A stretch of 63,432 bases of DNA, filler included, from Reticulomyxa filosa (Eukaryota; Protista; Foraminifera), in NCBI GenBank assembly GCA_000512085.1. It is 20 parts of 20 records of this genome, joined end to end, with 100 filler letters (N's around TTAATTAATTAA, not from the genome) between each part and the next. Parts side by side here need not be neighbours in the genome. Positions count along the whole stretch, not along the records: positions 19,393 to 21,107 come from ASPP01019288.1; 19 more parts are not named here. One strand, 5' to 3'. Of this stretch, positions 1-63,432 are shown in pieces (position 1 is the stretch's first letter; each line of letters opens with the position of its first letter). Made by a program: the position numbers and the translations under genes. A model generated the notes under the pieces. The model ran no database searches, was not told the origin of the DNA, and saw nothing but the letters and a program-made list of their open reading frames with translations.

Positions 1-1
1 A

Positions 2-385
2 AATGAATTATTGAATACAATATTATCTGGATCAGATGATTTTACTGTTCGTTTGTGGGATATTCGATCTGGTCAACAAATTCAAGTGTTCAATGGACAT
101 TCAAATGCTGTGATGTGTGTTGAATATTCACCATTTGTAATAAAGAATAGTATTGATAATTCAAATGTGATATGTTCTGGATCATGTGATAATACAATTC
201 GTTTTTGGGATGTTCGATTAAATCAGAATGAATTATATATGATCAAAGGATGTGATAAAAAAGATTGGGGAATAACTTGTCTTAAATTTATTGCATTGAA
301 AAAGAAAGGGAATACAAAGAATGCTACATATGATTTGAATTTGTGTTATGGTTCATGCGGTGGTCCCATTTATATTTGGGGATAA
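2..385 (+). CDS. WD40-repeat protein, C-terminal part (5' truncated)
   Basis: Repeats SGSDDFTVRLWD, NGH...SGSCDNTIRFWD; ends GPIYIWG-stop; closely similar to 61445-62178. Confidence 0.9.
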   Translation, partial: NELLNTILSGSDDFTVRLWDIRSGQQIQVFNGHSNAVMCVEYSPFVIKNSIDNSNVICSGSCDNTIRFWDVRLNQNELYMIKGCDKKDWGITCLKFIALKKKGNTKNATYDLNLCYGSCGGPIYIWG

Positions 386-2104
386 TTTAATTTTTTGTCA
401 AATAAGAAATGAAAGTGTTTTGTTTGAAAGGTTTTATTAAAAGAAAAGTAAGTTGATATTAAACTTATTTGGTTTGACTGAATGCAAGCATTAAAAGATG
501 GATTTTATCTTATTTTGTTGCTTAAAAAAATTGAAATACTGCGTTCAATGTTGTTTAAGGAATTGAAAATCACAAAAAATAGAATGGTATCTAAGTATTA
601 AAATAATTTCAAGATATTTCAAGTATCGTGTTTTTTGTATAGCATCGAACAAGATTGTTTTTGTAGTAATTCATGATATATGTCTCTCTGATTTGAAGAA
701 CACGAAATATTAAAATATTATTGTTCTTAAATTTTTTTAAAGAATACAACAACAGATATAAAAAAAAGAAAGGTTTCTTAGTTTGAAAGACAGACAGCAA
801 AGTAAGGACAGTTCTTTTGATCAATAAGTGTACTTTGAAATGAATTATATTGATCTTTTACAAGAATTTTACTCAAATTAATTGTGTGTCATTGCAGATA
901 ATGCATCAGAAAGATAAGAATCGATATTCATTGAAGCTACAATAATCTTGTTATTTTTTATGATATTTCTTTTCTTCTTCTTGTTCATTTTCTCTTTTTA
1001 TTTCATTGACTCTCTTGAAACATACCAAACACAAAAAATTTTAGAATAAAAAACTAGTGGTGAGCATCGTTAAAGACTCCAATCATTGTATAATGCAAAG
1101 AAACGAAAAGATATTCACTTTACCTTTTTTTAAGATATGTTTTAACCAAATCAAAAATGTTTATATACAATGGCATTTAGTATTTGTTTAATGCATTTTT
1201 TTTTCATATGGTTTTTGATTAGTTTTATTCTAGCTAAGTTTTTTGTTAAAAGAAAATACTTTTGCCAACTAAAAAAAAGAATAAATCAACAAAAGAAATC
1301 CTTGTACTATATTCAATTTATTCATATATTTCATGATTGCTTTGTTAACGCAAATATAAAAGATTTAGTTTACCATTTGATTGATATTTCTTTTTCAAAA
1401 TCCTATTCTAGATCATATAATGCACATTATTCCTTTGTCAATGCGATTTTAATGAATATTTTTATTTAAAAAATACTTGATTGAAAACACAAAAATACAG
1501 AAAAGGGAAGATAATAATAACAATCGAAAATACGTAAAGGAGGTTTTCATTGTCTAAATTTACTTTCAATATTTCCTAAAAATCTCATGCATACATATAC
1601 ATCCAAAGCGGTTTTATTTGTTTTGGTTTAATTTATCGCCTCTTTTTTTTGTGTTAACCTATAATGATATTATCCAAAATGACAATGTTGTCAGAACTAA
1701 GTGTTTACTTGCACTTGTGGACCCAAAAAATTGTTCGAAAGTTCTTTCATTTGCTGCTGTCGTATTTTCAAAAACATGACTCACTATTGCATGTGATATT
1801 TCACTTTATTCTTAATGACAATTGTTTGATCCATTTGGAATATCTTTATGTTATTTTCAATATTTTGTAAATTTGTCATTGAAAATTTATTGTCCTTTAT
1901 TAAGTCATTTTTATTTAAGTCATTGAATAATGAGTGGACAAGTATGTTTTAAATATTTGCCTCCTTACAAAAAACAATCTTGAGTTTGTTGTTTTTATGA
2001 GTACATTTTGTTTTTTTAAAAAGTTACACTACGTTTCTTTTAAAAAAGTTAAACACCACTTTAAAAAAGTCAACAACATTAACAACACGTGTAATCGAAA
2101 TAAA

Positions 2105-2173
2105 ACTCACTTTCAAATTTTGAAGGAGTTACCCAATCCACTTTATGGATCTTAATATGTGTTACATAAACAC
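2105..2173 (+). pseudogene. Short remnant of a Kelch-like propeller gene start
   Basis: Reads THFQILKELPNPLYGS*YVLHKH. Resembles from memory the FQxLKELPxPLxxSQCVLHKH start of an expanded Reticulomyxa family; the stop sits at the Gln position. Confidence 0.4.
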
Positions 2174-3389
2174 TATTAAATTTACTATTATAATTCCAAT
2201 ATCAAATCAACATATTCTTTTTCAAATACTTCTATATCATGCATTTTAACTTAATCTTTAATTTCTTCACTTAGCAAATAGATTCTCTAAATTTGTACTA
2301 AAATGTACTTTAGATCTAACAATAACATGAACGCTTGTATTATCATCACTTTTACTTTCATCGGATATATATAAGTATTATTTATATTTTATTATTCGTG
2401 TTATTCCTTCATCTAAATAAAAAATGAAATAATAAAATTGTTATTTGTTATTTGTATGAGTTCCAACAATTATTCATTATTTTCCCACACTTTTATATTT
2501 CATTTAAAATGTATATTTATATGTAAATACTTGTTTATTTAATTCTTTTATATTACAAAGGACATCAAAATTTTTTTCATTCGACACATTGCTACTTGAG
2601 GCAACACTATCACCATTGTTATCTTCTCAGTTTTTACTTGGCTTTGAACTGACTCTGTTGATCTTGTATTCTTTCACTTTGCGCTGCACTTTTATTGCTT
2701 TTTTTTCAAATAATATCTCTTTTTGTCTTTATTGTTGAAAATTGTAGCTTACTATAATTTTTTTTGTTGTGGGTAGTGTATTTTAAGTATTTAAAAAATT
2801 TTTGCATATTTGGGTTTGAATACAATACCTTTTGCAATTTGCGTAATGTATTTCATAATTTACTGCGGTAAATCGTTGTTTTTGGTGGCGTAATACTAAC
2901 ATCAAATATACTAAAATTAAATTGATATCAACATATTTTCAGAATAAAGTTCAAAGTATTTGCTTACTATTGAATTTATTACGTAGAACTATGCTTACAA
3001 TGTAATATAATTTGTAATATACATGATATATTCAAATTATTTTACTATTTATATCAAACATCTTTTCCTTTTACATCATCTACTTCAATCCTAAAAAAAT
3101 GCTAAAAGAATAAAACTGCTTGCTTTTAGATTATTACTATTTGTAATTGTGGTTAGTGTTTAAAAAATATTAAATATTTTTTTAATTGATACACATTTCT
3201 TACTTCTCAAAAGTATAAAATACCCAAATTCAGTTTTAGAGCGCATATCTTATAAAAGCGTACAAAAATATTATAAACCTTTTTTTTCTTAAATGACAAA
3301 AATTTCAAAAATAAATTAAACAACAATCAAAAGTATAAATTGAATAAATTAAAAAATAAAAATCAAAATAAAATTTCATTCGCACATAT

Positions 3390-3515
3390 TCATCCACAAA
3401 CACGAATTAGACCTCCATATGAGCCATAATAAAAATGAACACCACAATCATTTACTTTCCTTTTCAATGATACAAATTTAAGACAAGTTATTCCAAAATC
3501 TTTGTGATCTCCTTG
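3390..3515 (-). CDS. WD40-repeat protein, last 41 aa (5' truncated), convergent with 2-385
   Basis: Manual translation QGDHKDFGITCLKFVSLKRKVNDCGVHFYYGSYGGLIRVCG* matches the C-terminus of the other WD40 paralogs; not in the ORF track. Confidence 0.8.
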   Translation of the reverse strand, partial: QGDHKDFGITCLKFVSLKRKVNDCGVHFYYGSYGGLIRVCG

Positions 3516-3516
3516 G

Positions 3517-3616
3517 NNNNNNNNNNNNNNNNNNNNNNNNNNNNNNNNNNNNNNNNNNNNTTAATTAATTAANNNNNNNNNNNNNNNNNNNNNNNNNNNN
3601 NNNNNNNNNNNNNNNN
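3517..3616. other. Artificial contig spacer (first of 19)
   Basis: 44 N + TTAATTAATTAA + 44 N. The same spacer starts at 7491, 10500, 11695, 13510, 15148, 19293, 21108, 23510, 31223, 33020, 36033, 38283, 39383, 40595, 53532, 56413, 60400 and 62179. Confidence 0.99.
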
Positions 3617-4279
3617 ATATCATATATATTTATATGTGTATATGTGATATTTATACATACTTATGTGGACAACGTCATTGGTATGAATTTCCAAACAGAT
3701 CACTTTTGATAGTACTTTAGTGTCGGAGTTGATGGAATGTACGATGGCGACAGTGATGCCATTGATTTGCTGACTTTTTAACTCTTCGATTTTATGGGTG
3801 AGGATCGGAATCAATGAAGATGGAATTGCCATCTCATTGAAATCAGAACTAGTCAGCTCGTTCAATAACTTATTCCCGGTTATCCCCCCATTCCAAAATG
3901 CTGGCGCACATTCGCCCAAATGGTTCTGCACTAACCAAAATATCACTTGGTCTACTCCCCATTGATATGCCACTTTCTGAACTCATCCGATTTTATTTAT
4001 GTGCAATTTTTTTTTTTTTTTTTGTTCTTCTCCCTTTCATGGAGAGTTTGAAACTCCTCTCTCTCTCTCTCTCCCTTTTTTTTTTTAAAACTGTTTGAAA
4101 GGACTGCGGATCTTTTCCAAATGTGTTGTGCACTCGTTGTAAAATCGTCTGTGCACGTTTTTTATTTTTGTTGGAGAAACAAACCTAACATATGAACAAA
4201 GAAAATAGAGAGTTCCGACTTCAGGTAATGCTCCATCCTTATTATCATCTTCAATTGCAAATCTTACTCTTCTGCTCAT
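3617..4279 (-). CDS. SAM-domain protein, N-terminal exons (3' truncated)
   Basis: WGVDQVIFWL...LGECAPAFWNGGITGNKLLNELTSSDFNEMAI...KIEELK fits the SAM consensus. Probable start MSRRVRF at 4279 with two short GT-AG introns. Confidence 0.75.
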
Positions 4280-4652
4280 TCTTTTCTATATTGGAACGAG
4301 TTCAATTATTATTTTCCACTCCTCTGCCTCTTTTACTGACGATAAGCTGTCCTATCTTCTCGACCTTACAGAATAAGCAAATACAAATGAAAGTTTAACC
4401 TTAATTCAATTTTTTATTTCTATGCCTACTTTTTATGAAAGAATTTTCCAATGAAATTATTGTAAGCAAAAAAGGTTAAGCATAGCAAACAACAAAAAAT
4501 TAAAAGTACAAAATTGAAAAGCAAATCTAAAAGCTTCAAAAAAGAATGCAATAAAACGACTGCTAGTTCTGGAAAGAAACAAGAAGGTGTAGACCAAGTC
4601 TTTTTTAACTCTTTTCAGAATAGAGTTTGTATACATTGCATTTGTATCTGGA

Positions 4653-6214
4653 ATGGATACTGGACGAGAAGTGATAACAATAGAAATTGGTCAAGCTGGC
4701 ATTCAGCTAGGTAACTGTGTGTGGGAACAATATTGTGCCGAGCATGGTATCGACAACAGCGGCAAACGTAAGGCCACAGAGTCCAAAGAAAATATTGGCG
4801 TTTTTTTTGAAGAAAAGAGTAATGGTCAATGTGTGCCAAGAAACCTGGCAGTTGAATTTTTTAAAATTTTTTTTCAAAAAAAAAAAATTAAAAAATAGAG
4901 TCTAAAAAAAAAAAGATTGATTCGGAGCCAGAAATAATAGATGGTGTGCGAAACGGAGCATGGAGGGACATGTTTGCCTCCGAGTTTCTGTTCTGTGGAA
5001 AAGAAGATTCTGGAAACAACTTTGCTCGAGGTTATAACTCAACAGGACGACTAATGATCGAACAAGTGAGTGACGGTATACGTAAACAAGTGGACAAATG
5101 TGAAAATCTGGATGGATTTGTGATCCCACATAGCGTAGCAGGAGGGACTGGCTCTGGTATTGGTGCCTTGCTATTGGAACAACTAGCTCGGGATTATAAG
5201 AAAAAAATAAAAGTAGGCCTTGACATCTATCCCTCCGCTCACTTATCCACATGTGTAATGGAGGCTTACAATACAATGTTGGCCACTAGTGGTTTGATAG
5301 AAAACACGGACATATCATTGGTATTGGACAACGAGGCTATCTATAAAGTGTGCAAGACACATCTTGGCATCCCATCACCAAAGGAAAGCAACTTGAACCG
5401 GTTAATTGCAAAAGTGACGTCTTCATTTACCTCTTTCTTGCGCTTTGCGAATAATTCAGAGGTAAGCTTGCAAGATATGCACACATATTTGGTCCCGTTC
5501 CCGAGGCTCCACTTCATAGCTACTGGAATGGCTCCTATTCTCTCCTTAACAAAAAAAGAGAGTGTAATAGTGGAGGAGGTCACTACTACAAGTGGCTCTG
5601 GTTTTCGTGCAGCTGCTACTCTTCCAAATCATAACGAGGAAAATAAAAGTAATGAAAATAATAATAATAATAATAATAATAATGGCAATGACGTGTTACA
5701 AATTACGGAGGAGTGTATCAATCCTCGCCAATGGTTTGTGGAGTACAAACAATTTGATCCAATCAAAGATATATATATGTCCATATACCTCAACTATCGT
5801 GGTGAAGTGAAATCAAAGGAAGCCAATAGTGCCATTATGTCCATTAAAGAACATAAAAAAGCAACGTTGGTTGGATGGAGTCCTGCATGTTTCAAAATCG
5901 GTTTGTGCAACGTCCCTGCAGCAACGCTCCCAGACGACGACGTTGCACCTGCCTCCAAAACTGTGACCATGATTGCCAATAATGCCGGTATGCACCGAAT
6001 GCTTGTCAAAAGAATTTGTCTCCCCTTTGACCTCATGTATAGTTTACGTTCTTTCGTTCATTGGTACGTCTACGAAGCTTTGGAAGAAAGTGAACTTTTC
6101 TCTGCTCGAGAAAATATGGGATTTTTAGAAAGAGATTACTCCGACGTCGTTACGGAGTACCCATTTGATGACGACAATGATGAGCTAGAAGAGTTTAATC
6201 ATAACTATTTTTAA
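4653..6214 (+). CDS. Highly divergent alpha-tubulin-like protein; exons 4653-4850 and 4916-6214
   Basis: REVITIEIGQAGIQLGN, EHGI, GKEDSGNNFARG, HSVAGGTGSG, DNEAIY, NLNRLIA, LVPFPRLHF, FVHWYV, FSAREN are alpha-type motifs. The 65-nt GT-AG intron at 4851-4915 restores PRNLA/IDSEP. Confidence 0.9.
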
Positions 6215-6863
6215 CATAAACAACCTGGTGTAATCATTTTTCTCAAACATTTTTGGACTACTGGTGTCTGTTTAAACATTTATGAATTTTTTTTTTTGGG
6301 AAAACCCTCTAAAATTTGTTTCTTCTTTTCACAAAATATGTTTCATAACGAACATGAAAAACGAGAAGTTGCTACCAGAATTTAATTTAAGTCAGTTCTT
6401 GGTAGTTTTGAGTTTTATATACTAAAGAAATGAAATTTATGTGTTAAAATATGTGTTTCAAGTGTTTTTTAATTTAGTTATAGTTAATTCCAAGCTATGA
6501 CACTTAAAATTATTCTAAGTTTAGACTTCTTATCATACCCTTTGGAACTTATGCAATAAAATTAAAACTGAACCACACACAACTAAATCTTTGCACAAAA
6601 AAAAAAATAAAAAGAATTTAAAAAAGTTTATTTTTCCTATTGTTATCAATGTTTTTTCTTTCGCGTTATAGAAAGAAGCATAGAGTTGTTAAATCTAGTA
6701 TATCTTATTCACTGTTAGATTGTTGTTATCATTCCCTTTTCTTTGTCATTCACTAAGTTGGACGGAAATGTTTGCTAACAAAAAAAGTCTTCTTTTGGAA
6801 TGGGACCTGCTTTTTCATGATATGAAACATGTCACAAAAAAGAAACTGGAGTAAATGATAGAT

Positions 6864-7423
6864 CTATTTCCATAATTGGCATTTAGATTTTGGGTTCATG
6901 GCTGTTTTTGCTTTGCAGTGATACGCTTCAGCAAAATGGGGGCTGTTTTGAACGACCCCCCAAACTCTGGCCATACTTGGCGCATGAACATCTGACCAAT
7001 CAGTATAGTATCCACTGACAGTGACTTCGCACCTTTTAAATTAAAAAATATGTGTATAAATTTGCATGCATTCCCTTCTCACAATTCAAAAAAAAAAAAG
7101 GCAAAAAAAAAAACATGGTCATACCAAGACCGAGCCCATCCAATAAAAAACATTTGTTCTGAAGTCAAGTTGACTCCAGGTAATATCGACTCATTGCTAC
7201 CTTTACGCCACGTTTGCCAAGCCAGCCAACTTGCGGCATTACCACTGTTGTCTGCAACATTTTCAGTTAGAGTGCGAGTCCCATTAGCAAAGACTCCAGT
7301 ATCCACTTGCATCTTATCGTATTGCTTGATCAAGCACTGCACTCTGTGGTCATACTTTGCCTTTGTCTCTGTTGTCCATATGCTTTCAGACACTTCATTT
7401 CCATCTCCATCGAACATGATCCC
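6864..7423 (-). CDS. Peptidase M13 (neprilysin/ECE-like), C-terminal exons 7423-7125 and 7032-6864
   Basis: FDGDGN, NGTRTLTENVADNSG (ENxADxGG-like), EQMFFIGWARSWC, DVHAPSMARV, FAEAYHC...MNPKSKCQLW*. The HExxH exon is outside the contig. Confidence 0.9.
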
Positions 7424-7659
7424 CTACACAAGCAAAGGAAATCGAGCGAAAGTTCAAAAAGTGAGAGCAAGAGGAGGAGAGTAGAGGGGGNNNNNNNNNN
7501 NNNNNNNNNNNNNNNNNNNNNNNNNNNNNNNNNNTTAATTAATTAANNNNNNNNNNNNNNNNNNNNNNNNNNNNNNNNNNNNNNNNNNNNTTGTACATAA
7601 TATAAATAATGTAGGTGATAATTGCTGAGTAAGCCGTGCTTGATACAAAACAGCATCGT

Positions 7660-8066
7660 CTCCTGGATCGAATCAACACATGTGCTGATAGCATCCCAGT
7701 TCATATCCAAGTCATTGGCGACAGTTTGAGCGTATTGAAGTGGGATTACAATAAGTAGCTTCATTATAGCAACATTCAGTTTAATTTCTAAGTTCATAAT
7801 GAATGGAATAAATAGAATATATGCCACTGCTCGAAATCGATCACACATGATTCGATTCGTTGGTCCAAGCGTTCGTTTGTCCGTGCTGACATGTGTACAT
7901 ATAAACCCCTTCATTCGATTCTTTGTACTGCTCAAAACCGTAGGGAACCATTTCTATGCTGACAATGTCCAGAAATCCTGGAGTGTTGTACACGGGGGCA
8001 AATGATTATACAATAAAGTTTTGTGAACCAGGGCTTACACGGTTGAACAGTGTTACACTCAATTTT
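7660..8066 (-). pseudogene. GILT/IFI30-like thiol reductase pseudogene
   Basis: Across three frames: KLSVTLF..SPGSQNFIV*SFAPVY..LDIVSIEMVPYG, TCQHG, QRIESCVID, PFIMNLE, WDAISTCVDS; one in-frame stop plus frameshifts. Confidence 0.65.
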
Positions 8067-8708
8067 CTGTTTCATTTTTACTTCACAAAAAAAAAAAAAG
8101 CTTTTTTGTTACAATTTTTTTATTTTTTAAAAAGAAGTGAAGTCAGAAGTTGAAAGCAAAAAAAGAGAACAAGCGACGGTAAAAATGAACACGTACAGTG
8201 TAGCAACATTTGAAACTTTGGCTTATAGCCATTAATATAGCTTCAATTAAAATAATATAATGTATATAATCTAACTGCCGTTACATCATTGGTTATGTTC
8301 TTCAATGTATAATAATAACACACTAACTATATGCTGTCAGATATTTCATGTGCAAGCAACTAATTGATAAAATATTATGCTTAATGCTATATATGTACAC
8401 CGAAATTTTGTACATGCTTTTTTTTTTCTTTAAAAAAGTGCTATATGAAAGTTTATATTACCGATGTAAAGTAAATGCAAATCAATGTGTGTTAATTGTT
8501 TTTTTGTTATGAAAAAGTAATTGCAATATGACGAAGTAGTTAATTATTGTCGATCATCTCTCGAGAATTTGTCATATATTACAAGAACAAAGAAAAAGTG
8601 ATTGCCTGCTGCAAGAGTGCTACAAAAGCAGTATTGAAACATAATACACAAAACAAATCAAAGCAAATACATTTGCACATCTTAGAAACGCGTCAAAAGA
8701 ATGTAACA

Positions 8709-9983
8709 TCAGAGCTCTTCTTTTTTTGATATCAATCCTCCAAACAGCGAGCAATATTGCTTTTGCCGCCTGCAATATTGTGTATTGTATGTTGTGGAAG
8801 AAAAAGAGATTATTGCAAATCGGAAAGTGTATGGTAAAAGAAAAAGATTAACTTGTGCAATAGAGTGGGGAGGAGTGTGGAATATCTTCACATCATCAAC
8901 AATAGCTCTAAAGATATCTTGACACCGCATTTCAGCTAATCTACAAACAAGCATTTTTTCAGTTTCCTCAACCGATTTCTGCATATCTAAATCTGAACAT
9001 AATTTTCTTCCAACGAACAGAGCAACCAAGGCCAAGTTTTCGATTTTGGCCTTAAGAGGGGGATGAGATTTTTTCTGATCATTTGCAGTGGCATCACCAT
9101 CATCATCTCTGTCTTGTCGTTCCTGCAGTTGTTCTTCCTGTTGCTGTTCAAAGGCAACGGCATTTCGCAAAAGATTAATAAAATGCATGGTTTTTTTGAC
9201 CTTCAAATCCAAGGTTTTCGACGATTGGCTATCGATGGTATGAAGAATGTTCCCAACTCCATAAAAATTGGACAGTTCATTGCGCATATTGGCCTCAACT
9301 GAAGCGGTAACATTTGCAGGAGAATTGGGATTGATGCTGGAGGCATGGATTTGGCGGTGGAATAAATCCACATCAATGGCTGTTTGACAGAAAGACTGAA
9401 CAAACACGCTAAAAAATGCTTTCAATTTGGGATCGCTCATTACTATTTCCAAATCGATCATTTCACCCAAACGACGAGTATACAACTCAACATCCACAAC
9501 TCTCAATTGAGATTGAAGTGAAGACAATTGTCGTTGAATTTTGAGTGTGTGATGTCGCCTTTCTTTGTCAATTTCAGTAGCATTGGCCTCTCAACACACA
9601 AACACACTTGTACATATGGTAAAATAAGTGATAAGTGCAAACAGAACAAGTATTTTGTTGTTGTTGTTGTTGTTGTTGTTGGATAGCAGCACATACCACA
9701 GAGACTCTGTGTTGTCCCAATGACAACAAATCGGCGATTTCAATGTGTTTGTGTAGGTCGTAGATTTGGGCAAAAGTGTTTTGTCGAACATTGGTCATTT
9801 CATGTCGAATGCGAAGCAAATCTGATTCCATATTTTCAATTGATATTTCAAACTCTTTCACAATCAATTGTTGGTGTTCCGTCACACTTTTCAACAATTT
9901 CAAAAATGATGCCAATTCCTTTGAAAACTCGGCATTGCGTTCCAATTCTTCTTTCACTTGTTTGGATTCTTCTTGGTTTTCAA

Positions 9984-10023
<40 letters not shown>

Positions 10024-10466
10024 AAAAAAAAAAAGCACATACATATACATATAATAATAATAATAAATAAATAAATAAATAAACAAAAATGAAGTACAAT
10101 ACATATATTACCCATTATGAATTTTTGCTTCCAAAAACTTGGAATGAGATTGGGACATAACAACGGTGTAATCTAATTTTGCGAGAGCCCAATGGCGATG
10201 TGAATGCTCGGCAAGTCTGGTGCGTTCGGCCCGATGTTTGGACGCCTTTGTTCTTTGCAGTCGATCCAGTATGCCTTCTTCGGCCCGACGTAACCTCCCC
10301 AACTTGTGGTTGTGCTCATTTTCCAACCGATACAAGCGCGTCTCCACCTGTCGCAAGATTAGCGCTTTTTTGGCGAGCATGTCCAGTCGCTTCGATACCT
10401 CCAGTAACTGCAATTGTAATTGCCGAGATTTGTGTTGAGCTTCAAATTCATCTCGTCCATCTATTG
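8709..10466 (-). CDS. Multi-exon coiled-coil hypothetical protein (partial)
   Basis: Co-oriented E/K/Q/L-rich ORFs 10108-10413, 9574-10104 and 8709-9527 separated by AT-rich intron-like stretches; no family recognised. Confidence 0.55.
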
Positions 10467-10499
<33 letters not shown>

Positions 10500-10599
10500 N
10501 NNNNNNNNNNNNNNNNNNNNNNNNNNNNNNNNNNNNNNNNNNNTTAATTAATTAANNNNNNNNNNNNNNNNNNNNNNNNNNNNNNNNNNNNNNNNNNNN

Positions 10600-11190
10600 T
10601 TTTTCTGTCATGTGCCACTTTCTCCATTGATCATCAACATGATCATTTTGCCAACTCCAATGAATTTTATCTCGCTCCATTTTGCCATGAATCATTTTCA
10701 CTTTGTCGTCGACTTCGCAAGCTTGAACGAACTGGAAGTGGTACTGGACTCCGTCGTACTGACCCAAGCACAAGCAGCAAAACTCGCTCAAAGCGTCGGA
10801 TCAGTCTTGTTAATGTGAATGGCCATGAATTCTTTAATGGTCTGCGCTCGTCCAACCCAATGGCAATTTGATATTTGGAATCGATTTTTCCTCGGAGACA
10901 AATTGTTCCAATTGAGCAGTATCTTGTTCGGACATAGTCTCCTATTGAAAGCATCTGGGCCAATAGTCGGTGGGCAGAATTCGATGGTATTTCTCCATAA
11001 ACAATATGGTTACATTTTCTTCATTTACTATCAAGCGTTTCTTTTCTTTTTGTTATATAGCTCCACATCCAATCGCTGTTTTTCTCGCAAGTACTCGATC
11101 GTCTTTACCACTCGTCATCCTTGCAAGCGCTCAATTTCGTATAGCTGCACTTTTATGTGTGGATCACTGCATTTGATATTGCCTTTCCTT
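10600..11190 (-). pseudogene. Possible degenerate tandem CAP-Gly gene
   Basis: LSIGDYVRTRYCSIGTIC...IAIGLDE and VDDKVKMIHGK resemble the unit starts of the CAP-Gly gene at 38383-39382; reading frames are broken. Confidence 0.35.
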
Positions 11191-12129
11191 GTGCAAAATC
11201 AAATAACGAGTTTCGAAATATCTTTAATCTTTGCATTTACATCCAACAAATCTATTATTGACCACAAAAACAAATTAATTATAAATAATAATAAGTATAC
11301 ATATAAACATATAATATTTATTATTACAAGCAGATAAACACAAAACCAAATAACAATAGTTTCATCATTGCCAGTCGATCGGTGATTCAAATGAAACGAA
11401 AGTTGGCCGATCAGCAAATCAATCATTTGATATAAACACGCGCCAGACATCGACTTTGATGATTTTTTTTGGAGCTGCATTCTTTTTTGTTTCGATTTAG
11501 GCTCCTCCATTTTTTATTTGCTTTGTCGACCGGAGCAAAAAAAAAAAAATATAAAACATTACTAATGTCGTCTCATTATCGAGAACGACGAAATATTATT
11601 CTTTAAATGCTGCTCTAATGCGCACTTCAATATTTTTTTTTATCTTATTTTCTTTTTTTTTTCCTTTTTTTTATTTTATTTTTTTCTTTTTTACNNNNNN
11701 NNNNNNNNNNNNNNNNNNNNNNNNNNNNNNNNNNNNNNTTAATTAATTAANNNNNNNNNNNNNNNNNNNNNNNNNNNNNNNNNNNNNNNNNNNNAAACGT
11801 TTCTATTTGATTTTCCAACTTTTTTTCTTCGCCTTCAACATTCAAATGCAACATTAGCTTTTTTTAACGCAATTGTAGTTTTTTTTTTTGAAAAGTACTC
11901 CAATTCAGTTTAAAAGGGGTTAAACCGAGTTCAGCAATGTGACTTGTTGATATAAGAAGATATGCCATTATTTTTCAAATACAAAAGTTGAGTACAGAAT
12001 GTTTGAAACTTCATTTGTATCCAGTTTTACAAGTAAATTCATTTTAGGTATTTTATTTTAATTTTCCAAATACTGAGTCATTTAAGTCATCTCTGTAAGG
12101 CTTTCTTTTTTATTTTACTGTGTTTAATA

Positions 12130-13000
12130 TCAAACACTATTTACCACAACTATCATTATTTCTTTTTTTTTTTGATAGTAGAAATTTAAGACAATTTATC
12201 CCAGCATCTTCCTTCATGTTTCCTTTAATCATATGCAATTCATTTTTATTTGATCGAATATCCCACAAATGAACACTTTATCACTTGATACAGATAATAT
12301 TGTATTTATTAATTCATATAATCCATATTTTACACTATTAATCCAATTCTAATGTCCTTTGAATACATTCAATTTCTTGAATGTTTCAATATCCTATATT
12401 CGAATGATTTTATCAAATGATCCAGCATAAATTGTATATCCATTACCACCAATCGCACCAATACTATCACCATTATCACCGTTGCTGTTATTGCCTTACA
12501 ATGGTGAAATATCAACACACCAAACAGTACCTTCATGTCCATTGAAAACAAGTAATGATTTAGATGTTTTAACATCCCATGAACGAATTCTTTTGTCATA
12601 TGATCCAGAACACAAACATTTACCACCATTAAATGATGAAAACTCAATGCCCCGAACAGCATTAGTGTATCATTGAATAATTGAAATTGTTGATTATGTG
12701 CAATATCCAAAAACTTATAATTTTGTCAGCAGATGAAACGCAAATAAAATTACAACGATGTTTTTGACAAAGATATGATTAAATTTTACACAATTTACAT
12801 ATGTTGCATGTTTATTGAATGATTGGATAAGTTTGTTAGTATCTAAATCACATACTATCTGAACTAGAACAGATATATTGATGACAATTAAATATTGAAT
12901 CAATACTATTCACGATGTTTGTGTAATCAGTGAATGTATTGAGTAATTTAGGTGACAAACAAAATGTTTCAAGCATGAAGACAGTACAATTAACAAGGTT
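12130..13000 (-). pseudogene. WD40-repeat pseudogene of the same family
   Basis: Fragments PKLLNTFT, GGKCLCSGSYDKRIRSWDVKTSKSL, NGHEGTVWCVDISPL, LHMIKG...GINCLKF interrupted by stops and frameshifts. Confidence 0.85.
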
Positions 13001-13615
13001 TATAAAAGATTGAAATGAAGCTTACCAATGCCTTTTGCGGTAAAAATTCGAAGGCAGTAATTCTTTCAACACCTTTTAATTTTTTGCACTTAAGATTTTA
13101 TTAAACGTAAGATAAAGCTATTTAAAGTTATTTTCCCAATAAAAAAGTTGCCAAAAACACTTTAGCATGAGGAACAAAAAAATGCTCACTATTTTGTCAA
13201 ATGGATCCTGCTAACTCTTTCAAATAAACGCTCATTACCCTGTTCAATTGATGCCATTTTAACGTTAGTCACTTTAAACTCTCTAGTCAAAAAAAAATAA
13301 AATTGCACGATACAGCAAATGCACTTTATCACAATATAACTTTATAAATCAAACAATATAACATATAATCATACTTTGACAAATATTGTAAAGTATTCAT
13401 GAAATTAATAAATTTCGTTAAAAAAGACATAACACTTTCAATAATAATAACAAAAAACTATTTTCAAAATAACATATAAAAAATTAAGTTTGAACTAACT
13501 CCCTTGGGANNNNNNNNNNNNNNNNNNNNNNNNNNNNNNNNNNNNNNNNNNNNTTAATTAATTAANNNNNNNNNNNNNNNNNNNNNNNNNNNNNNNNNNN
13601 NNNNNNNNNTTTTTT

Positions 13616-13654
<39 letters not shown>

Positions 13655-13658
13655 ACAG

Positions 13659-14147
13659 ACGTTTGTTCCATTTCTTGTGGGCACAAAGTATGATTTATTT
13701 GTGAGAGAAAATGAAAAACACAAAAAAGAGATTACAAAAAAAGCAAGAAGCTTTGCCAAAAAAATTGACTCACCTTTGATCTATTGTTCCGCATCCACGT
13801 CCAGAAATGTTCAAAATGTTTTTCACATTATTCTTCTCAAAATCTTCAGTGTGAATCATTTCATCCAAGAACGCCACAATGAGCTTAATGAACCTATTGT
13901 GGAATATGGACGCGTTTTGTATTTATACGTATTACATATTTACATATACATATTTGCATATATATGTATGTAAATTGAATATGCGAATGAATGGACGTTT
14001 GTCAACGTATATCTGTTTGATGCTGTGATATTACAGTTGAAGAAAGGCCACACAACACTAATCATCAGGAATTGGGTGCGATGTGAATTTCAAGAATTTG
14101 GATGGATAAAAGATGTTGAGGGTATCATTAGGAAGTACGTCCGATAA
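13659..14147 (+). CDS. Spg1/Tem1-like small GTPase, C-terminal exons 13659-13913 and 14037-14147
   Basis: LVGTKYD (G4), ARSFAKKIDSPLIYCSAS (G5), NVQNVF, EPIVEY are typical of Spg1/Tem1; phase-0 GT-AG intron at 13914-14036. Confidence 0.8.
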
Positions 14148-14497
14148 AACCTTCATTTTATTTCCTTCCTAGCATATTCTTTTTTTTTCCCTATTATTTT
14201 TTCTTTTTTCCATTTATATATGCAAAAAAAAAGAACGTGAATGTTCATATCATAAACTCTTTCAAAACTTTGGGATTTACCATAAACATTCTTTTTACTT
14301 GTTTTTCACTACGATTATGCGTTAAAAACAGCTTTGTAAATGTACTGACTTCAAACTTTCAAAAATTGCAAATGGGACATGTAACCTTTATAACAACAAT
14401 CAAAGCAAATAAAAGAATAAAAAGGGTACTGCGAATGCATTTCGAGGAATGATATAAAAATATATTAAAATCAACAGTGTTTTTAGTAGGAAAAGAG

Positions 14498-15078
14498 ATG
14501 CAGCCAATAAAGCGCCATAAATCGATGAAGCGTGTTCATCGGCGCATTCCAAGTGTGCTGAATGACGAGACGATCGACACAAAGAACAGCACGACGGACA
14601 ACGGAGCGTTTGAGGGTTCAATAATTCGCGCAATGTTTTCGCGTGACGTAAACTATTGGAGTGCGTTTGTGAACGAGATGAGTAATCCACCATCAAGCAA
14701 ATACCCAAGCCCACCGAACGCGCCATCTACACTGATTTACAACAACGCGTCGCAGCACGTTTTATCGCCGATATCGAATCACACGATCACATTTACAAAT
14801 GCAATGAACAACAACAACAACAATAACAACAATACGATGACGGACTACCAAACGTCATCGACAAGCAACGACGCAAGAAGACTTAAAAAAGTCGCCTCTA
14901 CTTCATGGATGACACATCCAGACAGTCTCAATCATCCCCCGCCCAAACCTGAGACCATTCCTACCATCGACACTAACTTCGCCATGTACGAATTCGCTTT
15001 GTTGCAAAGCACGGAATGGCCACCACAAGACCCTGCTCTCAATCACTACTTAGTCGTTGTTAATGACACTCAGACACA
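14498..15078 (+). CDS. Hypothetical protein, first exon (N/S/T-rich, 3' truncated)
   Basis: Long ORF with raised GC that ends at a CAG|GT donor before a (TA)n intron-like tract. Confidence 0.55.
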
Positions 15079-16474
15079 GGTTATATATATATATATATGC
15101 ACATATGCATATGCATACATACGTATACATATATAAATGTATATATANNNNNNNNNNNNNNNNNNNNNNNNNNNNNNNNNNNNNNNNNNNNTTAATTAAT
15201 TAANNNNNNNNNNNNNNNNNNNNNNNNNNNNNNNNNNNNNNNNNNNNAAAAAAAAAAAAAAAAGAAGAAAACAAGTAATGCTCCTTCGCTGATTTGACAT
15301 ACCCATAACGTTTTCATCCACAATAACTCTATCCTCATCCTTTATTGATATCACGTTTATGTCCGATCGTCCATTTTTTGTGCTATGCCTCCAAAAGCAC
15401 ACAACGTTTTTATGTTTTGGTTTTATGGACACTCGCACATTCCTTACTTAAGACCCTTTTTTTATTTTTTTGAGCAGAAGAAAAAAAGATGAAAAACTAA
15501 CACTTTTTTTTTTTTTACTTCAAAGCTAGAAAGCACTCACAAAACATCGTTGTTGCATGCACAACAGAGTTTGGCAAGACTTTAACACCAATCCTCCCTT
15601 TTTTTTTATTAACGAAGGGACAGTTTCAAAAAAAAAGTATTCTTTTAACAACCACAAAAAAAATCGGGATACTCTTGCCCTCTTATTTTCTTTTTTTTTC
15701 CTTCCTTTCTTCCCCTTTGGCATTCTTTTTTTCCTCTTTTCTCTCTTTTTTTTCTTATTTTATTAATAAAGAAATCGTTTTTGTACCGATTTGAGTTTGA
15801 TCCGAGTTAATGGCTTGAAGGTCAAATTTGGGGAGTTTAAGCAAAAGGGTTGAGCTTTCATCATTTGCTTTGCTCCAATGACTCCCCATGTGAGATGTTG
15901 ATAGGCAAAACGAAATTGTACTGTCACTACTTGGCTTGGGAAATGTTTCCGCCAGCAATCCATTCTGGTGAATTTTTGCATCAGCTAGACACAGAGTGCG
16001 GAAGTTCATGTCAAAACTGAACAGCGGATGTTGTTCCACACTTGCTGTATTTTGAATGTTATGCATCTCTTCCTCTGGATGGTATATTATGCCTCGTCAG
16101 GGCTGGTGTTTTGCGTCAGCCAACATAAAAGCAAAGCAAACTTTTATTTTTTTTTAAAGCCCAAAAGACTGTTCCGTCGGCAGTAACAGTTTTTGTTTGT
16201 AGCAACCAGATTCAAGCTACTGTTATTTTTTATTCTTGTTTCAAAACATGAGTGAGAATAGATAGACATAGATGATCAGTGACTCAGAAATATGATTTTA
16301 AACAATCAAAAGTTGTAAATAAAATGAATGTAATCCTCTGTGACATTATGTCAAGATTTTGAAGCTAAAAACTGTGAAAATTTGTAAATGATGAAGATTT
16401 ATGCTTACAAAGAATAAAAATTAATTTCTTGCCGTTGTCCCTTGCAAAGCCAAGACAAAAGTAAAAAAAAAATA

Positions 16475-18075
16475 ATGTCCTTGAAAGAAAACGAAATGGA
16501 ATTGCCTGAGGAAGAAATCCAAAATAATAGCAATAATAATAATAATAATAATGACGATAATGAAGACATGAGCGATAACACGTTGCCAACGAGCAATCCA
16601 AAGTGCACAAACTTTGGAAAACTGGATATGACATTGGACGAGAGAGAAAACAAAAAAAGGACGAAAGAAAAAGAAGAAGAAGATGTAGAGAAGCAAGAGC
16701 CATTTGATGAAACAAGTAACAAGCAAAATGATTGTACTCGTTGGCGATCCAATTCATTTGAAAATGACAAAGCAGCGAAAAACTCAAACAGTGCAAGCAC
16801 ATCAATGCCTACACTAAAGAGCACAACGACAAGGAAAGCATCGAATGTGACCGCCAGCGTTAGTCCACTTCCCGCACGAGCGAAGGAGGAAGACGCGAAT
16901 TTGCGAGACGGTTACAAAGTACCGCAAAAAAAGGAGAAATTGAAATATCATCACAAACAGCACGCAAAAAAGGATGAATTGAAAAGCAAAGAGCAATTGC
17001 AATGTGAAAAATCGTTGCCAACAGTCAGGTCCTCCATGTCCGCCATAGTCAAAGATACGAATACAACAATGGACACCCCAGTGTATAGTGAAGGAATACG
17101 TGCCACGCATCCGAAGCAGCTTCGCATGTCAGTTCCGACAACCTATAGGAATGCATTGAGGGATGACAATGACCAAACCCGTGCACTCCATTCCGTCAAA
17201 GAAGCAAAGAAAGCAAAGCCAATGGCCCCTCACAAGTATGACAAATACGCTCTACTGCCCTCCTTACAACACATTGAGTCACAGATACCCTTACCTCTTT
17301 CACATGATCCGCCAGTCGATTCCACTACTAAGTGCGACTCTCCACTGCATCTACTCATCAACTCGGATCGGATATTGCTATGACCCTCTCCATGCCTACT
17401 CTGCCCACTCGTCGTCAGAGACTCCATTCTAATAGTTTTTTCTCCCTCCCCCCTCCTTTTTTTTTTTCTCCTCTCGAGATGAATAACTTATATTACGTAT
17501 ATATGTATATACATATGTACATATATGTTATATGACGTATATGTATGTATGTGTGTGCTTTGAGACAAGTGCTTCCGAATGAAAGCACAGTTTTAAGCAA
17601 TGGACTCCGCTCTTGGAATGGAGACGTGAATGCTTCCAGTTTCATTTCGCAGATTGCCGCGGGTCTATACTTGTCCTTTGAAGATGAAAGCAGCAGTAGT
17701 AGTAGCAATAGTAGTAGCAATAGTAGTAGCAATGGTAGTAGCAATAGTAGTAGCAGTAGCAGCAGCAGTGGAAGTTGCGGCAGTAGCAGCAGCAGCAGCA
17801 GCAGAGATACACATAGCAAGACCAAAACAAGCACAAAAAAAAAAAGGAGAAAAAGTAGCAGTAGCAACAGCAATAGCAACAATAGCAACAGTAACGATAG
17901 CAGCAATAGAGACAGCGATAGCAATAGTGGCCATGAAAACAAAGAAAAACAAAGACGAAAGCGCGAAAAGACCATAACAAATCACGCAAAAAAAGCACAA
18001 ACATCGATATGACAAAGTCAAATCACGGCACATTGCAAAAAAAGAAAAAAAGGAGAATTACACGCAACAAAGACA

Positions 18076-18112
<37 letters not shown>

Positions 18113-19265
18113 CAATGACAAGAGCGAGATAAATGAGAATGAGACAATGGACAAACACAACAAAACGCATATGTCTAACGAAGTAAGACAGCGAAGACAC
18201 AGGAAAAGACATAACAACGACAGCAAGGAAAGTGCAAGGAAGAAAAAGAGAAGAGAGGAGAAAAATCAAAGGCGATGGCAATTGATGCAGCAGTACGTTG
18301 CTGCTGCAAAAGCGGCAGCGGTGCAATACTACACCCCTCCACCAACAACACCGCCAACAGCCATAGAGAAACAAACTGAGAATGACAAAGGTGATCCATT
18401 GTTGGGGTCATCCCACCTTTACATTCAACAAGAAGAACAGCAACAACAAGAACAAATGAAAGAGGAGGAGAAAACAACAATAGCAACGACAAATTCAATA
18501 ACAAAAACAATGCTATCAACGAACAAGCACAATGGCCTGCAAGTGCAACGGTCCATTGATTCGTTATCGTCAGTACTGACCAATATTGACATGGACAATG
18601 AACTTGACACTGAAATGGAGAGGAAACACCAGACACAGCTGCCACAATATCGGTATGACGTGGCGTTTTTGATTAGTCAGCCATTATTTTTGAAAAACCC
18701 CTTTTCGCACAACGAGAACGGACGTGACCCTGATGCCACCAGTCTCACTCCGGAGCAAGTCAATGACATACTGATTGTGCCCTTGGATGTGAAAGCGGAA
18801 TGTGAGGAGATTAAAAAAGCACTGAGAAGCGCAACTTTCGACATACGGTTTCGACAAGACTTTGCGACAAATGTGACCATTGGCGAACTGTTGTCTGTAT
18901 CCACACGAGTAATTCATTACAGTGGACATGGCCTGCCCAATGAATTGCTGTTTGAAAGCGAAGATCAAATCGGAATTGCAAACCAAGTCAGCTGCACGCA
19001 GCTACGAGACTTGGTCGCCATTAGTGACAGCAGTGCGTCCAACAACAAATTGCAGCTCGTCTTTGTCAGCGCCTGCCATAGTTTGGCGAGCGGACAAGCC
19101 TTTGTCCAAGCCGGTGTCAAACACGTGGTTTGCGTTAACCAATACGATCGAATGTTAGACAAGTCTGCCAAAGTGTTTACCTATCAGTTTTATTTCAATC
19201 TTGTTGCTGGCAAAACTGTCCAAGAAGTTTTGAATTGTTTGTTGCATTTTGTCTTTTACATTTAA
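16475..19265 (+). CDS. CHAT-domain (caspase-like clan CD) protease with a long disordered N-terminus (3' truncated)
   Basis: PLDVKAECEEI, VIHYSGHG (His codon 18927-18929), LVFVSACHS (Cys codon 19074-19076), AGVKHVV, FTYQFYFNL. Upstream low-complexity ORFs are joined by an intron and apparent frameshifts. Confidence 0.8.
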
Positions 19266-19392
19266 TTTTTTTTATTTTTTTAAATTAAAAAANNNNNNNN
19301 NNNNNNNNNNNNNNNNNNNNNNNNNNNNNNNNNNNNTTAATTAATTAANNNNNNNNNNNNNNNNNNNNNNNNNNNNNNNNNNNNNNNNNNNN

Positions 19393-21000
19393 CTATTCCA
19401 AAAAGGTAGTTATACAATAATAGATTTGGTGCATGAATTACAAAAATATCTGACAACAGTAAAACAACCTAAAATAAAGGATAAGATATGATTATTAGAA
19501 AAAATTCAGCATAATTACAATTGAGATTATAATCGAGTATTTGATGTTGGAAGATTTACTATTTTATGTGATAATGCAGCCAAATTGTAAACAGCAGTGG
19601 CGGTAATGAAGAAAGGAGAGAAATTAATTTGATTGTATCTGAGGATAAAGAACAATCGAAGACACATCATAGATTTCACATATTAAATTGTTGACAACAT
19701 TAGAAGGATATACAGTAATTGAGAATCCAAAATTAAATCATTTGTTTTATGAACTATCAGGGCACGGAAGCCAAAGAATTCAGCAGAAGAAGACTTAAAG
19801 CAAGCCAGTGACGAAACATTAACAAAAATTAATGATATTATTTGTGAATGGATAGATGACAGATGAATATAATAATTAGCAAATCGTTATAAATCACGTT
19901 TAGATATTGAAACCACCACAGCTGTTCAAAAATGAGTTGGAAATTAATAATAATATGCTATTGAAAATGGCACAATTTGTGTATAAACAATTGTGTAAAT
20001 TCACTCCAGAAAAAATTAAAGGAAAAGCTATTTATGTAATTTTATATGAATATTATAAAAGATATATAATTGGAGATAAAAATCCAGCAAGTTATGCTGA
20101 TTTTGAATTAATATTACAAAAATCAAGAAAACAAGAAATGGAAAAAGATATTGCAATAGCACGAGCACTTGAAACATATATTCCATTATAAATAAGCAAT
20201 TATTCACATGTGGATGGTGAAAAATGACACATTTGATTGCCATCAACATGTTATTGAATTTTAAGAAACACTAGAAGAAAAAAAAATTGAACAATAACAG
20301 AAACAAAAAAGAAAAGTAATGATAATACTAGAGAAATCAGGATCAGGAAAAAGTATATTTTGTCGACATTTGGAAGAAATATTATAGATTAATTGTATAA
20401 ATGATTCAAAACAAAGTATTCCTATTTAATTTCTAATTCCTTATGCAATTTTAGATCGTGTATTTCTTGAAAGAACTAATTTTAGTAATGCTAATTTGAA
20501 TCATGTGCGTTTTTATCAAGCCTGTTTAACAGAGGTCAATTTCACAAATGCATCAATGAATGGTATCTACTTTGGAGAATATGCACATTTGAAAGGGCAC
20601 TCAGACGAAGTAAAGGGAATTCAATTTTCACCAGATGGAACAAAAATAGTATCTTATTCAGAAAAAACAATTCGAATTTGGACATATCATCAGAAGGACA
20701 AATTCAATTATTAAATGATGTATTTGATGCAAAATTTTTGTCAGATGGATATAAAATTATATTTAATTCATTGATGATACAGTCAAATTGTGGAATACGT
20801 TATCTAATGGACAAATTCAGAAATTTATAGGACGTGTAGATAAGGTACGTAAAATATAAATTTCACCGACTATTCTAAGTTTACATTGTACATGTGATGA
20901 TACAGTGCGAATACGGGATACATAATCTGGAAAGCAATTTTTTTCATATGAAGTAAGCGAATATGGGAGAACACCAATCCCTTTATAATGAAATGAAGAA
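19393..21000 (+). pseudogene. Decayed NLR-like gene: RelA/SpoT-type nucleotidyltransferase, P-loop (NACHT-like), pentapeptide repeats, WD40
   Basis: In order: PKIKDKI*LLEKIQHNYN*DYNRVFDVGRFTILCD, THHRFH, NHLFYE; VMIILEKSGSGKSIF at about 20315-20360; [28 protein letters not shown]; [22 protein letters not shown]. Many stops and deletions. Confidence 0.7.
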
Positions 21001-21207
21001 ACTTCATAGTTTCTATTCACAAGTTTGATGAGGAGCAATACATTTAAGATTGCATAAATTCAGAAAGGTTAGATGATTCAAGCGTTGCAGAAAGTTTTGT
21101 TACCAGCNNNNNNNNNNNNNNNNNNNNNNNNNNNNNNNNNNNNNNNNNNNNTTAATTAATTAANNNNNNNNNNNNNNNNNNNNNNNNNNNNNNNNNNNNN
21201 NNNNNNN

Positions 21208-21251
<44 letters not shown>

Positions 21252-22369
21252 CCATTGGGACGAGCACAAGAAAAAACAAAACTTTCATTCATTTGTTGAA
21301 AGCTAGATTGATCGTATAAACTATGTCCAGACATTTTACATTTTAATTGAGACAACAGTTTTTGGAAATGACAATGAGAATAGGTTAATGCTGCAGATAC
21401 GCCTTCCGTTGCCAAAACATGCAAAAACTTATCTCGATGCAACATACATTCTATTTGCAACACTTGATCCATCAATTGCTTTTGGTTCATTGCTTTTCGA
21501 TTTCGTTTCATTTTTTTATTCAACCGTTTTATCCACCTCTCCTCAGTTGTTTTGTTTTAATTTTTTCTATCATTTCAAAAAAAAAAAAAAAAAACAAAAC
21601 AAAACAAACCATTTTTTTTTTGTTTTACTTAAGCGCAGGTAGAATGTTAAATCGATCCAACGAGTCCAATATTTTCCACATTTCTTTGAACTTTTTGACC
21701 TCGTCCAAAGGCTCCGAAATCCCCATTTCCAATGCAAATGTCCTTGCCACTTCAAACCGCCCTTGTCGATACATTTCATTCAATACCAACTTGTTCAATT
21801 CTTTCTTGTCAAAATTGTTCCACCAATGCTCTGTCTCCATTTTACCACCTGTCAACTTTTTCATTTGTTTTATTTACTTTGTTTAGTAAAGCTATGTCGA
21901 AGCTCAATTGTGCACAATTGACTTTGTTTAGCTTTTAACTTTGATGAGATTATCCTCGAATGTGTCTGTCAATTGCAAGTATTTCTTAAATCCTTCGGAC
22001 ATTCTATTTGCATATTTTTATTTTTCATTTTTTATTTGTTATTTGCTGTTTATCAATCCTTTGCTTTTCGTTTGCTTTGTTTCATGCAAAAAAAAAACAA
22101 AGTGCACAACGAAACATCCGATTATTAGCATCTAAATGTAATTCTTTGAAGTCGTCTGATGTCTCTTGAGTTTTTTGAGGCAGCTTTTCTTTCAGAAGCT
22201 TGAGTTTATTTATCATACTGTCCAGTTGGTTGTAGGATTCTTGAAACACTTTTGATTCCTTTCGTAACTTTAGATATGCTTCTTCCACAAATAAAAGAGT
22301 GTCCGAAGAATGTGGAGAGAGCGATTGCTCTAAATTATCATTATTGTTTGGATTCATTATTTCCTCCAT
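21208..22369 (-). CDS. CTLH/GID E3 ligase subunit RMND5/GID2-like (LisH-CTLH-CRA), 3' truncated
   Basis: LNKLVLNEMYRQGRFEVARTFALE (LisH), FKEMWKILDSL..NILPALKW and IECMLHRDKFLHVL..AALTYS (CTLH/CRA); about four exons. Confidence 0.75.
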
Positions 22370-22650
22370 GACAAGACCTGCAAATCCAGATCACGTTTTT
22401 TTTTTTAAAGAGCCTCAGAGTTCACACGCTGTTTCGTGGATCATCTTTTACAGTTACGCAGATTTAAGATTAGGGTACGTGAAAACAAAATGATGGAAAT
22501 GAAAAATTGGCTTGTTTTTAGCATGAAGAGAGCATCAATCATTTCCATTAGGTAATTTTATTTTCTTCAATCTTTAAATTATTATCACAGCAAACCATCA
22601 AGTGAAAAGGAGTAGAAAAAAACATTTAAAAGTCTTTGTGATCTGTGTAA

Positions 22651-23509
22651 CTAACTGCCTCTTTTTTGTATATAGTCCATTTGTTGAAAGACATTGAAGC
22701 TGACTGTCTCTTTTTGTTTACCATAGACTGGCGCGACCAAATTGTTCAGATGAATAAAATCTCCAACAGTAAGTTCGCCAATACAAGTTTGTGTATCGAG
22801 ACTAAAGCCGGTAGCGCTCAAAAGAGTAATTTCTTCACATAATGTCAAAGAATCAACGACACGTTGTGCAATCGGATTGGAGGAGCTGGGATGATTCCAG
22901 TCCTCTTTGTCTGTCTCAGAGACAGGCGTTTCCTCGACGTGATTCGGAGGTAAGGTCGCTTCGGACTCTTGGCCAGCAATTATATCGGACTCTTCTAGCG
23001 TCGGTGTTGTGGTGTGTTGTGTGTATTGACCGTGGCTTTTCTCAAAATTCTCCATAAGATTCTCGATTTGTTGAATTTCCTCTGCGTTGGGAGACGCAAA
23101 CAAGTTATCTCCTTGGCTGTTCTCTTTTGTTGAAGCTTTGCTTCAAAGTGTTTCAATTGTTTTGTTTAGTGTTTTATTTTTATTTCATTAAATTGTTACT
23201 TTATGTTTCACTTATCTTCCTTTTTTTTTTTTTTTGTTTGTAATATTTGTGAGAAGATGATGTCAAACTGTCCCAATGTTGGTCATGACGGCGATAGTAG
23301 ATATCCTCCTCCTCTATTGCATTGCTTGAGTTCGGTCCGAATTGGTATTGTGACGATTGATTTGCAAAGCGGGATCGACTTCTGTCATCTTGTGCTGGTT
23401 CCCCAGTCCAATCGGATTGCGTGTCTGCAAGGTCGATCACATCCGAGATTCTGTGTTCCAACGAGCGCTTTCGTTCTGCGATTGCCGCCGCTTCTCTCTC
23501 TCTTTCTTT
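22651..23509 (-). CDS. Hypothetical acidic protein, C-terminal exons
   Basis: ORFs 23201-23461 and 22651-23103 are co-oriented with an AT-rich intron between them; no family recognised. Confidence 0.5.
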
Positions 23510-23609
23510 NNNNNNNNNNNNNNNNNNNNNNNNNNNNNNNNNNNNNNNNNNNNTTAATTAATTAANNNNNNNNNNNNNNNNNNNNNNNNNNNNNNNNNNN
23601 NNNNNNNNN

Positions 23610-26600
23610 AAGATTATCCAAAATACTTTGAATGGTTAATTCATTTGCATATTGAAACATTCCAACACTGATATTGATTTCACGTCTACCAAATATAGCA
23701 CGGTCATATATTTCATTCTCAATTGATTCAAAGTCGATCCATTCTTTACGATAATCTTGTCCATATTCTAAAGTTGGACAATACCATGATCGAATGATAT
23801 CATCAATTGTCTCTTTATCAATACAAATAATATCTTGATTGGAAATATTAAATAAAGATTTCGAAAAAATAATAGAAGTGGAATTGTTGCCATATTTTTG
23901 TTCACCTTTCTCCTCTTGTTTATTTTCGTTATTCGAAGAGGAAGATTTTCTTTTATAAGAACCAATACTTTTTAATAGATTATTTTGAATATCTTGTAAC
24001 ATCTCAACAATGGCAACAATGAATAATCCTGGAGTATTTGTATGTGCAGTGCAATGATTAAAACTGACCTCTTTATCGTCGTTGGATAACTTGGGAATTT
24101 TAATCTCTGTCGATCCGACAGTGACACGTTCATCCACAAACATATTCCAACATTGTTTGAATTTTTGCCATTCTTGAATGGCTTTCATATCACGACAATT
24201 GCTAATAATGATGTTCATTGTTGTATTTTGGCATTCTCGATGTGTCAATCTTCCAGAATATTCCATGTAACAATATTTCATCCATTGTCCAATAGAAGAT
24301 AAATACTTCACACATTTTAATTTGTTATATATTTTCAAAGTATTGAACAGTAAAGGATATTTGTTTGCCAATTTAAGATTGTTGTATAATTTAAATAACA
24401 GTTCTTCGGATGACATCTGCCGAGTTACTAAAAACAAATTGCGAATAAAAGATTCATTTGGAGAAATCTTTTCTTCCTTCTTTTCATGAATGATATGACT
24501 AATTTCACTGTCATAAACAAATGTGGATTCCAATATCTCTGGTGTGTTGAAAAATGATATATACTCATTTTCGAGCATTTTTTCAAAATTGTGAATGACA
24601 CTTGGGATCACAACTTGTACTGTCTCTGGACCTGTTTGATTGTACCATCGTCCGAATTCACAGAACCAACGATGCAATGCCATAGAAAGTTGTTCTTCAT
24701 TCAATTCTGCCATTTTACACAAAGACATAAATTTCTGCTGAGCGAGTTTCCATAAAGCAGCATTGCTGTATTTTGGATATTGTGGTAATTTGTCCAAAGT
24801 TTCTGGTTCGCTTACAGCTCTCAACAATAGTGTCAGGAAGTTCAGTAATTGCAACAATTCACAAATCACTGGAGATACGTCGATTTGTGATTTAAGATCG
24901 AAATCCACATTTGGATTGTGTCTTTTTAAAAAAAAAAGAGAATAACAGCAATAGTTCATAGAATAAACAGTGTAAAAAAAAAATACATACGAATTATCAA
25001 TATCAGATTGTATTGTGAGGAGTTCTGGTTCATCAATCTTCGCAGAACACCAAGGATCAGAGCATTTGGTAACTCTTCGAACAGTGCCACGTCTTTTCAT
25101 CAACAAAGCATGCCCATTTCGACAATGATGCAATGAAAAGGTGCTAATTTTGACATTTTCATCCTTTGCTGGCTCCCCTGGCATGCGTTGGTTTTCATAT
25201 TGATCAGGATTGTTTAGTAATATTGTAAATGGATTGGCTGTCATAGTTTCAAACAAAGTAAAGTAAATAAATAAGTCAATTAAAAAAATGTGAAATATCA
25301 ATTGTTGTTTTGAAAAACTTTTGGTGATTTGAAGGGTTCCTAGCCAATGAAAACTAAGTTTGGCAACAATAGGACGGACCGTATCTTCGGCATTGGACAA
25401 ATAAAAGGTTAGCGCTCGTGTGCTGAGATCTTGGTTAAATAGATTTACGATACAAGCAGTTCCAGTTCTAGAACGAACAATATTGCAGCTCCACAACTGT
25501 GATAGTACTAGATATTTAGAGTGCAGTAAGAGAGAAAAGTATTGTGATAAAGATGATGGTATTTGTTTTGTGGTATAAAAACATACATGGAGTGGTCGAG
25601 GATTTGCGAGAGACGTCTAAAGGAGGTACGATGGACAGGGAAGCCATTAACAAAGGAACAAAATCTTCTTTCTCTTCGACGACGCAATCTTTGATGGGCT
25701 TAGACAGCAATAATTTATTTTTGAAATCATTATATTTATCCGCGAAGGTTTTATCAAATGGCATCTCCAGCCATTCATGCTTGTCTCTTGGTTTCAACCT
25801 CGAAAACACACAACTCTGCTGCTTTTCGGGCTCAAAGATGGGACATCTCTTTCTTATATTGGGCTGAATGAAAAAGGTTTGTGTCCAACAAGGACCTTTC
25901 AACATACAACACTGTTTTAAAAACCAAATATGCAAGTATTGTTCGTACACATCCAAATAATCGCCAAATTGAGTTTTCTTGCTTTTGAAATATGACAATC
26001 CGTCACTGATACTCTCCAAAGTAGCATTAAAGGTTTCAATGGTAAATTCCTCGATTGTTTTAAGTCTACATAAAGAATCTATATATTTTGTCAATCGCAT
26101 TTTAAGTTTGGAAATAGCTTCAATTTTTTCAATTGGATTCGGATTTGACACTATTTTACACTCCAATATCGTTTGATTCATTAGCATTTGTTCGTATGCG
26201 CGATTCAAGGAAGCGTTTTTGCAACCATGTTTTTCAATTAAGGTTGGATCCACCCCTTTGACGTTAATAAGTAGGAGTTTCAATGCTTGTAGCTTTAACA
26301 TATTTACAGAAGAGTCTTCAGGCAACCCTTCGACTCTCTGCAGAATATGCCCAATTATATCTTGAAATGTTGATTTGGCTGTTTGTTCATCCAAATGTTC
26401 CCTTCGTTGTATGATATGCAACAAGTCTCGAATGAAATATGTGATTTTTCGTATCAATGAAGCAGAAAGAGAACGACTCCCAATAATCGAATCTATAATT
26501 TGTATCAGTATGTCATCTGTAGCAAATCCTCGCTTTGCCAACATCAATATATTCACTGCGACAAGATCCTCGTTGGATGAGGTTGAATAACAATTGATTG

Positions 26601-29600
26601 TCCAAAAGTGTTTGAGTCCAAGATTTTTCATCTGAAGCTGTCGATACATAGACAAAAATTCTTGGTATTCCTTCTCTTTTGAGCATCGTTCGTGTAGAAA
26701 ACACGCAATATTTTGCAAAGCATCACATGCAAGATGGATTTTGCGAGAAACGTTATCAGCGTCATTCATTTGGGACGGATTCCAAAAGAAGTAGCTGGAC
26801 AAGTGCACTGTCGCTTTGACCAATTGAATCAGCGGGGAATATTTCACAGTGGACAATTTTTTGATGCTAGACCAAGTCTCCTGATCGTTACACAGTAGCA
26901 ACAATTGAATATAATTCTCAATCACATCTTCCATATAGTAAAGAATCACTTCGATCATTTGAATATTATTTTTGAATCCGTGTCCCCAATTATAATTCGA
27001 CTAATCCAAAACACAATGCTTTTGACAAGATCGGGCATATCGCTATTTGCTTGGACAGAAATACAGTGATGAAACATCCCTCGAATCACATCTTTTGTGT
27101 ACATCGCACATTCTTCTTCGTCACACTGATCCAACACGAGAAATGGTTTACCATAGAGATACACCTTTTGCTTAACGAAAGATACAATCCTCAATACCTC
27201 GTCGTCAATGATAGTTTTGTCTCTGTACTTCTTCAAGCCAATAATATGCTTGTGGGCCCATTTGTCACCATTGCCCCACCAAAGATAAATCAATCGAATT
27301 TGTGCAACAAACCAAATATGAAAATTCCAACTAAAAGGAAATTGTGCTTTATACAACATTTTCACCTTGAAAAAATGCAAGTTATTGTCCAAAGTATTTT
27401 CATGAGTGGACAGGGGGATAAAAAATTCACTTTTCGCACTCTCAATAAAAATTGTGGACAAAGACTCTTTCGGATTAACAGCCACTGCCTATTTGACAAT
27501 AATACAAAAATGTAATATATTTATTATAGTTGTTATTGTTAGTGCTGTCGTTGAAAGATTAGAACATGAAAAGGAATCTTTTTTTGTAATTTGATTAAAC
27601 TTCCAAATAACAATGTTCGCAAAGTGACAACATAACCTGGATCCACCCTTTGGTGATCAAACTGTCCACAATATTTTCGTAGTTTTGAATAAAACTATAT
27701 TGATGTCCATTTTTGTGAAGTTGTAGCTTTTTATACAACCCCTTTTCCAAAATCTCGCAAATTGAAGCGCCACTAGTCATTTTGTTCACTTCTTGTTTCA
27801 GTCGCCTTCTCATTAGGTTTTGAATAGCTTCTGACAAGATACTGATATCTCTAAATCCGTGTTTGATATTTGACAAGGCGTTATGACCAAAAGGAAATTT
27901 CAAGTAATAAAATGCTCGTTGTAAACTCTTTTTCAGTATCTTTTGTCATATTTAAGTGTGCAGAGAATTATTAAGACATCTACAAGACTAACAACAAAAA
28001 TAACTGAAGCAGAGTATGGATCGTCAATCATCGTTAATTGGTTATTTCGAAGCATATCTTGCAAAGAGAGTAAAGATTGATTGATCAGTGAATCCACAAA
28101 TACTATCTTCCATTTTCTATATTTTTCCCAATTTTTTAAAATTAAATACAAGTGCAATTAATATAGAAAAGAGAAAGACAGATGAACTTGGTAAAAATGA
28201 TCGGAAAAGTATACTGCAGTTTATGCACATTACGCACGATCAGAACAACCAATTTCCTTTTTGGATTTTGCGTATTGCTATCTTTCTCATCGTTTTCATT
28301 TTTGTTGTCTTTGTAATATGAAGTGTGAGCAGCTTCAAGAATCCATTTAATTTGGAAAAATTGTGTCAAATCCTCCGAATGTTTATATTGATATCTTAAG
28401 ATGAACTTATCAGAATCGCTTTCAGTAAAGAATCGTTTGATATCTTGTTCAAAATGACTTACTTTCGCATAGTCTTCCACACGTTTGCAATCCCATTTGC
28501 GTTGAAAGGTCTTTTGCATTTCATCAGATGTCAATATTAACAACATTTTGTTATCACATAACTCTTGTGTTTCATTCACCACTCCTTTCTATGCACATAT
28601 TAATATAATCGTTTATGTTTATATTAAAGTTGTTATATTAGCAATAGAGCACTCAACAAATGTAAGGAAAGTCGGTTTGATTGGATTGCTCCCGTTGAAG
28701 TGTTTGTGCATATGCAAATCCACAATTTTTTCAGGATTGAGAAGAGGAGAAAAGAGTTGGAGTAGCGAATCGGTTTCAGTTTGTGTCAACTCTTCGTTTT
28801 TGCTGTCAGTGGATGAAAATAACTCTAGTGGTAATACACATGAAATGGCCGAAGGAATGGTATCTTCATTAAATCCATAAAACAAGTAGGGTAGGTCTTG
28901 ATTGGAAATGCAGTATATTCGGCACAAATGTTGTTGAAAGGCATCCACTTTTTTAGTTAGCGATGGCGACAGCGATTTACGATAGGATATCCATTGTTTT
29001 TCAAATCGATGAAAAAATGCCTTTTGCATCTGTTTGGGAGAAAAAAATCACTTTCAAATATTGTTTTGTTCAATACATTTTAATTTAACTGGATCATTAA
29101 AATCTTCTTCTCGAATCACAACAATGCATCGAAATGCATCCGCGACAATGCAGTTTCTACCGTGACTCTCCACAGACATTCTACAAATATTTTGACCTGT
29201 ATATATGTAAATAAACATATATGTATGTATGCATATATAATTCTTTTTAAAAAGAGTTGATAAAGACAATAACCTTGACGATTGATCTGATATCTTTGAT
29301 TGAGCATATCGTATAGACATTCATGAATAGACTTCAAATTGAATAAAAGCACCTTTTTACCTGCCTCCATGCAATTGGAGACCTTTTGCAAATGATCAGA
29401 ATTTGTGGAAGCGATTAGATCAGCTGGAAATCGGCTTTCAAACAAAAAGGTCACATCATGGTGTGAAAGTATATTATGATCCAATAACAGTTGCCAAGAG
29501 TATTGATTTTCACAAATTAACAAACAATGTCTACAATGCACATCATTAAGATTGGCTTTGACACATTGCAAAGCCTCCCAGCAATTCATTTTTTCCAACA

Positions 29601-31222
29601 CTTGTTCTTTTCTTAATCCTGACCTCTTTTGCAAATAATTTGTCAATGCGTCTTGATACTCTTTTCCTTTATAACCACCCAAATTTCTCATTACACCTTC
29701 AAATGATTGACAAGGATTTTGTCCAGTTCCCAAGGAATGTCGAATTAAGGCATAGAAATCTCTGGTGCCTAAATAATTGGTTTCACCAAATGTGAGAAAA
29801 TCCATCGTTTTGGTAGTGAATAGCTCTTTGAATACATCCACAAGCAATTCAATGTCATGTTCTGATGTACTTATTTTTGTTGAAGTAGAATTCTTTCGTT
29901 TGTCTTGGTACATTTTCTTTGCAATATTTTCCAAGTCAGTTGGAGCAATGGATGGAATCTGATGTATTATCACACGATTCATTTTCGCAGCATCCAATGA
30001 CCAATTGGATAATCCCACAAATGCAATTTGTGGGCGTTCCAACAAGTGATGCAATACCTTCAAAGGAGAGTGTTTCGAACGCTCCGCCAAGCCAATTTCG
30101 TCCAATAACAACACTGGCCAAATGACTGGATCTTTCAAAAAGTCTGTGGCTTGTTTCCATCTCTCAATTATTCCAAAGGGTTTACTGTCTTGAGTACATT
30201 GAAAGGACACAAGGTGAAGTGGTTTTACTTTCAACTTAAAGTTTCTTTCATTTAATTTCGCTTGAAATTCTTCAATATTAGACTCAGACAAGTTATGTCG
30301 AAGGATTTCCAAGGACAGGGTTTTCGAAGTTCCAGGTTCCCCAATCACTATAACTTTACAACATACATCATTTTTTGGAGTGAGATATATACTACTTAAA
30401 TAAAGAAGATGTTTAGACAAAACTGGGAGTGGTAGAACTGATACATACAAATAACATAAATAATATTTCGCGCAGAATTAAAGTCATTGCGATGCCTGAG
30501 TTTATTTATTTTTTTAATTTATTGATAAGATATTAATATTTTTTTTTTACAAGAAAAGAGTACCTGGAGGATAAGAGAACGTTTTGCAAAGTCGATCCAC
30601 TTCTTCATACAGAATATTCTTAAAAGTGGTATTCTCTATCTTTATAGCTGAACTGTATTGGATTCTGTCATCCTTGTTTAAACGAAAGTAGTAGCATAAT
30701 CCCACAGAAACAATCAAAGAGCGTTGAATTTGTTCGGAGATAGGGGTTTGTTTATAAAAATGATTCGAAATCCAAACAAAAAATGTCAAACATCTTTCCA
30801 CATCTCGCAAAGACACTACTGACGTATCTTGCAATTTCTGACGAATAAATTCTTGTGAAGTGCAAAGAAGATTTGTAACAGTTATCAATCTCTTTTCAAA
30901 CTCCCTCTGAATGATAAGATTCAATGCACTTTTTCTCTCTTTGGCCATTTCCAATATGTATTGTCTTTCATCTGAACTTGGCAATGATCCAAATTGCCAA
31001 ATGTGCAATTTTATACTTTCACATAAAGGGGAAACTCGATATACATATTTCGCTAAACTATCTCCTCTAAACCATGCTTGTTCTTTTTGATTGAGTTTGC
31101 GTTCACGATATGGATTGCACGCAGCAATTATTTTGATTCCATCAGGTAGTGCAGTTCCATCCAAACTATGATTACAAATCAATTCATTAAACCATCCAAT
31201 GTCTGGTGATACGTTGAATTCA
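23610..31222 (-). CDS. RNF213/mysterin-like giant AAA+ E3 ligase, C-terminal half (multi-exon, both ends truncated)
   Basis: IIAACNPYR, YVYRVSPL, WQFGSL, VSLRDVERC, GEPGTSKTLS, SFQC, LLLDEIGLAERSKHSPLKVLHHLLE, VGLSNWSLDAAKMNR, RDFYALI, LYDMLNQRY, RFEKQ, an RZ-like CRNGH motif and LEYGQ...DFESIE occur in RNF213 order. Confidence 0.9.
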
Positions 31223-34200
31223 NNNNNNNNNNNNNNNNNNNNNNNNNNNNNNNNNNNNNNNNNNNNTTAATTAATTAANNNNNNNNNNNNNNNNNNNNNN
31301 NNNNNNNNNNNNNNNNNNNNNNTGATATTTCATACTCCTGAATAATATTTATTTTTCATTTTATAAAATAGATTTTATTTAGAAAATTTATTTACACACA
31401 TTCTCGTTTTTGTGTAGTCAAAATTGAAACAGAAGCCCTTGCATCATCAAACTATCTATATCTTAAAAACTACTCAACTTCGTGAGTCTTTAGCTAAGAC
31501 TAGATATCATCTTTCAACTTTCACTTGAAGACGGAACAAAGTTATAATCTCTTGTAACTTCTACAAGGTGGAAGATTCTTACGACGTGACGCTTGTTTTG
31601 ATATTGCATAGAGCATAGGAGAATCGGAGATTGATTCCTCACTTTACATTCAAGGAGAGCGCAAGTCAAATACAACTAAGTAACAACAATAGGATGAATT
31701 TTTTATGATAATTAATGCAAGATATTTATATTTTTGATGATAGAATTTAAATGCATATTCAAATGCGACATGTGGAATATTTTCAAAACAAAGAGACAAT
31801 ACAACACGATATATTACAACATCAATTAGCATAATTGAACATTCTAGCAATTGATTTAATGTATAGTCGCACGTGCACCATTTATGTAATGCAGTTTGTG
31901 TATAAGTTTGGCACGCAACAAACGTACGAATCAGCTTTGGCATCAATCAACCAAAAACTTCTTTTTCTAATGGTGGCAAAGTGGAGTCACTGCAAAAAAA
32001 AAAAAAAGAGTATAGTGTATCTACTACCTTAAATATTATACGATTGAGTAATTGGTCGCTCCCTCTTACATTTGCATGCAATACACGTGCATATTTATAT
32101 ACAAAGATATAGGCATATATCTCTTTGATACTGTGACAATATACAAGTTACAAAACATGTGTGTCTGCAATATATATGTTTCATTCGTTTGGGGATTTAT
32201 CTTCCAAAAATAGAGAAATTGCGATACATTGATTTGTTTCAATAGAAAAAGTTGTAATAAATAATTCCTCTTTATTTCTGATTTGGAATCGCAAAAATAA
32301 TTTATGGTTGAAGAATATTGTGCGAGTTTATCTAAAGAAGAGATTACTTGATCATTTTCAACCTTATTAATTTAAAAAGATAAAAGAAAAAACAAAACAA
32401 GATAAAGAAATTCCAACAGGAATTTAAAATCTCGAAATCAACGAATATCCAGGTTTATACCATTCTATTCAAAATACAATCCAAAAAAAACAAAGTTTGC
32501 AGGTGTGATTACATAATCAAATAAAATATCACAGAAATAATTATTATAAATGATAAATCATAAAAAGATAATCTAAACTCGACGAAAGCGAATAATATCA
32601 TATATTGACGGCCGTTATTAAACATTAGAATCGACCACATAAAGAGGATGTCAAGTCGCCACATTATCAAATGAGCACTTGCACATCCTCTAATAAACGC
32701 GGACCACATAGAGTGGGAATGACAAAGCATCCCAATGCGCGTTAATATCTATTGTCACAAGCCAAATGACTTTGAAATAGATACGTCGCGCTGACTGGAG
32801 TCATCATAATGTTTGTCCACATCAGTGGACTATTCACATTTGCAGGATTGGTGGATATGATGACTCCAAATGATGCAAATACTGCATCGAAGCTGGTCCA
32901 CATAAGCGTGCACAAAATAACAACACAAAAACAAGGAGCCCCACGACAGTATATGCAACAGGACAGATACCACATCATCACCATCATACAATAAACTCAG
33001 CAACGGGTACCAATGAAAGNNNNNNNNNNNNNNNNNNNNNNNNNNNNNNNNNNNNNNNNNNNNTTAATTAATTAANNNNNNNNNNNNNNNNNNNNNNNNN
33101 NNNNNNNNNNNNNNNNNNNATATATATATATATATATGTGATATATATTTTTCCTGCAACACATTGTTGTATGCTTGTGTGTCCAAAAGACTTAGTTATC
33201 ATGTCCTTTGACTACTATGGTCTTTATCTATTGAAATTAATACTTTACAATATCTTCTTCGATGAGATGAAACAAATTGTAAAGTTTAAATCATTTTATC
33301 TCTTAACATTATATAAATATATTTATGTATATACGATCTACTTTACATAAATAAATCAACTAGCTTCTGCGACAAAGATATTGTAATTGTGCAATGTATA
33401 GACTACTAAAGTCTCGCAAATGTCAAGATGGCCATCAAAGTGATTTGAGACCAACTCGACCAAGGTCGATGAGAGACATTTTGTCTTCACTGAACGCTAT
33501 AGTCATGTCGTCGTCCTGCAAACGGCGTTGCGCTTCTTCTTTAATTTGTCCAAGGAAGTGTTGAAGAATAACGCTAGGCACAACGGTCATTCCTATGGAA
33601 AAGCGGGACCTCAAACAAAACAAAATGGAGACAGTGGCTATTGGCTGATGTAATTATTATATATGTACATATTTTGTAGCAAGATACGATCCAACACGTT
33701 CACTATCCTATTCATCGGTGTTGGGTTATAAATCAATTTATTATATGTTCTCATCTTGGATCATTTATTTATTTGGCAGATCAATAACAACAGAAGTGGA
33801 ACATATCAATTATCATACATTCTTTAATTAGGCTATCCAAAGCTTAATGCTGTTTTTGAGCGATTAGTGCAAATTCCTATTTTGAATTAAATGCGTCAAT
33901 CATTATGTGGCATGCATCAAAATGGTGTGAATTCTTGTATTAATGTTGCCAAATTTGTTTAGTGTCAGTAGACTACTTTGAGTTATTTCCAGTGTCAACT
34001 TCCGCGACAAATATAATGAATATATGGAAATTGGATACCTTTCTGGAGACAATTGATAGTTTTTTCATTTTTTGGTATGCGCTAACCTGCGTTTTATGTG
34101 GTGATTTGTACAATGAATTAATACGTGGTATTAAGCAAGATCCATTACAAATCAAAATACATTAAATGATTTTTATTTTGTCATTTAACAAAAATGAAAC

Positions 34201-37200
34201 ATGTTTGCAAATACGCTTATATCCAGAAAATAAATCTATTATTTTAGCTGTAGCATTAAGAAAAGTAAAAGAAGTTATGTTTAAACAAGATTGATTGTTA
34301 CAGGTAGAACATCAAATGATGTAAAAGAATATTTTGCATGGATAGGAAGATATCGTGAATTATCAAATAATTTAAAATAATTATTATCCAGAATGGTATT
34401 AAAAAGAAAAAATAAATGATATTAATAATAAAAGTAAGCATGCGGAAATGAAAGGATATATTATTGTATGAAAAGAAAATGGTCTTGGTTAAAAGTTTGA
34501 TGTACATATCTAGTGTGAACATCGTATATAAAAAAAAATCAATTTATGATTTATGACAAAAAAAAGACAAGCTAATTGACAACAATAGTATTGGATATTG
34601 AATATTGAATCGGACTATTTTTTAAAATAAGAATTAAGAAAACAAAATAATACATATGTATTTGCATATATAAGGTTGTAGTAAAGAAAAAATTATACAT
34701 AATTATATTCTAATAGATAATTGTGAAATGTAATGAAGGAATTCAAGGCAATAACAAAGTTATTTACATTATTTTATATGTGTTTGTTGTTTGAATGATT
34801 GTCAGAAACAATTACAAGTAAACTCAGGAAATAAAAAGAAAATTAATATTATAGTATTGAAAAGAAACATAATCTATTGATAAAACCTGTTTGATATCAG
34901 TATCAAAAGCAAGATTACATTATGGATTGGATAATATTACAATCACATTCATTGTCAAAGCATATTTTGTAATTTTGAATATTTGATTTGTGCAAGTGGA
35001 GATTTAATATTTGTGAAAGATAATAATTATCAATGTCTATATACGATCAAATAAGACATTATGCAAAGATATTGAACACATAATGCACATTATTAAATTA
35101 AGATATTGTAACGCATGCATTGGATGAAAATAACTGTTGACAAATGGTAACATTTTGTAAACATTATCGTTCAATGGAAAAAAACAAATCCATAAAGAAG
35201 GCATTGGAGAGGTATAATGAAATACCAAGACTACTTGGTGTTATTTATCAAAATGCAAGAAATATGAAATATATATCATTTTATAGAAGCATGAATTGAC
35301 AAAGGATATATTTATATTACCAGAAAAATACAATAATTTTGGCAAAGAGTTTGTACTTGCATTTTAAAAATATTTTCATTTCATTCAGAAAAGTGATCAA
35401 TTATCCCGCTGAAAGAAGTTGATCAATCCAAATAAATGCTCCAAACAAGAATTGATATGGATGAGTACGAAACAACGATTGCATCATCTGTCTCAAACAT
35501 TGCTGCAAAGCCTAATCAAAAAGAAGAAATTCGAAGGGATACAGTATATTCATAATAAGCATTACAATCAAAAAATGAAATAAAATGCACAATTCAACAA
35601 TTTAAGTGCAAAAGAAACAATTGAATTCATTATTATCAAAAAATTATTATAAAGAAATTTGCCAATTTGATAAGCTGAAAATGTCAGATTATTAAAAAAA
35701 TATATGACATACAAAACTTAAACTGCCGTTATTCCAGGAAAAAAAAGGAGACTCCTGCAATGGGAGGGGAGGAAGGTGGGCGACAGTTAGAGCAATTGTG
35801 TACAAACAAGACAATGTGTGAAACACTTTTGAAAACGCCAACGAAAAAGCTATAAAAACTCAACAAAATAAAACATAAACTTTGCATTTTGTAAGGTTTT
35901 TAAAAATAGGCACAAAAAATTTCAAATACAAGCGAAATCATTTTTTAAAATAAAGAAAAAGGAAAAAAAAAACAAGTATTACTGGCTTCGAAACTAAAAG
36001 AAACTTAATAAAAATTCGTGTGTCAAGAATTCNNNNNNNNNNNNNNNNNNNNNNNNNNNNNNNNNNNNNNNNNNNNTTAATTAATTAANNNNNNNNNNNN
36101 NNNNNNNNNNNNNNNNNNNNNNNNNNNNNNNNACTACTTTTTTGGATGGTGGTCTTGTCAATGGCAGACCATTCCAATTTTCAAATTTGAGTGAGTCGAG
36201 TTTTGATAACCGAACAATTCGCTCATATCCATAGCAACGGCGTTTTTGAGATGAGAGAGATGAGACGAGAGAAGAGAGGGAGAGGGGCTCGACCGCTGAC
36301 ATAAATATTGCACTCAGCAGGGCCCAGCGCCACCAACACATTGCAAATATCCAAGCTTTTATTTTGTTCGGCAAATGATGGAGCGACTTTTGAATGGCCG
36401 ACTCATTATCGATTGGCACGACTTGTTGCTTTTTGCAATAGATGGTGCAACAACACTACCTCTCTTCCGCGACACCAACAGCAGTGGATCAAATATCAGC
36501 GCACACAATACCAGTCCAACGTATTGAAGTAATTGACAAATGAGTAAAAGGAACATGGACTGCGTTATCGTTGTTGTCGTTGTCATTATCATTGGACTGC
36601 GCTTGACATTGTTACACGCCGCCCAGTAGTTTCTATTGAGGGAGCGCACTATGTAAAATCAGCCCATGTTAAGATTCGCAAAGCCGCTACTGTGAGTGTG
36701 AAGAGCCATTCTTAATCAAAGTAAAATCGACGGAATGCTTTTTTTTTAAAAAAACAAATCCAACGACGCATTGACTTGAATACTCTTCTTTCACATCATC
36801 TCCTTCTTATTTATTAATGACCTTGACCAGAGTATCGCAAAACTCATCCACCAAATTGGAGCCACAACAACATCTGCGGAATGGTTCCATGTGAGATGGC
36901 TTACTCGACACCATATGTGCTTGTTTTCTGTAACGCACATCATCTTTTTCTTTGTCTTGCATTTTTCCATTTCTTCGACAAATCCAGTCATGATGTCGTA
37001 TCGTTGTTGTTTTTTTTTTTTTTTTGCTTGACGTCTTTCTTTCTGGATCTTGATGCTGCCAGACACGAAGCCCACCAAAAAGAAATATTATCCGCGATCG
37101 AACTAGGACATTTTTTTTCAACTATTTCAATGCCATCTTACGATGGATAATTTCTAAATACGAAGTTCATCCACTCTGTCGCCATTGTAATGATGAACAC

Positions 37201-38199
37201 GTTGGATAATGATCGCGCTTAAAAATTTCTGCATCCATCACCATGCGCTAATTCGACAATATTGGGATTGGCGATTCAATGAGGGAGGATACCATTCGTA
37301 TTTTTTTTTTTTCATTATTGGACTATTCGTGTTTGAGTGTAATAGTTCAACAATCTTGAGTACGCCAAAGTCACTACGAGATTCAAAATTTAAAACAACG
37401 TCGGTTCGAATCAAACTAAACTTGACGATCTGCACCTTATTGTTCTCCAAGTACTGTGATAGTGCAACGAATACAAAGTATTGCGTCACATCCGACACGC
37501 TGTCTGTAATTCACAGTCGATCTGGAGACCACCACTGCAGAGTCGAGTGCCTTGTGTCTGTTGAATAAGCGCTGATGATCTTTGCCTAACTAAGCCAGTT
37601 TTCTCGATATCTTTTCACAATCATTAATGTTTACGTCGCTCACGATCTCACCATTTCTTCCAGCAGCAACACACAGACGATTAAAAAACCAATGTTGCGA
37701 ATGTGCGTACGCTTACGACCAGTTTCGACACGAGTAGTTAGCGCTGTTTTTATAACAATCTCGCTTCCCTTGCTCGCTGGAACATGGAAATCGCAGCTCA
37801 ATTTCCTATTTGCGGATAAGTGTTGGAGTGACACATCACCAGAGACTTGTGTGCAAATATGTTGATGGTCACGTTCGTTCCAATTGTTCGCTTTACCACT
37901 GCAAAGCATTTCCACACTTATTCACTGTCTTTGGTCGGCGCGCCTTCTATTGAAAGGTAGTGTATGGTCTGGAAACACAAAGTCTTCACTCGCGGGCGTG
38001 AAGAGCCATACATAAACATACTTAGAAAATCTAGAGACTGTTTTTTTTTTTTAACGACATAACGCGCAATTCTTTCTTCATCCACATCCTTCTCCTCATC
38101 TTTCTCATATTTATCTCCTTGACTGTTAAATCTCCACGGAGTTTCGCACAACTTCCACCAAGTTGAACCACTTCGGAAAGCATGCAGCCTTCTTCATAA

Positions 38200-38282
38200 T
38201 TCTTTTTACCAACGCTTTTTTCACACTGATTTTTTCCTATGACCTTTTCCCAATGATTTTTTCCCAATGACTTTTCCCAATG
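38200..38282. repeat. Degenerate 13-15 nt tandem repeat (TTTTCCCAATGA core) running into the contig end
   Basis: ttttcccaatga / tttttcccaatga / ttttcccaatg copies with more diverged units upstream. Confidence 0.6.
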
Positions 38283-38382
38283 NNNNNNNNNNNNNNNNNN
38301 NNNNNNNNNNNNNNNNNNNNNNNNNNTTAATTAATTAANNNNNNNNNNNNNNNNNNNNNNNNNNNNNNNNNNNNNNNNNNNN

Positions 38383-39382
38383 TGTTGGAAGATATCCCAG
38401 AGTTGGAAGAAACGAGCGAAACCAAGGAAGTGTATGAGGATCTCCCGAAATTGGGTGAACGAATCGATTTAGGAGGTACTGTGATATATCTATCATTGTA
38501 TTTTTTTTAAATCTGAAGCACATGTACATACATATATGCATATACATATATGTATATGTATATGTATATGTATATAAATACAATTAAATCATTCATACGT
38601 ACACAAACAACAATAGGAAAATCGGGAGTGGTAAAGTATATCGGAAAAACAGAGTTTAGTCAAGACGAACCCGTGGTCGGAGTCGAGCTGGACTATTGGA
38701 CAGCCAACGCGACCGACGGATCACTGTTTGGCAAGCGGTACTTTGATACGTTGCCGGGAAAAGGCTTTTTCATTCGCAAGACGTCATTTGCGTCACTCAA
38801 CGAAATGATAGGCGACAAAGAAAGGGAACACATCCTGCGCCAAAACTCGTTGGCCTTGGAAAACTTTGAGCTGAGGGCTTTGCCAGTATACTTTGACGTT
38901 GGGGATCATGTGGTGACGAGCGAAGGCCAAAGCGGAATTGTAAAGTTTTTGGGACCTGCCAATTTTTCCTCCGGAGAAATGGTCGGCCTGGCATTGGACG
39001 AATGGGACCCGAATGGACACACAGGCACCGTTCGCAATGAAAAGTACTTTGAAGCCAAGGAAGGACATGGGTGGTTTGTGCGTGCGGACAAAATCACAAT
39101 GAAAATTGAGAATGAACAAGAATGGAAAATCAAAAAGCTTGAAATGGAAAGACGAAAAGCAAAAAAAAAGTCTCGCATGAAAATTGAACTTGGACAACGT
39201 GTCCAAATTTCAGGAGGCCAACGTGGATCGGTCTTGTTTTATGCCAAGACCGACTTTGGAGGGAATGACAAGTGGGTTGGCTTGCAATTGGACGATTGGT
39301 ATTACAATGCCCATGACGGCACCGTCCGAGGAAAGTCGTACTTTGTCACCCACAAGGGCTATGGGTATTTTGTGAAACCCGA
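38383..39382 (+). CDS. Tandem CAP-Gly domain protein (at least 3 units, both ends truncated); intron 38476-38616
   Basis: Three units: GVVKYIGKTEF..VGVELD..DGSLFGKRYF..GFF; GIVKFLGPANF..VGLALD..GTVRNEKYF..GWF; GSVLFYAKTDF..WVGLQLD..DGTVRGKSYF..GYF. Confidence 0.9.
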
Positions 39383-39482
39383 NNNNNNNNNNNNNNNNNN
39401 NNNNNNNNNNNNNNNNNNNNNNNNNNTTAATTAATTAANNNNNNNNNNNNNNNNNNNNNNNNNNNNNNNNNNNNNNNNNNNN

Positions 39483-40378
39483 GCGCACAACGATCATCGC
39501 TGGCTAGCCGGCCCGGATCAACATCGCCGCTTGCCTTCACTGGCCGAGCTGGGTTTGGCAAAGTGGGCATCACCCCAGCCGCCAAACCCGGTCGCGAAGC
39601 CGGCTTGGCACTGCTACAGCGCTTTGCGCGCAAGCTGCCGCACTACAAGACGCTGCGGGACTACCCAGGGGAAGCAGGCGTCTCCGGGCTGTCGGTGCAC
39701 CTGCGCTTTGGCACTATCTCGATTCGCGAGGCGGTGACGCTGGCACTGTCACAGCAGAATGAAGGGGCAGAATGCTGGCTGAACGAGTTGATCTGGCGCG
39801 AGTTTTATCAGCAACTACTGTGGCACTTTCCGAACGTGGCAGGCGAGGGCTTCAAGCCTGAGTACCGCCAGCTGCAGTTCCCGGGCGAAACCGCATGGTT
39901 CGAGGCGTGGTGCGAGGGGCGTACCGGCTACCCTATCGTCGACGCGGCCATGCGGCAACTGAACCAGACCGGTTACATGCACAACCGGCTGCGCATGATC
40001 GTGGCCAGTTTTCTGGTAAAAGACTTGCTAATTGACTGGCGGCGTGGCGAAGCCTATTTCGCCGCCAAGCTGATGGATTTCGACCTTGCGGCCAACAATG
40101 GTGGCTGGCAGTGGGCGGCATCGACCGGCTGCGATGCCCAGCCCTATTTCCGCATCTTCAACCCGGTAACTCAGTCGGAAAAATTCGACCCGAAAGGCCG
40201 CTTCATCCGCCGCTACCTGCCCGAGTTGGCCGCGCTGGACAACAAGGCCATCCATGCGCCGTGGCAAGCCAAGCAACACCGGCAGGCTTTCGGCTAGGCA
40301 CTGACATCCCGCCCTATTGTCGACCATGCCGTACAACGCGAACGTGCCTTGCAGCTATTCGGCAAGTCGCCCACCTGA
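39483..40378 (+). CDS. phrB: Bacterial deoxyribodipyrimidine photolyase (5' truncated; two apparent frameshifts near 40275-40310)
   Basis: SGLSVHLRFGTIS, WLNELIWREFY, GRTGYPIVDAAMRQL, GYMHNRLRMIVASFL, NNGGWQW, YFRIFNP, PIVDH; GC-rich, no introns. Confidence 0.95.
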
Positions 40379-40386
40379 GCAGCATG

Positions 40387-40410
40387 AAAAAAGCCCGGCC
40401 TGGGCCGGGC
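40387..40410 (-). terminator. Rho-independent terminator between convergent genes
   Basis: The minus strand reads GCCCGGC-CCAG-GCCGGGC-TTTTTT just after the ComEA-like stop. Confidence 0.8.
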
Positions 40411-40427
40411 GCTTGATACTGGGAGGC

Positions 40428-40594
40428 TTAAGGCTTCTTGGCGGCAGGTGCAGGAGCTGGAGCAGGTGCCGCCGGCTTGGCTGCTGCGGCAGTGGCTTTC
40501 GTTGCAGCCGCTTTGGCTGCAACGGGGGCCGCCGCGCCACCAAAGGCGAGGTCGGCCTTCAGCTTTTCAACCGTTTTTTCACCGATGCCTGGTA
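40428..40594 (-). CDS. Bacterial ComEA-like helix-hairpin-helix DNA-binding protein, C-terminus with Ala/Pro/Lys tail
   Basis: Manual translation PGIGEKTVEKLKADLAFGGAAAPVAAKAAA...PAPAPAAKKP*. Confidence 0.7.
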
Positions 40595-40694
40595 NNNNNN
40601 NNNNNNNNNNNNNNNNNNNNNNNNNNNNNNNNNNNNNNTTAATTAATTAANNNNNNNNNNNNNNNNNNNNNNNNNNNNNNNNNNNNNNNNNNNN

Positions 40695-43600
40695 CATGTA
40701 CACAGACAAAAGAGTTTAATGCAAGAAGAGGTTTACCCATGTTCAATATGAACACCAAAAGCTTTTAAAGATGCAATGAGTAATTGTACATTTTCTTTGA
40801 CGTTTTTGTTTGAAATTGGATACGGTTTTAAGGCATCCGGTTTGTGGATGACACGAGTATCTACAAATTCGGCTTCGACCAAGTTCACCATTTCACACAA
40901 CAATTCACAATCATACAACGCACTCAACACGTGGTGGATATCTAATTTTGGTTGTGGCGTGTATAAACACACGATTGGGTCGTCACTGTCTTGAAATAAT
41001 CGATTTACATACGTGCCAATCGATTCAACCTCTTTTTCATTCTTTTTTTATTATTATTATTGGATTATGTTAGTTTATGTTAATGTAGATCCTCCTCGGA
41101 GAGTCTTAGTCTCTGTGTGTACCAAATTTTTCCGAGTCAAATGGTAATTGAAAGGTACACATTGGAGGGGAGGGAAAAAAAAAATAAAATGACTGAACAT
41201 CCGGAGTAATAGTAATGGAGTCAATATGCTGTTTTCTTTCTTCGTCTTTATCCAACCACCAAACATCAGCTTTTTCTTCGTGATGAGGTTCAGATGTTTT
41301 GACATCAGTGACAGTGTTGACAGAGGACAGCATTGCGTCTTTCCACTCTTCGTTGTTTTCTTTCAATTTCTTCAATCGTTCTTGATGTCTTTCATCTCTT
41401 CTTTCGTCTCCTGTTTTTGTTTCACTCAACATCTTTTCGACATTCGCTTCTGCGTCACGATGACGTTCGTTCAAACTGCTAACCAACACTTCGCCTGATC
41501 TCTGCAATTGATCAGGTTTTTCCTCCTGGTTAGTTATTTAAAAAGTGGAGAGACAAACATTGAAAACAAAAAAATCATTTGAAAATGGTTAAAAAGTATC
41601 TACAAATGTATTTGAACCTTGCGAGCTTTATTTTCGATTATATGTTTCAGTTTTAGCAAATCATTGATTCGGCCATTCAATTCTTCAATCGCCACTTGAT
41701 GCTCTTTCACGACGACCTCATTTTGTTGTGAGTTTTGCAACATTGTGTGTAATGACTTTTTCCATTCTCCATTGTCTGTTGAAATGGCTTCCAAAATGCT
41801 CTCTCGTCTTTGCAGTTCGGCCGTGTCTTTCTGTTCGTCTCCACTACTCATATGTCGTTTCTTGGCTTCCCTTAATTTTTCCTTCTGTTTTTCGTGTCTT
41901 GTTTCCGTTTCCAATACCAAGCCTTCACGTTCCTCCGGGACAGTTGCGTTCTAATTGTACAACAGTGCGATAAAGCCTAACAAAAAATTGCGGTATTTTT
42001 GAAATTTTTTTAAAAAATAAATTAGCTCAAACCATGTCTTTAATCTTCAACATGTCATCCCTTCTCTTTTGTAGTTCGGTTAATAATTCTTGAATAACCT
42101 CGTCTTTGAAGTCTGCCTCAGACTCAGTCTGTTGTGTGAGAACGGTGGGATTTCCACGCACTTGAATGATTTCTTCAATCAATTGTTGCCAGCGCTTATT
42201 GTCTTGTGAAATCACATCTGCGTCTTTGTTTGTTGTCTCTGTCTGTCCGTTTTCTTTTTGCTCTTCATCATCTTTCTTCTCCGTATCTGTAGTTTCTGAA
42301 ACACTTTCTGTCCCATCGGTCTCATCGTCATGGACGTTGTGTATTTGCTTGCTATGTCTTTCCTGCACTTCTTGTCGCACCTGTTCCAAGAAGCTGTTCG
42401 CTTCGTCTCCCTTCATTACTTTTAAAACGCGTTCCAAGTCATTTGTGCGATGTTGCAATTCATCCTTTTTTTTTTAAGTCATACTTTGAATAAATTCATA
42501 CAAACCAAAATTAAAACAAAACATGACATACCACGTATTGTTCTGCTTGTGTTTCTCCTTTTTCAAATTCGTGTTGAACAACACCAATCAAATCTCTCCA
42601 TGCTTTGTTGCCTCCATTGAACTCTTCGAAAAATTCGTCATCTGGAACTACTTCGATCTTTTCGAGTTTCACTTGTTGATCGCGATGACGGTCTTTCATG
42701 GTATTTTTCAGTTGTTCCAATCGTTCGTTTCGTGGTACATCTTTGTTCGCTTCATCATGTTCTGTATTGCATACACATTGTAAAGGAAGAAAAAATAAAC
42801 ATTATTATTTTTTTTTTTTGCATGTCATTCATTCAATTTTAAAAATAAAGACAATTAACCAGGATGGAAATAGATGTCATTCAAATTTACCAAGTCTGAA
42901 ATTCTACCGGTCAATTCCTCCATGCATTGTTTGCACGCTGTTAATAAGTTCTCTTTGACAGGCTTTAGAGATTGGTCTTCGTGCCCATCCAAAGACAGTA
43001 ACGGCGGATCTCCACCTTTGTGCCCATCTTCGGCATGACTTTTCAACGCTGTAGTGATGGCCTGGTCGACAGCTTCTTTAAACTTGTATATTTCATCTTC
43101 CCAGGCTTTGTTGACTTCTTTCAAATCTTCCGGGTCTGTTTTCATTGCAACCTCTTGTGCGCTTTCGAGAAAAATGAAAGAGTCAAACCCTTGCAAGACA
43201 GTCACGTGAGGAAAACATACCAAATTGCAACTGTTCCATTTTATTGACAAAGTCTCGATGTCTGTTTTGGACTTGTTCTACCAATTCTTTCAAATCCTTG
43301 TCATAGCTTTCTGCTGGTTCTTCTTTGTAAATTGTATGGATGCGATGCAAATCAGAGGTGCGATTGTGCAGTTCGGTTAATAATCGGTTGATTTGTTCTT
43401 GAGAGGTATTCTTTTTTTTTTTGACAAACATTTGTTATGCTCTTATATGAACAAAAGTAGTTTGAATACACGGACAGAAAAAACAAACCTCGTCATCTTC
43501 CTCCTCTTCTTCTTCTTCTTCTTCTGCTTTTTTGTCTCCTGCTGCTTTCTAAAAAAAAAGCAACAACAAGTGCTCAATACAAACATTTATACATATATAT

Positions 43601-44925
43601 ATATTATATAATTAATATATGTGGCATATACATGCATATGTGTATAATGTCCCTCTTAGTTCCTGCCTAGGTGATACCAAAACATTAGGGTAGAGAAGAG
43701 CAAAAAAAGAAAAGCATTCGAATGCCTAACCTCCTCATTTGAGTCATCAAAAGGTTTCAATTCCTTTTCCAATTCATCCATGAATGCATCCAAATCCATA
43801 TCTTTGTCACCGCTGGCACTTTCCGGGTTTTCATCGCCTTCGGCCCACATCTTAACATCTTGAATGTACACAACAGCAGTCTCACCCTTTTCGGTTTGGA
43901 TTCTGACTTTGTGTCGCAGTCTTTCGCGTTTGGGATACACTTTGATAGTGCGGATGTCGTCTAAAAACAGATACTTTACAATCACATTTTTTTTTTTCAT
44001 TGCTTCTTTTTGCAATCGAATCCATTTTTCTTGGTTTTCTTTGAATCTTTGCAATTGTCCCAAATAATAGTTTCGTTGTTTATCCATGTCCTTCATTGCT
44101 AATTTCAACTGCTTTTTCAACACGCGAATTTCTTTTTGCAAGCTTTTCACTTGACGAGCATCATTTCCATCCGATGTCGCACTGACAATATTTATTGTGT
44201 CACGAGTTTGTTATATCACCATATGTCCTCGATATACCTCATACATGTTGCGTGTATATGCCATATTGCATCGTATACACAAAAATATAATGTATATATG
44301 CATTATTATAAAAATACTTTTATTTTGGCTTGAAGAGAAATGAGGAGAAAACAAAAAAGACACACTTTAGTTTTGCATTTTTTAGTTTTCGTTTAAGTGT
44401 ACGTATTTCTCCTTCTAATTCTTCCACGCGTGTTTTCTCATCACGTGCTTGCTTGACTTTCATTTCATACCGTTTCTTAAAATCTGCCAACTCACGCTCA
44501 AGTTTTTGGACACGTGGTTGTTTTGACTTTTTTGTAAAATAAACAACACATTGTCAATTTTTTCTTTTTTTTTGGTATGATAATCAAGTAATGTGACACA
44601 TTTTTTTGGGAGGGTCGAGACTTTTTTTTAAGACACCGTTTTTATTTTAAAGTTCTTTTTTAAGGAAAAAGCACGATCAACAACTTAACTAAAGACATGC
44701 GAGGTTTGTCAGCTGCTCTCGGACTCATGCCAGGTGATCGAGTGGCTGCGTTTTTTTGAACCTTAAGCATCTTCTCTTGTCTTTGCACCTTATTCTTTTC
44801 AGCTTCCATTTGTTTTTTTCTTGTCTAAGCCGCGATTTTTCTTCGTCCAATTTTTTTTGTTGTTCGTCCAACTCTTTTTTTAAGCGTTCCAAACGACGCT
44901 TCTCCTTTTCCATATTGCTCGACAT
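40695..44925 (-). CDS. Multi-exon coiled-coil/helical-repeat protein with a fimbrin-type calponin-homology domain (3' truncated)
   Basis: The last visible exon YVNRLF..ALYDCELLCEMVNLV..VDTRVIH..ENVQLLIASLKAFGV fits a plastin/fimbrin CH1. About 10 co-oriented upstream exons are E/K-rich. Confidence 0.7.
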
Positions 44926-46846
44926 GACAGAATTTTTTACTAGAGAATCTATATGACACAGAGAACAATGATTCTCTTCTGTCCAAAAAGTTCTTTGAAG
45001 TTTTTGAGAGTCGTTATTACTTAAAACACTATTGTGTTAAAGAATCTGCTACTTGCCCTACGGAGAATAATATAAAATGCTGAAGTGTAGTTTTTTCGTG
45101 TGAAATTAGATATGTTTTTTTAGCTACAAGATCAACTCGTAAGATTCTATATTTGATTAGCAGTTGAGATATTAAATAAGCAAAATACTGCTCTTTTGTT
45201 AAATTAAGTAAAGTTAAAGCATTGAAGATGTAATTTTGTCACAATTCTCCGGACATTCAATTGACGCCTTAAACAAAAAAAGCAGAAGTTCTGACGAGTT
45301 TTTTCAGCTTTTCTTAAAATTTTTTAAATTAGTAGTCAGAGCTTGTCCTTTGTTTGTCGTTCAACATTTAACTATGAAGCTCATAAAAGAGAGAATTTTA
45401 CTTACTTTTTTCCTGCTTTTGTCTGTAAGTGGACTTTTCAAGTTAGGGCTGACAAAAACCGAAAAGTTTTGTAGAACACAAGAAAATGTATGAAGTTTTC
45501 AGCCATCGGTAACACATCTCATACTGATTGAATTGTTGGCTACAAAACGGTCACTCAAGTGTTACATTGCCAGAAAATTACAAGAAGCAAAACAAAATCA
45601 ACAATGAAATGTGCTTGAAAAAGGCATGAAATTTAAAAAAATCAAAATATTGCTTGACGAAGCTCACGAAATTCGCAAAAACACAACAAACATCGTGATC
45701 GCTGACGCAGAAAAGACTTTAGATGGGCCAAGACAATTGATTGGTTTAATTAGGTTTTCGATTAGCTGTTTCTTGGTTCTTGCTCATACTTTGCACTTTT
45801 GCTTTCTCTACGTCAAAGTCCCATGTGTGGGCATATCTTCTTTTCTTGGTGTAGTGTTTAATCTAGACATAACAATTAAAGTTAGCAATTGAAAATAAAC
45901 AAAAAAGATTTCAGTTTGATCAATAGTTATGTCTGTAAGTTAAAAAAATTAATGTTTCTTATTTTTGATATCTAAACCTACTATTAAAAAGTGCACTTAG
46001 TTATGACTTACCCAGCTCTGGAGACAATATTTCCCGGAAAAAAAATCATCACATGCTTCTTTGCACTTAGCACGGCTGTTAGTATTGTCTAGACATGCAA
46101 AACACTTGTCTCGCACTTCCCAGCATTTCTCGCGCTATATGTATTATTTGTGTACCGTGATGAGAACTTTGACCGAGACAGGTGTGGACCACAGAGGTCA
46201 ATACATTTTGCGCACTTGTCATTTCAGACAGTTGATCAATACGATTAGTATCGACATCGCATTTAGGAATTGAAGCTGACATGGATTTACGTGATGACGG
46301 GGTCACCCTTGACACAAAAAAACCACTTTTTTCTAACTGGCCACCATTTATATTTCATAAACCCATAACATCAAGTAAACTTTAAAATATAGCAATTACT
46401 TAATTAGAAATTTTTTGTACATGTTGAAATTCAATAAAATTTTCACTTTCTACAATAGTATTCCCAAAAGAATATACGATAACGTAAAGCTGCCACGGCG
46501 TTGCTTTCTTTCTAATTCACATACTATTTTATTTGGATATTACTTTAAATGAGAAGTAAAAAAAATGGAAAATCAGAAAAAATTTTTTTGCGTACAACAT
46601 CACTGAAAAGTATGGAACCTAAACGAAGTCACACAAATAATTTCTAATTTTTCCGAACAAATTAAAAGAGTTGTAGTAACTGCATATTTTTCTAATTATG
46701 TATTGAGAGCTGGTCTTTATACTTTTTGCTTTACTAAATTACATTCCTTCCGAAAAAACTAAAAAAAGAAGTAACGCGTCTGCAAGCGTACGCTTAAAGG
46801 AAAAAGATATAAAAAATCTGCTGCCCCTGCAAAACAGATCCAAGGG

Positions 46847-48424
46847 ATGAATCGCATTTCTATCATCCATCCTACCAACTTTTATTCCAACATATCAACC
46901 TCACAAATACGTTTTTCTTCCAGTTGCTATCATTATGGCATTGGACTTGTGAAAAGTCAAAGAGGATGGAACGACCACAACAAATCTAACTCTCCACCAA
47001 CAACTTCAATAAACATATGGAATCATTCAAAGAAGAATTTCAGTACCGCATTATCAGATTTGCAGTCAGTCCTTCAAAAAAAAAAGCATTTCTTGGAGGA
47101 TCGACTGCAACAATATCAGGATTTGTATGAGCAACAAAAGCGGACACAAAGGCAACGTCAATCAATAATTGACGAGCAATTGAAACAAGAAGAGCCGACC
47201 CATCACCGTTCATTTGCCAAAATTCGCTATCTTCCAACATTTCCAGAGCAGTTTCCGCCAACAAATATTGCCACCTTAGATGTAAGTGTTTGTTCACTTT
47301 GAGGAATTGGAGGGCCACAAAGTTGCAGAAAATTCTTACCCAATCACAAACTCGTAAATATAAAATATCAAGCCGTCGCCTCGATCCGCGCCCCTATCGA
47401 GACGGAAGCAAAGAGTTGGACTGATTGCAGAGAAGATAGGGATGATGACGTTGTTCGATTCAATGGGTTTTCATCGATGCATTACCGTGTGTCGGGTATG
47501 TATCCCTCCAAACACAGATAGATCATTGCACACAAACCAAACAAATAAAAAAAAATAAAGGTGGATTGCAATCAAATAGTCAAGACAAACCCCGTGCAAG
47601 AACCAAAAAAAGGAACATTTGGCGTGCAAGTTGGATATGGCATTGAAAAGATTAACAAATTAGACTACAGTTTGCTGGGTTTTTATGTGAAGCAAGGTTT
47701 GCCTCCGAAAAAGTTTACTCGGGAATTCCAAGTTGGCAGAGAAGGGTTGTTGCCAGTCGGACACGAATTGACCGTCAGACATTTTTTGCCTGGACAATTT
47801 GTTGATGTCAAGGGAGTGTCGTTACGTACTTCGCACGATTTATTGTTTGAATGACTCTCTTTTTTTTAAATTAAAATAATAATAATAAGTAAGGATAAGG
47901 GATTCCAAGGAGTGATGAAACGCTGGGGCTTCAAAGGAGGTCCTGCCACTCACGGTGCGTCGAAGTGGCATCGTCGACGAGGATCTATGTGCGGAGGACG
48001 TGGTGACGGACAAAAAGTATGGAAAGGAAAAAGAATGGCTGGACATATGGGAAACAGAAATTACACCAAAATGAATGTCCGAGTGTTTCGAATTGACCCA
48101 AAGCAAAATTTGATTTATTTACTTGGGCCTTTGCCCGGTTATAACGGTGCTTTTGTCAGAATTCGAGATGCTTATTTTAAACCTCCGAAAAATCCACCAT
48201 TTCCTACTTTCATACCCTCTCCTGATGAGTTACGAGTCTTTTCTTTTCAGATATTATTCTTTGGCTGAACACTAATGTCTTTTATTTTTGATTGGGAATA
48301 TCACTTGATCAGAACTGAACCTTCTGGACCTCTGGAATGGAAGCCTGATGAAAAGAAGGCCTGGTTTGAAAACGAAAGTAAATCTGATGAATGGAGTGAT
48401 AGGGTTTCTCCTGATTTACCATAA
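46847..48424 (+). CDS. MRPL3: Mitochondrial ribosomal protein uL3m (multi-exon)
   Basis: GLIAEKIGMMT, GVQVG, HFLPGQFVDVKG, KGFQGVMKRWGFKGGPATHG, VWKGKRMAGHMG, VRIRDA, PPFPTF; Ser-rich presequence-like N-terminus. Confidence 0.9.
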
Positions 48425-48810
48425 TCACATTGTCTTGACATTCTTACACGCCTAATTTTCTTTTTGTACCCTGGTAAAAAAATTATGTTTATTATAAATG
48501 ACAAATTTATCTCTTATGGCTGCCCCATATTTGCTTATTGGCTAATTTTCGAGAGATAGACACATTAATATTCTGATATAATTACCTTTCGAGTCCAAAA
48601 TATTTTTGGTTAGTCTTATTTCCTTCAAACAAGATGAATTATTGTTGTGAGATCTGCACCAAGCTCTTTTTTAGCTGACTCAAGTAAAAAAATATTAGCA
48701 CTATGCCCATATCCGTAACCTTTTTTTATTAAAAAACGTCAAAAAACAACAATCAATATTTTCTAACTTAGAAACTCCCAAAACATAACCAAAAAAAGTG
48801 AGCCTCTGTA

Positions 48811-49711
48811 ATGCCTCGAACTCCGCAGACATTGTATGTGTATCCAATGTCCAACTATACGATGGGCATTAAACAACCAAAGTATGAAAAAGATGGCTCA
48901 GTAAGAGAACGAATGTTACGTATGGAACAGCAGTACAAGTCAGAAGGAATGCGTCGTCATGTGGAAGGGATATTATTGGCCCACTGTCGAGGTCACGTGC
49001 ATTTGCTATTGTTTCAGATTGGAAATACTTACTTTAAGCTGTTTGTAAAGAAAAATTTTTGCAGTTTGTTATGTATTCTTATTGTGCAATGAAAACAATT
49101 CATCACTTCATACAAAAAGTCCTGGAGGACGATTGAAAGGCTTGGAATCGGAGACAGACGGATTAAAGCGTAAACTAACAAACAAGTTGGGAACTCCAAA
49201 TCCAAAATATTCAATGACTTGGACAATTGGTGAGTTAATCTCCCAATGGTGGCGTCCAAACTTTGAGACAGTAACGTATCCGTATATTCCTCCTCATGTA
49301 AGTAGCCCAAAAGAATGTCGAAAAATGTTTTTAGTTCAATTGCAGAGCCAAGGACTATTTGGGGTACCTAAAAACTTGAAGTTGTTGGCAGTGCCATTAT
49401 TTGAAATGTATAGTAATGCACATCGATATGGGGCTACTCTGGCCAGTTTACCACAATTATTGAGTCGTATTCATTTGGTCATCTGTGACAAAAATGGTAA
49501 TCCCATTCAAAATACACATCTCAATGCCTATTTGTTGGAAAATCAACATATTCATTGGATGTTTCAACAAAAATTAAATCAACTCCAAATACAATCTCAA
49601 TCTCAAAACCAAGATCAGAGCCAAAGTCAAAATCAGAACCAGAATCAAAATCAATCTCAATCCCAAACTCAAGAAGAAAACTCTTTACATGATACTCAAC
49701 AGCAAAGATAA
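48811..49711 (+). CDS. NUDT21: Cleavage factor Im 25 kDa subunit (CFIm25/CPSF5) with a Q/S/N-rich tail; intron 49041-49119
   Basis: YPMSNYT, EKDGSV, GMRRHVEG, QIGNTYFKL/PGGRL, WWRPNFE, YPYIPPH, PKNLKLLAVPLFE. Confidence 0.95.
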
Positions 49712-50523
49712 TGTTATGTGTACTTTTTAGCTCCTTTTTTTTGTTATTAAAACAAAATAGTCGTAATTTATTCCGAATTTAAGCAGTAAAATCGACATTA
49801 TTTACTATGTTCTTCCCTCTTTTAAAAAATTTGGATTCAACAATCTTTTCATAAATTTATGAGCATTAAAAAGCTATTTTCTTGAAACATTTCACAAAAT
49901 ATTTTATTTTTAAACACTATGTGATTACAATCAATTCATTTTTGTTATTTGTTATAATTTCAAGCTGTTCGTTAAACAAAATTGCTTAATGTGTTTGACA
50001 AAATAAAAAAGATTGTATGTTTCAATGTACCGTGTCGCCAATGTAATTGTGTGTACTAACTTTCGTGTTGGTTTTTCCAGCAAATAGAAAAAAATAAGCT
50101 TGAAAACGAGGGCTTTCTTGAATAAAAAACGGCCCTAAAATACAAATTTGAACGTTTAACGATGAAAGTGACTCACCTGGAAAAAAAAAAAAGCAACACA
50201 CAAAATATCAAAAAATGAAAAACAAAAAATTATCATTCACAAAAAGTAGAACGGCCATAACAAACAACTCACTTTTTAACAATTGCTCTTGATTTGCTAA
50301 TAGCAAACAAGACAAAAAAAAATTATGTATACATAATCGAGTGTAAAAGTGAATATAGCCAAAATCACAAAATTTCGTATATGAAAAAAACAAGCAGGGG
50401 GGAGAGATATGTGTTTTGAAAGTAGAATAAAAAAATGACATTGGTCAATGAAATAAAGCTGCCATCACGGTGATGAACAGACAAACTAACAAAAAGAAAA
50501 AACGAAAAAAAAAACATGTATAT

Positions 50524-53500
50524 TTAATACAGAAATTCCAATTTATCAATCTGCTCCAGACTTTCCACTTGGTCAACACAATGGTACATTCGATTGACAA
50601 ATTGTTGATATTTGACAAAGAAACTGCAATCAAATCCATGGAGTGGTCGATAAAATAATCCGTGCAAAATGTTCGGATAACTGACTCCATCTCGAATAAT
50701 TTTGCAAAGTTCGTTTAAGTCCTCAAAGTACCCCTCTTTGATTAAATCTCTTTTTTTACGGCCATGTCGATGATGTCCACTGTCACGGGGATGCAGTTGC
50801 AATACATTATCGCCTTCGTTGTTGTTGTTACTACGACTAGAAGAAGACAGACTGCGTACCAATAAAGGTTCTGCCGTGGCAAAGTTTCGAAGTATTCCAA
50901 GATCATTGGCCGTCCAATCATTCATCGGTTCCATGGACGCATGTTGGACTGAAGCCAATGGTGGCAAAGGTGGAGAAGGTGATGTTATGACTTGCTTGGT
51001 TGTGTCTGAAGATTGACGGAGCAGAGGTCGGATCTATTTTTACAATAAACAGTCACAAACAAATAAATATATTGCGTTCCTTTCTCTTCAACATAAATAA
51101 ACATAAACTGAATCGAAGTCACAGGATGTGTCTTTTTCACTGTTGCGAACACCTAGCTCTGGCAGCGACTTGGAAAATGCAAGTGCTTCTTTTTCATGTT
51201 TCAGATGTGCGTCAATAAAAGGATTTTTGTCATGCGGCAACACGCCATTATCTTCAGGCACGTCTTTTACAGACAAGGGTGTGTGGGCCTTCTCCTCTTC
51301 CTTGTCTAACTCATCCTCGTCTTCCTCTTCTCCACCCGTACGATTTCCACTGTCATCAATTTCTTTTTTCGCAAATGGCAAATTTACGTCTATCGTTAGC
51401 CCTTCTCTGAATCTTGATAGTTTGCTGTCGCTCACAATATTGCCATCTTTATATTTAGATATTCATATTATGTATATGTATAACAGAAAATGACTTTTTT
51501 TAATAAAAAAAAAGAAAACTAGTGGACACTCCACTTTTTTGAGAATAATCGTGATGAGAGCTCTTTCCAATGTTTTCAATGTCAGAATTTTTGTGACGTG
51601 ACTGCACATCCAGCGAGCAAGTGCTTTGCGACTGTGATTGGTTACTGTTGTGAGTGTCTTTGGTCGAGGGATGTGAGTCTAGGGACAGTTCCGACAACTG
51701 ATACTTTAACGAACTGGAATGATGACGCTGTTGATAACGATGGTGATGATGCGATTGTTGGGTAGAATCATTACGCTTGGTGGAGAAAGATTTACTACCA
51801 GTACTTGTCGAATCGCGATGTTTGAATTTCGTTGAAGTGTCATTTTTACCTTCACTATTATCTTTGGCATCATCGTTGAGCTGTTGATTTGCATACACTA
51901 ATTCTTGTTGTTTTTGTTGTTGTTCACGTTCTCGTTCCCTTTCTCTCTCTCGTTCTCTTTCTCGTTCTCGTTCTCTTTCTTGTTCTTGTTCTCTTTCACG
52001 CTGCATTTGTTGCTGTTGCTGCCGTTTGAACATTTGGATCAATTGAATCCGCTCTTCGGTCAAAGTGGTAACAATTTCGCGATACAAATGGACGTGATGA
52101 AGCCATAATTGGCACGAGTAAGGGTCACGACGAAACTGCTTCGGACGTTTTTGATCGCCGAACAAGTATTGGCGAGCAATGAACAAGCAGCCAAACATTA
52201 AAATCACAAATTCATCTAAGCTGAAATGTAGCTCTGCTTTCCTCCAATCGATTTTCTTTTCGCTGTGGAAGCGATCGAACAAATACAACGTACCCAACCG
52301 TTCTTCCAAATTCATATGAATGCCAAATTTCCACCGCAAACACCACAGCACTTTAAGACGTAAGCGTAAATGATACACTTTGAGGAGGGAGGGGGCAAAA
52401 GTTATTTGTTTGTTTGTCTGTGTTACTTTTGATGTCAAATTATCACCAAAAAAAATAAATACGTATACATATATATAGAATGTACACTAGAATAGGAAAA
52501 AACTTAACGAAAAAATCGATCCCTAAGATAAATAGCAGTGAACAAGGAAGAGTTTCTTTTTTGACGATTGGTATCGATATGACCATGACTGTGACTATGG
52601 TGGAGACTGCGAGTCTCAGAGGATTGTGTGTCGTTATTATTAGTACGCATTCGAATGTTGTGGAGTTTTCTTCGACGTGTTTCTGCGATGGTATATTCAC
52701 TAACCAAGCCAGTGTAACAAATGGCATTGCAAAGGATGTGATTGTAATAATTTTTGCCATGTTTCAAAATGTTATGCAGACACTTCATAAGTTTTTTCAA
52801 TTCTTTGTCGTCTCTTTGGATAGTTGGATCCTCAAAAGGTTTGATATGAATCAATGATCCCTGACAGCGATCAACGAGTCCATAGACGGCAGGATCATCG
52901 TCAATCATAATGATATCCTCCGTGGCACAATTACAACGTGCTGCCATTTTTGCAATGGTTTTGAATCGACGAGTTTTGTAATCGTCCTCAAATTGTCGGC
53001 GATGCCAGTCTTGACGAGGCATCATGATCTCAAACAAATCCAAGGCCCCACATTTTCGCAAGATGGTCTGTGCATACTTTTCTGTGCCATGAGTGGACAT
53101 GATCAGCGTGACTTTGTACTGTTTTTTTACGACACGTCGTAAAAACTCGAGTAATTCGGATAAATACGGACGTTTGTACACGTGGTGAAATTCAGACGTT
53201 TCATCGTCGTAAAACATGAAATAGCCATTTTTGAACTGCTCCGATTGGGGTTGTTCGTTTGTCCGTAGTGAGATTGTACGTACCATTGTTTTGTCCAAGT
53301 CGAATGCAATGACCTTCAAAAAATAATTAGGTTCAAACCGTTGATTATTTTCCAAGTCAATAGTTATTTCGTCCGTGTCGATTTCGTTGAGTAATTCCAA
53401 TTCGTTTGTTAAATGTAAATCCGAAGTGTTTGTCGATATTATGCTTCGCAAGGAAGATGACGATAATGTGGATGTTGATACATTGCTACCTGTTGTTGTC

Positions 53501-53531
53501 ATTGTTGTTGCTGTTGTTGTTGCTGTTGTTG
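50524..53531 (-). CDS. FCP/SCP (NIF) HAD-family phosphatase with a long low-complexity C-terminal region (multi-exon)
   Basis: IAFDLDKTMV (DxDxT), VYKRPYLSELL, STHGTEKYA, IIMIDDDP, IHIKPF; downstream exons contain poly-Q and (RE)n. Confidence 0.8.
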
Positions 53532-56512
53532 NNNNNNNNNNNNNNNNNNNNNNNNNNNNNNNNNNNNNNNNNNNNTTAATTAATTAANNNNNNNNNNNNN
53601 NNNNNNNNNNNNNNNNNNNNNNNNNNNNNNNACACATGTACGTATGTCAATAAAATTATGAGACGTATATCAATTGTTATGTCTGAGTTAGTTATGCTTG
53701 CTGACCATTGTTTGTTGTCACAGCAGCTGCGGTCGTGGTTGTTGCGGCACTATCATCTACATGTGATGGCCATTATGTGCGCCAATATAGCACAATAAAT
53801 CAAATATTTTAAGTTTAATGCCATCATCTGCAACAGGACTATCAGTCATCTGAGGCAATAGTGTGCATGAATGTAATATTGCATTCACACTTGGCATTTG
53901 CCAACATGCCATCATGACTCTTGATAGCCCAGTTACGGCTTCTGGCAATATTGTCTGTTGTATATATATTTTTTTTATATGTGAAATTAAAAACAAACTA
54001 TTGCTGTCAAAGTTTTTTTCAATATATCTAAATCTATCTTATTTTTTTTTTTAGTTGAAAGATATAACGAAATTGACAAATACCTTCATTTTTTTTTTTA
54101 CAATGCACTTGATTGTGCTTGCACAAAGTTGGAGGTCCAATTTGTTCGATGTTATGTGAACAGTATCTATTCTCATTCCATCTTTTCTTGACACTTTTCC
54201 AATACTTATATGTTGTACATTGTGTTTTGCAAATTGTCTGCATTTGTCCAACTTGCCAATTGCCCGTCTCTTTAAATAAACTCCAGTATGCCAGTGTTTG
54301 ACACACTTCACTTTTTTTTTGACACTTGCGGCCTTGTAGAACGGAAAACCTTGGATTATCTTCAAGGCAGCGGGGATTTGAATTTTTCATGTTATGATTT
54401 CGGTTGGAACTCAATGAACTTTGTAATGTTGGTCAGGATGATACCACTTTTTAAAAGGTACGATTATATACATTTGCATGTGTGAGTTATGTATGTGTTT
54501 GTTTTGTCTCAAATTAGAGTTTACTGGTGTTTACAGAAATTAAAAAAACTAAAGAAATTGAAACTAATAAAATTAAAATAATAAAAAAAGAATACACTAC
54601 AAGTTTTTAAATAAAAGTTCAAAATTACTTTGAACTAATTTAGCCGGAAAATGCCTCGTTGGTTCAAACGAACTTCTTTATTTTCCAGCTTAAAGTCGAA
54701 ATGATATCTGAATTTGCCTGCCTTTGCACCAGTACCAGTGAGTTGTGTCGTGTCTCGTTCACGCCGAGCAAGATATCTAAAAAGTGATGTTTCACGAAAA
54801 TTACATGACCACCTCTTTGATTTCTTTCTGCGAATGTTGATGCACTTTCTTTTTCATTATCGGACCCGAGACTATACTTGCACTTGACTTGTAGATTCAT
54901 CCAATGTTCGAGCAAGTGTTTCAATGTTCGTGTTTTGTTCACAACGATGATCTGATCTTTTTTTTGTTAATCAAATCATTGATCGATCTTCACATTGTTT
55001 GATGGGACTATTTTTTTATAGAATTTGGGTCGGCTTGTTCATCAGGCAATACGGCAATATTTTTGTTCATATTTTCCGATGCTTGCATTCTATTTATTGT
55101 GATTGTAGATGGAAAACAACAACAAACACAAATTAATTTAAATTTGCTCACAAAAAAAAAAGACAACAATCTTTGAACATGTTTTGCACTAATCAATTTT
55201 GAAACAAATATTTTTTAAAAAGTGTTTGAATAAATTAAAAATAAAGACAAAACAGTTTATTGTCATTTTCAGCATATAATCAATAAAGTCTCATAGTCTT
55301 GATAAACGCATGTTCATATCTCATTGTGTAGATTCTCTTCATCGATCTTGTCTCTGTCAATGTGGATACACGCTTTGCTTTTCACGATATGTCCATATTT
55401 CTTTGTACCGATATGTTGTCACTTTCTCCTTTTCGTATGTTCCATTGCCGCTTGCTCTATTGCTTGAAATGGCACATGTGCTCTTAATACCATTGATCCA
55501 CGTTTTCGTTTTTGCTTTTTCATTTCTTTTTTTTTTCTTTTCCACTTCCCTTCTTAATATCCAAGTCTAAAGTTAATCATTTCACAATGAAAGAATCCAT
55601 GTTCACATTGTTTTAATAGAGACATATAAAAATATGCACACAAATAACATAAATCCACACCAACTTCAAATAGAGTTTCTAGTTCATTTCTTCTTTTCTT
55701 GTATTTTATATTTGTATAAAGGGCAGCATTTACATCATTGCAACTCCGGATAAATTTATTTCTTATTGTTATTTTAAATTGTATGTATGATATGGATTGA
55801 TTTGTAAATTTGCCACGAAACGATTTCTATTGAGATGTAATTGCGATGTGTATCAAGATAAAGCCAAATTGGATAACCACATGATTGCGCTGCATTCTGT
55901 TGATATAAATCAATTCACACTGTCTCCTTTACCTTCGGTGTGACAGGCGATGTAACTGTGACTTGTCCCCGAGATATCAATTAGCCGATTTGTTGATAGA
56001 GGGCCTGATCCCGATTCATTTGTTTGCCTGATGTTACCACATGAGGCTGTCTCAAAAATGTTTTATCCAACGATATACTTATCAGACGACGATGATGATA
56101 TGGATGAATTGGAAGCAGTGTTATGATAAGTTGGTTGGTCACGTTCAATTTCTGTCTTGCTGTTCAAATATACAGCCGCATTAATGATAGACAGCTATAA
56201 GGGGAGGGGAGGTGGTAGTAACGTTGAAAAAAGATGAAGACATCACTCAGGTAAAATGCTTATCCCATCATTCACTTGAACTGGTATATAAACACGCTTG
56301 GCCTTTTCGTACATGCGAACAATAACAGCGATCAACTCCATTGTATCAGTAGGACAAACTAGTCCATATGCGATTTTATGAGTTGTGTTGTCATTGCACA
56401 TGACCCACTATTNNNNNNNNNNNNNNNNNNNNNNNNNNNNNNNNNNNNNNNNNNNNTTAATTAATTAANNNNNNNNNNNNNNNNNNNNNNNNNNNNNNNN
56501 NNNNNNNNNNNN

Positions 56513-59500
56513 ATTATCCATTCTTTGCAACTCTTTGCATTTTTGAACAATGTCACGAATGTGAGTTCTTTCAATACCTCCATGGATATCCACTGCTTCC
56601 AAATGAACATCTACTGCACATGCAAGATATTTTATCAATGCCGTTTTGCCACACCCTCTATTTTATTTGTGTTTTTTATTTGGTTGCTTTGTCAAACAGT
56701 GTGTATTAAATCTTCAAACAAAAAAGTATATAACAACGTAACGTTTCTCCCATCAAAACGACCTATTAACAAAATAGACAGCCCAACCAATCAAACAATA
56801 CACATTTTTTAAAAATATGGCCTTTTTTGTTGTTGAAACTATTGTAATTAATCACATGCATACCGGAAGATCAGATCGAATTTTAATAAGAATAGTTAAC
56901 ATTTTTAAAATATTATCATATGTCAGCACATAGTGTTTAAAATCTTTATTACATTTTTTTCGAATATCCTCTCTTTTTTCTTTTGGAACATTAACAGCAC
57001 GAAATAACAAATCCATTCTTTTCACTTTTTCTTCTTCATTCCATGTGTTGTTACCTTCCTGTTCCCAAGCAATAATAATAAAATCAGTATTTTTTAAGGA
57101 TTCCACTCTTCTGTCATTCAACTGACTACTTCTTGCGGCCAACAAGGAAAGACTCCCTGTTTCCATATTTTCAAACATTAATCAAAACAATTTTAAAAAG
57201 TGATAAGAAAATCCATAAAAATTATGAGGAAAAAAATTAATAAAAAAGTACACAACACACCATCTTGATTGACCAGATACAACAAATCGTTCGATTGTTT
57301 CCATTTTTCACACAAATAAAATTGTGATTTATACATTGTTTTGGTCTCTTCTTCATTATACGAATAAAAACACAAATCTTTGGCAAATTCAATCGCACAC
57401 TTTGTCGCTTCGTGTCGAAATGGAATAAATTCGTTCAAAAGGAATCGTGAGTTGGCCAACACTTCAAATTGTGTGAACAAATAATTGAAGAACATTTTGG
57501 CATGCCACAGACTCAAAGTTATCAACTGAGGGAAATAATTACGCATAAATTGGTTGATTTCTGTGGAATTTAAATTGATTTTTTTTTCGACATTAATATT
57601 TGCGGGTGAACTACTCGTTTGTGAAATAAGGGCCCGGAAAACACTTGCCACAAAACCTGGTTGTCTATTGGTTTTTTATCCATTTATTTGTCTGTTAAAA
57701 GAAAATAGCATACTGCAACGGTTCGTCTATTTTGTTGTAAATTTTTCAAAACTTCAATCTTCCGTCAAAAAATTCTTCCATCCATTTGATGCTAAGTTGA
57801 CCTTTATCTCCAACATTGAATGAAGGGATCTTCGATTTCACCGGAAATCGCAGCTTGAAGAACAAAATGTAAAAAAAACTATGCAGCATGCCTTGAAATG
57901 TATCGACTTTGGAAGGGATTTCAATGAAAAAGGCCATGTTTGGATTCACGTGGAAGCTGCAATTCATAGTGTCAATGTGTTGTAAATATAACAATTGGAA
58001 AAAGAAATCATTGATATCTTTATTAACACAAGAGGATACATCGAGGTGATACACAATCCAATTGTCTTTCGAATATTTGAGATCGTTCACCCTTTCTTCC
58101 ACATCAACAATAGTTTCTTGAGATGCATTGTTTAATTGACATGGATGATATTTCCATAACGTCTTAACAATACCTTCCCAGTCAATATCACCACCATTGA
58201 AACGTATGCAAACACTTTGTACTTTTTTTATCTTTTTTTTTAAAACTCGAATATCCCGCTGGATTGCCCAACTCTTACCCATACCCACGTTTGTGGATTC
58301 ATACAGCTGTATTCGATAGACGGGATGGTCTGGTGTACTTGTAGGGAGTATGTTTAATTTTTGTGAGTACAAGGTTTCGCTAGTATCAAATTCACGACTA
58401 TTCTGTCCAAAGACGTTCCATTCAAACTCTCGTAAGCTGTAAGACAATGCATTATTGCGATTGGAAGATACCACTGCGAATAAATAAAAATGTGTTTGTT
58501 GGGATCTTGATGGCTCAAAAAAGTGTTTTTGAAAAAGACTTACTACTTTTTCTAATGTTCTTGTTTGTAATTTTTCTGGCCAAACTAAACAATACAATGG
58601 TGTCTTGACATTTATATCTCCCATTGCGCTCACATATAGTAATGCTCGCAATATTAAACATTCCACTTCCTCTTCTGTTGTCGTCTCCTTGCACAAAAGT
58701 ACATGTTCAGCTCGAGGTACCAATCCGATGGATTCATATAAACTCAACATCGAAAATAGTTTATTTTCTTGCTTGGCAATGACCAAGTTAGGTCTCCCAG
58801 CTTTTAATGATGATAATATGGAAAAGGAATTGGGTGCTTTTTCATTGTTTTTTGATTTCATCCAGACTTTGGAAAAGATACGTCCAAGTTCTTGTAATGA
58901 TCGCATACCTTCACTATTCTGATTTTTCCATTCACGTAATACTTGAGATGCATCCTGTAATTGATAATCTAATCTTTGCAAGAAAGGCACAATATACTTG
59001 GATGCTAATATATCCCAATACTGAATTTCATGCGCCACAATATAATCCAAATCTTTAACCAAATGTTGTATTTCATTCATTGTAAAATATGCCAAACATG
59101 GATACTCGTGTCGCAATTCAATACATGCCTTATTCCATTGATTTAATATTTTGACCCAGTTATCTTTTTTGCTCTCAAAGATTGAGGTGGAATCACTGGC
59201 TGCTAACATTAGTTTATCTCGGAATGAAATACCTCCTTTTTCCCAATAATCCATTCGAATGGCATAAATATCTTTGCAAATTTCAAATTGTGAAATAATC
59301 GTTTCAACATCTTCCTTTTCTTCACTTAAACCAAGTTTTAATAGATCTATGGAATGCTCTATCTCTTCACAAGTTAATTTGTTACTTCCAAACTGAAGTT
59401 TTAATCCCTCATATTTACCGCTTTCCAAACGTGAATACATAGAATAAGTGGTATCGTAATCAAAAATCCAGTTTCCATTTTTACTTGCTTGTACAAACTC

Positions 59501-60399
59501 ATTACATTTTTTAATAACCACCAATTCATCACTTGCTGTCATTATGCGAATGAGGGCATAGAAATCCACTTTCAAACATTGCTTCAATTGATCAAACATT
59601 TGATTTTCTTTTACAATTTCGAGTATTGTCTTGGCAAAGACGTATATCCCTTTGAAATTTGTATTCCATATCTTTTCTTGTAATATTTGATTGATATTAT
59701 GCAATGGTTCAACCAATTGACGAAATTTTTCAACTTTACATTTCTTCAATCGTTCCAAACCAAAATTGAACATTTCTTTGTTTGTAAACACTTCGTTTTG
59801 TGCAATTTCTCGAATATTTTGCCCATTGTTTTTGATCAATTCGACAAGGTGTACATACTTTTTAATATCTCCAAAGTATTCTACACAGCAATCGTAATTG
59901 CGGATTGCATCTTCAATTGGCATTTCAGCATTGTCTTCCAGTAATTGTTTACTCATATTTAGCTTTTCTTGCAATATTTTCCACTCCTTATCATCTATTA
60001 TTTTATCCTTTTTTTTGTGGTATTTCCGAATTGTCTCGGTACCTTGCTTAAATTTTTGCCAGATATTATGCAGTTCCAACAATTTATTTAATTGTGCTTC
60101 CCATTGTTCCAAATGCTGATTTATAATAAATAAAAAAAAAACAAAACATTTTCCAATTTTTTTTAATAAAATGAAAGTTACCTTTTCCTCTTTTTCCCAT
60201 TCTAAATTGGCATGTTCAAAAACTTCCATAAAGTCGATCAACACATTTGAATTGGAATTATTAATTATCCTGAGACTCTTGTTGTAGTACGAAACAACAA
60301 AATTGTATCCGGTTATACAATAGTCCCAAGTGAATAACTGTTGTGGAAAAAAATGTAATTCATCTGAAAAAAAATATGTGTTTTGCAAATAATCTTTGA
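56513..60399 (-). CDS. RNF213/mysterin-like protein, stalk to AAA3 Walker A region (multi-exon, both ends truncated)
   Basis: LRHEYPCLAYFT, GRPNLV, PRAEHVLLCKETTTEEEVECLILRA, STNVGMGKS, YHLDVS, FIEIP, YVLTYDNILKM and the spliced LPVVLMGETGCGKT..DIHGG. Confidence 0.88.
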
Positions 60400-61444
60400 N
60401 NNNNNNNNNNNNNNNNNNNNNNNNNNNNNNNNNNNNNNNNNNNTTAATTAATTAANNNNNNNNNNNNNNNNNNNNNNNNNNNNNNNNNNNNNNNNNNNNC
60501 AGCTCATCAAATTTTGAAAAAGTTGCAAAGTTGACTTTTATTCGATTTCATTGAAATTGTTGCAATTACCTTGCAAATGATCAATGAAAGCTTTCATCTT
60601 CAACGATATCCTTATCTCGATATGCTTCAGTCCTTCAAATTCAAGACAGACAAACAATCAAACATATTAAACATTGGGACTTGTAGTAATCATAGGCCAG
60701 TTTTGAATTCAATTCATTTGCAATTTTATCAAATCTATCAATCCTTTACATTTACAACAAGTTCTACATATACCTCTTTTACTTCTTGTCTACCATCATA
60801 GAGCAACGAATAGTCCAGAATATCTGACATTGTAAATTTACATACTTTTTTCTTGAATGGATTGAACAAGGTTTGAAACTGCGTAAGATGCCATCATTCA
60901 TGTTTTGCACAAACCAATGTTACTTTATCGATGTGTGTTTGATTCCAGTTCAAATACAAGTCGGAGAGGATTTGCATCAAATTAGAAAAAGTTTATTAAT
61001 GATGAAAAAAGTTCATTTGAGATTAAGTTAACGGAAACAAATCATGGATGTATTTACTATGGTCAAAAATTATAATTTAGACAAACGCAATATTTTATAT
61101 AAAATTGTCAAATGGAATCAATTAAGGCTAATATCAATCAAAATATTACAACTGAGAAAGAATAGCCATGGAAAGCTTAGAAAAGGACTTGCGTTGCATA
61201 TACTTACTTTGGATAAAGTAATTACCCCAAAAGAGACTAATGAAATAAAAACAAAATTCAAAAGAGATAAACAGCAACAGATCTTTAAAAAACATTGACT
61301 AAATCTTTTTTAATTTTTTTAAACAACAAAGTAAAGTAGAAAATATCTTGCATTCAATCAAAACAAGTTTAATATCAACTTACTTTTTTTTAATCAAACT
61401 TTTCAAGCAAAAACACTCATATTTCTTATTCAACAAAAAGAAAA

Positions 61445-62178
61445 TTATCCCCAAATACGAATGGGACCTTTGTATGAACCATAACACAAATTCAAATCAT
61501 GTGCGATATCCTTTGTCTCCTTTTTCTTTTTCAATACAATAAATTTAAGACAAATTATTCCATCTTCTTCTTTCTCATCTCCTTTAATCATATACAATTC
61601 ATTCTTATTTGATCGAATATCCCAAAAGCGAATTGTATTATCCAATGATCCAGAACATATCACATTCGAATTACCAATACTATCTTTTATTACAAATGAT
61701 GAATATTCAACACACGTCACAGTACATAAATGTCCATTGAACAATTGAATTTGTTGACCAGATCGAATGTCCCACAAACGGACACTTTTATCATGTGATC
61801 CAGATAATATTGTATTTAATAATTCATTTGATCCATATTTTGCACTCTTGATCGAATCTTCATGTCCTTTGAATACATTCAATTGTTTTGTTGTTTCAAT
61901 ATCCCATATTCGGATGGTATTATCATATGATCCAGAACAAATTGTATATCCATTTCCACCAATCACACCGATATGATTTATTTTATTATTATTATCATTG
62001 TTATTACTTTGTAATGGTGAAATATCGACACACCAAACACCTTCTTCATGTCCATTGAAAATATGTAATGATTTTGATGTTTCAATATCCCATAAACGAA
62101 TAGTACTGTCAATTGATCCAGAACACAAATATCTACCACCATTAAATGATGAAAATTCAATACCATAAACACCCAATG
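61445..62178 (-). CDS. WD40-repeat protein, C-terminal repeats (5' truncated)
   Basis: Repeated GH...CSGSxDxTIRxWD units; ends GPIRIWG*. Confidence 0.95.
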
Positions 62179-62824
62179 NNNNNNNNNNNNNNNNNNNNNN
62201 NNNNNNNNNNNNNNNNNNNNNNTTAATTAATTAANNNNNNNNNNNNNNNNNNNNNNNNNNNNNNNNNNNNNNNNNNNNACTTAAAAAATAAAAAAATTAA
62301 AAAAAAGAATAATAAAAAAAAACTTTTGTAACGCTTTTCTTGGCTGAAAATAGATAATATTTTTAGCATTTTTCTTTCTGATAGATTATGAGACATTAAC
62401 ATTTTTTTCCGATCATTTGTTCTTAAGATGATAACCTCAAAATCAATTCCTTCTCTAAGAAAAACTTACAAAAAGCAACGTGAACAACTCTTGACAGGCA
62501 TTTGATTGACTCGATTTTCTTGATTGTTTAAAATCGACGCACTTTCGTTTGGCTAGGATTTCTTTATTATGATTTTTTTATTTTTATTCTCTACACTCCA
62601 GAAATAATTTCCACTGCACAAATAATACTCTTTCATTTCAAAGAAAAATAAAATGTGTGAATGCAAGATTTTTGTCTTCTTTTGATATTTTCCAGATTTA
62701 CCAAACCAAAGAGATTGCGATGGTATTTAAAATATCGCTTCTGTTGAATATTGTTTGTTGCTACTTTGAACGACTTTTTGAAAAAAGTACACTTGAACTT
62801 AATTTATTTTCCTTGCAAAATGAA

Positions 62825-63262
62825 ATGTTGCGCTTGAATTATCTGCAAATCCTTCTCATTTCGTTTATTTCTGTGGCTCTCTGCACGGATATACAAGCCG
62901 TAGAAGTGGAATCTGATGGTAAAGTAGTGTCCACGAAAGTAGCAGAAGCAACAGAATCACAGACAGACAATAGCAATGAATTGCAATCGCTTTCAAAGCA
63001 AATGGATAAACTCCAAATAACAGTCACACAGCTACAATAGCAAATCGAAGAACTGAACGACTCACTATCGAGTTTTGTTTATGTCGGTCAATAATATGGT
63101 GCAGCGCATCAAATCGATGGCGGACAAACGACGAAGCTATTGTCGTCTACCTTTACACATACACAGCAATTTGCAATGCTTCATGTGTCCATTGTCAAAT
63201 TGCCAAGCAGAGATACTTTGCGCATTGAAAAACTTAACAGTTTATATTCCATCGTCACGTGA
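62825..63262 (+). pseudogene. Signal-peptide plus coiled-coil protein with two in-frame stops
   Basis: MLRLNYLQILLISFISVALC is signal-like. The frame continues past TAG 63038-63040 and TAA 63092-63094 to TGA 63260-63262. Confidence 0.5.
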
Positions 63263-63432
63263 TTATATACATTACATATATGTATATATAATGTACATAA
63301 TGCCAAAAGTATTTTTTAAAAATACAACATTTGAACAGAACATGATCGCATCAAAAAATTTGAATCGGTGCCTATTATTGTTACATTGACGCAAACTGGA
63401 ACACTTCAAGTTTCACTCAAAAGGAGTTGGGA

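Follow-up and report, generated by a model that had tools for sequence, protein, structure and literature searches.

The piece of the window (the whole stretch of DNA analysed, 63,432 nucleotides with filler) that runs from 19393 to 21107 is the entire 1,715-bp contig ASPP01019288.1 of the foraminifer Reticulomyxa filosa, and its A+T content is 72%. Along the contig lie, in order, the remnant of an RSH (RelA/SpoT-type) synthetase domain, a helical linker, a Walker A remnant, pentapeptide repeats and about three WD40 repeats. The contig starts right behind the point at which the paralogs described below have a Cys4 domain. The features are as follows.

19393-19800, plus strand: remnant of an RSH synthetase-like domain, spread over frames 0, 2, 1 and 0; the fold is assigned from paralogs
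19689/19690, plus strand: junction of a 51-nt (17-codon) deletion, placed by DNA alignment to the paralog locus L002
19801-20297, plus strand: helical linker, specific to the family, that joins the RSH-like domain to NACHT
20298-20434, plus strand: N-terminal stub of a NACHT NTPase, with weak nSTAND3 and P-loop matches; the paralog NACHT domain is above the Pfam cut-off
20434/20435, plus strand: breakpoint of a clean deletion of 1,309 nt, which corresponds to L005 840-2148
20436-20579, plus strand: pentapeptide-repeat stretch ahead of the WD40 array, as in the paralogs (Pfam Pentapeptide, E 6.4e-9; Pentapeptide_4, E 3.3e-6)
20583-20975, plus strand: about three decayed WD40 repeats (Pfam WD40, E 1.2e-7; tblastn to the repeats of P0003)
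20976-21107, no strand assigned: tail without similarity to the family

All searches were run with stop-free window pieces or intact paralogs as queries, and broken pieces were never merged into a restored protein. Every peptide string listed in the earlier note was located in the window, though across three reading frames. In the RSH remnant, frame 0 reads P-K-I-K-D-K-I-(TGA)-LLEKIQHNYN-(TGA)-DYNRVFDVGRFTI from 19468 to 19563; HHRFH (19665-19679) lies in frame 2 and HLFYE (19739-19753) in frame 1. The remnant has kept K-x-K...EK and D-V-G-R-F-T-I, with the Asp codon at 19543-19545. It carries three stops (TGA 19489, TGA 19522 and TAA 19588) and one-nucleotide deletions at about 19619, 19679 and 19755, whereas losses of 3 nt (about 19464) and 12 nt (about 19650) leave the frame unchanged. 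The 51-nt deletion takes out the strand with the invariant V-E-M-Q-A-T (ExQ) catalytic motif, in agreement with the earlier note, in which the ExQ segment was missing. Pfam and NCBIfam gave no match for the N-terminal stop-free pieces because these are too short (21-41 aa).

The only long stop-free stretch of the linker, 19904-20188, encodes 95 aa. Stops surround it on both sides (TGA 19864, TAA 19870, TAA 19873, TAA 20189, TAA 20262 and TAA 20295), and the frame is shifted by the loss of 8 nt at about 19904 and of 11 nt at about 20220. A search of 1.84 billion representatives with this 95-aa piece retrieved R. filosa paralogs with E values down to 1e-43, which is more than chance. Two other proteins from the representative search, P0024 and P0027, were discarded as low-complexity false positives.

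In the NACHT stub, the Walker A remnant EKSGSGKS occupies 20331-20354. As the paralogs have G-x-SGSGKS at this site, the Gly-to-Glu change suspected in the earlier note is real. Two stops follow, TAG 20385 at a paralog Trp codon and TAA 20427 at a paralog Tyr codon. The 1,309-nt deletion, whose junction shows a short TTCC-type microhomology, then takes away about 420 aa, comprising the remainder of NACHT and the helical arm, so that most of the NTPase is missing, as had been proposed. The Pfam Pentapeptide and WD40 matches come from the stop-free piece 20430-20711 and bear out the reading of pentapeptide repeats followed by WD40. The pentapeptide stretch is 72% identical to residues 687-769 of P0003. 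One WD40 unit is intact (20583-20681), and later units are disrupted by shifts of frame at about 20700 and 20770 and by the stops TAA 20712, 20857 and 20923. DNA similarity to the paralog WD arrays runs out at about 20956. A soil-metagenome contig reproduces the tail from 20975 to 21093 at 118 of 119 bases and has different sequence upstream, which places a junction at about 20975. The sequencing-run search retrieved no RNA run with the contig sequence and a single soil metagenome run, which matched the 3' tail only.

The domains that are broken in this copy are found together and intact elsewhere in the genome. About 100 R. filosa gene models have an RSH domain (64 long and 41 short proteins); several of these annotated paralogs are patched gene models of decayed copies, so that the number of models is not a firm count of functional genes. 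Intact members are 1,700-1,880 aa long and consist, from the N to the C terminus, of a Cys4 all-beta domain, the RSH domain, a helical linker, NACHT, a short pentapeptide stretch and WD40 repeats. Two loci have single stop-free frames, L008 (2922-8240, 1,773 aa) and L009 (3409-8661, 1,751 aa), each with the Cys4 domain, the RSH motifs, Walker A and 7-14 WD motif matches, and P0006 is a single ORF of 1,081 aa. Thus, all the domains occur in one ORF, and a chance fusion of remnants, against which the earlier note had guarded, does not account for the arrangement. The three-part layout of NLRs, with an N-terminal effector, a central NOD and C-terminal repeats, is present in one polypeptide in the paralogs.

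The NACHT domain (PF05729) of the paralogs scores 30-43 bits, above the cut-off of 26.7, and the G-x-SGSGKS Walker A is found in most of 67 long proteins. Both the pentapeptide and the WD40 repeats are recognized in paralogs by Pfam. The WD40 arrays consist of 9-14 very regular units of 42 aa, and units within one protein are 46-62% identical to each other. The Cys4 beta domain, which is about 110 aa long and precedes the RSH domain in intact paralogs, had no convincing PDB match in Foldseek and VIA-wide searches. Scans of the paralog domains with PADLOC and NCBIfam gave no match. None of the papers covered by a literature search joined Reticulomyxa with NACHT.

Compared with these paralogs, what the window holds is a decayed pseudogene fragment that belongs to a lineage-specific R. 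filosa family of about 100 copies. Its reading path is interrupted by at least 11 in-frame stops, where the paralogs encode R, G, Q, K, W or Y, and at least 6 deletions shift the frame. With the ExQ strand and nearly all of NACHT gone, Walker A mutated, and stops and frameshifts throughout, it cannot yield a functional protein, and the view that this copy is dead was well founded.

Could the lesions have arisen in the assembly, the contig being a collapsed or chimeric consensus of many paralogs that corresponds to no real genomic copy? The family does have about 100 similar copies, the contig is only 1.7 kb long in a very fragmented assembly, where many gene models are marked "partial" and sit on contigs of 0.4-1 kb, and the sole outside sequence aligning to it is the soil-metagenome contig over the tail. 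However, deletions of 8, 11, 12, 51 and 1,309 nt together with at least 11 nonsense substitutions are atypical of read errors. A chimera predicts blocks of about 100% identity to real copies, yet identity to annotated copies stays at or below about 85% in every segment; the nearest locus reaches only 84%, and substitutions are scattered over the whole alignment. Further decayed copies, P0012 and P0121 among them, carry independent lesions. We therefore regard an artefact as improbable. It is far less credible still, to the point of being negligible, that the copy is functional, with stops read as sense codons as in ciliates and frame changes representing tiny introns or programmed frameshifts. 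The A+T richness and the in-frame TAA, TAG and TGA do look ciliate-like. Nevertheless, the source organism is R. filosa, which uses the standard genetic code since paralog frames of 1,773 and 1,751 aa are free of all three stop codons; the stops in the window align with six different amino acids and not with one; and the ExQ strand and NACHT are physically missing. Stop reassignment of the ciliate type and Euplotes-like frameshifting were rejected on the grounds of the source and of the six amino acids.

The nature of the N-terminal domain was addressed in the paralogs. Pfam RelA_SpoT (PF04607) matched 58 of 62 paralog domains at E<=0.01, the best at 3.1e-7. The gathering cut-off of 27 bits was reached by two domains (the P0019 slice, 27.6 bits, and P0030, 27.0 bits), and most others scored 16-26 bits. 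In PDB profile searches, Tas1 (6ox6) was the sole significant match, with E values of 0.005 and 0.003, and the alignment pairs the family motifs K-x-[RK]-E-R..[EQ]-K-I and D-x-x-R-x-T-I with the same motifs of Tas1. An AlphaFold model of a paralog domain was of middling confidence overall (pLDDT 67), with residues 1-100 at 74-94 per 10-residue block and the C-terminal third below 50. With this model, Foldseek ranked Tas1 (7e-6), SAS1, an exported SAS, RelP and Rel in this order, with E values from 7e-6 to 1e-2. The top 25 entries of VIA-align were RSH enzymes only (Z 10.5 to 7.3), and RsfS, Cid1, Pol mu and CD-NTases ranked below them, at 7.2 or less. RelA_SpoT clusters were also present among ESM Atlas structure matches; the ESM Atlas feature search yielded no more than leads for the RSH domain and nothing usable for the 95-aa piece.

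Direct comparisons with E. coli RelA were not significant: hhalign of the family profile against the single RelA synthetase sequence gave a probability of 0.1, and local hmmsearch returned only a non-significant alignment over F-D-V. In that weak local alignment, the catalytic or metal-binding Asp of the family motif F-D-[IV]-G-R falls on RelA F-D275-V; in the alignment to Tas1, it falls on K-D-L-A-R. By inspection of motif order and spacing, the family E-M-Q corresponds to RelA E335/Q337. Across 62 copies there is no variation at the Asp, the Glu-Met-Gln, T-H-x-R or the second Lys of K-x-K, so that the ExQ motif, whose presence the earlier note had proposed to check, is found in all 62 paralog domains. 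The ratio of pN (0.07-0.16) to pS (0.49-0.74) is lower for the RSH segment than for the three other segments compared. Word-limited pattern scans, in which a blank is weak evidence, revealed no close relative of the RSH domain in 185,579 bacterial and archaeal genomes (GTDB) and no confirmed relative in JGI metagenome contigs.

Altogether, the Pfam matches, the Tas1 profile match, the comparisons made with the AlphaFold model and the invariant catalytic residues support an RSH synthetase fold for the paralog domain. The idea of an N-terminal RelA/SpoT-type domain is thus upheld for the fold but not for the position, as the Cys4 domain stands before it.

The family departs from RelA in two places, as judged by inspection. 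The Tyr of the G-loop that stacks on the acceptor (RelA Y319, in N-G-Y-Q-S-I-H) is absent, the family having T-H-H-R-F-H with a His there, and the "IRT" that follows ExQ reads "ATL". These changes make an unusual substrate possible, or mere nucleotide binding. In our opinion, the His at the Y319 position would argue for a non-canonical acceptor rather than against the fold, judging from the sequence. An RSH-like domain that is non-enzymatic, serving as a degenerate nucleotide-binding or adaptor module with the output passing through the Cys4 beta domain or recruited partners, appears unlikely to us. It would fit the altered G-loop and "IRT", the mostly subthreshold Pfam scores and the presence of a separate conserved N-terminal domain without a matched fold. 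Against it, the Asp and Glu-x-Gln are kept in all 62 copies, as are basic residues of the ATP-phosphate motif, purifying selection is stronger on the RSH segment than on the three others compared with it, and the closest solved relative by sequence, Tas1, is a very active enzyme.

The account that we favour as a whole, and consider likely, is that the window holds a pseudogene of an RSH-NACHT-WD40 family of about 100 copies whose intact members would be receptors of the NLR/STAND type. We infer the enzyme activity and the immune role of these intact paralogs; oligomerization of the NLR/STAND kind and a part in incompatibility or immunity are suggested by the architecture only. In such a receptor, the WD40 array, together with the pentapeptide stretch, would sense a ligand, and the NACHT domain would exchange nucleotide and then oligomerize. 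The N-terminal RSH domains, clustered by this oligomerization, would become active and move pyrophosphate from ATP onto an acceptor 3'-OH. Most likely, this acceptor would be an adenine or guanine nucleotide, with Tas1-like (p)ppApp synthesis and ATP depletion, or the 3' end of tRNA, as for CapRel and FaRel2. The affected part of the syncytium might then stop growing or die, in the service of defence or of self/non-self recognition.

RSH enzymes are stress regulators of bacteria and plastids and, more recently, have been recognized as bacterial toxins and anti-phage effectors. To our knowledge, the sole instance reported in the eukaryotic cytoplasm is the predicted RelA_SpoT domain of some fungal NLRs. 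That another family, very large and under strong constraint, exists in Rhizaria, a supergroup of eukaryotes distant from fungi, suggests that an NLR-triggered RSH pyrophosphokinase is a recurrent immune design, which would run parallel to NLR/TIR NADase systems. It may be, and we propose this tentatively, that the giant, syncytial R. filosa has an expanded NLR-type set whose Tas1-nearest RSH pyrophosphokinase output serves immunity or allorecognition, killing or arresting cytoplasm by alarmone-type synthesis, ATP depletion or tRNA pyrophosphorylation; that this set is independent of the fungal RelA_SpoT NLRs; and that its Cys4 fold is absent from the PDB. The family offers many natural sequences, intact and decayed, with which to probe which nucleotide or RNA is modified. 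The window locus itself is only a marker of the birth-and-death turnover of the family.

Among known systems, fungal NLRs with RelA_SpoT-NACHT-WD40, for instance in Gaeumannomyces graminis, have been described since 2014 (Dyrka et al. 2014, PMC4986451). They share with the R. filosa proteins the order of modules, an RSH-type domain followed by NACHT and WD40, as well as variable multigene families, highly regular WD40 repeats and a syncytial or coenocytic organism. In contrast, the R. filosa family belongs to a rhizarian, a foraminifer, and not to a fungus, and it adds the Cys4 beta domain before RSH and the pentapeptide stretch before WD40.

Tas1 (Apk1), a (p)ppApp synthetase toxin that Pseudomonas aeruginosa delivers by type VI secretion, is the nearest relative in sequence with a solved structure (E 0.003), at only about 18-19% identity, and ties for the top structural match to the AlphaFold model (Foldseek 7e-6; VIA Z 10.4, rmsd 2.8 over 122 residues). 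Both have H-x-[FY]-Y-E in addition to the K-x-[RK]-E-R..[EQ]-K-I and D-x-x-R-x-T-I motifs. The two differ in setting: Tas1 is a bacterial toxin that is secreted and has an immunity protein, and the R. filosa domain is one module of a protein built on an intracellular receptor chassis.

In CapRel and other toxSAS, a sensor is fused to an RSH toxin for anti-phage defence (PDB 7ztb and 9erv; PMC11782079), and the output is pyrophosphorylation of the tRNA 3' end or synthesis of (pp)pApp. The likeness lies in an effector of the RSH synthetase fold, which in toxSAS is kept inactive in cis until a sensing event, and CapRel reaches a VIA Z of 9.5 against the AlphaFold model of the paralog domain. CapRel is controlled by a small C-terminal antitoxin-like domain and not by a STAND NTPase with repeats. 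The foraminiferal proteins match no PADLOC model.

Bacterial STAND and ternary conflict systems occasionally have RelA-type effector domains (Kaur et al. 2020, PMC7159879). They are likewise modular, with STAND NTPases, repeats of the pentapeptide or WD40 type and nucleotide-generating effectors that include RelA nucleotidyltransferases, but they are prokaryotic and often spread over several genes. Apart from this family, we know of an RSH domain on an NLR-type chassis in fungi and some bacteria only. The RelA_SpoT-NACHT-WD40 layout is thus not new, being known in fungi; the foraminiferal variant with a Cys4 domain and a pentapeptide stretch is new and is represented in the window by a pseudogene.

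The locus is one pseudogene of a foraminiferal family whose intact members join, in order, a Cys4 beta domain, a RelA/SpoT-homologue (RSH) synthetase domain, a helical linker, a NACHT domain, pentapeptide repeats and a WD40 array. Across 19393-21107 the A+T content is 72%, and reading the DNA as protein requires hops among all three plus-strand frames, past many stops. Four features define this window copy.

19393-21107, plus strand: decayed family copy, the entire 1,715-bp contig ASPP01019288.1 (GCA_000512085.1)
About 19689, plus strand: 51-nt deletion, with 17 codons including V-E-M-Q-A-T absent relative to L002, a fetched paralog locus
19904-20188, plus strand: stop-free stretch of 95 aa, recorded as a called gene
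20434/20435, plus strand: junction of a 1,309-nt deletion, the missing sequence being 840-2148 of the paralog locus L005 (DNA alignment)

The motifs that an earlier note had read from the sequence were all found where it had placed them. They include the Walker A motif EKSGSGKS, in which comparison with G-x-SGSGKS of the paralogs confirmed the proposed change of Gly to Glu. Pentapeptide repeats followed by WD40 were likewise recovered by Pfam within 20430-20711 (E 6.4e-9 and 1.2e-7, respectively). The Walker A piece gave weak P-loop or nSTAND matches only, and the Pfam scan found no match for the short N-terminal stop-free pieces. An exhaustive phmmer search of 1.84 billion representatives with the 95-aa stretch returned 27 matches, the two weakest of which were low-complexity false positives; those that were looked up came from Reticulomyxa filosa. 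Ciliate-type reassignment of stop codons was considered for the window copy and rejected, because intact paralogs run for 1,751-1,773 codons without TAA, TAG or TGA and because the stops align with Arg, Gly, Gln, Lys, Trp or Tyr of the paralogs.

L005, which carries the gene P0003, was the nearest of the fetched loci, with DNA identities of 84% over 19691-20434 and 82% over 20435-20712. The large deletion, with TTCC-type short microhomology beside its junction, removed about 420 aa, namely NACHT beyond Walker A and the helical arm. Other lesions relative to L005 were deletions of 1, 8, 11, 9 and 1 nt and an insertion of 3 nt, and the N-terminal part showed deletions of 3, 1, 12, 1, 51 and 1 nt relative to L002. 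At least 11 stops lie along the reading path upstream of the WD40 region and further stops lie inside it, where about 3 WD40 units are left versus 9-14 in intact genes. The copy had been called dead and devoid of the ExQ segment and of most of the NTPase. All of this held, given the in-path stops and frameshifting deletions, the loss of the V-E-M-Q-A-T codons and the large deletion. The size and kind of the lesions rule out sequencing noise. Nor is the contig a chimera of known copies, since its identity to annotated paralogs exceeds about 85% in no segment. Substitutions relative to L005 amounted to 12.4% at first, 7.7% at second and 16.7% at third codon positions, the pattern expected if part of the divergence arose under selection before the copy died.

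Family similarity stops at about 20956-20975, and the 3′ tail (20975-21107) is unrelated to the family. A 151-nt soil-metagenome contig matches 20975-21093 with one mismatch and differs upstream of 20975, indicating that the tail is a distinct sequence, repeated or mobile, and that R. filosa-like DNA was present in that soil sample.

Two word-indexed searches found the N-terminal domain in 64 proteins, 600-1,880 aa long, and in 41 fragments below that size, publicly annotated as 'NACHT domain-containing' or 'hypothetical'. The long members carry NACHT above the Pfam cut-off, Pentapeptide and 9-14 WD40 repeats, which bears out in the paralogs the effector-STAND-WD40 layout proposed from the damaged copy. 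Nor is this layout a chance fusion of remnants: RSH motifs, Walker A and WD repeats share one stop-free frame at two paralog loci (L008 2922-8240, 1,773 aa; L009 3409-8661, 1,751 aa), and the 1,081 aa of paralog P0006 come from one unbroken ORF. Some annotated proteins come from gene models in which invented introns span frameshifts, examples being P0010, P0012 and P0121 and the stretch L002 3980-4001; the family therefore has many decayed copies besides this one. In the P0010 model, an invented intron inside NACHT joins two stop-free frames, and 'HITDF[IT]ILN[YC]MFQNM' in P0121 and P0012 is the +1 frame of HHRFHNIKLYVPKH. Next to P0003, L005 5378-7537 holds a gene of 712 aa in which a TRAF-type zinc finger precedes WD40 repeats, another immune-style architecture.

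Relatives outside R. filosa were sought by word- or pattern-limited searches, and the sole such member in the word-indexed searches was the JGI environmental protein P0030. This 342-aa ORF (L007 316-1344, sample 3300030741) has the Cys4 and RSH domains and terminates ahead of any NACHT domain. It shares 64% identity with P0010, and its RelA_SpoT score reaches the Pfam gathering threshold. It may be either a stand-alone form or, in a related organism, one more truncated copy.

The N-terminal domain had been proposed to be of RelA/SpoT type, and several approaches agreed. When 62 paralog domain slices were run singly against Pfam, 58 matched RelA_SpoT (PF04607) at E≤0.01 (best 3.1e-7) and no other family recurred; two sequences reached the 27-bit gathering score. 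One PDB chain was significant in profile searches, that of Tas1 (6ox6; E 0.005 with a 10-domain and 0.003 with a 62-domain profile), the type VI (p)ppApp-synthetase toxin. The family motifs K-L-K-D-K-E-R-L-L-E-K-I, F-D-V-G-R-F-T-I-L and S-H-L-F-Y-E aligned with I-K-S-R-E-R-A-M-Q-K-I, K-D-L-A-R-N-T-I-I and G-H-K-Y-Y-E of Tas1. An AlphaFold2 model of a paralog RSH domain had a mean pLDDT of 67, with 74-94 per 10-residue block in the first 100 residues and a poorly predicted C-terminal third. Foldseek matched it to Tas1 (7e-6), B. subtilis SAS1, an exported Streptomyces SAS, RelP, Rel and RelSeq. With VIA-align the top 25 entries were all RSH enzymes (SAS1, Tas1, SAS2, CapRel, RelP, Rel, SpoT and RelA; Z 10.5 to 7.3), and other nucleotidyltransferase folds (RsfS, Cid1, Pol mu and lambda, CD-NTases) scored Z≤7.2. 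RelA_SpoT clusters were also among the ESM Atlas shape-search matches. The predicted RSH fold is thus sound, given the Pfam, PDB profile and structure-comparison results.

Invariant columns of the 62-sequence alignment include the second Lys of K-x-K, F-D-x-G-R-x-T-I-L-C, S-x-T-H-x-R and E-M-Q-A-T-L, so that the ExQ motif lost here is kept in the paralogs. Judged from the order and spacing of the motifs, their counterparts in E. coli RelA are K254, D275, the G-loop/H323 region and E335-x-Q337, and that of H-x-x-Y-E is H354-x-x-Y357-K, a mapping made by inspection with alignment support for the Asp only. Inspection also placed a His at the stacking Tyr position (RelA Y319) and 'ATL' at the 'IRT' position after ExQ. 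In Nei-Gojobori comparisons of five loci, the RSH segment had a pN of 0.07-0.16 versus a pS of 0.49-0.74 (omega roughly 0.04-0.23, with dS saturated), the strongest constraint among the four segments compared (Cys4, RSH, linker and NACHT). The RSH domain would most simply be an active enzyme, because it is tightly kept in dozens of paralogs and its metal-binding acidic residues are invariant.

Intact members begin with an all-beta domain of about 110 aa (e.g., L008 about 2922-3400, P0006:51-160, P0010:29-139) with four invariant Cys (G-I-N-L-Q-G-x-C-x4/5-C-L-A ... C-P-x-C). Its AlphaFold model (pLDDT 91) matched nothing below E 0.09 in the PDB with Foldseek, and VIA-wide gave a best Z of 6.4, to generic beta-sandwich, cupin or crystallin chains. 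This domain could be a zinc-binding fold of a new type.

The WD40 units of paralogs such as P0094 and P0010 are strictly 42 aa and 46-62% identical within one protein, a regularity well above that of ordinary WD40 propellers. By eye, differences among the printed units gather at few positions, as in fungal NACHT-WD40 incompatibility genes, and the pattern is reminiscent of fungal HET-E/NWD repeats, which evolve in concert and contain hypervariable sites. This combination fits a diversifying sensor. Judged by domain order, the family layout is that of an NLR/STAND receptor: ligand binding by WD40 would free NACHT to exchange nucleotide and oligomerise, so that the N-terminal RSH domains would meet. 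Stand-alone RSH toxins follow two known modes: synthesis of (pp)pApp with depletion of ATP (Tas1 and FaRel) or pyrophosphorylation of tRNA at its CCA end (FaRel2 and CapRel; PMC11782079). Either activity would lead to arrest or death of the cytoplasm concerned. Since R. filosa grows as a large plasmodium with many nuclei, defence against intracellular parasites and control of non-self fusion are both plausible triggers.

Our literature searches found no paper linking Reticulomyxa with NACHT and, by title and abstract, none about such genes for Rhizaria, NACHT and NLR. RelA-type domains are occasional effectors in bacterial STAND-related conflict systems (PMC7159879), and a 2014 catalogue of fungal NLRs includes RelA_SpoT-NACHT-WD40 and RelA_SpoT-NACHT proteins (PMC4986451). 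Compared with the latter, the foraminiferal family adds the Cys4 beta domain and the pentapeptide stretch and belongs to another host lineage. Given these three differences, we rate the family as a variant of the RelA_SpoT-NACHT-WD40 layout already known in fungi.
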